A stretch of 61,889 nt of DNA, filler included, from Globobulimina sp. (taxonomy: Eukaryota): the NCBI GenBank assembly GCA_003354225.1. It is 20 parts of 20 records of this genome, joined end to end, with 100 filler letters (N's around TTAATTAATTAA, not from the genome) between each part and the next. Parts side by side here need not be neighbours in the genome. Positions count along the whole stretch, not along the records: positions 21,710 to 24,709 come from PIVH01004076.1; 19 more parts are not named here. One strand, written 5' to 3'. Within the stretch, counting starts at the first letter, position 1. The number at the start of each line of letters is the position of its first letter. The position numbers and the translations under genes were made by a program. Below the pieces are notes generated by a model. It saw only the letters and a program-made list of their open reading frames with translations, was not told where the DNA came from and did no database searches. Below are positions 1-61,889 of this stretch, piece by piece.

Positions 1-306
1 AAAAAAACATATTTATTACGTTCATATTTATCAAAACAATGAATATGAAACTCTTCATTTACGAGGTAACCATATCAGAAACATGTGTATCAGCACATCT
101 TTTCTGACTATTTCTCACTTGAGCTCTAATGGAAAAAAAGTTAACAATGATTGTGGTGAGCGATTAACTCCAAAAGTTGAAGTCCGAGCACCACAATACA
201 TTCAAGTTTTCTTTTACTAGCGAAAATATTACAAAATATCATCTAAAAATACTTATTAACACAACCGGATAACTCACCTTCTTATACAAATATTATACAA
301 AAACAG

Positions 307-1074
307 TCATTGATATTCCCACTCATTCCCTTTATTTTTCTCCTTCGCAACTCTTTGTCTCCGTTTTTTTTCTTTTATTCTCATATCATCCAATTCTGCA
401 ATTTTCTGCCTGCGTTGTTCCTCAATCTCTAAATATTGCTCTTCCTCCGCATCGCTATCAAATTGGTCACTGTCCGTATATGTTCCCGTATCTTTTAAAT
501 ATTCTTTGTTTAATCTTTTCTCTCTCTCTGCTTTCTCCAACTTTTTTAGTTCTGCAATTTTCCGCCTTCTTTCATCCATATATTCATCATCGATATCGAT
601 GTCATCCTCGTTATGATGCTTGATTTTGTTTGCTCGCTGTTCTGTTTTTAATCGCTTTGACTCTTTCTCCATTTTTTGCATTTGTTTAATTTTGCCTCTC
701 CTCACTTTATCATTGGAAGGCTCGCTGTCGCTGTCACTGTCATATCGTTTCTGTTTTTTTCGATTTGATTTCGATGCATTCATTTCACGCAATTCATGTC
801 GTGATTTTTTTATACTTTTTGTGTCTTGCGGGTCAATGTTATTATCATCGCTATATTTCTCTTCTTGTAATTCGCGCCGTTTCTTTGTTCGATCTTCTTT
901 GCGTTTTCTTCGTTCTTCTTTCTCTTTTGCTTCTTTTTCTTTTTGCTTTTTTTGAGCTCGAGCTTCTATTCTTTTACGTCGCTCTTCTTGTCGTCTTTTG
1001 CTTTCGTAGTATTCTTCAGTGTGACCTTCGTCGCTCGATTCATCTGAGCCACGAATGGATGAACGTACTTGCAT
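307..1074 (-). CDS. Hypothetical highly charged (K/R/E/D) coiled-coil, low-complexity protein
   Basis: Open frame of about 255 aa from the first ATG (1074, MQVRSS). No recognisable domain. Confidence 0.6.
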   Translation of the reverse strand: MQVRSSIRGSDESSDEGHTEEYYESKRRQEERRKRIEARAQKKQKEKEAKEKEERRKRKEDRTKKRRELQEEKYSDDNNIDPQDTKSIKKSRHELREMNASKSNRKKQKRYDSDSDSEPSNDKVRRGKIKQMQKMEKESKRLKTEQRANKIKHHNEDDIDIDDEYMDERRRKIAELKKLEKAEREKRLNKEYLKDTGTYTDSDQFDSDAEEEQYLEIEEQRRQKIAELDDMRIKEKKRRQRVAKEKNKGNEWEYQ

Positions 1075-1223
1075 GATTTTAACCACTTACTTTGCTAAAA
1101 AAAACTCTAAAACATTATTGCGAAATATTACTGTTTAGTAAGTAGTAACCATAACCAAGATAACTACTATTATAAATATAATTGCAATAACAATGAATGT
1201 GTGCACACTTTACCAGACAAGCT

Positions 1224-1308
1224 AAATTAGCAGTATTAAAACTGTGAAGTTTTTCAGTTTCCAAATCCAAAAATTAGCAATATTAAAACTGTGAAGTTTT
1301 TCAATTTC
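1224..1308. repeat. Two near-identical 38-nt direct repeats in a divergent intergenic region
   Basis: aaattagcagtattaaaactgtgaagtttttcagtttc (1224-1261) vs aaattagcaatattaaaactgtgaagtttttcaatttc (1271-1308), 2 mismatches. Confidence 0.9.
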
Positions 1309-1360
1309 TGTTCAGCTAATTCTGTCAACAACAAACAGCTAAAAAACGCAATAAGGCTCT

Positions 1361-2923
1361 ATGGGTTGTTGTCAAAGCCAAAATGAAGAAAAACAAGCAC
1401 CTTTATTGCAAGGACTAGCCGCTAAATCCGACCAAGATATAACCAAAGCCACCGGAACATCCACAGCCGTGGAATCCACACAAATACAACAAAAATTACT
1501 CACAGCAGAAGCCGACGCCGCAGCCCCCGGAACATCAACAGACACCGACTCCAAACAAAAAGAGCAAACTCAACCAAGCCAAGCCGTCAATGAATCCGCC
1601 GCTGCCCAGTCCGCAGACGAAAAGGAAGAAAAACAACCAGTCATCGATGACCAACAAGAAAAACAAGAAAGCAGCATTCGTTCGAACCCAAATGATGCAA
1701 AAGACGAAGCCGCTGAAACCGACGAAAAACAGCAAGCATTCGACAAAAAAAAAACGAGTGCCCTTCCCGGCCAATGTTTGATTGAGCAAACCTTCGATTT
1801 ACAAAAGGATTTAAATACATTACAACAGAAATACAAAGGCCAATATCAACCGTTACTGAAACGCAATATCGTCGCAGCCAATGATACCGTACAAGTCACC
1901 GAAGATAACAGTATAAAAATCATGCAATTCAAGTTATATTTTCCTATATATCCCACTGTGCAAATATGAAAACCACAAAAAAATAACCAATATGCTTCCA
2001 GTATGTTAGCAGATGGTTTATCCACAGCGTATCGATGGAGCAGCACAGAAAAAACCTTTTTGAACGTCGACCCGTTGTGTCTTGAATGGACGTATCGCGG
2101 TTTACGGCTCGTGGAGGAAATCTTGCGTTTCTCGCCCGATGTTATAGCACTCGAAGAATGCGACCAATTATCCTTTTTGATGAAATATCTCTCCGCTGCG
2201 GGCTATGCGTCTTATTTCCAACAGAAAAGCTCCTCTCCCATCAAACATGTGAGAGCTGCGATTTGCGCGGAGAGAAAGTTGGAAAGTTCTGCCGTTGCCA
2301 TGGACTATGATGGCGTTGCTTTGATTTTCAAGAAAAGCAAGTTTGCAGTGAGTGAGGCTGACATTCAGTACGTCGATATGGCGGAGAATAAGGAGAAAGT
2401 GTTTGCGTTGGCTGTGCCGCTGAAATGTGTGCATATGAGCGTGGAGGAGGAGATTTTATTCGTTGTTACTCATTTGAAATCAACGAAGACTGCGCAGGGA
2501 GAGCAAGTGCGACAGCGCCAAATTAATTTATTGTTGACGGAATTGGTGCAGAATGAGAAGGGTTTGCCGGTGGTTTTGTGTTGTGATTTGAATGCGAATC
2601 CGGTGCGGAATAAGAAAGGGTATGAGGCGTTGTGTTATCATGCCATTACAGGGGAGGATGGGTTGGGGTTTCAGTCGGTTTATAAGTTGGGCACTGGCGC
2701 GGAACCGGAATATACTACTTTGAAATTGAGGCAGCACGGAAGGGATAAACATGTGTTGGATTATATATTTGTGAAAGGCGGCAGTTGGGAAGTCAGTGCT
2801 TTGTTGGATATACCAAAAGAAGTGGAGAGGGATGCGGATGAGGAGGAATTGCGTGGTTTGATACCGGATTGGCATTATCCGAGTGATCATTTTAGTATTT
2901 TGGCGCAGTTGACATGGAAATGA
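1361..2923 (+). CDS. NOCT: Nocturnin/CCR4-like EEP-family phosphatase, 2 exons (intron 1933-2001)
   Basis: Splicing restores IKIMQFNMLADGLS. Motifs EWTYRGLRLVEEILRFSPDVIALEECDQ, VTHLKS, CDLNA, DYIF and YPSDH are present. N-terminus is MGCCQS. Confidence 0.85.
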
Positions 2924-3002
2924 TTTATGTATATATAGAAATATGATTTAATTACTTTTTTTCTCTATTTTATGTTAATAGTAATTTATATAAATTAATA
3001 AT

Positions 3003-3102
3003 NNNNNNNNNNNNNNNNNNNNNNNNNNNNNNNNNNNNNNNNNNNNTTAATTAATTAANNNNNNNNNNNNNNNNNNNNNNNNNNNNNNNNNNNNNNNNNN
3101 NN
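3003..3102. other. Artificial contig spacer (N44-TTAATTAATTAA-N44), first of 19
   Basis: The same six-frame-stop linker recurs about every 3.1 kb (next starts 6105, 9206, 12307, 15408, 18509, 21610, 24710, 27810, 30910, 34010, 37110, 40208, 43306, 46404, 49502, 52600, 55697, 58794). Contig lengths fall from 3002 to 2996, so adjacency across linkers means nothing. Confidence 0.99.
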
Positions 3103-4194
3103 TTAGAACGCATTTGTCCCATATTCTGTGTCTCTGCGGTTAAAGGTGACAACCTCGAAAAACTAAATTACTTTTTGTCGCAATTACAGCCACGGACTCC
3201 ATGGAAACATGCAAAAGAACTCTACATCGAAGAGGAGGACAAAGAGCAGAAAGAGAAAGAGAGAGAGAGAGAAGAATTGGATAAGAAATTGGATGCTAAA
3301 TTGCATGAAATGGAGAGTAAAATCAACAGTGAGATTGATATTAATATTAATAGCGATGATTATGGCGAGTTAGAAATTGATGAGACCTTTGCAGTGCGTG
3401 GTGTAGGCATTGTAGTGTCAGGAACAGTGACTGCCGGCAGAATCTATGCAAATCAGAAATTGTTCTTAGGTCCATTTACAGACTCATCGTTTAAGGAGAT
3501 ATTGATACGGAGTGTGCACATGAAGCGGTGTGTAGTGAATGGAGGGGCCAAAGCGGGCCAATCCTGCAGTGCTTCCTTTCGATTTGTAAAAAGAAAAGAA
3601 GTGGTGGATCGGATCATGATTCGTAAAGGAATGGTGGCAGTGTCGGATGAAACGAGCAAACCAAAGCCAGTGTGGGCTTTTACAGCCACTATTTTGGTGT
3701 TACATCATCCGACGACCATCAATGAAGGATACCAACCCGTAGTGCACTGTGGCAATATTCGACAGACCGCCACCATTTGTAAGATGAGTAAACCTCGACT
3801 ACGATCGGGTGACTCTGCCTTAATTGACATGAAATTCTTATGTCAGCCAGAATTTTTACATTCCGGTCGGGCGGTTATTATCAGGGAAGGTTCCACCAAA
3901 TGTATTGGCAAAGTGATACAGTTATATCCAACGTATAATCGCTCATTATCAAATTTTAAAGAGCTAGAAAACAAATACCTAAATATTGCAAATTTTGACC
4001 ATTCGTATACGAAATATGATCAACAGCCAACAATGATATTTGATGAAAAGGAAAAAATAATTACAAAAGATGAATTACACAAATTGGAGAATGAAATGGC
4101 TCGATTGAAAGCAAAACAGAAAGAAATCAAAAAAGAAAAGAAAAAACATAAAAAAGCAACAATGTCGGAAAAGAAAGACAATGATCAACAGTGA
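3103..4194 (+). CDS. GTPBP1: GTPBP1/GTPBP2-like translational GTPase, 5'-partial (end of G domain plus domains II and III)
   Basis: Open from the contig edge: ERICPIFCVSAVKGDNL, IDETFAVRGVGIVVSGTV, FLGP, VLHHPTTI..GYQPVVHCGNIRQTA, LRSGD, IREGSTKCIGKV. Confidence 0.85.
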   Translation, partial: LERICPIFCVSAVKGDNLEKLNYFLSQLQPRTPWKHAKELYIEEEDKEQKEKEREREELDKKLDAKLHEMESKINSEIDININSDDYGELEIDETFAVRGVGIVVSGTVTAGRIYANQKLFLGPFTDSSFKEILIRSVHMKRCVVNGGAKAGQSCSASFRFVKRKEVVDRIMIRKGMVAVSDETSKPKPVWAFTATILVLHHPTTINEGYQPVVHCGNIRQTATICKMSKPRLRSGDSALIDMKFLCQPEFLHSGRAVIIREGSTKCIGKVIQLYPTYNRSLSNFKELENKYLNIANFDHSYTKYDQQPTMIFDEKEKIITKDELHKLENEMARLKAKQKEIKKEKKKHKKATMSEKKDNDQQ

Positions 4195-4283
4195 TTGTGA
4201 TGTTTGTTTGTTTGTTACTTTGTTTGTAGCATTCATCTTTTCTCAAAGTTTTCTTACTACTCAGAAAAAAATTGTTTCAAACA

Positions 4284-5057
4284 ATGGGCTGCGTGTTAGG
4301 ATCAGGAGCATCTGTGTGCAGAGTTGTTTTTGTTGGACTGGACAATGCGGGGAAATCATCCATATTACATTGTTTGACAGAAGACAAAGCGTCTTCCAGT
4401 CAGCGGCCAACCATTGGATACCAGCAAGCGACTATACACAGAGGAAAAATAGACTTACAAATATGGTATTGTTAATTGTTTGTTTATAACAACATAAATG
4501 ACCTAATATTGCATGGTAATGCATCAAATGAAAGGGATGTCGGTGGAGATGTGAAAGGTCGCGATTTATGGAGGCATTACGTGAAAAATGCACATGCGGT
4601 CGTATTCATTCTGGACGCCTCGGATGAATATCATATGGACCAATGTGGCAATGAGAGTGGTATGTGTCGCGTGTATAATTATTTTTGATAAGATTACAAT
4701 AATAAACAATAATAATAAATATCATTTTGATGGAAATGCGAATTTGCGTAATGATAATGGACAAACATGGATTGAAATTCCTATATAGCAAAGGCTGAAT
4801 TACATGCACTGTTAAAAAATGACGAATTGCCCTTCACATCGCCTTTATTAGTTTATGCAAACAAACAGGACAAAATAGGATCACTTGATACGAATCAGAT
4901 TGAGAAACGTTTAGATTTAAAGTCAATTAAAACGCGGCCATATCATATTCAACCATCATGCGCTTTAAATTGTAGTGGTGTGGATGAAGGAATAGATTGG
5001 CTCTGTCAAACCTTATCGACACAAATCAACTCTCGAAAACAAATGAGCATGCAATGA
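4284..5057 (+). CDS. ARF/ARL-family small GTPase, 3 exons (introns 4466-4534, 4660-4788)
   Basis: MG start, GLDNAGKS, PTIG, WDVGG(D), LWRHY, ANKQD and SCAL. The GT-AG introns restore the frame. Confidence 0.85.
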
Positions 5058-5211
5058 TTCCTCGTGTTTTATAGTCATACATATATTTGTTAATATAAAT
5101 ATCAATCAAATAAGTTGTTTATCTTTCCATTGTTTGTGTTGTTTATATGATAAATTCATTTCAACCTAAAACTAAAACTACACAACAATTATTAAACAAA
5201 ACAAAAACATT

Positions 5212-5883
5212 TTATTGACCTATTTTTTTCTTTTTCTTGTTTTTATCCTGCAATACACCCAACATAGCATCTAATTGATCCAATTGTTCTTTCCGAATTT
5301 CTTGTGTATCATTTTTTATTTCTCCTTCAATCAGTTCCCTTAATCTCTTTAACCAAACAATTTTGGTATGTACTCCCGATGGCAATGGAACCTTATCCAT
5401 AACCCTCAATTTATGCGACGGTAAAGATTTAATCATATGCGATATCCCTTGGTCAAATTCATCAGTCACTTGACTCGAATCATACCATGCTCGCTCATAT
5501 AAAAAATTGCCCATCATCTCATCTTTACTCATTTCATAATCAATGGCATCAAACCCTTTGATTTTGCCAACTTCCACTGCTCCCGCTTTATGACTTAGCT
5601 TCGCCAACTCCTCATAGTTCTTGTTTTCTTTTTTGATCTTTTCCGCCCATAATCCATCCTTACCACTTGCTGCCAATTCTTGTTCCACTTTTTCACTCCA
5701 TTCTGGTTTCTTATATCCGTCCGCTTTGCCAATCTGTGTTGGGCCTAACTTCTGCTGTACGCTTGCATCGCTATCCTTTGTTATGAACTCAGTCCGTTGT
5801 CGATAATACCCATCATCGCTCAAAAATGCATCACCACCCACCACATCTTCTAACTTCCAACCTCCCAACTGCAATGAGGTCAC
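5212..5883 (-). CDS. Hypothetical eukaryote-like protein, 5' end lost at a probable chimeric junction
   Basis: Host-like composition, open for about 223 codons. The first 22 codons of the track ORF are GC-rich and bacterial-like. Confidence 0.5.
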   Translation of the reverse strand: MTSLQLGGWKLEDVVGGDAFLSDDGYYRQRTEFITKDSDASVQQKLGPTQIGKADGYKKPEWSEKVEQELAASGKDGLWAEKIKKENKNYEELAKLSHKAGAVEVGKIKGFDAIDYEMSKDEMMGNFLYERAWYDSSQVTDEFDQGISHMIKSLPSHKLRVMDKVPLPSGVHTKIVWLKRLRELIEGEIKNDTQEIRKEQLDQLDAMLGVLQDKNKKKKKIGQ

Positions 5884-6104
5884 GGCGCCAAGCTTCTTGA
5901 CGAGGGTGTAACGGCTCGCAAGCTCTATTCCTTGTTGGAGGTCCCGCATTTACCAGTGATCGCTTATCCCGTCGGTTCCGCAATACGGACGGGATCTGCA
6001 TCGCTTGCGTCGGGCGCAGCGACAAAGCCGGTTTCGGCCTCGTAAATTTCCTTGAGCAATCTGCGCCAGCTCTCGTACTGCGCTGCCGCAGTACCGGTCA
6101 GTTG
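5884..6104 (-). other. Bacterial fragment: 3' end of a hypothetical gene plus the start of a Ser/Thr kinase gene
   Basis: Abrupt GC rise. 6104-5964 reads QLTGTAAAQYESWRRLLKEIYEAETGFVAAPDASDADPVRIAEPTG*. After 14 nt comes MRDLQQGIELASRYTLVKKLGA, resembling bacterial Hanks-kinase subdomain I (RY.l..kLG.GG), cut at the Gly loop. Confidence 0.7.
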
Positions 6105-6542
6105 NNNNNNNNNNNNNNNNNNNNNNNNNNNNNNNNNNNNNNNNNNNNTTAATTAATTAANNNNNNNNNNNNNNNNNNNNNNNNNNNNNNNNNNNNNNNN
6201 NNNNATATTGTGAATATTGTTTTTTTTGTTCAACTAAATCTTTGTGTTTATGCATCTCTCTTTTTGCTCGTTTTTCTTGTTTCAAATCGTGAACTGTGGC
6301 AACAGCTAAATATGCATTATATTGTAATCAATTTACAACGTAATACATATATTATGCAATATCATACCAGTCACAGCAGCTATGGCACCAATTGCCAATC
6401 CACCAATGATAAACCCACCCGTTTTTCTAGCAGCCATAATCAGCGAAAAAAGTTGTGTTTGCAAGTGAGCTAATTCTGTGCAATGATATTTGCCTCAGAA
6501 TTAAAATAAATACAAAACAAGACAACCGAATACGAAGAAGAG

Positions 6543-8797
6543 TTAATATCCATCAAACCATGGATCAGAAAAGCATTTATCACATTGGCATAACCATTTT
6601 GCATGATATCCATTAACATTACAATGTTTTGTCGATAAAGCAATTGAAATTGACATTTCATAATTTCTTTTATCTTCAAATGTATTAAAATTACAAACAA
6701 CATCATCATCAATATTATTTTGAATGTATTGTACAAACATATTACAGTTTGGCGTTACATCTGTTAATATTAAGAAGCGATACCTATTGAATTCAAATTT
6801 TAATAATAACATACATTGTTTGCAACATTTTCTTAAATTATTAAATAATTCGACAATTTGCTTTGAATGAGTTTCTAAATCAGTATTAAATTCGTCATCG
6901 CTGACACCGATGTTAATTTTAATAACAATAAATTCCAATTTATCATCATCATCGACATAATCTTGCTTTGTTTCTAATGTTTGATTAAAAACGTCATAAA
7001 CATTACTTATTTGATTTGCTTTATCAGTCATTTCAATTTCGATCCAATTCAATGACTTCTCAACAAATAATTGTTTCGATACACATTCAATAAATGATTG
7101 ACATTCGTCAAACCAGACAGATTCCATTGAAACTTCAAAATGTATCTGTCTCAATGATGCCGACTGACAGATAAAAGATAAAAAATCAAAACTCGAATCA
7201 GTTATCAATTCCATACATAATTCACTCAAATTGTCAAAGGTGATTTGTTTGCAATCGTTTTCAATCACAAATGAAAAATCATCCTCTGCTGACCATAAAT
7301 GCAACGAATGTAATTGCTGCGATAATTGATTGATAATTACATTGCTTAACGCCATGCATAGCGTATTATTATCACTGCCAAATGAGATCAACCCTCTAAT
7401 GCCAAGGGGTGATAATATCTGTCTGATTGCAAATGTGTCCTTAAATAGCTCCAATAATTCATTATAAGTTATTGTGTCACATTCGCCATCATCCAAACCA
7501 ATTAGCTCTAAAACATTATATTTCAGACAGACTGATTTCTGCATTGAATCTAATAATTTTGCACTTTGCGAAAATAATTCAATGCTATGATATCTCCAGA
7601 ATTGAGGTAATATAAATGTAATAAAGCGATAAATTGAAAACATATTATCGCCGATTTCATTTTCATGCATAATAAAATCCATATTTCGCACTGAAAATAC
7701 ATTTAAATTTAATGCATTTTCATTTGTGTACGTTTCTAATAATTTATCCATAAACATATTTGTGTATTTTATACAGCCAATGTCGGTCAAGCGAATATTT
7801 GATAGATTTGGTAGATGAATAATTTGCGTTTCATCACTGATACACGAAATATATAAATTATTTATCTTTTTGTGACATAGAGTTTGCAATTTATTGTTCA
7901 TTGCAGTGTCATATTGTATCGATCTTATATTTCGTGGATCTTTGGGTGAAATAAAATAATTATTTGATTGGGAGAAGCGATACAAATCCGTAAATGCATT
8001 GTATTTAATATAGTTTGTGTCGTATTGATATTTTATGTATTTTGTATATGCCTTATGCCTGACGCATAAATCACATATTTTATATTATTGATTGGTTGAT
8101 AATAAAACATTGCATACCTTAAACCAATGCAAGATTGAGGTTTTCTCGCATTTATACAAACAGTGCGATTACATAATTCAAACTTTAATAAACTTGCTAT
8201 ATCCAAATATTTACAAATAAAACATATTATCGATGTTGGTAATGATGTTAAATTCGTTGGATATAAATTATGCATTTTATTCAATAAACATTGCAATGTT
8301 TTTGACAATGATAATTTATGATATTTTGCATCAAATAATAAACACTCAGATTTTAATTGAGATAATGATAATTTATGAAAAGTAAACGTTTTCACAATAT
8401 TATCGTTTATTAAATGATGATTTAATTTCTTTATTAATTTGGATTTGTTATTTTCAAGCTTAGCAATACGAAAATGTCTGTTTTTGCATAATTGTTGTAA
8501 TGAGCGTAAATTTAATGATGAGAGTGTCTTATTTAGTTTTGAGGTTTTATTGGGGATATCGATATTGTTTGTTTTTGTTGCTATGTTAATAACATTATTT
8601 AACGCATTCATATTTGTGTTGGAATTGTCTTTATTTATGGTTAATAATGCATAAAATCCATAAAATATTAGCTTTTTCAAGAATGGAGTGGATAGATTCT
8701 GTGACATTTGAAATAAGAAACCATTGTATTGCGTTGTGTTGAATTTGTTTGTTATGCTCATTAATTTAATTAAACTTCCAAGTTTATCGGTGTCCAT
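6543..8797 (-). CDS. Large hypothetical protein with SAP-like and F-box-like segments, 2 exons (intron 8059-8117)
   Basis: A 59-nt GT-AG intron joins the 254 and 480 aa ORFs in frame. F-box-like LTSLPTSIICFICKYLDIASLLKFELCNR; SAP-like LSSLNLRSLQQLCK..NKSKLIKKL. Confidence 0.6.
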
Positions 8798-8883
8798 TTC
8801 TCAATCCTTGCACCAAATGAGTTTTTATTTTATTTTTTCAGCAAAAAAAAACATGAGCTCCGTTCATTATTTACAAACTAAAA

Positions 8884-9205
8884 TTACTTATATTGACAAC
8901 GCAAATTTTTAAAATGCTTAATTAGGTCACGTTTATCTTTAAAACGTTTAATATTAAAGGGTGGAACCGCTAAATCAGCTGTACATAAATCTGGCAATAT
9001 CGCACACTCTGTAAATCCGAGCAACAACCTATCCAAATATTTAATATATCTTCCATTTTCCAAACATTTTATCCATAAAATAAAATCATCCAATGTCCAT
9101 TCTTTATAATCCATTACATTTGGCGCATATTTATTATGTATATATTCCTTAATGTCATCAAACGATTTATTGATCCTATGTGAAAAAACACCAAATTGCA
9201 TCCTT
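8884..9205 (-). CDS. C-terminal SAM-domain protein, 5'-partial
   Basis: WTLDDFILWIKCLENGRYIKY...LPDL...DL...NIKRFKDKRDLIKHFKNL fits the SAM pattern. Confidence 0.6.
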
Positions 9206-9305
9206 NNNNNNNNNNNNNNNNNNNNNNNNNNNNNNNNNNNNNNNNNNNNTTAATTAATTAANNNNNNNNNNNNNNNNNNNNNNNNNNNNNNNNNNNNNNN
9301 NNNNN

Positions 9306-9707
9306 ATCCTTAAATCCGCCGATATTGGTATAGACCAACATACATATTTCAAAATCATCGCCTGAAGACACCCACGGCCAATCAATTACATTTAAGTCCC
9401 ATTTTAAGGTATATTTATCCAAAACGCGATCAGCAAAGTCATAAACATCAACGATTGCTCTTTCTTCAAAAAGATAGGTTGTAATGTTGAATAAACAATT
9501 ATTGCCGAAAATTGATCCTAACGTAGCTTCATAAGTGTTTCTTAAGCAATCATATCCCTGATAAGAAAATATATCACCATCGCCAGTCCAATTCCATTTT
9601 TGGACATAATGTGCAAAAATAATAGCATTTGTTGTTGGGATGTCCATTGGAGTATATTCGATTGCAGATGTCACTTTAATTGACAATTGGGTGATTTTTG
9701 AAATCAA
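9306..9707 (-). CDS. Hypothetical protein exon, 3'-partial
   Basis: Open frame of about 134 aa running off the contig. No motif recognised. Confidence 0.35.
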
Positions 9708-9959
9708 ATCAAATCAAATTGCATGCATACCTCTGATGGTAATATATTGTGTGTCATTACAACTGCTGTAATATTTGAATTGTGCAGCCCATCGAGTATA
9801 TTCCATTCGCCATTCACAACCAGCTCTAGCTCGGAACAAGTTGATAGCTGCAACTGTCAACACTAGTGTTAGAAACATGAGGCAGATATTGAGTGTTTGT
9901 AGGTGGGCAGATTTTCAACTCCAAATCTTCAACTTCCTACAATTTTTTCAATTTACATA

Positions 9960-11859
9960 ATGGACCCTGTAGATTACGGTGATACTTCTGAAGAGGACAC
10001 CTCAGAGCAACCAACCAAATCGTCATCAATGTCATCTCGTAAACTGAAACGTGAGCAAGAACAAATGACCCAAAGTGACATAATAAATAATAATCTCGAC
10101 AATCTTGCGTCATTGATTCCAATCCTGCAATCACACCAACAACTAATTGATGCTGAATCAACATCAATGTCTCAATTAGCTCCCACAGCGATATCCCAAC
10201 CCAAAAAGCATAAACATACACACTCCTCACATTCCACTTCGAATCCATCACATTCGCATGCATCAGCAATTAAAAAATCAAATAAAAAATCAATGCAAAT
10301 GAATAATAATAATATTATGCCACATAATAACAACAATTCCGCCGAATCCATTGCATACTTCATATTACGCAGCAACAATGAAGAAAATGTACGAACATCG
10401 ATGGAAAAGTGTGTATGGGCCACGCAGCCCCAAAAACGAACCTGTTTTAAATGACGCTTTCGAGGTATTTACACTGATAAAATAACTTATTCTCCATTAA
10501 TTTACATTTATTTTTTGAAAATACTGTTGCTGTGCTACTACCACAGCCAATGCAATGCGTGCTACTACCACGCACCAAACGACTTACTTGAAAAATATAT
10601 ATATCATTATGTGACTGTTTTTATTTTTAAAATTTAAATTCAAACTTATTTTTATGTTGTTATTGCCTCAGCAATTTGATAAAGTTATATTATTTTTCTC
10701 GGTCTGCCGTAGTATGCATTTCCAAGGTGTTGCTCAAATGACATCGCGTATTGGCCACCGCAAATCTCGATCGCTGTGGGAAGCCGACCCCCACACTCGA
10801 GGCAAAACAAAATGGGGTATGTCTCAACTTTACACTTTGTTTGCCCGCTCAGCCATGCATGTTTTCCTTCACTTTGCCATGTTTTTTCAAGGGGGGACGT
10901 TTACAGTTGTGTGGCTGCGCATTTTCGATTTAGCCTTTGACCAAACCAATAATATATGCAATCCGTGGAATGGCAATCGACCCGTTAAATTTAGTCGCGA
11001 CGGTCAACCCGTTCCACATAACGTGGGCCACCAATTGACGCATTTATTCGACATTGGTGTGATGGAATTCGGTCAGGGCTCTGCCATATTACGCAAGCCG
11101 ATACGTATTGGCAATCTGCAGGATAATATCATTGCTGTGCAGAAAATATTTGTGAATGGACGGTTTGTGCCCGCCACGGATATACAAACTGCACAGAATA
11201 TGGTTGTGTTGGAAGAGGAATCTGTTATGTTAAGTAACAGCAATCACAGCAATGCGAACCATCACCACAACCACAGCCATGTACATATGCCTATGCATGC
11301 TAATAATGGTAATAATGAGAACGAAGCAGCGCAGCATGCCTTGAATAGGTTAGTTAGCAGTTTGCAACAACAACAGGCGGAATGTGATGCAAATGGCCAT
11401 GGCGATGTATTGAATATTGCGAGTTTGTCGAAGAGCCATAGGGACAGATCGAGAGATAAAAGAGTGAGGAATCGGAGCAGGAATAGAAAGAGAGACAGAG
11501 ATCGGGATAGGGATAGATCGAGAGATAGGAATAGAAAAAGAAGGAGGAGAAGCGATGGTTATTATGAATCATATTCGTCGGAGAGTGGTAATTCGAAGGA
11601 AAGCAAAGACCGAAAGAGAAGGAGTAAGGATAAAAAGCATAGACGGAGTAAAAAGGATAGACATGATCCAAAAACAAGGCGGAGAGAACAAGAGAATGTT
11701 ATAAACAGTTTATGGACACAAATTAATTTACAACAGGCACTTATTGCACAAAGTGGGCTGTATAATTCGTTAAATGGTGATGCGAGTACAAACAACATTG
11801 CATCTGCTGCTCCAACTCCAACACCAACATATCCGTCCAATAGAGGTGGTGTATATTGA
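9960..11859 (+). CDS. YTH-domain (m6A reader, YTHDC1/CPSF30-like) protein with RS/RD-rich tail; introns 10465-10671 and about 10818-10881; apparent +1 frameshift at 10428-10436
   Basis: YFILRSNNEENVRTSMEKCVWATQP, NEPVLNDAFE|QFDKVILFFSV..SMHFQGVAQM, WGGTFTVVW, NPWNGNRPVKFSRDGQ. Confidence 0.85.
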
Positions 11860-11971
11860 TATTAATATAATAAAACAGATTGTACTGTATACTTTAATTA
11901 TTATTGTTACCCTTGCATGCTCTGATTGAGTTGTTTAATTTAATTTAAATTGCAATAGCAAAGTAAAGTTA

Positions 11972-12306
11972 ATGTCGTCGACAAGCTCAGCAAGCTCTCA
12001 GGTTGAGATATGTCATAGACCCGTATCATGGAGATTTTCTCGCTTAGAATTTGGCGAAACGTTACAGTTTTATGATGATTACCACGAAGAGATAATTTTA
12101 ATAAATTCAGAATTTATATACAAATCACACAAACAAAGCAGTAAATTAAATAAATTCAATATAAAAATACCAAATCACTCAGGCATATTAAATGCAAAAT
12201 TCTCTCCACAAAATAAATACATTGGTTTACAAATAAACGCTCACGAATTGGTATGTAATGTGTCGATTAATATTGCATTCAATGCATAACCAATATGCGA
12301 ATTTGC
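11972..12306 (+). CDS. RMC1: Probable regulator of MON1-CCZ1 (RMC1/C18orf8/Mic1) N-terminus, 3'-partial
   Basis: EICHRPV, FYDD and KFSPQNKYIGLQ resemble recalled RMC1 segments ELCERPV, FFDE and KFSLENKILAVQ. Probable donor GTATGT near 12251. Confidence 0.55.
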
Positions 12307-12759
12307 NNNNNNNNNNNNNNNNNNNNNNNNNNNNNNNNNNNNNNNNNNNNTTAATTAATTAANNNNNNNNNNNNNNNNNNNNNNNNNNNNNNNNNNNNNN
12401 NNNNNNATCATTATCCCAAATTCCCAGCAATTTATTATTCATAAACGAGAACAATTTTATATTATTTGCGCATCGCAATTCTCACCAAATCCCAATATTC
12501 ATTGTAATCAAACACCGCGTAATTCTGCCTCCTTCCAAACACGTCGCCTTCGCCGCCAATCAACGCAAACAAAACATGCCGCAAACTGCCAAAAATTAAG
12601 CCTTTTAAAATATGGCGACAACAAATGAATATGTTTTTATCCCAACAAATTATCCAAAACGAGACGCACAATCCGCCCAATCTGCCATTCTCATTCAAAA
12701 CGAATTGAAACTGCTCATTCGCGACAACAACAATCACCAAATAAATCACTCACTGTCAG

Positions 12760-14715
12760 CAAGGCCAAGGACAGGGGCCGGGCGCCAAGCTCCTGAGCAC
12801 CAATGGCAATGGCAATGGTGTAGAGGTAGAGGGCAATACCACCGACGACGATAAAGACAGCAAACCGAACGATTCATTGGTGTCCGCGTTGCTATTTGCT
12901 TCGAAATACCATAGAAACCATTTTGAAACCAAGAAAACCAACAATGTGCTGTCCAAATCGAGCCATATTACACTAACTCGGCGCAGGTTTACCTTATCTG
13001 CCGCTACGCCGACGGACAGCGACCGTGCTGGCATTGAAGTGGCACAGTGGCTAAGTACTAGATATTCCACCTTTGGCAGATACGAAATACCGCCCTCGCC
13101 TAGCAATCCTGGCTCGATTACGAGCAAGAAAATGTTTGGTATGCAGCAGCTCAGTCTATTACACAAGAATTCGTCTGGTCGATTGTCGCAAGATGTGGTG
13201 AAAAAGCGACGAGAGAACCATACCAAAGTAGATATCAATAGATTTTTGAAACTGGTGACTTCGGACCAGATCTTAATGCGATTGAAAGGCATTGGCGATG
13301 ATTGGAATTGGTGCATCTTTGACCTATATGACATTTGCGGCGATTCTACGCTATTAATCACTGCCCATTACATCTTCGATGAGCTGAACTTGTTCGACAA
13401 ATTCAATATAAACCACCGCAAATTTGAGTCGTTTTTCAGTGTAATTCAGCGCGGATATTTGCGCAATCCCTATCACTCCGCGTTGCATGGCGCCGACGTA
13501 TTGATCAACATTTATTTTTGGATCAAATCCAGCCACGAATTCAACACTTACTTATCCGATTTGGACATCATAATCGCGCTGATCTCGGCCGCCTGCCATG
13601 ATTATTTGCATCCGGGTTTGACGCAAAACTTCCAAATTGCCACCAATTCGGACATGGCGCTCAAATACAACGGACGCTCGGTGTTGGAAAACATGCACTG
13701 TTCCGAGACTATTCGCTTGTTATTGCGCTCCGAATATGCGATCTTTAAATCGCTCAAGAAATCGGAGTTCCGCTATGTGCGCGAACTGATCACCGACATG
13801 ATATTGGGAACGGACATGCAAATGCACAGCGACCATGTCAAGAGGTCTGGAGATTTGCTGTCATTGATAGAGTCGCAACAGCTCTGCAACATTGATAAGG
13901 AGAAGCATACTAAGAACGTGCTGGTGATTGGATTGCATGTGGCCGACATCGCCAATCCCTGCAAACCGTGGCTAGACTGCAAGCGGTGGACTTATATGTT
14001 GATGGAGGAGTGGTTCCGCCAAGGCGATAAGGAGAAGGACATGGGCTTAGAGGTCTCGCCGATGATGGACCGCACCAAACCAAATATACCCCGCGGCCAA
14101 GTCGGCTTCATCGACTACATCGTCAAGCCGTTGTTCATGAATTGGAGCAAACTGTTTAGCATCACACAGGTTTGTATACAGCATTTGATGCTGAATAAGG
14201 AGAACTGGACGCTGTTGAATGCCGATCCAAATGCGAATAATGTGCAGTATAACTTGAATAAATTGAGTAATTCGGGGGAACTGAATAAGTCGAAGGAGAT
14301 TAACTTGAAAGAACCGATCCGATATCATGGATATAGTCAGAGTAATGAGGAGGATTCGGGTGGGTCGAATAGTGAGTTTAATGCGGTGATTGTGCGTAAG
14401 GGGAATGATGAGAGGAAGAAGAAGAAGAGAAAAAAGAAAAGGAAGAAGAAAAAGAAAAAAGTAGAGAAGAAGACGAGTAAATTTAGTGCGCTTTCGGTGG
14501 CGTTGCAGAATAATGATAGTAATGACCAACACATGAAAGTCAAAGATGTGGGGGGTAAGAAAGTCAAAGATGTTCCTTTTACGCCTGAACAAGCGGAGGC
14601 GTTGCATGTGACGTATGGCGATGTTATATCTTCTGATAATGATGATGTCGTTGACGAAACTGTCGAGAAAATGGAGAATAATAATAATGATAAAATTGAA
14701 CAGTCAATGGATTGA
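12760..14715 (+). CDS. Class I cyclic nucleotide phosphodiesterase (5' structure uncertain)
   Basis: NPYHSALHGADV, HDYLHPG, SVLENMH, ILGTDM, HVADIAN, EEWFRQGD and GQVGFI. The frame is open upstream of the track start to about 12760. Confidence 0.93.
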   Translation, partial: QGQGQGPGAKLLSTNGNGNGVEVEGNTTDDDKDSKPNDSLVSALLFASKYHRNHFETKKTNNVLSKSSHITLTRRRFTLSAATPTDSDRAGIEVAQWLSTRYSTFGRYEIPPSPSNPGSITSKKMFGMQQLSLLHKNSSGRLSQDVVKKRRENHTKVDINRFLKLVTSDQILMRLKGIGDDWNWCIFDLYDICGDSTLLITAHYIFDELNLFDKFNINHRKFESFFSVIQRGYLRNPYHSALHGADVLINIYFWIKSSHEFNTYLSDLDIIIALISAACHDYLHPGLTQNFQIATNSDMALKYNGRSVLENMHCSETIRLLLRSEYAIFKSLKKSEFRYVRELITDMILGTDMQMHSDHVKRSGDLLSLIESQQLCNIDKEKHTKNVLVIGLHVADIANPCKPWLDCKRWTYMLMEEWFRQGDKEKDMGLEVSPMMDRTKPNIPRGQVGFIDYIVKPLFMNWSKLFSITQVCIQHLMLNKENWTLLNADPNANNVQYNLNKLSNSGELNKSKEINLKEPIRYHGYSQSNEEDSGGSNSEFNAVIVRKGNDERKKKKRKKKRKKKKKKVEKKTSKFSALSVALQNNDSNDQHMKVKDVGGKKVKDVPFTPEQAEALHVTYGDVISSDNDDVVDETVEKMENNNNDKIEQSMD

Positions 14716-15096
14716 TGTGATGTATTGGTTGTTTATTTATTTATTGTATTATTTAGTGTTTTTACATCCTGCTTGTTTTCTGTTGTATACTTTATTCGAC
14801 CCGTTAATGTTTTTTGTGTTGTTGTTATGATATATTTTTGTATTGTATATTTATAAACACATCACTATTTCAAAACATTTTTGCTATTTGATGTGATCTG
14901 TTCTGTTAATGTCAGTAAGATATTTTGATGTGCCCTTCATTTACATATTGATTTCTTAAAGTTTTGAAGATTCAATGACCATTTTCTGATTCATTTGGTA
15001 TTCTTTTATTGTACAATGGGGTTGAGTGGGGGTGGGGGTGTGGGTGCGGTGTGTCTGGCTGGCTGTTGGTTGTGATGGGACATAACATTTTTTTTT

Positions 15097-15149
15097 CCTG
15101 GCGAGCGAAGCGAGCCAGGCACGAGCACGAAGTGCGAGTCTCCTTCGGA
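15097..15149. repeat. GC-rich cluster of GAA-triloop mini-hairpins
   Basis: cctggc..GCGAAGC..gccagg (15097-15119), gcacGAAgtgc (15125-15135) and tccTTCgga (15141-15149, GAA loop on the minus strand). Confidence 0.75.
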
Positions 15150-15616
15150 TCACAAAAACGAGTGAAAAGATGTTTAATAAATTATCATTTATTTCATTCA
15201 TGTTTTTATCGCAGTTTCAAAATATTGATGAAATATGGATAAATCCACAATTTTCTCCGAGAATGAACCATCTGGCGGTGCAATTTGAAATTATTTTTGT
15301 TGCCTCCAAATCCATAATCTTTTACAAAAAATGCATTGGTTTCCAGTTCTTTTCTTGCTTTGTTTAATATCCAATAACATCGACGAAGATGTTCGTGGTG
15401 GATTCCCNNNNNNNNNNNNNNNNNNNNNNNNNNNNNNNNNNNNNNNNNNNNTTAATTAATTAANNNNNNNNNNNNNNNNNNNNNNNNNNNNNNNNNNNNN
15501 NNNNNNNTTTACTTTTTTTACGTTGTTTTATTGATTCCGTTTTAAAACAAATATGGAATTAATGCAACTAAGGACGGTAGTTTGAGTGTTTATGATTTTG
15601 GTACATGACATTCAGT

Positions 15617-16231
15617 TCATTCATCATTGACTGATACATATAACGTACTGTGATCTTCATGCTTTCTCATTTCCTTTTCTGTATACTCAAATACATCAAA
15701 ATCCTGCCAATATTCCAATAAATCATTATCAAATTCCCATTGATTTGGTTCTTCATATTCACACTGTTCATCATATTCAACATATGTAAAATTATATTGG
15801 TCATTTTTTTGTATTTGACGGCATTCATTGATTATAACATTCCATCCAAGTTTATTTTCTTCACATTGTTTTTTCCGATGATGGCAAGTTTCCGTATATA
15901 CACATTTCATATCAAGCAAATATCGTAATCCTTTTTTGTGATCATAATGATGTTCGCATGTTAATGTAGAGATATATCTGTCCCTTGCATTCAATTTGCA
16001 TTCTCCTGCAAATGTTCGACAAGTATAATATTTGCAAATATGATATCCTGTTAATACATGTTTTGATCTCTTTTTCCTTTTCCATAAATCTTGTTGTATA
16101 TCCTCGTTGCTTCTTGATTTGTAACATTCATTTTTTAATATCATCAGTCCTTTCGCCTGGTGAATACATCGATGCTTTAATTCACGACATGACAATGTAA
16201 ATTCATGCGGCTCAAATAAAAATGGTATCAT
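15617..16231 (-). CDS. Hypothetical Cys/His-containing protein
   Basis: 204-aa ATG-initiated ORF, no family recognised. Confidence 0.45.
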   Translation of the reverse strand: MIPFLFEPHEFTLSCRELKHRCIHQAKGLMILKNECYKSRSNEDIQQDLWKRKKRSKHVLTGYHICKYYTCRTFAGECKLNARDRYISTLTCEHHYDHKKGLRYLLDMKCVYTETCHHRKKQCEENKLGWNVIINECRQIQKNDQYNFTYVEYDEQCEYEEPNQWEFDNDLLEYWQDFDVFEYTEKEMRKHEDHSTLYVSVNDE

Positions 16232-16492
16232 TTCTTCTATATCTACTCAAACACGGACGAAACACCAACATTTACTGCAACTTGAATAGAAATATATTAT
16301 TAATTCATACCGTCTACTGTCTGGGTTGCATGTTTGTGCGGTTCTAAATGGCCACATCCGCCAATTACTACTAACCAACAAAACAGAGCAATATGCTGCA
16401 TTACACTAATGATGTGAACATAAAGCTTACTGAAAATCACCCCAAAACATTCTTTTTTATATACACTCTACGCCATCCTTTCGTGTCAAAGC

Positions 16493-18340
16493 ATGAAGCC
16501 GTCTGAACACAAACCATTGAGAACAAGACGCCAAACCAAATCCAAATCGCAAAAATCGTTGCACGGCTTTTACGATGAATTCTCAGTTCTGCCAATGTCA
16601 AACTCCAGCTTTAGCAGAAAAGGATCAAAAAGCACTTATGAGAAATTCCTCAGTTACTTAACCAATAACATCTACATATTTATGCTTGTAATATATAGTA
16701 ACACAATATAACAATAACAACAATTCAACCACAACAGATTCATGTATGTGTTCATTAAATAACTCCCAACAAATCAGCCAATATAAAAACGCAAAAACAA
16801 AATAGTTAAACCTGACGAAGACCAAACATACTGCGACAAATGTCTGCAAAATATGCGTTCTTGCTGCACAAAACAATGCACCTTCAAGTTATTCCCGATA
16901 TTATTATGGTTGCCATCATATCAAATTGGGTGGTTCAAAAAAGATTTAATGTCTGGCGTAACAGTGAGTATATTGTTAGTACCACAGAGTTTGGCCTATG
17001 CGACCTTGGCTGGACTGCCTCCAGAATGGGGGTTGTATGCCTCGGTTATGCCAATATTTTTGTATACATTTTGGAGCACATCGTGTGCTGTGGCCGTTGG
17101 TATGATATACATTCAGGATTTATTCAGACTGTTATTAATGTAGTAAATGTAAACAGGTCCAGTTGCGACCACTGCCATTATGATAGCCTCGGCGGTCGAA
17201 GGCATTCTCAGTAATTTAGGTGATCTATCTCAGTCTGATCCGGGTTATGACGAACTATATCAATCTATAGCCATGACACTATCCTTTGTCTGCGGCATAA
17301 TTTTCATTGTCTTTGGCTTAATACAGGCTGGATTTATTATTGTTTTTCTATCGCGTCCCGTCATGACTGGCTTTATTATGTCTGCGGCGTTCATTATTTT
17401 AGTGAATCAATTTAGGAGCTTGTTTGGGTTGGACATGGTATATTTTTTCCATTCCTGCCGTTGTGATTTGTGGTTGCTCACTCAACTATAAATTGCACTG
17501 CATTCCAGTAACTGACTGCTTTTATTTTGTTTTTCAAATAAACGTTTTCGGATTCTATATCTGAGGATTTTTCTGTTGTGGAAAACATCCAATTATATCT
17601 CTTAGAGTTATAACCATAAAACTAAAATCTTCAGATATGAACAGCCAGAATCTTTGAACACTGTGTTCTGTAAAAACTAACCAATGACACTTTTGACCCA
17701 ACACACACTTTTATACAGCAACGGTATCCATTATTCTACCAAACATTAATCGCAATGTTCGACAACCTACACACAATAAACTGGTACACCACACTGATAT
17801 CCATCATAAGTCTGTTCATCTTATTCCTGCCCAAATGTTGCCTCAAAGGCAAAATCCCCAAATGGCTGCCCGTCCCTTTAATAGACATTGCAATGTGGAT
17901 TTTAATCTCATATTTCGCAAATCTGGAAAATAAAGTTGCCATCATCGGCAATGACATAAAAGCCGGATTCCCCGCACCGAAGCCACCTAACTTTGCGTAT
18001 ATGGGAGATGTGTTCGCCTCGGCCATTGTGGTCACTATCGTGTCGTATATGGGCGCCATTGCTTTAGCAAAAGGGTTCGACCAAAAGCGCACCGAAACGT
18101 ACAAACAAGAATTAAGTCAATACACTGCGTATTGCAGGGACAATGTCGACACCGTCGAATTGAACATATCCAATTGCAACGACAGTAAAAGCTCGAAAAA
18201 CGAGGCCAAAGCAGCGCCAAAAGAATTTTCTATGCAATGTGTGTTTTTTGTTTGCTTTTTGTGAAACGTTTTCGATCATTTTTTGCATTGTACTGTATGT
18301 GCAGCCACCGAGGACGAGGAAAATGAAGAGGAGGGCACTC
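16493..18340 (+). CDS. SulP/SLC26 anion transporter, multi-exon, 3'-truncated
   Basis: FPILLWLPSY..DLMSGVTVSILLVPQSLAYATLAGLPPEWGLYAS, AVG|PVA, FLSRPVMTGF, NQFRSLFG. Several GT-AG introns, including about 17438-17718. Confidence 0.92.
17558..17638. repeat. Inverted-repeat (MITE-like) element inside a SulP intron
   Basis: atatctgaggatttt ... aaaatcttcagatat, 14/15 complementary, in an intron several times longer than the usual 55-75 nt. Confidence 0.5.
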
Positions 18341-18344
18341 CGGG

Positions 18345-18508
18345 TATAAAATGCAAAAAACCGTTAAGTTTTCCGAGCCAGTCTTTCATGTGCATCGGGA
18401 TTCGTCGCAGCGCCTGCCCTTCGGCAAACACCAGATATTGCTCCACCAGATTATTCAAAGCCCGCAACTCATCCTCATTGAGATAGTTCTTGGCTATAGC
18501 CACATCCC
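18345..18508 (-). other. rhuM: Bacterial virulence RhuM-family gene fragment joined to the host contig
   Basis: DVAIAKNYLNEDELRALNNLVEQYLVFAEGQALRRIPMHMKDWLGKLNGFL is the conserved RhuM C-terminal region. It interrupts the SulP gene at the contig end. Confidence 0.85.
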
Positions 18509-18608
18509 NNNNNNNNNNNNNNNNNNNNNNNNNNNNNNNNNNNNNNNNNNNNTTAATTAATTAANNNNNNNNNNNNNNNNNNNNNNNNNNNNNNNNNNNN
18601 NNNNNNNN

Positions 18609-19886
18609 AAATATAATGCCACCGCAACATATCCAAATAAGTGTTAATGTCAATATCCGCAGCGATAACTCAAAGGTTCTAAAAGCTAAACGTTGATAAT
18701 ATCCATAGTTTCTATAATTATTTGCATATAAACTTACATTAAATGAATCATCTGCGACCAATCTGATTATTATTGAATATAATGATGTCATCAATGATAA
18801 AACTACAATGGATATCACATAGACATAATGCTTGTGACTGTTATTATAACTGTTCCGAATTAAAAATACAAAACAAAATATTGAATTTGGGGCAGATTGT
18901 AATATTATTTGCATCCTTCTTAGCCATCGCATTGGAATGGATGGATGATTGCGAGAATGTGAATTGTATGCAGTTAAATATAATTTCAAATCAAATACAA
19001 TCTGTAGAAATACATCCAAATATTGCTGTGTTACATTGTAAATATAAATACTTGATATTATACGGTATAAAATGAATATAAATAATAACGAAACACCCAT
19101 TAATAATAAATCAGAGTTGGAGTCTAAAATAGATGAATATATCCATAGTATTAATACGGAGATTGACGAGGTGCTGTCCAGAATATGAGCAAACAATGAT
19201 AAATATATTGAATACTTTTTATATAATATGGAACACCATATTTTTAGTATATTTGTGTCCAATATGACTTGTTCTACTTTTGCTTGACTTGCTTTCTTTT
19301 CATTATTATTGTTAATATCAATGTTAATATTGTCATTCACAGTTTTTTCAATTCTCATACTTCGTATTTGATTTAATGGGATAATTCGTGCAGATAAACT
19401 ATGTGTTACTGATATGGTTTTCGATGCACTCTCCCGTCGCATTTGCGGATGAAGATATGTCTGGTTATTATATTTATGCTCTTCTTCTTCATCATCTTCA
19501 TCTTCATCTTCATCATCATCCTCGTGTTCAGTGTCTTGTTCAAACGATTGAATTTTGAGCATCTCTTGTTTTGGTTGAGTATCATTATTATCACTTGAAG
19601 GTTGATGTTTTGTAAGTTCTAAGGAAACTTGTAAATTAAGGTTGATATTTTGTGGTTGTATGCATTTTGGTGATACAATATCTCCAGATTCAGCATTTTC
19701 ATTGTTTTTAACATCAGCTGACAATTGTTGCTGTTTATTGTCTCGTTTGCGCTGTGCATATATTTCAAATGACACTTTAAATGATATAATAACGGTGATA
19801 ATAGCATAGAAAACGGCGTAGAATAGGCTGTAATAACTTGCTGCTATTGCAAAGGAAGGGAACGGATTATCGTCAAAGTGCGACAT
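18609..19886 (-). CDS. Multi-pass membrane protein, possibly XK/Xkr-related, 3'-partial
   Basis: Several hydrophobic helices. LQSAPNS resembles the Xkr ESAPQ motif. First plausible ATG is 19886 (MSHFDD). Confidence 0.6.
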
Positions 19887-19933
19887 TTTTTTATGTATTA
19901 TATTAAAACTTTCTGCAACTCTAAAATAAAATA

Positions 19934-21118
19934 ATGGGAGCATTATTATTTGGTTGGGATTTGCTTGTCACGGCTATCACGTTGTGTTTTGCGATATGCA
20001 TTGTGCTGATAGTAGCTCAGTTTACTGCATTTAAATGGTATTCGCAGTCGAAGGGAGGCAACAACATATTCAGTAAGGAAAAGAAAGAACATTTCTGTTT
20101 GTATGGTACCTATATTATGGCTGCAATATGTTCTGTTCAATGTTTATTAAATCATATTTCTTATGGTGTCCCTCCATATTTTTGTATCTATGGAATGATT
20201 ATTTGCGTCATATTTCATGAAGCCGCCAAAACATTTGGCTATTATTTTTTTTTAGAAAGAGCAAAGGCTGCCATATTATTAACAAAATCTGATATTTTGC
20301 CACTTGTTGTGACTAAATATATCTTACCTACGTATATATTATTATATTTTTGCGTTTATTGCGTTTTATGTCCATTGACAGTGCGTGGCAGCGGAGTCTC
20401 CATTGAATCCAAATCAACGCCAACCGCATGTTTATTTGATAGGTATCACAGTTGGATATTTTATGTAAGTGTTGGTGTTGAAGTATTTAATTCGATATTC
20501 TTTGTTTTCCTATTTATTTATCCTTTATATAAACTTAGAATAGTTAAATCTGAGCACGTTGAAGTTATTAAAATTATTAAATATAATATTATTTTTAGTT
20601 CAATCTCATGTATATCATCTGTAGCTTTTTTAGTTTACAGTGCGTTCGCAATAAATGGCCCATTATCACATTCCAAATGGTTATTGCATTATTTTTGGCA
20701 TTTTGTGTTAATGATTAATGAGTTGTGTATATTTATGATGGTGGCTGAAAACAGAAAGTATTTATATTTTAAACTTTTCTCCAAGAATGTAGAGGTAGAT
20801 CCAGACGAAGAAGAAACTAGTAACAGTGTTGAAACGACGAAAATACGTAGTATACGTATTGCAAATAAGAATAATCGTAAACTGGAACTGCAGCTGGAAC
20901 AAAGATCATTGATTGAAATGCATTCTTTAGCGGAAAAACAGAAACAGTCTGTTTTTTGTAGTCAAATATTGTACGGCAAACCTAAAACAAATAGTGAAGC
21001 CACAATAATTGATTCAAGTGATGCAGCAAATATGCCTCTTCCTAATCTGTTTGGACGCAAAAGTCCTACACCAGTAGATACGTCCCGATCTATTCCTTAT
21101 TTATCATCAAGGTTTTGA
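19934..21118 (+). CDS. Seven-transmembrane GPCR-like protein
   Basis: About 7 hydrophobic segments, FFLERA at the DRY-equivalent position, polar C-tail. Confidence 0.65.
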   Translation: MGALLFGWDLLVTAITLCFAICIVLIVAQFTAFKWYSQSKGGNNIFSKEKKEHFCLYGTYIMAAICSVQCLLNHISYGVPPYFCIYGMIICVIFHEAAKTFGYYFFLERAKAAILLTKSDILPLVVTKYILPTYILLYFCVYCVLCPLTVRGSGVSIESKSTPTACLFDRYHSWIFYVSVGVEVFNSIFFVFLFIYPLYKLRIVKSEHVEVIKIIKYNIIFSSISCISSVAFLVYSAFAINGPLSHSKWLLHYFWHFVLMINELCIFMMVAENRKYLYFKLFSKNVEVDPDEEETSNSVETTKIRSIRIANKNNRKLELQLEQRSLIEMHSLAEKQKQSVFCSQILYGKPKTNSEATIIDSSDAANMPLPNLFGRKSPTPVDTSRSIPYLSSRF

Positions 21119-21223
21119 TCAATTTGATGTATACCTTTTTATGCAAACAAATAATATAATATATGTATTTAAAAAGAGTATGTATGTGGGTTGGAACTCT
21201 GTGATTTGTTTACTATTAAAACA

Positions 21224-21315
21224 CAGAGCTACAATTTTTTTTATTAATTCATTGTTTGATTAACTTCTTCAGAGCTACAATTTTAATTTTTATTAATTCA
21301 GAGCTACAATTTTTT
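21224..21315. repeat. Three direct copies of cagagctacaatttt
   Basis: Copies start near 21224, 21270 and 21299; two are followed by ttattaattca. Confidence 0.85.
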
Positions 21316-21464
21316 GGTGTAGTTGTAATTTTAATTTATTGTTCAATTGTCGTAAATTACTTGCAGTACATGTACAGCTATTCTAATGTTTATCGTGTAC
21401 TCGTTACCGCCTGCGAACTTTCCATTATTTTAGCATAAAACATCCGTTCTAAACATATTAAAAC

Positions 21465-21609
21465 ATGGCGACAACACAAGACAAAACTACAACTATAGCC
21501 AACCAAGCACCACCAATTGATTTAAATTCACTGCATACACCACATAAATTAGCCGCATTTGTTGTGAATGTTCCATCTCGAAAGCATGATTACTCCTTTC
21601 TGTTCCACG
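21465..21609 (+). CDS. Hypothetical protein N-terminus, 3'-partial
   Basis: ATG in aaacATGG context, open to the contig end. Confidence 0.35.
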
Positions 21610-21709
21610 NNNNNNNNNNNNNNNNNNNNNNNNNNNNNNNNNNNNNNNNNNNNTTAATTAATTAANNNNNNNNNNNNNNNNNNNNNNNNNNNNNNNNNNN
21701 NNNNNNNNN

Positions 21710-22021
21710 AAGCTCCTTAATAAGCGCCATAATAAGGCATCGAAGAATAACAAATTTGGCAAAAACAAAAACAAGAAATCATTCTATACCAAATCCTTCC
21801 AAAATAAATTGGGTAAATCCAACAAAAACAATAAAAACAAAAACAAAAAACATAAAAAGCATTATAGCGATTTAACGGATAGACAGAAATTCGGAAATAT
21901 CAATAAGAATATTTTAGAATTGGCGCCCTCTTTAAAACCATTACAAATTCTGTTAGATAGCAATGCGCAAAACATTATAAATAATACAATGTCCGAAGAC
22001 GATGAAAAAATGGAAAGCTGA
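21710..22021 (+). CDS. Lys/Asn-rich upstream ORF (ORF1-like) of the PLE, 5'-partial
   Basis: Open from the contig edge (KLLNKRHNKASKNNKFGKNKNKKSFYTKSFQNKLGKSNK...) to TGA at 22019-22021. Same frame as the RT ATG at 22040. Confidence 0.6.
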   Translation, partial: KLLNKRHNKASKNNKFGKNKNKKSFYTKSFQNKLGKSNKNNKNKNKKHKKHYSDLTDRQKFGNINKNILELAPSLKPLQILLDSNAQNIINNTMSEDDEKMES

Positions 22022-22039
22022 CATTCTAATCACTTAAGA

Positions 22040-24098
22040 ATGAACATTTCCGGTCGTTATCGCTCAAAAACTCCGCCTCCTCAATCTTCCATTAAATACA
22101 AGGAATATAGAAAAAGGAAACGCGAATTCCCCAAATCTATATTCAACAAAACCGAGTTAGATTCATTACCATTCATTGTACGTACCATTGGCCATAAAGG
22201 CCGTAATTATACATTGGATAATCCATCGATTAGTATTTGGACAAAAAACCTGAAGCGCTCAAAAACCGCCTTCAAAAAACGTTTATCTTCGCATTTTAAT
22301 AAATTATACAAAAACGATAAACGAGATTCGGAGTCCGAACTAAAAAATGCTTACAAATATTTAGATATTAATTTTAATCAACATATTAATAATAAAATTA
22401 GAAAATCCTTTTTTAACAAAAAGTATTTCATTGAAAGGCAAAATTCAACGCAAGCAGTTCGAGGAATTTTGCAAGAAATCAAAAACAACAAATTTACGAT
22501 TATCGAATCAGACAAAAAGATGGGATCCGTTTATATCGATGTTTGTGTCCTCGATTCCGAGGTAGTGAAGTTTTTAAATGGCAAACAATTTGAAGTTGTA
22601 TATGCCTCCGACATTTTGGTGGCGCGTAAAGTCGCAAAATTAGTCAGAATACTCACATTCAAACACGTTAATTATTTCCGCGAGACTTGGCAAAATAACC
22701 ACATCTACAGAGACTGGCAAAAAATTGAGAGTGACGCCAAGATTTTGCCTCTCCCGAAACTAAGACCGATGATGAAATTACACAAAGTTGGCTGGCGATT
22801 TATATTTAATCCCGGCAATTTTTACACAATTTTTATCTCAGTGTATACCGGAAACGTTTTAGATGAGATTTTAATGTGTTATCAAGAGAAAAATAAGCAA
22901 TTTATTGTATTGAACAATTCATTTGAAGTCATAAATAATTACAAAATCATCAACAATGCAAATCATCCATTTACAAATACAGATAGATATAGTTTTGACT
23001 CAGACGTAGTCGCATTGTATGATTCCATGATTCTGGATCAATGCATAGAAATTCTGCAATATATTCAGGATGATTTGAAGTATAATCATTTTAAATACCA
23101 TTTTTTGATCGACAGTCTGTATTTTTTTTCGCGATAATACTTATATTAAATACAAAGACTGGTCGCGTCGAATGATAATTGGTATTGGAACAGGTACATC
23201 GCATTCGGGTCCATTAGCAAATTTAGTTTTATATGGATACGAAATCAAGAATTTAAATATCTTTTTGCACTCAATCAAAATCAACATTTATTGTGATATT
23301 CCATTAAGGAAACGGTACATCGATGATCTTAAAACGATTATCGATGTCGATGATGATCGATTTAATGATGAAATTGAGAAATTAGGATATTTAGAGTCTA
23401 TATCAACGGCTTTAAACGACATTTATCCCAAAAACCTTGTTTTAAAAACAAAATTCGCGAAAAGATCAATATTTTTAGACATGAAAACGATTATTTGTCA
23501 CCAAACGAACACAATCGTGTCGTTTATGCATGAAAAGCCATTAAATTTGCACATTAATTTGCATTTCAACTCAAACAATCCATTCAATCAAAAAGAATGC
23601 ATATTCTTTTCATTTTTATTTAGATCCATTTGTTTGAATGATCACGAATTAAAACACAAGTCATTTACAAAAAAACTAATCAAAAGAATGTTAAACCGCG
23701 ATTTTCCGGCTGTGGTAATCAGGAAAATCCTCAAAAATCGCAAATTACCTCAATATATAAACCGCGACAAATATTTGAATAAATTGGAAACTAATCGCCT
23801 TGAAAAATATTATCGCAAATTTATTAAGGTTTATAATGAAAATATTTGGGGCGACGACAGATTTTTAGATGAAGAAGAATTAAATTCATTAATTAATAAA
23901 TATGACAATGAAGAAGAGAGTGATGACATAAAAACGATTTATTTCAAGAAAGTATATCAACAGTTATTCGATGATGATAATCGATTTAGAGAAATATTAA
24001 GACAATTTAAGAGCATATTACCTATTGATTTTGCAGAGAATATTAAACTATCTCTTTGCAATAAAACTGATGATAAACTCATGAGATATTTAAATTAA
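22040..24098 (+). CDS. Penelope-like reverse transcriptase, about 685 aa after correcting one +1 frameshift in the T8 run 23122-23129
   Basis: IFNKTELDSLP..IGHKGRNY (PLE N-terminal motif), IIESDKKMG, KLHKVGWRFI, DSDVVALYDS (motif A), DNTYIKY..GIGTGTSHSGPLANL (B), RYIDD (C), FLDM (E), EKPLNLHINLHFNSNNP..K (thumb) and NRDFP. The ORF ends KLMRYLN* with no endonuclease. Confidence 0.9.
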
Positions 24099-24399
24099 AT
24101 CTTTTGTGTTTGTTTTATATGTTTTTTACCTATTTAATTCTCGTAATTTTTTCTATGTATAGATACTTTGTAAAATTTATATTTTTGTATTTTTTATATT
24201 GTTTTTTATGAGAAAATGCGCATTCGTTTTACTTTATTTTTCCAATTTTTTATCTTTTGTTTTTGTTACTTTGTGTTTGTCAAATTTTGTATATTCGTTT
24301 GTGTTTTTATTTTTGTTTCACAGAAAGTGGAACTGACTCAAAGTTTTTCTGACATTTTATCAAGAAACTTTAAGTTTTTCCTTTCACCTTAGTTTATAA

Positions 24400-24437
24400 A
24401 GTGTGAATCAGTCCTTTTGTGGACGAAACTAGTCACT
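24400..24437 (+). ncRNA. Non-canonical minimal type I hammerhead ribozyme (predicted cleavage after C24434)
   Basis: AGU / GUGAAUCA / GUCC-UUUUGU-GGAC / GAAA / CUAG-UC / ACU. Stems I and II, GAAA, the palindromic ACUAGU stem III and the GUC site are all present. The core differs from CUGANGA. Confidence 0.7.
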
Positions 24438-24488
24438 AATTTAATTTAACAATTGTTTTATTATTCCGTTGAAGAGTGAATCTCGTCT

Positions 24489-24707
24489 CTAAGCATATTG
24501 TTTAGAATCACGCTCCCCCCCATCATCATTTTCAGCATTGTCAATCTCATCTTGTGAATGAGATAAATTTAAGTTTACAATATTATTGGATTTATTTAAT
24601 AATAACAGGTCTAAATAATTAATATAATCAAATTCTGTGATTAAATTATATTTTTTGAATTCGGATTTATATTTAACTTCTCTTAATTGTTTGAAATCTT
24701 TGTTAGA
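24489..24707 (-). CDS. C-terminal fragment of a convergent ORF (not in the ORF track)
   Basis: 72 open codons from the contig edge: SNKDFKQLREVKYKSEFKKYNLITEFDYINYLDLLLLNK...DSKQYA*. Confidence 0.45.
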   Translation of the reverse strand, partial: SNKDFKQLREVKYKSEFKKYNLITEFDYINYLDLLLLNKSNNIVNLNLSHSQDEIDNAENDDGGERDSKQYA

Positions 24708-24935
24708 GANNNNNNNNNNNNNNNNNNNNNNNNNNNNNNNNNNNNNNNNNNNNTTAATTAATTAANNNNNNNNNNNNNNNNNNNNNNNNNNNNNNNNNNN
24801 NNNNNNNNNTGCTGGCAAGCAATCCCTTAGACTTAAGTAGACATTAAATGTAACGGTCTCGAAAATTTGTTAGTTGGACAGTCTCTAATGGTGTTATCGA
24901 TCGATCTGAATATTAGTTTAAATAAACAATGGCAG

Positions 24936-25727
24936 TTACGAATAAAACGAGTGTATTTGGCGATCAATATCGTACTTTGCATGAACAATATTATCCAAAT
25001 CATTCCACCATTTATTTACTAACCCACTGTTATATAATATTTTAAACCATGGTGATATGAATACATTTGTATTATTTATCATTTCATCCAATTGATTCGG
25101 AGTACAATATTGAATATCACGCACTTCATTTTCATTGATATTATTTAATGTTATATCTTTTCTTATAATTAAAATATAATCTAATTCATGTTCAGTCCAT
25201 TTAATATCATCACACAATGCTTTGTATAATATCCTTGTCATAAAATTAAAATCTTGTATATTTTTGATTTCATTGAACGGAATTCCGAGTTCAATATTTA
25301 ATCGATTTATTGCTGCATTTTTGACGCCGTCAATTTTAATTTCTAATATATTGTCATTGTTTAATTCACAATGTTCATCTATAAATAATGGATGTGAACA
25401 ACATGTATTTGTCCAATAATTTGGAAATGTTATTTTATGGCTGGCTCTCTGTTGCATTAATAATCTGTTTTCTGAATCAAATAATAATACACTAAATGCA
25501 CGATGTAGCAATTCATTCGTTGATAAATGACATTCTTTTTTTGATGCATTTCCAATTATATTGTCTTCTTTATCCACCAAAATACATTTATCATTTAACA
25601 TTAATTCAATTTGTTTTGTATCATACTCATTAAAGTTTCTTTTCAATGATGAACATACTGACGCGGATCTTGATGCTGACCTGGAAATCGAATTTAAGAT
25701 ACTATTACACCCTTTGAAAAGCGCCAT
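24936..25727 (-). CDS. IDI1: Isopentenyl-diphosphate delta-isomerase type 1
   Basis: CILVD..D..IG..SKKECH, LLHRAFSVLLF, QQRASHKITFPNYWTNTCCSHP, WTEHELDY, NENEV, SPWF. First ATG at 25727. Confidence 0.96.
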   Translation of the reverse strand: MALFKGCNSILNSISRSASRSASVCSSLKRNFNEYDTKQIELMLNDKCILVDKEDNIIGNASKKECHLSTNELLHRAFSVLLFDSENRLLMQQRASHKITFPNYWTNTCCSHPLFIDEHCELNNDNILEIKIDGVKNAAINRLNIELGIPFNEIKNIQDFNFMTRILYKALCDDIKWTEHELDYILIIRKDITLNNINENEVRDIQYCTPNQLDEMINNTNVFISPWFKILYNSGLVNKWWNDLDNIVHAKYDIDRQIHSFYS

Positions 25728-25783
25728 CAACCACCACAATGTTAAACAGTTTTTGTGGTTTTTTTTTAAACTTAACTAGAAAC

Positions 25784-26353
25784 ATGGCAGAAGAAGAAAA
25801 GGAGGAGAAAGCAAAACCAGAAAAGAGAAAGAAAAGATGTTGGGATGAAGAGACAAGAGAGAAATATCAGGATGAAATGGAGGTAAATGTTGACTATCTA
25901 GATTTGCATTTATATTTATGCTATAAATAAATGTAATTGCTTTAATGTTATTTAGGAGATTATAGTTGATATGATTGGAAGCCATAGATTGGATTCAGAA
26001 GAAATTGAAAAATTTGTTGATGAAATTGTTGACATCGCCAATAAGAAACTAAAACAAGCGCGAGTCAGAAAATATGTGTATTGGACCACTGTATTTGTAA
26101 TGTCCACCACAAACAAACATAAATCACAACGAGGTTATTGCATTCATTTCGTTTGAAAATGCTTTTTCTTGCAAAAAACAAATAAAAAACAGGAATGCAT
26201 TGGGAAGATAGATATGACCATGCAATATGTGTTCAAGGTTTGTTCATCTTACATAAATAATATATATATTTCACTACAATTGAATATTTAGCGAAAAACG
26301 AAAAGATCAGAGTTCTTCTCACCTCATTTTTATGCAGTTTGAATGTATTTTGA
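25784..26353 (+). CDS. Small multi-exon gene, probably Tctex-1 dynein light chain-like
   Basis: Exon pieces EIIVDMIG..IVDIANKKLK..RKYVY, HWEDRYDHAICVQ and KNEKIRVLLTSF fit the Tctex-1 layout. Splice sites not all resolved. Confidence 0.45.
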
Positions 26354-26471
26354 ATTGACTATGTAAAATGTATTTAAATTGTTTTAATGAAATTCTGATT
26401 ATCCTTGCACAGCACAAAAGTTTTCATGTTTTTCTATCTCTGCTTCAGTTCAGTTCGAATATACATAAACA

Positions 26472-27809
26472 ATGAACAGGAATCGTGGACATGATCGGGT
26501 TGTATATTATTATGATTCAGAAGTTGGTAACTTCCACTATGGTCCAGGACATCCAATGAAACCATTTCGTATTGCTTTAACTCATGATTTAGTAACAAAT
26601 TATAATTTATATCGTTCAATGAGTGTGTATCGGCCTCGTCTAATAACAGCCAAACAAATGACAACATTTCATTCAGAAGAATATATTTCATTTTTATCGT
26701 CCATAAATCCGGACAATTATTTCCACAAAAAATATAAATTCAATTTAGAACAATTTACATTAGGGCCAAAATCTGATTGTCCAATATTTGATGGAATGTT
26801 TGAATTTTGTCGCCGATCTGTTGGTGGCTCCATTGATGGCGCCTTAAGACTATGCTACAATTATTGTGATACGGCCATTAATTGGAGCGGAGGCTTTCAT
26901 CATGCAAAAAAATCTGAATCTTCTGGCTTTTGTTACGTCAATGACATTGTATTAGCAATCATTGAATTATTGAAGTTAAGTTAATGTCTATTATCCTTGC
27001 ACTCACTCACTTGAGTCACTTCACATATTATTGCTTTTAACAAACATAGACATTATCAGCGTGTATTATACATTGATATCGATGTGCATCATGGTGATGG
27101 AGTGGAGGAGGCCTTTTATGGCACAAATCGAGTGCTATCATTCTCTTTGCATAAATATGGCGATAATTTCTTTCCAGGAACCGGTTTTTATAAAGATATT
27201 GGAATATCAAACGGCAAATATCATTCCATCAATTTCCCATTCAATGACGGTATTGATGATGATGGATATTTTCGAGTGTACAAGAAAATAATTGATAATA
27301 TCTTTGATAGGTTTAAGCCGAATGTGGTTGTCTTGCAATGTGGCGCGGATTCATTGGCCAGAGATAGAATCGGAGTGTTTAATATATCCACAAAAGGACA
27401 TGGCCGCATTGTGGAATATATGAAGAATAAATATAACCATAATGGTAGTAACCATGTACCAATGTTGGTTATTGGTGGCGGTGGATATAATATTAAAAAT
27501 GTGGCGAGGTTGTGGTGCTATGAAACCTCACTATTATGCAATAAAAGCATATCAAATACTATTCCATATACGCAACATATGAATTATTATAAACCTCATT
27601 TTAAATTACATATTGAATCCTTGCCTTCGATGATGAATAAAAATTCAAATAAATATTTGGATGAAATGACAAATAGGATATTGCAACAAGTTAAACGTAT
27701 TGAAATTGCACCTTCGATACAGATCGGATCACCGCGTATACCGCATATTTATGGCAATAATAATAATAATGATATCAAGATGATGGGTGACGATGAAGAT
27801 GAGATTGCA
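26472..27809 (+). CDS. Class I histone deacetylase (RPD3/HDAC1-3 family), intron 26975-27049, 3'-partial
   Basis: GHPMKP, DCPIFDG, NWSGGFHHAKK, SGFCYVND, YIDIDVHHGDGVEEAF, FFPGTG, LQCGADSL and GGGGY. Confidence 0.97.
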
Positions 27810-28042
27810 NNNNNNNNNNNNNNNNNNNNNNNNNNNNNNNNNNNNNNNNNNNNTTAATTAATTAANNNNNNNNNNNNNNNNNNNNNNNNNNNNNNNNNNN
27901 NNNNNNNNNTGTTATTGGTTTGGATTAAATTTATTTCATTCGACTTCTTGGAGAAAGCAAACATTGTCCCCTGCTGGAGACTGAAGTGCAACTAAGTAAA
28001 TTTACAAAACAAACAAGTAAATGATAGCACAGCTACAAACCA

Positions 28043-29716
28043 ATGACAATGAGCTGCTACGAAGACGTAGAAGACATAGTCGAGGACGTATTAATCGAAG
28101 AACCAGATTTGCTAATTGTGCGTAAGTGGTTGGTGAAATGGAAACATTCCAATGGTACATATGCGCACAGTTGGGAGCCATACGAAAGTATAGCACATTT
28201 GCCCAAATTTGAACAATATGAAGATGCCAAAAAAACAGGCACATTATCGTCAAACAAAGGGGACACAGTTATTGTTCAACAGTACACAGAGGAGCAATAT
28301 CAACGATTAGTAAAACACGAACAAAGTCAAAGCATATCCTGTGATAAATTATGCGGTGATTCCTGGGGTTATTATGATAATAAGGATAACTACACAAATA
28401 AACAAAAAAATAAAGTAAAAAAATTCAAAAAACTATTTGATATCGACAATGATAATGACAATGATGAGGATTTTGATATATTGGATGAAATACAAAATAT
28501 CCGTAAAATTCGACAGTGCCAGAAACGATGCAAAACATTTAATAAATCCGAGGCCGCAGTTGTAGTAAAAACAAAGTATCATAAAAAAACTACAAAAAAA
28601 TCAAGAAAAAAGCTAAGATTATGTGATAAAACAGCAACAAACGTAGCAACTGCACCAAAACAACCACCAAAACCACCACCACCTCCACAGAAACCAGAAG
28701 TGGATGATATTGAAAAAAAAGAAATTATGAAATTAAAACGTAAAATAAAAGTATTGGAAAATAAATTGGAGTCTAAGAGACTTAAAAATGGACAAAAATC
28801 GACGTTAGAATTAATACCCAAAAAAATAAAAAAAAAACCAACGTTGGAATTAATACCTAAGAAAATTAAAATTCATAAAATTTGTGCAAGGAATTTACCG
28901 GTAAATAAAATGCGAAATAATAAATATGAATATAATCGGTATAATGAAACAAAAACAAACAGAGATGAATCAATGTCGACATCGTCGTTGGCATTAATAT
29001 CGAGAATGAAAAGCAATAATATTAATACGGACAATATCGATAATAATAAATGCAATGAAACAAAAACGAACAGTGAAGAATCGACAGTCAAATTAATTCC
29101 AATGAAAAGGAACAGAGATATAGAAAAATTGGATGCAGATAATGGAGCTAACAATGTCAATGGATATGATAATTATACCATTTATGAAAAGAAAAACGTT
29201 TGGAATAAACATGGACAGCAAGTGCATAATTACAATAATTATGGTTATAACGCGTACGATAATAATAACAATTACTTCGGTAATGAGACAGAGTACTATG
29301 ACTACAATAATTATAATAATAGTAATTATAATGGCTATGACAATTATTTTAATAATCCTCCAAAAAAAAGGAGATTGAATACAAGTTATACAATGCATGG
29401 AAATATTGGATATGGTAATAATTATAAGCCACAACAGAATATTCCAATGGATTCATATGAAGCAAATCAGCGAAGCATTTGTGTTAAATCAATTCCACCA
29501 AACTACATTCGGCGTAGTTTTAGGGCAGAGATTGAGGATAAATATAATGTTAAAATTATAAAATGCGATGCTTTAAGTACAGATATTCCACCATTTTTAA
29601 TGTGCAACAGATTGGAATTACAAACAATTCAAAGTCGAAATAAATTACTAAAATTATGTAAGGAATCTAAGTTATCTTTACGTAATGATTTTATATCTGC
29701 CACTCAATATATTTAA
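28043..29716 (+). CDS. Chromodomain protein with Asn/Tyr-rich region and possible C-terminal RRM-like domain
   Basis: WLVKWK....AHSWEPYESI chromo motif; RSICVKSIP resembles RNP2. Confidence 0.65.
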   Translation: MTMSCYEDVEDIVEDVLIEEPDLLIVRKWLVKWKHSNGTYAHSWEPYESIAHLPKFEQYEDAKKTGTLSSNKGDTVIVQQYTEEQYQRLVKHEQSQSISCDKLCGDSWGYYDNKDNYTNKQKNKVKKFKKLFDIDNDNDNDEDFDILDEIQNIRKIRQCQKRCKTFNKSEAAVVVKTKYHKKTTKKSRKKLRLCDKTATNVATAPKQPPKPPPPPQKPEVDDIEKKEIMKLKRKIKVLENKLESKRLKNGQKSTLELIPKKIKKKPTLELIPKKIKIHKICARNLPVNKMRNNKYEYNRYNETKTNRDESMSTSSLALISRMKSNNINTDNIDNNKCNETKTNSEESTVKLIPMKRNRDIEKLDADNGANNVNGYDNYTIYEKKNVWNKHGQQVHNYNNYGYNAYDNNNNYFGNETEYYDYNNYNNSNYNGYDNYFNNPPKKRRLNTSYTMHGNIGYGNNYKPQQNIPMDSYEANQRSICVKSIPPNYIRRSFRAEIEDKYNVKIIKCDALSTDIPPFLMCNRLELQTIQSRNKLLKLCKESKLSLRNDFISATQYI

Positions 29717-29817
29717 CATGACTTTTCCTTTCAATGTTATAACGGCTAATAAATCAAACTGATTTTATAATTTCCCAACATTATTTTAGAAGTTTTGCAA
29801 TAGTTTTCTGTAAAACC

Positions 29818-30909
29818 ATGGCAGAAGACGACAAAACGCAATCTAAAAAGCTACAAGGGCTATTTACTAAATTAGTGCGACATCCATCAGCTTTGCTAAC
29901 CTTCAATAAAAAAGACAACAACGAAACTGCAGATATGAAAGATGATAATATTCAACAAAACGAACAAAAAAGTACTGACATTGATATGGATGAATTATTA
30001 CTAGAATTTATTGAAGTAATGGATCATGTTTATGGCAAATACAAAGTCACGCAAACTGATGATAGCAAAAGCGAACAACTATGGAAACCAAGAGCTTATA
30101 AAAAAGCACAACCACGATATTTATGGACAGGTATTATTCGCATAATATATAAATACATACATATTTATATCCCATTAATCATTCAGATGCATTTGGTGTA
30201 GTGAATTATTTGACGCTGTACAGTTATACTGACGATGAGCAATATTTGCAGCAGGCCTTAATTTTAGTGAACGAGGTACATAATGTATTGGGCAAAACAC
30301 GTGACGGAAAGCGACGGATTGGGAACGCCAGCGAGCAACATCCGGTATTAAATGGACTCAGAATCGGAAAAACAGAGAACGAGTCCGGTACTATGAGCGG
30401 TGATGGACAATATTTCCATTATAACACCAAATGGCTATTTGCCTTGAACCGCTTATCATTAATTACCGGCGACCCAAAATATAATAAATGGGCCATTGAA
30501 ATGGCACAAAACATATTTTCGAAATTCGTTGACTATGAAAGCAACAAAAAGAGACCAAGAATGTATTGGAAATTATCCATCGATTTGGATAAAATATTGG
30601 TAGATAGCGAAGGGAATTTGGATCCTTTGGATGGATATATTACATATAAATTGTTACAGGAATTGGATGCGGAAAATGGTGCTTCCAATGTATTACAGAA
30701 AGAAATATCTATCTTTCGACAAATGGTGGACAGAAAGGTGCCATATTATAACAGCAATGATACATTGGATTTGGGTGAAGCGTGTTGGATCGCGCATTGG
30801 TTTTTGAATCAGGAAGAATGGGCACAAAGCATTGCAATTAAAAGTTTGAAAAATTTGAATAAATTGGATGAAAGAGGCGAATTTGAATCTAGTTCGTATT
30901 ATCGATTGG
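29818..30909 (+). CDS. Conserved uncharacterised protein (RYLWTDAF/GLRIGK/DGQYFHY family), intron 30131-30186, 3'-partial
   Basis: Spliced PRYLWTDAFGVVNYLTL, VHNVLGKTRDG, GLRIGK, DGQYFHYNTKWLFAL, RMYWKLSIDL and SEGNLDPLDG. I recall this family from fungi and prokaryotes. Confidence 0.75.
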
Positions 30910-31225
30910 NNNNNNNNNNNNNNNNNNNNNNNNNNNNNNNNNNNNNNNNNNNNTTAATTAATTAANNNNNNNNNNNNNNNNNNNNNNNNNNNNNNNNNNN
31001 NNNNNNNNNCACACATACTGTTGTATAAACAGACCATTTGAGTAGTTGTATATTTAGCCATGTCCTGTATTTTCTCTTTTTTTGGGTCATTTGTCTCAAA
31101 ATAGTCCATTGTGTTTTGGTATCAATTTGTTTTTTCAGGAAATTTCCAATTATAGTGTCAAAATCAGTGCCATTCAGTAGACATTAAATTAACTTTTTTT
31201 TTTCTTATTTAACTAACCATTTTAA

Positions 31226-34009
31226 ATGTCAACCAGAATAGATAGATTATTTTGTTTGTTGCAAGACGGTCAAAATCCATTAGTTCGTCAAACTGCAGCA
31301 CAACAAATCGGAGAAATATGTGAAATGGATCCAAACAAAGTTGACACTCTGCTTGATCGAGTTAAGTAATGTATACACTATTTTTTTGTACTAGTTGTTA
31401 TGCTCATTGTTTTACAATATTTAATTATAAGTCCTATAATTTATTATTTTCTAACAAATGGGAATCGCGAACAGCGGCTGGTCAGGTTTTTGAAGAAATA
31501 TTAAAACACGTTGCAATGGTTCACCATACAAATAAAAACGAAGAAACATTTTTAGCATTGCCATTTGAGGCACTTACAGTGCAAGGATATGATATCAAAA
31601 AAATAATAAATAATCCCCAACATTTAGTTGAATCAAATACAAATCAAACATATTTAGATGTTTTTCTCGAACATAATCATATTCATATCAAAAATGACTT
31701 AATTTCATTATTAATTTTAGAGAGAATTGGTTTAATTTCAGACAATGAAATATTAACTTTAAACACATTAAAATCGCAATACATTCAACTAATTGAAAAT
31801 AAACAAAATAATGATATTGATATTGACATTGATATTGAGATTATAAAAGATGACAATTTGAATTTACAGAAAATAGAAACGTATTTAGAAAAATTAAAGG
31901 AAACAGAATCAAAAGAAAATGAGAATAATTTAAAAAATAATGATAAAAAATTGAATAAATTAAAAGATGAAGATTTTAAATTATTAATGACTCTCCGATC
32001 CTCACTACATCCAAAGAACACAAATTCAAATAAGACTAAGAATAAGCAATGTGTTGTAATAATATTTAGTGATTGGTATAAGAAATTAGTGCCATATTTA
32101 TTGCATTCGAATTGGAAATATAGACATGGCGCTGCAATCGGATTACGATCATTGTTAAAAACATTACTTATTATTGGTAATCACAATGATAATCACAATG
32201 CGAATGAGAATAATAATATATTTGTTGAAGGATGTTTAATGTGTTTAAGTGTATTATTATTAGATCGTTTTTTTGATTTTCAATCGGATATTTTGGTTGC
32301 CCCAATATCAGAGACTGTGGCCCAATGTTTTAGTTTATTTTTAAAATACACTTCAAATAATCGACATTTTCTGCAACTCTTCAATCTATTAATTGAATGT
32401 TTGGATATTAAACGAGTAAAAACATGGTCATGGCATATTCGCTATTGCAGTTATTTGGCATTAAAATATATTTTGCCACTGCATTATATGCAGATTATTG
32501 CATTTAAAAATGATAAATTAATAAAAAATATAATTTCTTTGACTTGTAATGGCTTAAAAGATGAAATGGAGGACGTTTGTAATATGTCATCACAAGTATT
32601 ATTATCAGTAATCTCTCTCTTTGATAATGTTAATATTAACGTTGACAATATGCAAAATGTTATATTTGATTCATTGTTATATGCATTAAATCAAATTGAT
32701 GAATATTTTGGTTCAACAATCAGTGTACTAAATGTTTTAAATTGTGTTTTTAATCAATTCACAGAGTTAATAAATGAATATGTCAATGATAAGAAACATC
32801 ATTATGTATTTTCAAATATATTTAACATTTTATTGTCGATAATGAATAATTCGTCAATTTGTATGAAAAAACAAGTGATTCTCACATTGCATAAATTCAT
32901 TCAGTTTGTAATTAATAAAAATATTATAAATGAAAAGCAAATTATTTCACTAATTGAGACAATATTTGATAAAATTATGTCTGAACAACATTCTGACATT
33001 AAACAAAGTATTGAAGTTTTAAAAGATGACAATGATTTTGATGAATATGAAATGTATTTACAATACGCAGAGTACATGAATCATTTGCAAAGCTTATGGA
33101 ATTACATATGTTCAAACTTACAGCATCTGATTCTGATACAACATAACAACACTAACTCACTGCCACTGCAGTATCAACAAATGATATTAAAATTGTTCAA
33201 TTCATTACAAAAGCATGCAATATTAAAGAAACAAAGCAACAGCAATGACAATGACAATGACAATGATAAAAAAGAAGAGCAACGATTGCCAACCAGTCAA
33301 TTATTAGAAAAAATTGAACAATTAAAAAATTCAAAAAATAATAAAAAAAGAAAAAGAATGGATGAAAATGAAAATAAAATGGAACCACCAATAGCTACAA
33401 AAAAACGCAAATTAAATTCAAATAAATGTGAAAATAAAAAGAGAATTGACATAAAAACAACTAACCATGAAACTGATTTTTTATATCCCTCAGAAATAAT
33501 ACTATGGAGTGTCATTGATAGTGGATGCATATTATTGTCACAATTATTTTGTTGTCATGCATTGCATCCTTTGAGTTGGGATATTGTACAATATTTATTG
33601 TTACAATTTTTGTCACAACGCAAAAAACAGAAACATAAAAAGAAAAAACATATTATTTATGGGTGGAGGCGTATCATTGGATGTTGGTTATTGTCCGATT
33701 GTTATTTTGAATTAAAAAAATATTTAAAAAATAAAAATGAAATCGAAATAGAAATGAAAGAGAATGATAAAATAATAAATATGATAAATACACTGCGAAA
33801 TGTAAAACATAATGATATTTATCAGGAATATGATGAATTAAAAATGCGTCGTCAAATGATAACATATCACACAAACAATTTAATTCTAACATTTAAACAT
33901 AACGATAATGTTTCTAACGAAATGAATAAATACTTTAATAATTTGCAATTTGATGAATATGTGCATGCATTGACAAATAAATATAATGAATGGAAATCAA
34001 TTGAAAAGA
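31226..34009 (+). CDS. BTAF1: BTAF1/Mot1 TBP-associated factor, N-terminal HEAT region, intron 31361-31431, 3'-partial
   Basis: MSTRIDRLFCLLQDG..VRQTAAQQIGE, WESRTAAGQ, WKYRHGAAIGLR and LDRFFDFQSDILVAPISETVAQ match Mot1/BTAF1 signatures. Confidence 0.85.
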
Positions 34010-34109
34010 NNNNNNNNNNNNNNNNNNNNNNNNNNNNNNNNNNNNNNNNNNNNTTAATTAATTAANNNNNNNNNNNNNNNNNNNNNNNNNNNNNNNNNNN
34101 NNNNNNNNN

Positions 34110-34442
34110 GACCATTATGATCACATACTTATTTATGATAAAAATGCAGACACAATGAACCAGATTGTGGAATATTTATTAAATAAAATCTTCAAAAACG
34201 ATGGAAACACAGTCAGTTTGCTGCTCCATCATTGGGGAATGCATCAAAACGAAACAATGTTTGATGTCTATTCAGTGCATAGCACCACTTTCAGCAAAAA
34301 AGAAATGAATGACAGATTGCTTTATTTTTACGGCAGCAGAAAGAATATATTACGCAAAGCATTGCGAATATATGAAATTGATTATCACTTGTTGCCAATT
34401 GCAAAGCCGCTGTGGATACAACAACTAATTAACTCAAGCTAG
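34110..34442 (+). CDS. Hypothetical protein C-terminus, 5'-partial
   Basis: Open frame from the contig edge to TAG at 34440-34442. Confidence 0.35.
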   Translation, partial: DHYDHILIYDKNADTMNQIVEYLLNKIFKNDGNTVSLLLHHWGMHQNETMFDVYSVHSTTFSKKEMNDRLLYFYGSRKNILRKALRIYEIDYHLLPIAKPLWIQQLINSS

Positions 34443-34461
34443 AAAACCATTGTCATTTATC

Positions 34462-35705
34462 ATGTTGCTTCTCGCTCAACTAAGGAAACAATTATCCGAT
34501 TTAAAAAGTAGATTGCAAAACGCACCCAGATGGAAACAAGCAACGGCGGGGATAATTGTACTCGGCGCAGCATATAAAATATATAAATGCATGAAACTAA
34601 AACAAGAGGAAAAGGCAGAATGGTTTCCCAATGTTCCCCATTTCACTGCAAAAAAGATTGTAAATTGTAAAAATAAATTGGGAGAATGCTGTTTATGGGA
34701 TAACAAACATAAAATATTGTGTTGGATTGATAATATTGGTAAAAAATTTTGGATCTACAACCCAAAGACACAGGAATCGCGACATTTTGATACGACAGAA
34801 TGTGTCGGCTCCTTTTGTTTTTGCACAGATAATTCGTATTTGCTCGCATTCGAAACTGGGCCGGCTTTTTATGACTTAATTACACATAAATTAAGGTAGC
34901 GGAATTAAATAAAATATGTATTCTGTTTTTAGTGTTTCTGAGCATAAATATTATATTATTTAATTCCGCGTTACCTTAATTCAGCAAAAAAATATTCAAT
35001 TTCGAGCCAAATATTGCATCCAAAATGAATGATGGCAGAGTTGATAGAAATGGCCGTTTTGTTGTTGGTGGAGCCATGAAATTATATGATGAAAATGGCG
35101 GCAATTTTTTAATGAATTTTGTGAATAAATGCCGCAATATATATTTATCTACGCTTTGTAGGCAATCATCGATTTATCGAATAAACTGCGATTTATCGCA
35201 TCAGATTTTGGTGAAAGACGTATTATGCGCAAATTCAATCTGTTTCAGTTTGAGTGGAGATAGTATGTATTTTACAGACTCATTGAAATGGTTTGGAAGG
35301 AATGCGAAAATCATGAAATTGGATTATTATAACAACAACAGATTGCCATCAAATCCTGCAATGTTTACGCAACATTGTCAGGGAGCGAATGGATCGGTGG
35401 TTGACTCAGTCGGTAATGTATGGACTGCGCATTGCAGCTTTGGCAAAGTCAGTGGTATTGATCCAAATGGCAATGTCAAATATGTGGTAGATGTACCAGA
35501 TAAATATGTGACTTGTTGTACATTTGGCGGCGAACATTTAGACACTTTGTATATTACCACATTGGACCCAGCAACTTTGGGTATGACTGTGACAGGAGAA
35601 AGTAATGAGGAATTTGGTGCTTTGTATTGTGTGAAATTACCAAATGTAAAAGGTTGCGTAGAAAACAGATTTGGCGGTTCTCGGAAACAATTAACAGAGA
35701 CTTGA
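34462..35705 (+). CDS. SMP-30/gluconolactonase/regucalcin-family protein with N-terminal hydrophobic anchor, intron 34896-34984
   Basis: LGECCLWD..LCWID, MNDGRVDRNGRF, ANSICFS..MYFTDS, GSVVDSVGNVW and TCCTFGGEHLDTLYITT. Confidence 0.9.
34889..34984 (+). mobile_element. Terminal-inverted-repeat (MITE/introner-like) element that coincides with an 89-nt intron
   Basis: aattaaggta--gcggaattaaataa (34889-34912) is the reverse complement of ttatttaattccgcgttaccttaatt (34956-34981) apart from a 2-nt indel. TTAA flanks both ends. Confidence 0.65.
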
Positions 35706-35733
35706 CGCTTATTCACATTACAATGTATGGTAT

Positions 35734-36828
35734 TTAATATATAATTGATTTGCCTTTGACCGTCGCCAATTTCCCACTTCTATAATCTGCAAAACATTGC
35801 CTAATCTCTTTTTGTGTATTCATTACAAATGGGCCACGCCAAGCAATCGGCTCTTTGATTGGCTGTCCCAAAAGCAACAAAAATCCGAAATCTTTATTTT
35901 TCGAACTCATAACTTGAATGAAATCGCCATCCTCACTAAACTTCAATGTGTCTGTTCTTTTGACTTTGCTCCATTTCCCATCGCCATTTGCAACAACACC
36001 TTCACCGTCGTACACGTACATAATCGCAGTGCGCAATATATTTGCCATAGATTCAGGAATAACGTGTTTGTGAACAATTGGACCTTTCTCAATATTATAA
36101 TCAAAATACATTATCGGCACAATCGGTTTCAAACTGCTTTTGTGGACTTTCCATTCTTTTTTGTGTTGATTAAAATAATTAATTTCTCCCGCGATCACTT
36201 TACATTTTATACCTTTGGCAATCTGCAAAAATGGAAAATTCTTTGCCGTAATTTGTTGATACTGAGGGTCACACATTTTATATTTCTTTGGTAAGTTTAC
36301 CCACATTTGAAATCCATGAAGCACTCCGCCTGAAAATGTGTGTTTTTGTACATATACAAAATATAAAAACAACAAAGCAAAGTTTGTATACTGACCTGGA
36401 TGGTCTTTGCCTTCGTCGTGAATGATGCCGCTCCCTGCAGTCATCCATTGGACATCGCCGGCTTTCAATATGCCGGTCGTACCCATACTGTCCTGGTGTT
36501 TGCCCTCACCGCGTTTCATATACATCACAGTATCAAAGCCTCGGTGTGGATGCCATGGCGCGCCCTCAAACTCGTTTTTTTTGTATAGCTTTGGGCCCAA
36601 CTCATCGAGCATTAGAAATGGATCCGCTTCTTTTTCGTTCAGATGGCGCCCACCAACGGGACGGTGCACTGTAAAGCCAGCCCCTTCTTTTTGCGAATGT
36701 GCTTCAAATTGCTTCACGATTTTCCTGCAGATTAAATTGCAATGTTCTTCTTGGTTTTCTTTTTTTTCTTCTGCTTCGTTATTGAATCCGTCAAGCAAGT
36801 CGTTAATAAGTTGTTTTGCGGCCGCCAT
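35734..36828 (-). CDS. Pirin-family bicupin, in-frame intron 36330-36395
   Basis: EGAGFTVHR, DPFLMLDE, HPHRGFDTV, HQDSMG, GDVQWMTAGSGIIHDE, FQMWVNLP and EPIAWRGPFVMN. Confidence 0.95.
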   Translation of the reverse strand: MAAAKQLINDLLDGFNNEAEEKKENQEEHCNLICRKIVKQFEAHSQKEGAGFTVHRPVGGRHLNEKEADPFLMLDELGPKLYKKNEFEGAPWHPHRGFDTVMYMKRGEGKHQDSMGTTGILKAGDVQWMTAGSGIIHDEGKDHPGQYTNFALLFLYFVYVQKHTFSGGVLHGFQMWVNLPKKYKMCDPQYQQITAKNFPFLQIAKGIKCKVIAGEINYFNQHKKEWKVHKSSLKPIVPIMYFDYNIEKGPIVHKHVIPESMANILRTAIMYVYDGEGVVANGDGKWSKVKRTDTLKFSEDGDFIQVMSSKNKDFGFLLLLGQPIKEPIAWRGPFVMNTQKEIRQCFADYRSGKLATVKGKSIIY

Positions 36829-37209
36829 TGGGAATATTGTTATATTGTGGTGATGAATAGTTTGAGTATGGAACGATAAATCAAAGAGTTGTGCATACAA
36901 CGAAGTGACTAAAAAACTTGCTCTCTGAGTTTAGAGATAAATATATTGCGAGAATGAGTAACATTAAATTGGCAAACTGAGCACTAAAATTTTGATCTTC
37001 ACAAACACACAAAACACGTACGGCAATTACAAGTAACCAAAATTAAAAATAACTACAAATATTAAATATAATATAAATAAAGACAGAAACAAAACAGATT
37101 GACAATATANNNNNNNNNNNNNNNNNNNNNNNNNNNNNNNNNNNNNNNNNNNNTTAATTAATTAANNNNNNNNNNNNNNNNNNNNNNNNNNNNNNNNNNN
37201 NNNNNNNNN

Positions 37210-38599
37210 GAACGATAATGGTGAATTTTGTTCCGATTTACTAAAATTTGGTGGATCCAGTACTGGCTTTGATGTGTACTTTTCATTACAATTTCATTTT
37301 CGTCATCGGGCCTCACATGCAAATATCTCATGTTTTAGCGAATTACAAGCAGCAAAACAAACATTTGAACAGAAGTTTAATAAATTAATTGCTTCGCGGA
37401 TTGAAACATCTAAATTTAATGCATCCAAACAATTGCATACATTGCAGATAAGTGGTGATAAAAAAATAAGATTTGACAAAGGTAATGTAGTATGTGGCGA
37501 AACATTCGATTTATTTCCATTTCCGATATTTGATTATGTTATACATAATTTCGCCAGAAACAACAGTGATTTCTATATTCCATTGGAAGTGGCATCATTA
37601 ATAAAGGAATTTACACCAAATCCATTTAAATCTGAATATTTTAAAATATATCTATCCATTTATAAGAGTAAGAGAGGTTTTTTGCGAATCAATTTCAATG
37701 CTGTGTCGAGTTTAAGATGTATGCAACAAATAAATGTCATGACACAATATTGGATGCCACAAATATTACATTGCAAAGACAATGTTCCTGTAACATTACA
37801 AGCAAAAAATGTTGGTTACAACACCAAAATTTTAGCATCGAAATTAGAATCGCTTGATTCTTTTGAATTTAATGTGGGTTTAAATATATTACATTCAAAT
37901 ATGGAGATAATAAATAAAAGAAAAGAATTTTTGCATAACTTTTCTATACAACAAAGAAATGCCGTTATTGGAGATAACGAAAAACATAAATTGACATTGA
38001 CAGCATCGTTTGAGATGAATGGGGAGCATTTACAGCATTTATTTGAAGGGAAAAAAGGATGTAAATGGCCATGGATATTTGGAGCTAAAATGACTTGTGA
38101 TATTACGCCGGAATCAGCATCTTCTCATATCACAACAATTGAGCTGACCCCATCCTGCTGTAAACAAAATGGTTATTTTTATCATGGCATTGATTTTGCA
38201 GCAAATAAAGACATTTCTAAAATATTGGTGGATTTGCACTTTATTCGAGAAGAAATGATGGATGGTTGGCATAAATATAATATGTCTATAAATCAAGGAG
38301 GTGGTCGAATTGTTAAATGTTTAGCTTCCAAAGGTTTTGTTGAAATGAAAGATATGGAATATACATCATTTACCACTAAAATTATTGTTCATATCTTAAA
38401 AATGTATGGTTTTGAAAAAAAAGGTTTAAAAGAACTTGTTTTGAAGAAATTTGAATGTTTATTATGTCAGAAAATATATTATGAATCAAAACAGTATGAA
38501 AAGCATTTACAATCTTCGGATCATCGGATCAGAGAATGTCATGATTCGATATATATGGATTATACGCAAAGAAAGTTGCATCAAATAAATTCCTTTTAG
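37210..38599 (+). CDS. Hypothetical protein with C-terminal C2H2 (matrin/U1-type) zinc finger, 5'-partial
   Basis: More than 440 open codons; FECLLCQKIYYESKQYEKHLQSSDH. Confidence 0.6.
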
Positions 38600-38958
38600 T
38601 TTTTTTATTTTTGTGTCTGCGCTGTTTGTAAAACAAATGCATTATATAGTATTGTATTTGGATTCTGTTTTTCGTATAAACGGTAGTTACATATGATACC
38701 CCCCAAAATAATAGTTACATATAGTTACATATTGCATACCGAAAATAATTTTTATAGAACCCAAAGAGATACATATACTACGTATACTACTCTCTATGGG
38801 ATAAATGCTGTTCTAAAGTACTGAAACGTTGTTTTTGTTTTCAGATCTTCATAATTCACAGGCTGCAGTATATTATTCGTCTAAAAATACAAAGGGGGGA
38901 TGGGTTATCGGAATTATTTAATCTAAGCTACTATATACATACATGGACACTCAATAAA

Positions 38959-40207
38959 ATGAAATACGGATTACTCTTAGCATCACATATCATTGAAGAA
39001 TGGCGCCAATATTACAGTTAATTTCCGTTATCTTTCTCACTCTTATTTTCATGTACAATACAACAAAAAAAAAATTACATCTACAGTCTCCTATGATGTA
39101 CTCAAAACCACCATTGATTCTTTAAAATCACAAGTGTACGGCACAGACGACGCAGCATCAGCAGTATCCGTCGAAACTATCTCTACTAAATGCTCCATAC
39201 TAACCTCAATATTCTTTTATTGTTTCGAATGTTGTTTATCTAAATCACACGACGCCGATGTCATAGAACAGCACGAAGAGACCTTACTAATCCATCGACG
39301 ATCACAAACATCCCTCGACATCACACACATTGGCAGCGACGGTTTGCGCTCACCGTCCGCGAAAAGGAAAAAACATCATCGCCATTATGCCTCCTTACGA
39401 GCACCATTCAAACTCGTACAAAACCCCAAACCTCCACCAACCACAAAGGCACATTCCAGTCATTCATCATTGACCAACGAAAAAGAAGAGAAGCAGTCAC
39501 TAATCGACCATGCTTATTCGCCTCCAGTCTCTACATATTCGCATAAAGAAGCTATAAAATTAGAGGCTGAACATAAAAACAATGGTTCTGTGCAAGGATA
39601 CTTATTCGATAAGGAACACCAAAGGAAGTTAGCCATTGACAAAGTGAACTCATTTTATTCCAAGTCCTTAGCCATTGATAAATGGCAGGAAATAATCCAC
39701 CAAGAATCGGATAAAGTGAATACATTCTATCTAAACATTGAAAGTCAATTATTATCCGAATATGAGCAGATCCTGCACAAAATAGATAAGTTATACAAGG
39801 TATTCCAGGCCAAACATATGTCGCTGGACTTCAATGCGGAAGCTTCGCCGTTGTCGCTTCACAATACTTTGAATGCGTCGCTCTCCAACCTCGCGAATGA
39901 AAGTCACAGCGACAAAAAAGAAATGGGCTTGTTAGAACCACTCAAAATTCCAAATAAGTATAAAAAAAGAAATATCCATTTGTACCAAATGAAGTTGAAT
40001 ATATTTATACTGTATCAGCGATTTATTGCGTTGTCCAACTTTCGTACTTTGAACCAAATTGGATTCAGGAAAATATTGAAGAAATTCGATAAGAACTTCA
40101 AAGCATTGCAGCAGAAGAAGATAATGAAAGAAATCAATGGTTTGGATTTCGTCGAGTCTACGCAATGTAGGCTGTGTATGAACGATTTGATCGTAGCATA
40201 CAGCAAT
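38959..40207 (+). CDS. SPX-domain protein, intron 39017-39086, 3'-partial
   Basis: Spliced MKYGLLLASHIIEEWRQYYISYDVLK, ESDKVNTFY and LSNFRTLNQIGFRKILKKFDK. Confidence 0.9.
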
Positions 40208-40799
40208 NNNNNNNNNNNNNNNNNNNNNNNNNNNNNNNNNNNNNNNNNNNNTTAATTAATTAANNNNNNNNNNNNNNNNNNNNNNNNNNNNNNNNNNNNN
40301 NNNNNNNACTAAGATATAAATATAAACACTTCGATGCGAATACAAAATTCCTTTTGGATCACCCCAAGTTCCCGAAGTGTATTAAAAACTCAATGCCGTT
40401 GCACTCCTCTCATCTAAATGGGGAAAATTATAATCAATTTTAAATATGCCCAAATCCTATCAATAAAATTCTTATTATTTTCTGCCTCTTAAGGCCCTCT
40501 TTCATATCATCCAAATCAATATTTAATTACTTCCATTTCTTTTCGAATAATATTACAATCTTCTCTTACAATATTCACACCAAGGAATTCATCATTGTCA
40601 TTAATCCTCGCAATTGAATGTAATTAGTGAGCCGTGCATTTAGATTCGAGCTGGTGAATATTCAGTCAAGCTTTTGGAAAACTGCAGAAAACTGTACGTT
40701 ACCATCAACCATTTCACAGGAAGCAAAAAGCCAATTGCAGTGTTGAAGCGAACTGTTAATTTAATTAATAAAAAAAGTCTGCACTAAAGTGAACTAAAA

Positions 40800-42515
40800 A
40801 TGGGAACAGGTTATTTAGACTCTGTTGATGTGGCGGCAATAATATTAATCATAATTAGTTGTATTATATTTATTCCAATCTTAGTTTATTCATTATATAG
40901 ATTTCATAGTATTGCACGTACAGAATTTGTCAAACACCGAAATCCTGCAATTGTTTACATCATTAACATACTCTCTGTTTTTTGTTTTTTATCAGAAAGA
41001 ATATTTGCAATTTGTATGGAAGTTATTTTTTATGGTGAAACTTCTTTGCCATTTTGGACTGTCCACATTGGCGTCAATTTTATTGTGGTGACAGTTTATG
41101 TATTATGTGTAATTCGAACCTGGTTATTGTATTATAACCGAAATTATCATATAAAAATAGTTGAAAACGTTTGGAAAAAAGATATTAATTCAGATGAAAT
41201 TTCATGGTTTATACGTAACAAAAATAAATCTGGTTCACTCAAATATATATTTACGAGGATTGCTTTCCTCCCATCCATAATATTTATAGTTATTGAGATT
41301 ATTACTGATATAATAATTGGTCATGGTATACACGATCATTTTTTAAGTATATTATTGCCGTTAACCATATACATCGCGTCCTTTATATTATATTATAAAA
41401 TATCAGACTTTGATGATGCATTCAATATTCGTAAAGAAATATATTATCAATGTATTACTTTTTTTGCTGTAATGTGTGCTGAAATAATTGATTTAACCGT
41501 GGTCTTTATTGTTGATGCAGTACAACATCATGATCATAGTCATGAATATCATCATTATTTAGAAAGAGTGGAATGGTTAATTTCTGCCTCTATCACATAT
41601 GTCACATTATTTGCATTATCATTAAGTTTTGTGTTGTCTGTAATAGTTTAATGCATGAAAAAGGTTAAGAACGCACTTTCGTTTCTAATGATGGAAACGG
41701 AAAACAATTCTGACTTTTTTTGCATTATCATATAAAAGTGTTCACACAATTTAAATATGAATATAAATAAATAAGTTTCCACCGCATATCCAGTGTATTT
41801 GTATTTGAATATCGAGCAAGGAAAGAAACTAAGCGCTGCAGCACAGAATGCAGAGAAAAAGAAAGATTTTTCATCAATGTTGGCAGCAATTGGCAGTATG
41901 GATGGATATAAATCATTTATCACTCATTTAGTAAATCATTTTGCAACAGAAAATTTATTATTTATTACTGAACTGATTCAAATTAAACATAATTTCCAAA
42001 CGAAACATAATAACACAATAACAACAGTACCGAGAAGCGCTGATTTAGTGATTTTAACAGAAAGTGACGTTGGATGTAATGTTGTATTTGCGGACAGCGC
42101 GTGTATTACAATTGATTTTAGTGAAAAAGATGAAACTGTCAAAACTGATACTGATGCAATTGAAATATATTTTGTTGGCGGTGCAATCGAAAAAGGAGTA
42201 ACGTTTTCAGGTATTTTTGATTCGGAGAATAGATTGGTTTGCAAAATTAATTTGCCATTCAAATTGCCACAAAGTAAAATATTAACTGAATATAACGGTT
42301 TTATTGATCAAATGATTTGTTTATTTAATAAATATGTAAATGTTAACAGTGAATATGAAATAAATATATCCGGAGAAACCCGTAGTTTGTTAATACAAAT
42401 ATTTGCAAATATAAAAAATATTCAATGCACAGAAAACTATTTGTTTAATATTATGGATGATGCATGCATTGAAATATTACAATTATGCCATAGTTCATAT
42501 ATAAAATACGTATGA
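40800..42515 (+). CDS. 7TM-RGS protein, intron 41626-41775
   Basis: About 7 TM helices, then RGS motifs GYKSFITHLVNHFATENLLF, FNKYV..SEYEINISGETR and MDDACIEILQL. Splicing gives LISTAYPVYL. Confidence 0.85.
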
Positions 42516-42730
42516 CTCAAATTATAAAAATATTAGTTGTCAACAGTAGTTTTTGGTCGGTTGTCGACTAAGCCACCTATGCAATAGTTTGTATATAAAT
42601 AAATTAGTGATATTTATAAATCAGTGTGTTTTGTCATTTGTTACTCATATTATTGATCTATCATTGCACGATTTGTGTCTCGCAAAAACAAAAAAACCTT
42701 TTCCTTCAGCAACCACAAAACTTATTTCAC

Positions 42731-43305
42731 ATGCAAAAGCTTTGTAATTTTATAAACGGAGAATTTGTAGCTCCAGTGAGTGGAAAGTATTTTGATAATC
42801 TAAACCCAGCAATTAAGCCAAGAAATAAATAATTTAGTGCCAGATAGTGATTATCGTGACGTAGAAAATGCAATTAATTCAGCACAAGAAGCATATAAAA
42901 AATGGGGCAAATTACATTTTAAAGAACGTGCTGTATATTTGGATAAAATTGCTGAAGTAATGAAAGAAGAAAAAGTATTTGAAGAACTTGTTAGATCCGA
43001 TTCAAATGATATGGTATATTTATCAAATATATTTTGTAGGGCAAACCAATAAATTTTATGCGACAAATGGATGTTCCAATCGCCATTGATGAGTTTGAGA
43101 AATATTCAAAATTAATCCAATGTATAACCACACCATATTATCAAATGAGGGATGCCGTGGGCTTTGAGCATCGTAATCCGATTGGCATCGTTGGTCTTAT
43201 CACACCATGGAATTTCCCGATATTATTATTTTGCATAAAAGTATCTGCAGCGATCGTATGTGGTAATTGTGTCATATCTAAACCGTCAGAATTAACACCA
43301 ACATC
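42731..43305 (+). CDS. Aldehyde dehydrogenase (ALDH8A1/aminomuconate-semialdehyde DH-like), 3'-partial; +1 frameshift near 42815 and 26-nt intron 43014-43039
   Basis: NFINGEFVAPVSGKYFDNLNPA, VPDSD..DVENA, DM|GKP, PIGIVGLITPWNFP and KPSELTP. Confidence 0.88.
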
Positions 43306-43405
43306 NNNNNNNNNNNNNNNNNNNNNNNNNNNNNNNNNNNNNNNNNNNNTTAATTAATTAANNNNNNNNNNNNNNNNNNNNNNNNNNNNNNNNNNNNNNN
43401 NNNNN

Positions 43406-44340
43406 AAATGAGTGGTACACACTAAGAAAATTATGTGTCTCTTAGCGACATTGCTATGTTTTAACTGCGATACATATGATAACTTCAACCTGTATTCGAT
43501 AAATTTAATAGCAATGCGTGTTTTGCCAGAACCTGTTGGCATAAAACATATTATGTTTTGTTTTACGGCAGCTTGAAATAATTGTGATTGATAATTACGT
43601 GTTTTAATAACATTGCTATCAAACGTTTCAATCATTTTATTGATCTCTTCTGATTTCATGTCAATATCCATATCAGTACTTAATGCAAAGTTTTTTATTC
43701 CCGTTGCAAACCACCACTGCACGACCTTATTTATTATACAATGCAATGTCTGTTCATCGATGCTCTGATCCGGATCAGGTAAAAAACATTGATTATTGCT
43801 GATAAAATTAAACAATTTTCTTGGTTTACGAGGAATTGTCAGCAATGTACGCATTAATCCAATTTTCATTTTTTGAGTGGCATTCAATATTTTTATTTGT
43901 GAATTATTATCAACATTAATGTTATTATTATGTGAATGGGGCAGTGGTAATGGTAAAGGTGATGGTGACGGTGAAGGTGAGTGGTTATTATTATTATTAT
44001 TCAGTGAATAGGATAAAGGTAAAGGTGGTGGTGATGGTGAAATAATTATTATGTTATTGTTATTATTTATCACTGTTGTTTTAGTATACGATATCTTAAA
44101 TAATGCAGCATTATTATCTGCAGCAAACAGTATTTCTTTTGCCGTAGCAAAATTATTTTGATTTATGATTGACCGGATGATGTTTGTTTCATTGAAATAA
44201 ATCGAATTTGGATCAGTCAACGACTCAAATCTTACACATAAATCATTATTTAATCCAACCAATGTGGTGTTTGCATAGATTATCAATTTTTTTTTCTTTC
44301 CTTCATAACAAAAATTAGCGAATATATTTGCTTGCGACAT
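43406..44340 (-). CDS. Dicer/RIG-I-type DExD/H helicase N-terminal part, 3'-partial
   Basis: RNYQSQLFQAAVKQNIICFMPTGSGKTRIA (Q motif plus Walker A) and IIFLV. Confidence 0.75.
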
Positions 44341-44404
44341 AAAATTGTTTACAAAGATTTTCTGAATGTTTTCGAAAAACTCTACTCAATTCTAGTGACC
44401 GATC

Positions 44405-45215
44405 ATGGCTAACACTAACATAAATGTGGGAGATTTCAAATTTAGACCGGGCACATTCGGACTGTCCCCCACATTTTACACCCCAGCCACAGACCGCGAG
44501 AAAGCAATTGGTAGATTGCAAATGATCGCTGGTGACCCGTCCAAACCGGCAGAATGTGAAGAACAAGAAGAAGCGCGTAAATATCTCAAACAAATCATCA
44601 GAGAAGACCCAGAATTACGGCAAAGATTAAAATTTTGGAAGCAATATATCGATGCTCCAAATGGAAAGGAGCGACTTTATAAAGAAATAGTTTTACCAAA
44701 AAGTTAAAAAACATATACCAAAATATGCGAAATTGCGACGATGATTCCAATACACAGTGATTGAACAGATGAGATTTGGTCGTGCTGCACAAACAAATTA
44801 TGATTATTTCGACCATCCATGCAATTTATATTATAATGAGACACATAAATTGTCGTCGCAATATGCAATGTCACCGTGGTTTCGTGGCTTTTATTGGCAA
44901 TATTCTGATAGTTCGGGATTGATTAATAAATGGATCGATAGAGGCTGGGCCTGGGCCTTAGGCGGCGGGTTATTGGTGTTCTGGTCACGCGGATGGTATA
45001 TGCGACATTTTGGCACCAAACGATGTTTAGAAATGATTAAAAGGGCCAAACATTCGCGGAGATATTATGGGAGAACTGTGCCTGTTGTACCAAACCCTGC
45101 GGTTTTTGTCAGACATCAGATGGTGTTACAAGCGATTACAAGGAAAATGATTAAAGAGGGGAAGGCGCATAATTTACATGTGCAACAAGCATTGAATTCT
45201 GTGAAACCGCAATAG
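44405..45215 (+). CDS. Hypothetical single-pass membrane protein, intron 44703-44757
   Basis: A 55-nt GT-AG intron joins the 100 and 152 aa ORFs in frame; one hydrophobic segment WAWALGGGLLVFW. Confidence 0.65.
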
Positions 45216-45359
45216 ATATTTTTACTAACTTGCTACGACTAACCACTGATGTACTGTTTTGATTCAATATTATTTCTCATCCTTGCACATAACCATTGAA
45301 AACAATTAAAATAAATGGACATATGCTACAAACATAATTAATATACAAACAAAAACACG

Positions 45360-46403
45360 TTAATCAATACATACAATTTCATCGTCATCCTCATGACTAT
45401 CATTTTGTTGCAGAACACAATTAGTACTTTTATTTTGTAATGTTTTTAATAATTTTAACTCCTTGGCGTCCTTTAATATATCTTTAGCATATCGTATAAA
45501 TCGCATAGGTTTATTTTCATAGCATCTATAAATAATTAACAAAGTCATTGTCTCATTCATTGCTAATTTACGTAATTCATCACCTTCATTAATGCAAATA
45601 TCGCCATTATCTTCTAATTCATCAATGAAATGTATTAAATATACCCAATCATTGAGACCTACACTCTCTGGGAGTGAGTGAAGCGAGTTTCTTGATTCTG
45701 ATTTCCTTAAACCATCATCATTTTTACAATCCATATCGTTTAGAATATCACAATCATTCTCCTTTTGTACATGTGGCGCACCTCCTTCTTGATTATAGCC
45801 GCCAAACATTGATGTTAATCCATGCCATGCTCGTGCTGGTGAATAATAACTTGCATTGTCATCCATATCATCCATATCCTCGTTTATAACATCATCATTC
45901 TTTGTTTCTTGTTGATGGAGATATCCTTCGTGAATTATATCCATTGCGCATGCAGATATTGGTGTTTTTGTAACTTGTTCTTTTGCTGTTTCTTCTTGTA
46001 TCAATTCCCAAATCTGTTTCTGAAATTGACTGATTTCATCTGTTTTAATTATATAAAATAATGATTTTGCACATTTTGTGATGCAGCTTATCAGATTACT
46101 CACTGGTTTGGATGCAGTTAATATTAATGTTTGAGTAATAATTATTTGCACTTCCTTTGATTTTAATAAATCAATAAGTTGTTTTAACATAGACAGCACA
46201 GTCAACACTAACACTTCAACATGCTCGTTTTTTAATAAATCAATTAAAACTAAAAAAAATCGAATTAAAAACGATGTGGATTTAAATGTTTTGGACTGTA
46301 GGTATGCTGCACAATTTGTCAATGATCTTTTAGCTTTCATTGGTGATGATTTTGCTGATTTATATACATGCACATACTTCAGGGCTTTAACTATTTCGAT
46401 TAA
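45360..46403 (-). CDS. Hypothetical protein, 5'-partial
   Basis: More than 337 open codons; no family recognised. Confidence 0.55.
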   Translation of the reverse strand, partial: LIEIVKALKYVHVYKSAKSSPMKAKRSLTNCAAYLQSKTFKSTSFLIRFFLVLIDLLKNEHVEVLVLTVLSMLKQLIDLLKSKEVQIIITQTLILTASKPVSNLISCITKCAKSLFYIIKTDEISQFQKQIWELIQEETAKEQVTKTPISACAMDIIHEGYLHQQETKNDDVINEDMDDMDDNASYYSPARAWHGLTSMFGGYNQEGGAPHVQKENDCDILNDMDCKNDDGLRKSESRNSLHSLPESVGLNDWVYLIHFIDELEDNGDICINEGDELRKLAMNETMTLLIIYRCYENKPMRFIRYAKDILKDAKELKLLKTLQNKSTNCVLQQNDSHEDDDEIVCID

Positions 46404-46858
46404 NNNNNNNNNNNNNNNNNNNNNNNNNNNNNNNNNNNNNNNNNNNNTTAATTAATTAANNNNNNNNNNNNNNNNNNNNNNNNNNNNNNNNNNNNNNNNN
46501 NNNGTTCAAATTTTCAGCAGTTCTTATTTTATACAAAATGGCAAAATTACAACATGAGGACACTTCGGAAATGGAACGATTAGCACCATTTTTAGCACAT
46601 TAAAAAGAAAAATATAATTATTAAATTATTATTTTTGTTGTCATAACGATCTTCTATACCAATGTCATTTTTTAATTTACGGACATTTTTTTGTCGCAAT
46701 CAGAGTTAAACACCTTTTCCACCATATTTCTTGCTTTGAAACTCACAATCTTCGCAAATAAATATTGATCCCCAAATAAATAAGTTCTTTATAATTTTGT
46801 TTGTCACAAAGTTTTTACTCGATCAGTTTTATCACAATCAACAATTAAATTATCAATT

Positions 46859-47746
46859 ATGGGCAACACATTTTACACAGGAACTCAGTTCTCCAAACAT
46901 TATACCGCAGGCAAAACATTTGCGAGAGGAACATTTGCCGAGGTTAAGAAATGTGTTCGTTTGGCAGATAATGAAGAATTTGCAGTGAAGATTGTAAAGA
47001 AAAATGAATTAAGAGCTGGAGAGTTGCGATGTTTATGTGATGAGATTGAGATATTAACAGAATTAAAAAAACATAGTCATGCACATATCATTAAAATTGA
47101 AGATGTTTTTGAGAATGAAAGAAAGGTTAAAATTGTATTTGAATTGTGTGAGGACTACAATTTGTTGCAATATATTTATTTCTCGTCACACAAACGACAT
47201 TTAACTGAAATGCGAAGTGCAAATATCATAGTTACAATTGCTAAATCACTCAAATATTTGCACGATCTTAATTTTGTGCATCGAGACATTAAGCCCGAAA
47301 ACATTTTGTTTGCCAAAGATGGAGTGATTAAACTCGCAGATTTTGGCTGTGCTATAAAATTAAGCGCAGATTCAGATCGTTGCCATTATGATGCTGCAAA
47401 TGAGACATTTTCAATGAATACATTTTCTGTTGGCACTCCATTGTATGTCGCACCTGAAATATTAAGCAACACTCCATATTCACATATGGTGGATTTATGG
47501 TCGTTGGGTGTTATTTTATATGTTTGTTTAAGTGGCGACCATCCGTTTTGGAGTCGGAAATCGTTGGCAAAAATGTATCGCAGTATTATGTGCGGAGAGT
47601 ATACATTTACAGAAACGGTTTGGCAGCAAATTGACAATGAAGCAATTGAATTAGTAAAAGGATTATTAACTGTCGATGTCCAGAAACGTGTGACTTGTCA
47701 ACAGCTCATAAAACATAATTGGATTTTGAAAAATGTTGCTCATTAA
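46859..47746 (+). CDS. CAMK-group Ser/Thr protein kinase
   Basis: ARGTFAEV, FAVK, HRDIKPEN, DFG, GTPLYVAPE, DLWSLGVI. Confidence 0.96.
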   Translation: MGNTFYTGTQFSKHYTAGKTFARGTFAEVKKCVRLADNEEFAVKIVKKNELRAGELRCLCDEIEILTELKKHSHAHIIKIEDVFENERKVKIVFELCEDYNLLQYIYFSSHKRHLTEMRSANIIVTIAKSLKYLHDLNFVHRDIKPENILFAKDGVIKLADFGCAIKLSADSDRCHYDAANETFSMNTFSVGTPLYVAPEILSNTPYSHMVDLWSLGVILYVCLSGDHPFWSRKSLAKMYRSIMCGEYTFTETVWQQIDNEAIELVKGLLTVDVQKRVTCQQLIKHNWILKNVAH

Positions 47747-48185
47747 TCATAATTTATATTTTTCTATTTATATTTAATCTGTTTGTTGTGACCTCGTCCT
47801 CGTATTCAATTTACATGTAAATTATTAATAATTAGCCTAAAAAAAGATTTACATGCAAATTGTGTGAATTATGTTCGTATGTTGTGTCTCTAATCGATTT
47901 CGATCGAATCGTTTTTTTCCTTTAATTTTAATTTGCCGTTTTAATCTGTTTTTTTTTGTGGTCCGTATTTGTTTTTGTATGTTTTGGAATTTGTGTCCAT
48001 GCATGCATCAATATTTACGTTTGGTGTTTTGTTTAAAGTTTAAATTAAGTGTCGTTCGCGCCTCATGCTTCGATACATTTGTGGAGATTTAAATGAATAC
48101 TAAGAAAACAGTACGTTTTTTTTTCATTAAACCCTCACATTAAACCATCGCCAAATAACTTATTTTCGCCTTTCCACGCACCCCG

Positions 48186-49322
48186 ATGCCTACCGCTACG
48201 AATTTAATACAGCCCAATGAGTGGATATTGATATGCGTCATTGGCTTATTAGTTTTGATAATTAATTGTTTCATATTAATAAAAGAAACCAAAGCAAGAA
48301 CTTGCTCAACAATTAAATTCGACACCCAATTCCTCAAAATATGGTCCATACTATGTATCATTTCTGGTGTGTTCTTTGGATTTTTCTCTTTGGTACAACA
48401 TATCAACGGATTCTGTCATTTTGCACAACATTTACAATATACATTCATCGCACTCCAAGGGGTTTACATGGGATTCTATCAATTATCGAGATTACATTTC
48501 TGTTTTTCACAACACAAATATACACTTCACGGCTATCCAAAATGCCTATTTTATTGCATGTACACCATCGGTATAATGGTTCTCGTGACAGCTGTTGTTT
48601 GCATTTGGTTTTTCTTGCAACTCCCAATTAGCTGTGGCATCAACGCAAACTATCAATATAATGATATCAGCACAATTCCAGCAGCCACAACTATCCAATT
48701 TGGGCAAATTTATTTTATCGGTTTTGTTAGCATTGTTGCAGTGTTGTGGGATCTGACTACATTGTGTCTGTATATCGTTAAGCTTTTGGGATTCAGAAAC
48801 AAAATGCATGCGCAATCTGAGCGACTTGATGGTTATCAGAGAGTCTTAGACGTATTAAACAGGATTATATTATTGACTGTTATGTATGAAATAACATCTG
48901 TTCTTTGTATCATTGCAACAGCAATTTGCGGACAATTTGGGTGGAGCCATGCCGTGGGTGTACTGTTAAATATTTCAGGAGGATTGTTCTCGATGGCAAT
49001 GAGCTATTCAATGTTTCTGATGCAACAGCATAATAATGAACAGTACAAATTGTTTTTAAGATTGTTGCATATGCTGCGACTGCATTATATTGGCTGTTGT
49101 TGTTTAAAATCTGTTATTGTTGATAGTCAGGATTCGACTCAGGAATCAAAATCAAATGTAAATGAAATATATGATGCTGTGGAGGTAAGTATTAATGATA
49201 GTTATCATGATCATGATACATTACATGAGACACGGGATAATTCAATAAAAATGGAACATAGTCCTCCAGCTATATTAAGCGTCACAGTGTCAATGCAACA
49301 AAAGCTATCAGTGAGAAAATGA
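48186..49322 (+). CDS. Seven-transmembrane GPCR-like protein
   Basis: About 7 hydrophobic segments, FYQLSRL at the end of TM3, Cys cluster in the C-tail. Confidence 0.65.
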   Translation: MPTATNLIQPNEWILICVIGLLVLIINCFILIKETKARTCSTIKFDTQFLKIWSILCIISGVFFGFFSLVQHINGFCHFAQHLQYTFIALQGVYMGFYQLSRLHFCFSQHKYTLHGYPKCLFYCMYTIGIMVLVTAVVCIWFFLQLPISCGINANYQYNDISTIPAATTIQFGQIYFIGFVSIVAVLWDLTTLCLYIVKLLGFRNKMHAQSERLDGYQRVLDVLNRIILLTVMYEITSVLCIIATAICGQFGWSHAVGVLLNISGGLFSMAMSYSMFLMQQHNNEQYKLFLRLLHMLRLHYIGCCCLKSVIVDSQDSTQESKSNVNEIYDAVEVSINDSYHDHDTLHETRDNSIKMEHSPPAILSVTVSMQQKLSVRK

Positions 49323-49601
49323 ACTTTGTTTCTACAGGAATATTGTGTGACAATTATGTTGTTTAACGCAATGGACATGTGTTGTGTGTGTGGCTTGTTT
49401 TAATTCAATTTGTTTTAATTGTTTTGCATTTCTTGATCGAATTAATTGCTTCATTTTGAGTTGCGAACAAAAGCCTTGACTCGATCATAAAAACGACGAC
49501 GNNNNNNNNNNNNNNNNNNNNNNNNNNNNNNNNNNNNNNNNNNNNTTAATTAATTAANNNNNNNNNNNNNNNNNNNNNNNNNNNNNNNNNNNNNNNNNNN
49601 N

Positions 49602-49980
49602 GGACTCTGTAATTCAATCCGAGTGAAACCACCTGGTTCTCCGCTCTAATTACTTGCAATGGTGAGCCTGTGGCAATGTTGGGGTCAAATAAATCTATGA
49701 TCTCATCGCTTATGGAATCGACAATGACTTGCACTGCGCCTAAATCATCTCGTAAGATTTTGTTATATCCGCCTACTATGCTTCCTGTGTTTGTGTGGTG
49801 TAGGTTGGGTTTATGTGGATTGGTTTGAATGTTGGCATACACAAATATAGGATATGTAAATAGGACTTACCGCCATCAGCGAATGCTAAAAACCTCCTTG
49901 GCATATCTGTGTATGTGGATTTGTTTGGTTTTAGATCGCGAGAAGCAACGAAGTATATAGGACTTACCACCGTCATCTGT
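49602..49980 (-). CDS. Fragment of a multi-exon gene, 3'-partial
   Basis: Two GTAAGTCC donors on the minus strand (about 49870 and 49968) and short open exons. Confidence 0.35.
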
Positions 49981-50643
49981 ATATTGTACAGAATTTTGTT
50001 GATAGGGATTTTAGGAAAATGTGTAAGGATAAAATATGGTATCTAGCATAATTATTTTTAGAATAAATTGATTTGGGGAAAACGTATAAAACAAATCAAT
50101 TTGCTGATAATGCGTGTTTTTTTTTACAGAGAAACAAAACATAAGAAATGAACGTTTTTTTTATGCTTTGAATTGAGAATATATGTTTTTATTTGAACTT
50201 AACAGTTTACATCGTCTGCATTTGCATAACTACTAAAATAAATGAACGTAATTAATGAAATTAACAGCTTCATGACTAATTGATTTATTTTTTTAAATTA
50301 ATTTGAATGTAAATGTTGTGCGACGTAAATTGATTTATATTTGAACCAATATGTAAATCCCGAGCTATATGCCTTTCGCTGGTGTCTTTCAAGTGGGATG
50401 AAATGTTGTATTCAAAAAAGAGAAAGTTAGGTTTTTAGAGGAAAACAGTACTGGCTGACATATTCAGTGCAAGATAACATATTTAGTTATCTTGATCATT
50501 GGAGGTGCATAATAAATTATCATATACAGCTATAAACTAAAAGAAACAATGATAATATAGTAACAACAGAAAAAACAATTAATTTATACTAAAACAATGA
50601 ACAGAACAGAACACAACACAACATCGCACTCATTAAAAATAAA

Positions 50644-51891
50644 TTATATTAGCTTACTCGAATATGAATTATCTTCATTTACATCCTGTGATTTTGGGCT
50701 AAAATATACATAATCTCCAGCATCACTCGAATATACGGACACATTATGATCATCACAAGATTTATTAGAGTACGGTGAGTTTGTAGTGATTGTTCCTTGT
50801 GAGCATACTGAACTATCTTTATGTTTGATTGCATCGTCAGATATCTTCGACTCATCAATGGATTTTCTACGTTTATTATTTGCAATATGTGATTTATGCC
50901 TAACTTGCTTATAATAATTATCAAATGCTCGGTCAAACTCTTGATTGGCACACAATGACTGTTTAATAATTCTCTTAAACGATATCATATGCTGTGAGCA
51001 CGGATCATTCCCTCTCATTTTAATATGTATCCTCGTACACATCCACTTCAACACTGCATTTTTATCCTTTTCTGTTTGCTGAGATAACGCATGAATTCTT
51101 ACCCATTTCTCAAAATATGTACGAATACCAGTCAACTGATTATGCCCTGTAAAATATTCATTATTATCATTTTTCAGTACATAATCAAAGTAAAACACAT
51201 TCAATGATTTATGACTGTCCATATCTGAGATAACGGACCAAAAGTGATCGCGGATATATTTCCATTCATAAGATAACTGACTAAAAGTACCGTTTTTGAT
51301 AAATTGCAAGGCCATATAACCGACACCAAACGTCTGTGAATAATGTTTGATTGCTTCTAATTCGGTTTCGCCATCACCGATACCTACAATTTTCCGGCAT
51401 TTCTTCTTCAATTTGCGTTTGTGTCTGTTAATGATGGATGAATACGTGGTATATTTCAACATCCATTTGCTTTGATGAGCGTTATCATTATCCAATGCCA
51501 TTGCGATCATCTCATGCACTTTTTGTTTGTTTGTAGTGCCAAATTTTCTGCATAAAAAGTCAAACGTTTCCTCGATTGCTGATTTGATTTCTATTCCGGA
51601 ATCAGCGAAATATGAAGATAATATTTTGAAATATGCGTCCTCTGATTTATTGAGTATGGTCGCCTTTAACCATTTAGAGGACGCATTGGAGACAACTGCT
51701 ATTTTAATCTCTTCGTTGTAGTGAGAGACAAATGTTTCTCTAATTGCTTCAATTGCGTATATTATGTCATACTGAAACCGTTTTAACATGCTTCGTTTGT
51801 ACAATTTGAAGATATCAATGCCTAAGTTTTTATACAAATAACGTTGTAGTTTGGATGGGATTAACGTGTCATCGCAGTCGATAAATATCAT
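50644..51891 (-). CDS. HAD-superfamily hydrolase-like protein (start uncertain)
   Basis: IFIDCDDTLIPS (DxD motif I), VVSNA (II), K (III) and IGDGETE (IV). Confidence 0.75.
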   Translation of the reverse strand: MIFIDCDDTLIPSKLQRYLYKNLGIDIFKLYKRSMLKRFQYDIIYAIEAIRETFVSHYNEEIKIAVVSNASSKWLKATILNKSEDAYFKILSSYFADSGIEIKSAIEETFDFLCRKFGTTNKQKVHEMIAMALDNDNAHQSKWMLKYTTYSSIINRHKRKLKKKCRKIVGIGDGETELEAIKHYSQTFGVGYMALQFIKNGTFSQLSYEWKYIRDHFWSVISDMDSHKSLNVFYFDYVLKNDNNEYFTGHNQLTGIRTYFEKWVRIHALSQQTEKDKNAVLKWMCTRIHIKMRGNDPCSQHMISFKRIIKQSLCANQEFDRAFDNYYKQVRHKSHIANNKRRKSIDESKISDDAIKHKDSSVCSQGTITTNSPYSNKSCDDHNVSVYSSDAGDYVYFSPKSQDVNEDNSYSSKLI

Positions 51892-52748
51892 TGAAAAAAA
51901 ATCTATGTATAAACAGATGAATATTTTTTCTGTTTCTGCGAAAAACGATATTTTTGGTATAGTAAAAGTGAAACGAGTAACGAGATAATTATGGGGATTG
52001 GAGTTTTCGTTGCAAAGAGATTCGTGATGCCGCCAGGTATACAAATCTTTGATTATTTGCCAATTAACAAACTACTGTAACGACGAAGTAGTCTTTCTAT
52101 CCATAATTAACTCGTTTCACTTTAGCAAAACACATAATTATAATATATACCCGATGTTGGCTTGGTTTGTTTTCTTTTGGCAACGCCCATTGTTAATGCA
52201 CTGCTTGATGCACGGGCATGTCGTTGGATTAAATGTGCATTTCCTGTTTTGTAAAATTTCATATTGTTTGCTTGTATAGATGCCATGGTTAAGAGTAGTT
52301 AAATTAAAAGAGCAAGGTACGCTTTTTAGCCTCTTCTGAACAGTTATTCCAAACATATCATTTAAATGGATGACTTGAATGCTAAATTGCTAATTAAAAT
52401 CAACGATATACATAATTATTCAAAAACATTTTTCTTAGTCGAAATTGTAGTATTTTTCTACGTCTTCTTTAATTTCCCAAACACATTTTAGTCCCTTTTT
52501 AGTCAACATTTGCATTTTTAGTTTGTTTAACAACAGTTTAAATCTGTATCAAAAATATTGACTGTTTGCAATTGTGATTAGACGACATAATGTTTCTGTN
52601 NNNNNNNNNNNNNNNNNNNNNNNNNNNNNNNNNNNNNNNNNNNTTAATTAATTAANNNNNNNNNNNNNNNNNNNNNNNNNNNNNNNNNNNNNNNNNNNNG
52701 TATTGTAAATCTCGCAACACAGTATCCTTGCGCTCTGTGATTGTTTAT

Positions 52749-52816
52749 GTGCACATAGCTCAAATATAGAGCACTGGCGATCGCCAGGGATACAGGTTCA
52801 AATCCTGTTGTTGCAC
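52749..52816 (+). ncRNA. tRNA-like element with a collapsed anticodon loop
   Basis: Acceptor gtgcaca/tgttgcac (1 bulge), D arm GCTC-AAATATA-GAGC, arm CTGGC-GATC-GCCAG, T arm ACAGG-TTCAAAT-CCTGT. Confidence 0.7.
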
Positions 52817-54052
52817 TGGCGATAGCCCTCCAGGTTTGTGTTATATATTATATTTGGTTGTGATGGAAAAATATTCTCTTTCTCTGCAAGGATAATTTTT
52901 GTGCATATTCTCTTTGTGTGTTTGTGCAAGGATAATTTTTTCCGTTTTGTTTTATTTTTATTCCGTGTTTTATTTTGCTTGTTTGTTTTGTTTTATTTTG
53001 TTTTTTTCTATTTTGCTTTATTTATTACGTGTTTTATTTTGCTTTGTTGTAAATTTATTCTGTTATATTTGCAAGGACCTATTAAAATGAACTGTAACTA
53101 ATTTTTCATAAACAAAAATGTATAATTTAAAACTCAAAAATGTACATGCTGTTTTTTGAGATTCTCGTTTTTTCGTAATTTTTGATAGCTCATTTTTCTA
53201 TCCATTATCTTGAGCAAATAGAATGATTGATATTTCCACCGTATTCTGCACCAAAAATTGTGCATTTTCCATATTTTACATTGATTCTGTCTCCTTTTCA
53301 TGTTCAGTTACGATGAATAATAGCTGGTACTTGTAATTTTAGCCAAAATATATTGTATTTTATATTCCATACAATTTTTCCATATTTATTAATACAAAAA
53401 CAACATATTTTCTCATAAATTCAATATATTTTATACATTGTATCCTTTTTTTGTTTTGTTTTGATTTTTACAATATATTGAATTTTGTAGGATGGTCTTG
53501 TGTAAAGGGTTAATATCGGTATTTACGATATTTTCAGTCTTCTTTAACATGGGTGTCATACATTTGCATATGTTTGTAAATGGTTTATCATCAATGTTAA
53601 AATTAAGCAGCTTTTTAAATGACGGGATTCCTTCCAAAATTGGCTGTTTTGTTTCTCGATTTTGTGGCGCCACAATTATGGTGAAATTGCATGTGTTCAA
53701 TGCCATGTGATGTTGGCACAGTCGATCCGTACAGATTACTTAAAAAAAAACTTACTTTCGTCATAAACATGTAATTCTTTGAGTTCCAAAAATATACTTT
53801 AGAATAGGACCTGTTTGAAACACCTTCGATTGCACTATGATATTAATGTTTCCATCTTCCTCTAGATTCAGCACTGTTGTTTATGAAACGAAGTGGTTTT
53901 AGACTTTAGAGGTACCATTGGTAACAATTTTAAATCAAAGCATTAAAGAAAACAAACAAACAAACGTCAATTAATGATAGCTATAAAAATTGCAACATTT
54001 AATCATCAAAAACATAAAAGCACACAAACAAACTAACAATACGCATAATAAG

Positions 54053-55696
54053 CTATGTCATATTTGTAAAGGTCGTTGTATTGGAATTGGAATTGGAATT
54101 GGAGTTGGATGGAACTGAAGGTATTCTGAGTGTTGTTGGTGCATTTTCCATCAGTCTCCGTTCATGCAATGGCTTATTTGTGCTGGGTGAGGATGACTTG
54201 TTTGAGCATGCATTGGTATTGGTATTGGTATTGGTATCGGGATGTAATGGAGGCATGGAACCAATTTGTGTCTCAATCGAGTTATTACTGCTATGTTGCT
54301 GCTGCTGTTGCTGTTGCTGGTGTTGCTGTAATATATTAGTTAATAATCCATTATTATATCTTGCTAATAAAGGCGGCGGTGCGTGAGCTGAAATTATTTG
54401 TGATGCATCATCATCATTGTTATTATTATTGTTATCAGAGTCATCGTTACTTTTTATTTTCATTTTCGGTGTTGATGTGGATGTGGATGTTGATGTGGAT
54501 GTGGATGTTGATTTGGATGACATGGATATGGATTGGTTTGCAATGGATTTGCAATTGGATGATTGTGGCGGATTACTTCTTAATGTGGCTGTCGGTGAGC
54601 CCATAGTGGCGATGGTGGAAGAATTAAAGGAGAGATCGGTTGGAGTTGGATTAATATTTGGATCGTCTCTGATACTCATACCAGACATGGCTGTGATTGT
54701 TGAAATGGGCGGATTTAAACTTTGAGCACGGGATTGCGGAGTGGCTGATTTATTTTTGTTATTCTTGATATTGCAATTCTCGTTGTTTGAGATTGTAGCA
54801 ACTGCCGCTGCCGCAATTGGAGATGCGTTATTTTTATCGATTGGCAATTGCAATGGCATTGGGAGTGTGGAGGCAGTGCGGCCAAAGGATGCTAATAAAT
54901 GGTGGTGGCCGTGGCCGTGGCCGTTACCGCCATTTAAAGAGAATTGATTGTTTGCAATGGCACAGTTTGCAGACAAAGGCTGTGTAGTGAACATTTGCGG
55001 TGTTTGTGGTACATTGGCTATGGAGAATAATGGCGACGATATCGGACCCACACTGGTTGGAAATATTTGGGGCGATCCAAAAGGAAATATCAACGGACTC
55101 TCTTTCTTGTCGTTGTCATTATGATTATGATTATGATTATGATTATGATTACTATTCTCATTTGAGATTGATTGTGTTTTGATTTTTATTTTCGATTTGC
55201 CATTATTTTTATGATTTTTGTCATTGCTGTTATTGTTGGAAGACGTCGTCTGAATTAAAGGTGGCGGCGGATTCAATATGTGATAGGAATGTGAGTGTGA
55301 ATGTGAATGTGGGTGAAACATTGGGGGAATGGGTGCAAAAAATGGTGGTGGAAATGCAGGCGGAATAAATCTATTTTGATGCAATGACTGTGGCAATGGC
55401 GGTAAATGAGATATTTTGGGTGATAGAATATTTGGTGTAATGGTTGGAAATGCGGAAGAAACCTCATTATTATTAATAATTTGTACTTGCATCTGATGGA
55501 AGGATCTCTTTAATTTTACAAAATCGCATCCTTTCTTATGCCGCGGCACTTTTTTCTGACTCCATGTCCCTTCGGCATCACATAAGAGACAACGCACAAT
55601 TTGCAAATTATTATTGTTATTGTTGGAATTATGATTATTGTGATTATTGCCATCAATGTATTGAGTTTGATATCCGATACACACCAATTCCCGAAA
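54053..55696 (-). CDS. Low-complexity (N/S/H/P/Q-rich) protein, 5'-partial, possible N-terminal Zn-binding motif
   Basis: More than 544 open codons; CLLC..HKKGC near the start. Confidence 0.6.
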   Translation of the reverse strand, partial: FRELVCIGYQTQYIDGNNHNNHNSNNNNNNLQIVRCLLCDAEGTWSQKKVPRHKKGCDFVKLKRSFHQMQVQIINNNEVSSAFPTITPNILSPKISHLPPLPQSLHQNRFIPPAFPPPFFAPIPPMFHPHSHSHSHSYHILNPPPPLIQTTSSNNNSNDKNHKNNGKSKIKIKTQSISNENSNHNHNHNHNHNDNDKKESPLIFPFGSPQIFPTSVGPISSPLFSIANVPQTPQMFTTQPLSANCAIANNQFSLNGGNGHGHGHHHLLASFGRTASTLPMPLQLPIDKNNASPIAAAAVATISNNENCNIKNNKNKSATPQSRAQSLNPPISTITAMSGMSIRDDPNINPTPTDLSFNSSTIATMGSPTATLRSNPPQSSNCKSIANQSISMSSKSTSTSTSTSTSTSTPKMKIKSNDDSDNNNNNNDDDASQIISAHAPPPLLARYNNGLLTNILQQHQQQQQQQQHSSNNSIETQIGSMPPLHPDTNTNTNTNACSNKSSSPSTNKPLHERRLMENAPTTLRIPSVPSNSNSNSNSNTTTFTNMT

Positions 55697-55973
55697 NNNN
55701 NNNNNNNNNNNNNNNNNNNNNNNNNNNNNNNNNNNNNNNNTTAATTAATTAANNNNNNNNNNNNNNNNNNNNNNNNNNNNNNNNNNNNNNNNNNNNCATA
55801 ACATCACATAATTCTCCTCTGTGACTAGCATCAATATATATAATAATAGAATAAATAGATGTGACAATACTGAACAATCCAAAATAAACTTTGTATGATA
55901 TTTGCAACTAATTTTTCGAGATTTAATGTCTACTTTACAGTCCAATGTCTTTTAGATTGGCGATCCTAAATAT

Positions 55974-56280
55974 GATTTTTACGAGTGAATTTCGTCTAAA
56001 AGTATCGATGACGAAACAGAAATCGACTCGTCCCGATTTACTTTACAAAGCATTGGGAAGTCATGAAGAAGATTTTATGAAGAAGCAATGTCTTCAATGA
56101 AGATGTGTATTATGTTTATGAAGAAGATTTTAATATCCACCTAGCTCAATTGGCAAAGCATTGGTTTCAATGGATTGCAAACCAAATGGATGTATGAGAA
56201 GCAATGTCGTCACGTATTAAAGCGGCGAGAATGAGAAAGAAAAGCCGTCAGATGTTAAGGCGGCGAGAATGAGAAAGAAA
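55974..56280 (+). repeat. Direct repeat copy 1 (hairpin, truncated tRNA-like segment, short tandem repeats)
   Basis: Matches 58314-58625 in long identical blocks with indels; lacks the tRNA T arm. Confidence 0.92.
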
Positions 56281-57356
56281 ATAGCCATACAAAATGATGG
56301 AAAAGATCAGATTTGGTTCAAATCATGGCAAAAGAGAAAGGTAAGTGTGTGTTGAATGGCTTCGGAACAGAACAAGCATGCCTATCGAATGTCGACGTCG
56401 ATATTGAGGATTTGTTATCAAACCCAATGATAATTTCCACACCCTTTGGTGACCTGTCTGCCACGGCAATGAAGAAAGAGTATCCTCCATCGAATAAAAA
56501 GATGCAGAGAGAGATTGAAAATAAGTTTCAGAGAATGAAATTTTGTTCCAGCTTGAGTATGATTGCAATCATTGCTGCCCTCATATTTTGGTATTATTTT
56601 TCAGAGATCTATTTAGTAATCTTGGAGATATTGTTGTCTGTGTGTCTGTGAGAATTGGAAAAGTTCAAACGTACAAAAAATAAATGTACTTTGTCATACT
56701 TTTGTGTATCTGTGTTATCATGGTCGGAAATATTTTTAATTTTCGTTTTCGGATTTTTTAATTTTATTTCTTTTCGGATTTTTCTAGGATTTGCGTGCTC
56801 GGAATGAAAATCACAAACGGAATGTGTTGAAAAAGGAATTCATTTTGACAATTTTTGGAACAAACTCACCAACGTAAATGTTATTCATCTTAAGGTAGTA
56901 ATACATTTTAGAAGAGTTTCCACGTGGGCATTGGTCTGATTAAACTGTATTTTTCTTGATTTTTTGGCGAAAAACAAAATTGAATCGGAGCAACTTTATT
57001 TTTGGCGTAAGTCCATTAGGATTTGTTGGAACGAGTTTCGCAGAATCGCAATACGGGGATTTACGAGACTTAAGGGATTTTGTATATGAGGAAATCGGAT
57101 CAGCTCTGAGCATGAAGATAATGTAGCTGTATATTCATAATCCATTTAACACCTCTAAAAATATAACTCCGAAAGATTCAAATACAGAATAATTGAAGAA
57201 AAAACAAACATGACAAAAACAAGCTACACAGATGATTGGTTGTTGTTTTTAATAAAAATTGGTCATTACCTTAATGCAGCAGACTGTGTGCACCGAATCT
57301 ATGTTATCTACTAAAGCAGAAGGTATTTAATTGATAAAGTATACAACATTTCCTTA

Positions 57357-57863
57357 ATGCAAATTGGATTTGCTCTTCATGCGATGATGGCTGCAGTTGG
57401 TGTATTTCAGCATGAATTTGAAAATTGGATCTATCATGAAAACATGAACCCCAAAGCACACAACATTAAATTGGATTTATTCTATCCTACATTGAATCTA
57501 GGATTGTTATTTTTTGTGATTGGAATGTATGGATACAGAAGATGGTGGGTTTTACTGTTATCTGTTCTGACAGTGACTGCAATCACATTTGATCATACAA
57601 ATCCTGCATTGAATATCATCACATTTTTGCTGACAATACCATATTCCTGTGCATGGTATACATTATCACGGAATAACATCATTATTGGATTATTATGTTT
57701 TTTGGAAGGATTTTTTGCGTTATTTTGGGTAATTAAATTAAAAAGCACTTGGAATCAATTATGGCATCTTGCAGATATTGTTGCGACAATTTTTTATGAT
57801 TATCTCAAAGTCTATGTTCTTAATGCGTTTCACAAATTTTCAAACAAACAGAAAGGCCTATAG
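57357..57863 (+). CDS. Hypothetical multi-pass membrane protein (upstream exons likely)
   Basis: 168-aa hydrophobic ORF with spaced His residues. Confidence 0.5.
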   Translation: MQIGFALHAMMAAVGVFQHEFENWIYHENMNPKAHNIKLDLFYPTLNLGLLFFVIGMYGYRRWWVLLLSVLTVTAITFDHTNPALNIITFLLTIPYSCAWYTLSRNNIIIGLLCFLEGFFALFWVIKLKSTWNQLWHLADIVATIFYDYLKVYVLNAFHKFSNKQKGL

Positions 57864-58313
57864 TTTATTGTTCTTGTGTGTGTGTGTGTTGTCAACTGCG
57901 GTGGCTGCATTTTGATATTTCTTTTTGTAGTGGCAACAATCTGAATTTTTATTGATTTCTTGAATCGTAATCCAACAATCGATCTTGCAATTGGGTTAGA
58001 TGATGCTGTACATACGCATTCTGTTTGTGAGATGACTACATTTGGATAAGCAATGCCATGTTCCGGAAATCATAAAGGTGTCGCAAAAGTAGAGGATTTA
58101 GTAACTCAGTTTATTTTCTGTGACATAAAAACTGTGTCGGAAAGAAAAAGTGTGTTTCTTTCAACACACTTTTTACAAAACCTAGGTTTCTCATATATTT
58201 CGATAACGTACGTTTGAAACATAAGTTCAGACAAAACATATGTTTCTTCTTTTTAGTATTGACCAATAAGATTGATTCACTACCAATGAATATTGAATTA
58301 TAGCAAATGACCA

Positions 58314-58650
58314 GATTTTTACGAGTGAATTTCGTCTAAAAGTATCGATGACGAAACAGAAATCATATTTGGGACAATCTAAAATCGACTCGTCCCGAAA
58401 GTCATATGGAAGATGTGTATTATGTTTATGAAGAAGATTTTAATATCCACCTAGCTCAATTGGCAGAGCATTGGTTTGAATGGATTGCAAACCAAATGGA
58501 TGTATGTTCGAATCCTACGGTGATGAGATGCAGCGAGAAAGAGAAGCAATGTCGTCACGTATTAAAGCGGCGAGAATGAGAAAGAAAAGCCGTCAGATAT
58601 TAAGGCGGCGAGAATGAGAAAGAAAGCAGTCATATATTAAGGCGGTGAGA
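58314..58650 (+). repeat. Direct repeat copy 2, ending in about 3 tandem units of about 36 nt
   Basis: Unit ttaa(a/g)gcggcgagaatgagaaagaaa(a)gc(c/a)gtca; 2340 nt downstream of copy 1. Confidence 0.92.
58445..58526 (+). pseudogene. Degenerate intron-containing tRNA (anticodon GAA, Phe-like) or tRNA-derived SINE head
   Basis: A box TAGCTCAATTGGCAGAGC, anticodon stem TTGGT/ACCAA with an enlarged loop, B box GTTCGAATC. The acceptor stem has only 4 bp (cacc/ggtg) and the T stem has one mismatch. Confidence 0.65.
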
Positions 58651-59308
58651 TGAATTATTTGGTTCTTATGATGGTGGCTTAAGGCATCGCCATCATCACC
58701 ACAACAACAAACAACCCAAAATTTGAAAAAATGGGAAAAAAATGAAGAAAAAGATGGTGGTATTGGATCACCACAAACTAAATGAAAAAAAGGNNNNNNN
58801 NNNNNNNNNNNNNNNNNNNNNNNNNNNNNNNNNNNNNTTAATTAATTAANNNNNNNNNNNNNNNNNNNNNNNNNNNNNNNNNNNNNNNNNNNNTAAATAT
58901 TCCTGCGAATGCGTGGATACAAAAAATCCCTTGTCAATACCACATTCCGTCGACTCAGTTTCTATTTTGGGTTGTGTTGACAACATATTTCGTCGGTGTT
59001 TTGGTGTAGATTGGATATTCATATTGTTGTTGTTATCCGTTGATTTAAATAATTGAACACAAATAAATGCAATATAACAACACAAAAATAATAAAAGAGC
59101 AACTCTAATGATGCCCTATGTTACATATAATATGGATATAACTGTTTAATATTAAATGATAAATTGATAAATGATTTTACATACATGAGATCGATCCATT
59201 ATTGGAGATGTTGAACTGTATGAACGGTGTTGAACGGTGTATCTTTTGATTATGTAATGGTTACGTTGGGAGTGGAACAAAACGTCATGAAAGAATGATT
59301 AAAAAAAC

Positions 59309-60538
59309 CTACAGTTTGGGAGAAGGATTATATGTAGAATGCTGTTGGTCCTGTTTAGGCACAAAATTGCAATGAATCGAATTTTCATTGTAAACTACCA
59401 TATTCCTTTTAATTTCCTTTATCGAATTGACTCCCATCATTTGCATGCATAAAATCAATTCATTCCTAAATATCTCTATTATTCTCTCCACTCCTTCTTG
59501 ACCAAAACAAGCTAATCCATATATAATAGGTCTCGCAATCCCAACCATTGTGGCACCTAAACATAAAGCTTTAAATATGTCGGTACCTCTCCTTATTCCG
59601 CCATCTATAAATATCTCAAAGCTATCATCGTTACGCAAATATATATTATTTTCATTTAACATCTTGACACTTTCAACCAACACTTCAAGCGAAGATCGAA
59701 CATATTCACCTTGTCTCCCTCCATGATTACTTAAAATAACTCCGCCAACTCCATCAAAATTATATGCTTTCAACACATCTTCACCGCATCCAATACCTTT
59801 AAGAATCAATTTAATTCCATATTTGCTGCAATAATTATCAACAATCCATTCAACAAATGACCAATTTTGTGATGGATTTAATAATGATGGGCTCATATTT
59901 ACCATCCATTCATTTCCTGGCACTTTCAAATATCTTTCTCGTTTACAATATGCGGGAGAGTCCACAGTTAAACAAATTGTTTTTATACCTTTAGAAACAG
60001 CTGCATCTAATTTCTCTTTCACATATTTCTTATCTATATCTTGTTTGTCACTCATTGTATACAATTGATACCATACCGTTTGGTTTTTATCTTTATGTTG
60101 AATGATAGTATCAAATGGTATTGATGATGCTGCCGGAATCATATATATAATCTCTTTGTTTTTAGCTGCTTCAATGATCTCAATTTCTCCATTATTATGG
60201 ACTAAATTACTTCGCGATGAAGCGGATATATATATTGGTAATGAACATTTTATTGTGGCACAAAATAATTTAGTACTGGTATCCATAAATCTTTTCTTGT
60301 TTACGCCCACCAAAATTGTAGGTCTTAACCATATGATACTATATATCCTCTGATTCTCCCTCAAAGTATATTCATCTAAAACTCCTGTTATATAAAAGTT
60401 ATATGCATCTTTATTCTTTCTGCTTTCGGTTTTGTTGCGCGTCGAATGTAATAATTTGTTGCGGGCAGCAGCATGAAAATCATAAACATTGAAGAGTTGA
60501 TGAAGAGGAGGAATAAGTTGTGTTTCATTGACAGCCAT
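59309..60538 (-). CDS. FMN-dependent alpha-hydroxy acid oxidase/dehydrogenase with PTS1-like C-terminus (PKL)
   Basis: WYQLY, LTVDSP, ILKGI, SNHGGRQ, DGGIRRGTDIFKALCLGA. Confidence 0.95.
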   Translation of the reverse strand: MAVNETQLIPPLHQLFNVYDFHAAARNKLLHSTRNKTESRKNKDAYNFYITGVLDEYTLRENQRIYSIIWLRPTILVGVNKKRFMDTSTKLFCATIKCSLPIYISASSRSNLVHNNGEIEIIEAAKNKEIIYMIPAASSIPFDTIIQHKDKNQTVWYQLYTMSDKQDIDKKYVKEKLDAAVSKGIKTICLTVDSPAYCKRERYLKVPGNEWMVNMSPSLLNPSQNWSFVEWIVDNYCSKYGIKLILKGIGCGEDVLKAYNFDGVGGVILSNHGGRQGEYVRSSLEVLVESVKMLNENNIYLRNDDSFEIFIDGGIRRGTDIFKALCLGATMVGIARPIIYGLACFGQEGVERIIEIFRNELILCMQMMGVNSIKEIKRNMVVYNENSIHCNFVPKQDQQHSTYNPSPKL

Positions 60539-60583
60539 TTTTCTTAAAATAAGTTGAAGTTTTTAACAGGTTAATTAAAAGAC

Positions 60584-61036
60584 ATGACTACCTCTGACAG
60601 TCATTTAAGATCTTTTGTATCAAATTGGAAGAAATGCTTATTATCTATTGAGAAAGGTGAGGGTGATATGGATGTATTTTACAAAGATTTTTGTGATGAG
60701 AAAATGGTATTTTCTTCTCCAGTAATTTATAAACCAACAATGAATCCAATTTATAACAAAACAATTTTGAAATTGGTGATTGAAATAATTGAAGATTTTC
60801 ATTACAATGACATTGATTATTATAACGGAAACACAAATCGTGTGGCTATGACATTTTGTGGAAGAATAAAGGATCCAAAATCAAATAAATATTTTGAGGT
60901 GTCAGGAATTGATATGATTAAACTGCATGAAAATGGTAAAGCGATTGAATTGAAAGTTATGATCCGTCCGCTCAATTCTTTAATATTGGTTGCAACTAAA
61001 ATGAAGAATCGATTTAAGAAACTCAATAAATTATGA
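60584..61036 (+). CDS. SnoaL/NTF2-like fold protein
   Basis: VFSSPVIYKP, EDFHY and GIDMIKLHENGKAIELKVMIRPL. Confidence 0.8.
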   Translation: MTTSDSHLRSFVSNWKKCLLSIEKGEGDMDVFYKDFCDEKMVFSSPVIYKPTMNPIYNKTILKLVIEIIEDFHYNDIDYYNGNTNRVAMTFCGRIKDPKSNKYFEVSGIDMIKLHENGKAIELKVMIRPLNSLILVATKMKNRFKKLNKL

Positions 61037-61091
61037 TGTTGCTGTTGACAAAAATAAGACTTGCTTAGTTTTCTGCTAGACTCGGAGTGAA

Positions 61092-61889
61092 ATGACAATG
61101 TCAAACTTAAAATTTCTGTTCTCAGAAGTATTGGAAGCATGTATCGATCAAGGAACTGATGTCGTGGTTGAACAGTTACAACAAATACAACAAGATAAGA
61201 ATGAAGTCAATGAACAACTAATTGATGACACTGAAATGAGTGAATTATCATCAAACGAATACCATGACAATGAAGAGAAACAATTTGAAATGTCATGTGA
61301 TACTCATACTGAATCAGACGAAATGGAACAAGAATTATCACCAAAACCACATATACAAAACAAACGGATTGTTGATATTTCATTAAATGTACAATCATTA
61401 GTAAAAGATAAGAGAATTAATTGTAAATTCCCATCAAACACCAATAAAAATAATGGTTATTTTCCATCCACTTTCCAATCCGCTATTTTATATCATATCG
61501 GATGGCAAAGAAAACTCATTGGCCACAGGATTGGATTAATTGTAATGGCGACTGCAATGGGAAAGACTGTGTTGGCCATATTTGACATTGAAAAGGAGTT
61601 AAATGAGATACACAATACATTGGGCACTGAATATGGATTACAATATTCACAAACAAATAAGACAAGTTGTTTGGCTTTGACTCACTTTATTTGTCCATGT
61701 AATGTTCATAATTATATTGAAAACGAATTAAATGTTAATATTCAATCTAAATTGGATAGAAAAATGAAAGAAATTAAGCCCTTTAAATTAATATTTATTG
61801 TCCATACCAAAGCAATTCGGAATTCTGCATATTTTAAATTTAAACATCATTTTCAAAGCATTTACAATAATGTACCAAACAAATATTTT
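61092..61889 (+). CDS. ResIII-like SF2 helicase N-terminal part, 3'-partial (not in the ORF track)
   Basis: 266 open codons: PSTFQSAIL (Q motif), GLIVMATAMGKTVLAIFD (Walker A) and LIFIVHTKAIR (motif Ia). Confidence 0.75.
   Translation, partial: MTMSNLKFLFSEVLEACIDQGTDVVVEQLQQIQQDKNEVNEQLIDDTEMSELSSNEYHDNEEKQFEMSCDTHTESDEMEQELSPKPHIQNKRIVDISLNVQSLVKDKRINCKFPSNTNKNNGYFPSTFQSAILYHIGWQRKLIGHRIGLIVMATAMGKTVLAIFDIEKELNEIHNTLGTEYGLQYSQTNKTSCLALTHFICPCNVHNYIENELNVNIQSKLDRKMKEIKPFKLIFIVHTKAIRNSAYFKFKHHFQSIYNNVPNKYF

Follow-up and report, generated by a model that had tools for sequence, protein, structure and literature searches.

The window, by which we mean the whole 61,889-nt stretch of Globobulimina sp. 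DNA that was analysed, filler included, is composed of about 20 separate contigs of 2,996-3,002 nt, ordered by size and divided by 100-nt spacers of the form N44-TTAATTAATTAA-N44 (at 3003-3102, 6105-6204, ... 58794-58893). Adjacent parts are thus not genomic neighbours, and the locus described here is that of a single contig, 21710-24709, in a window that is A+T-rich (26-40% G+C). On its plus strand this contig carries a reverse-transcriptase (RT) open reading frame split over two frames, a T-rich untranslated stretch and a hammerhead-like motif, with a repeated word and a diverged local copy further downstream:

22040..23137, plus strand: RT ORF, first frame, N-terminal part with the DKxMG motif, up to RT motif A (ORF list, tblastn, alignment)
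23109..24098, plus strand: RT ORF, second frame, with RT motifs B and C (RYIDD) and the conserved C-terminal part (ORF list, relatives)
23122..23129, plus strand: run of eight T, frame shift between the ORF pieces (sequence, tblastn bridging)
24099..24399, plus strand: 3' untranslated stretch, T-rich and of low complexity, from the stop codon to the motif
24400..24437, plus strand: hammerhead-like motif, 38 bases (sequence; sole descriptor match in the window)
24400-24402 / 24435-24437, plus strand: helix I of the motif, 3 bp
24403-24410, plus strand: core-like GUGAAUCA of the motif
24411-24414 / 24421-24424, plus strand: helix II of the motif, 4 bp, with loop 24415-24420 (hairpin 24411-24424)
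24425-24428, plus strand: GAAA of the motif
24428-24433, plus strand: six-base palindrome ACUAGU of the motif
24434, plus strand: C17 of the motif, with the predicted cut between 24434 and 24435
24472..24516, plus strand: second AAGAGTGAATC word, a different hairpin (UCUAA/UUAGA), then UCAC and a C7 run, no GAAA
24538..24590, plus strand: diverged local copy of 24401-24465 (local alignment)

The two pieces of the RT ORF belong together, as judged from their homologues. Relatives P0002, P0006, P0007 and others cover 22046-23134 in tblastn, and those homologues that match on both sides all bridge the two frames around 23115-23134. The change of frame in the T run may be genuine in this copy, or it may reflect a homopolymer sequencing error; as it is the only visible defect of the ORF, the copy is young or the shift is itself a sequencing error. 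Downstream of 24095, tblastn of the relatives yielded no protein homology. At the other end, an in-frame TGA (22019-22021) splits a Lys/Asn-rich upstream frame, open from the contig start (21710-22018), from the RT ORF, and homology to the relatives begins only after this codon, from 22046 onward. The frame upstream of the TGA may represent a 5' UTR or a read-through extension, or result from a defect. On the minus strand, an ORF at 24492-24707 has no homologue among longer proteins and therefore gives no element boundary.

We then considered to which family the RT belongs. The closest homologue in a word-indexed search, and the sole close one, was P0001 (37% identity; precomputed PF26215), while a profile search recovered 736 relatives at E<=1e-3, 15 of these at E<=1e-30. 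The close relatives P0001, P0002 and P0004-P0009 measure 382-741 aa and share one C-terminal end point, give or take at most two profile positions. In the family alignment an N-terminal DKNMG, RYIDD and a FLD...EKP...H..SNNP...LFRSI block stand out; the window ORF reads DKKMG where the family has DKNMG, so that both carry the DKG-type N-terminal motif, a name that we take from PMC8557442 (excerpt). Neighbours of the ORF in the protein atlas fall into HTH_animal / RVT_1 clusters, with PF26215 and RVT_1, and two relatives are labelled as the EukProt foraminifer Nonionella stella. Pfam did not recognize the close relatives that were scanned (P0001, P0002, P0005-P0007). Among the 20 relatives scanned with Pfam, three distant ones (P0050, P0100 and P0126) have a weak C-terminal GIY-YIG match (E 3-5e-4, marginally below the Pfam cut-off) in addition to RVT_1, and eight more show RVT_1 alone. 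An RT joined to GIY-YIG is the architecture of Penelope-like elements (PLEs; PMC4209133; PMC8557442, excerpt), and because distant relatives display this combination the window ORF is classified as PLE-type. The GIY-YIG endonuclease domain is itself absent here: the window ORF stops immediately behind the RT/thumb region, and so do its close relatives. We conclude that the ORF encodes a PLE-type RT in an endonuclease-less form.

The motif lies 302 nt downstream of the RT stop codon on the same strand, that is, in the non-coding flank, where PLE hammerheads reside. A sequence-only reading of this DNA had proposed a non-canonical, PLE-like hammerhead at 24400-24437 without reporting the RT ORF. 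A location behind a PLE-type RT was a risky prediction of that idea, and it came true; the comparison with PLEs is supported by the sense 3' flank in which the motif sits. The letters are those given by that reading (AGT GTGAATCA GTCC TTTTGT GGAC GAAA CTAG T C ACT), and its core call likewise holds: G3, C8 and one extra base, corresponding to a 5' strand GUGAAUCA versus CUGANGA. Measured against the hammerhead core, GAAA and U-C are present and the 5' strand deviates at three nucleotides. G24411 pairs with C24424, reproducing the G10.1-C11.1 pair of PLE hammerheads, and ACUAGU at 24428-24433 supplies their palindrome (positions 15.2-16.2 / loop 3).

Alternative registers were considered and rejected. 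With the extra base shifted between 9 and 10.1 (9a), position 8 becomes U and position 9 becomes C, and by our own reading of the sequence and fold each of the other registers (extra base as 9a, minus strand, long helix III) needs more deviations. An assembly slip at the motif is excluded, because Logan contigs of runs X2 and X3 reproduce 24400-24437: record 13 (24211-24460) differs by 1 letter and 1 gap and record 21 (24256-24476) by 1 gap alone, the single-base gap of these records being at 24440, outside the motif. X1-X3 represent one sample, possibly the window's own source, and the agreement at the motif is accordingly not independent biology.

Hammerheads have been found in all PLEs examined by Cervera & de la Pena (2014, PMC4209133), in flanking repeats (pLTRs) and mostly of type I. 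According to the same study, all that is left of helix III is a palindrome, functional only when two copies meet, the G10.1-C11.1 pair is conserved, helix I goes down to 2 bp in D. virilis, an extra nucleotide is typical between positions 9 and 10.1, and the Cercyon PLEs of Schistosoma display a natural U3-A8 covariation, while a large helix III is reported for endonuclease-less PLEs of fungi and protists. Minimal or dimeric type-I PLE hammerheads were also described by Lunse, Weinberg & Breaker, as cited in PMC6765202. Craig et al. (PMC8557442, excerpt) place hammerhead motifs near the 3' ends of PLEs. In their account, only Naiad and most Chlamys lack canonical hammerheads among the PLE clades; the endonuclease-less Athena and Coprina possess them.

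Set against these, the motif resembles the type-I hammerheads of PLEs in its position in the sense non-coding flank of a PLE-type RT, its type-I topology, G10.1-C11.1, GAAA, U16.1-H17 and a palindromic helix III for which two copies are required; its helix I of 3 bp is likewise short, as in D. virilis with as little as 2 bp. It is unlike them in having G3...C8 with one extra base before position 8, a helix II of 4 bp where most minimal PLE hammerheads have 6-8 bp, and no unpaired nucleotide between 9 and 10.1, A9 (24410) directly abutting G10.1 (24411). The large helix III of the endonuclease-less fungal and protist PLEs is also missing. With Athena and Coprina the locus shares a PLE-type RT devoid of GIY-YIG, together with a hammerhead-type motif in the 3' portion (PMC8557442, PMC6431247; excerpts). 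In those elements, however, the 3'-terminal hammerhead stands beside reverse-complement telomeric repeats (same excerpts), whereas no recognizable telomeric-type repeat directly follows 24437; a single C7 run (~24509-24521) is located about 75 nt downstream. Unlike Athena and Coprina, the window RT family seems to form a separate group without a name, its labelled members belonging to a foraminifer protein set, and in the literature searched we found no PLEs in a foraminifer relative.

The core was compared with variants known from nature and from engineering. As in natural U3-A8 hammerheads, which are also recorded by Perreault et al. (2011; PMC3088659, excerpt), the tertiary 3:8 pair of the motif is exchanged for another Watson-Crick pair; unlike in those, the pair is G:C in reverse order. 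The identical 3:8 swap exists in engineered C3G/G8C double mutants (PMC11167929, citing Martick & Scott 2006; PMC3884650; excerpts), and in the hammerhead of the Anolis Poseidon PLE it partly restores cleavage (PMC11167929, excerpt). These constructs keep the seven-base core, whereas the motif has an extra base. The earlier claim that a 3:8 swap is tolerated is thus backed by the partial activity of C3G/G8C, but not in combination with C17, which G3-C8 disfavours: in PMC3884650 (excerpt) the ban on G17 is explained by a C3-G17 trap, and for the G3-C8 variant a higher activity is stated with G17 in place of the natural C17 (data not shown there). The motif has C17, the mirror image of that trap. 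Perreault et al. (2011, PMC3088659, excerpt) also describe a natural variant of low activity in which a base is inserted after A6 ('A6a'). Its 5' core strand carries the single additional base in the same region as the motif does; C3 and G8 are kept, whereas the motif combines the insertion with the 3:8 swap. In the papers searched we found G3-C8 hammerheads only as engineered forms and none that is natural. The Anolis Poseidon hammerhead further needed the PLE protein to cut, and its catalytic mutants left insertion in vitro unimpaired (PMC11167929, excerpt).

Covariance models and folding were less favourable to the motif. The Rfam hammerhead families (RF00163, RF00008, RF02275-RF02277) have no match in the window at gathering score, nor any at E<=10 on 351 nt, on the 3000-nt contig or on the 55 nt around the motif. 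Our own descriptor detected no canonical hammerhead in the window, and the CTGANGA...GAAA pattern has two matches there, fewer than the chance expectation. The 71-nt fold of the motif region is no better than shuffles (z = -0.12). In the folding model, helix II has a pair probability of 0.83-0.99, helix I reaches at most 0.38 in 71 nt and 0 in 151 nt, and a G3-C17 pair accompanies helix I whenever the latter forms (0.37 vs 0.35-0.38). The secondary structure drawn by the sequence-only reading amounts to -4.4 kcal/mol, or -7.9 with the G3-C17 pair added, and the minimum-energy fold to -8.5; in the latter GUGA (24403-24406) pairs with UCAC (24433-24436), and U4, G5 and A6 are consequently buried. 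ACUAGU could form helix III only by duplexing between two molecules, and the minimum-energy fold of the dimer leaves it unused. The PLE-type palindrome of the earlier proposal agrees with the published description of PLE hammerheads. Together, the G3-C17 pairing, the extra core base and the very short helix I argue against efficient cutting.

The surroundings of the motif are repetitive. GTGAATC occurs in three exact copies in the whole window (17402, 24403 and 24476), two of them at this locus, and with one-mismatch copies at 24540 and 24554 the GTGAATC-type words number 4 in 160 nt. Short internal repeats make up 26 segments within 24390-24620 as compared to a shuffle mean of 10, a value reached by 0/60 shuffles. 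The unit at 24472-24516 has AAG.GTGAATC and UCAC in common with the motif unit, around a different hairpin; this similarity (score 18, reached by 26% of shuffles) is not significant alone. The copy at 24538-24590 aligns to 24401-24465 with a score of 35 vs 22.2 +/- 3.8, which a fraction of 0.006 of 500 shuffles reach, and it shows no helix II pairing, GAGA for GAAA and a gap at the palindrome and cut site. It may be that the cluster of GTGAATC-type words in a retroelement 3' UTR represents a protein-binding word or the remnant of local duplications.

Many diverged copies of the element are present in run X1 (198 contig pieces, identity classes 35/35/49/79, with 79 under 90%). Two X1 contigs remain alike up to 24492, and it is therefore probable, judging from these alignments, that the element repeat includes the motif. 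The RT element is also found in run X5, from another study and organism code, at ~98-99% identity, the listed pieces being outside 24222-24435. Neither tblastn nor blastn revealed other copies of the element in the window. Scans for DNA relatives, with the closer alignment subset A3, recovered none in metagenome contigs, prokaryote genome contigs (protein-based) or viral contigs. A flanking-repeat (pLTR) duplication is not visible in the 3-kb contig, which starts 330 nt before the start codon. Decay from a canonical core is an unlikely origin of the motif: apart from the T8 frameshift the ORF shows no defect, and the copy looks young, which speaks against random decay.

To what extent the motif exceeds chance was estimated by scanning both strands of simulated windows, each 59,989 nt long and generated by a Markov-1 model. 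Such sequence contains fewer hairpins and repeats than real DNA, and the descriptors were defined once the motif had been seen. One descriptor, tailored to the variant (a 3:8 pair of any Watson-Crick type, N7 of 1-2 nt, GAA, an A...U palindrome, H17 and a helix II of at least 4 bp closed by G-C), has the candidate as its sole match in the real window. In 934 simulated windows it gave 5 matches with helix I of at least 2 bp, 2 with at least 3 bp, and all five have T:A at 3:8, none G:C. A fairer neighbourhood descriptor, which required the same helices with a helix I of at least 3 bp and let the consensus core differ by no more than one substitution event and no more than one insertion at any position, matched 6 times in 284 simulated windows, or 0.021 per window, and once in the real one. 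A very loose descriptor matched 954 times in 478 simulated windows (~2 per window), again with 1 match in the real window. The motif is hence rare for a single window (~2%), yet thousands of such quality are to be expected across a scan of many windows. The sense flank, 24099-24709, comprises 611 of 119,978 strand-positions, 0.5% of the window, and a motif this near to the consensus is expected about 1e-4 times within this 611-nt flank (0.021 x 0.5%, our own arithmetic). The feature of the motif that goes beyond chance is its position behind a PLE-type RT.

We also searched the 21 specified bases of core, helix II and GAAAC, with 3 matches in 596 Gb of prokaryote contigs and 0 in viral contigs. 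All 3 are in G+C-rich bacterial MAG contigs, with neither palindrome nor helix I after the match, and their number is at about chance level, as ~1-2 are expected for 21 fixed bases (our own arithmetic).

Considering the position and the sequence together, we deem the chances roughly even that this is a real PLE-type hammerhead-derived motif, i.e. a divergent 3'-flank form belonging to an endonuclease-less Penelope-like retroelement. Homology to PLE hammerheads, for which we infer a similar balance, is suggested by the RT position together with the intact helices, the GAAA, the palindrome and the near-intact ORF. If so, the element would be transcribed through the RT ORF (22040-24098) into the T-rich 3' UTR, where ~300 nt after the stop codon the RNA could form the outline of a type-I hammerhead: a 4-bp helix II closed by G10.1-C11.1, continued by GAAA, ACUAGU (whose helix III needs a second copy), U16.1-C17 and a short helix I. 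On the 5' side, the core strand has GUGAAUCA in place of CUGANGA. An active self-cleaving ribozyme is, on the other hand, unlikely. The lack of a model match, the competing pairings, G3-C17, the extra base and the word repeats weigh against an efficient ribozyme, and they likewise keep chance alive as an explanation. A weak cutter that depends on protein or on dimerization, or a fold kept for another reason such as RT recognition or 3'-end structure, would be more likely than an efficient ribozyme, and, if the motif is real, a drift of the core while the helices stay intact would point to a structural rather than a catalytic role.

It is quite possible, in contrast, that the motif is a chance look-alike without ribozyme function or hammerhead ancestry, i.e. 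a small G+C hairpin in an A+T-rich 3' UTR. Repeated purine-rich words (GTGAAT[C/G]AG, GTGGACGAAA) would then supply the 'UGA' and the 'GAAA', and the six-base palindrome with 3-4 bp of flanking complementarity would be a coincidence. Congruent with this, no Rfam model matches, there is no excess folding energy, the competing pairings are more stable than the hammerhead outline, and the three deviations of the core form a combination that is not described for natural hammerheads in PMC4209133 or in the excerpted PMC3088659. The four GTGAATC-type words in 160 nt, the excess of internal repeats over shuffles and a diverged copy without the hammerhead parts agree with such an origin, as do the ~2 matches per simulated window of the loose descriptor and the occurrence of the 21-base pattern by chance in bacteria; even at 0.021 per window, a scan of many windows must yield many. 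Coincidence does not, however, account well for a motif in the sense flank of the only PLE-type RT among ~20 contigs, on 0.5% of the strand-positions, with an RT ORF that was not used in calling the motif and a joint chance of ~1e-4 under the neighbourhood null (own arithmetic), nor for the intactness of every helix and every 3'-strand core position behind a nearly intact ORF. The third possibility, which we consider improbable, is a structured 3'-UTR element not derived from a hammerhead, with the helix II hairpin and GUGA/UCAC as an RT recognition site or 3'-end structure. The motif unit and 24472-24516 both have GUGAAUC ... UCAC around different inner hairpins, GUGA/UCAC is used by the minimum-energy fold, and the hammerhead catalytic mutants of one PLE were without effect on insertion in vitro (PMC11167929, excerpt); the similarity of the two units nonetheless lacks significance alone, as detailed above, and GAAA, ACUAGU and U-C in exact hammerhead order are left unexplained.

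Returning to the hammerhead-derived reading, its most far-reaching form appears rather unlikely: the motif would be the first natural hammerhead with a reversed G3:C8 pair and an extra nucleotide, active as a dimer or with help from the RT, and processing the 3' region in a hitherto undescribed rhizarian clade of Penelope-like elements that lack an endonuclease. A whole class would in that case escape standard CUGANGA descriptors and Rfam models. A real hammerhead-derived motif would extend the natural sequence range of hammerhead cores, for which only the U3-A8 exchange has been reported so far, and would add a protist lineage to the association between PLEs and hammerheads; descriptor searches would then under-count hammerheads in divergent PLE clades, some of which are now said to lack them. 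The motif also bears on the question of the purpose of PLE hammerheads, cleavage being dispensable for insertion in vitro in one PLE. If the motif is due to chance, it follows that a hairpin followed by GAAAC is insufficient to call a hammerhead.

Other parts of the window yielded additional observations. The next contig holds, at 24936-25739 on the minus strand and 26472-27857 on the plus strand, a NUDIX-domain ORF (Pfam E 4.4e-09) and a class-I-like histone deacetylase in two ORFs (each matching Pfam Hist_deacetyl); the split of the deacetylase into two ORFs implies an intron and confirms a eukaryotic source. Elsewhere, a 51-nt block occurs twice within one contig, at 55974-56024 and 58314-58364, 100% identical and 2,340 nt apart, and ~110-130 nt upstream of tRNA-like sequence, with ACGAG / UGAAUUU / CGUC-loop-GACG / AAAC... 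/ CUCGU as a possible fold. The second copy has a 22-nt insertion before GACTCGTCC. The block is superficially like the motif (GUGAAU ... GACGAAAC), and the look-alikes at 55984-56030 and 58324-58370 (GAGTGAATTTCGTC...GACGAAAC) were rejected as hammerheads, having no A9, no G12 outside a helix and no helix III; neither their match to 24475-24487 nor a 27-aa tblastn match to ORF1 (E 0.28) exceeds chance level. Rfam recognizes two tRNAs, 52750-52816 and 58445-58525 (37.6 and 31.7 bits), and ARAGORN in bacterial mode finds none. A copy at 56137-56196 is without the T-arm part, and the second Rfam tRNA looks intron-containing.
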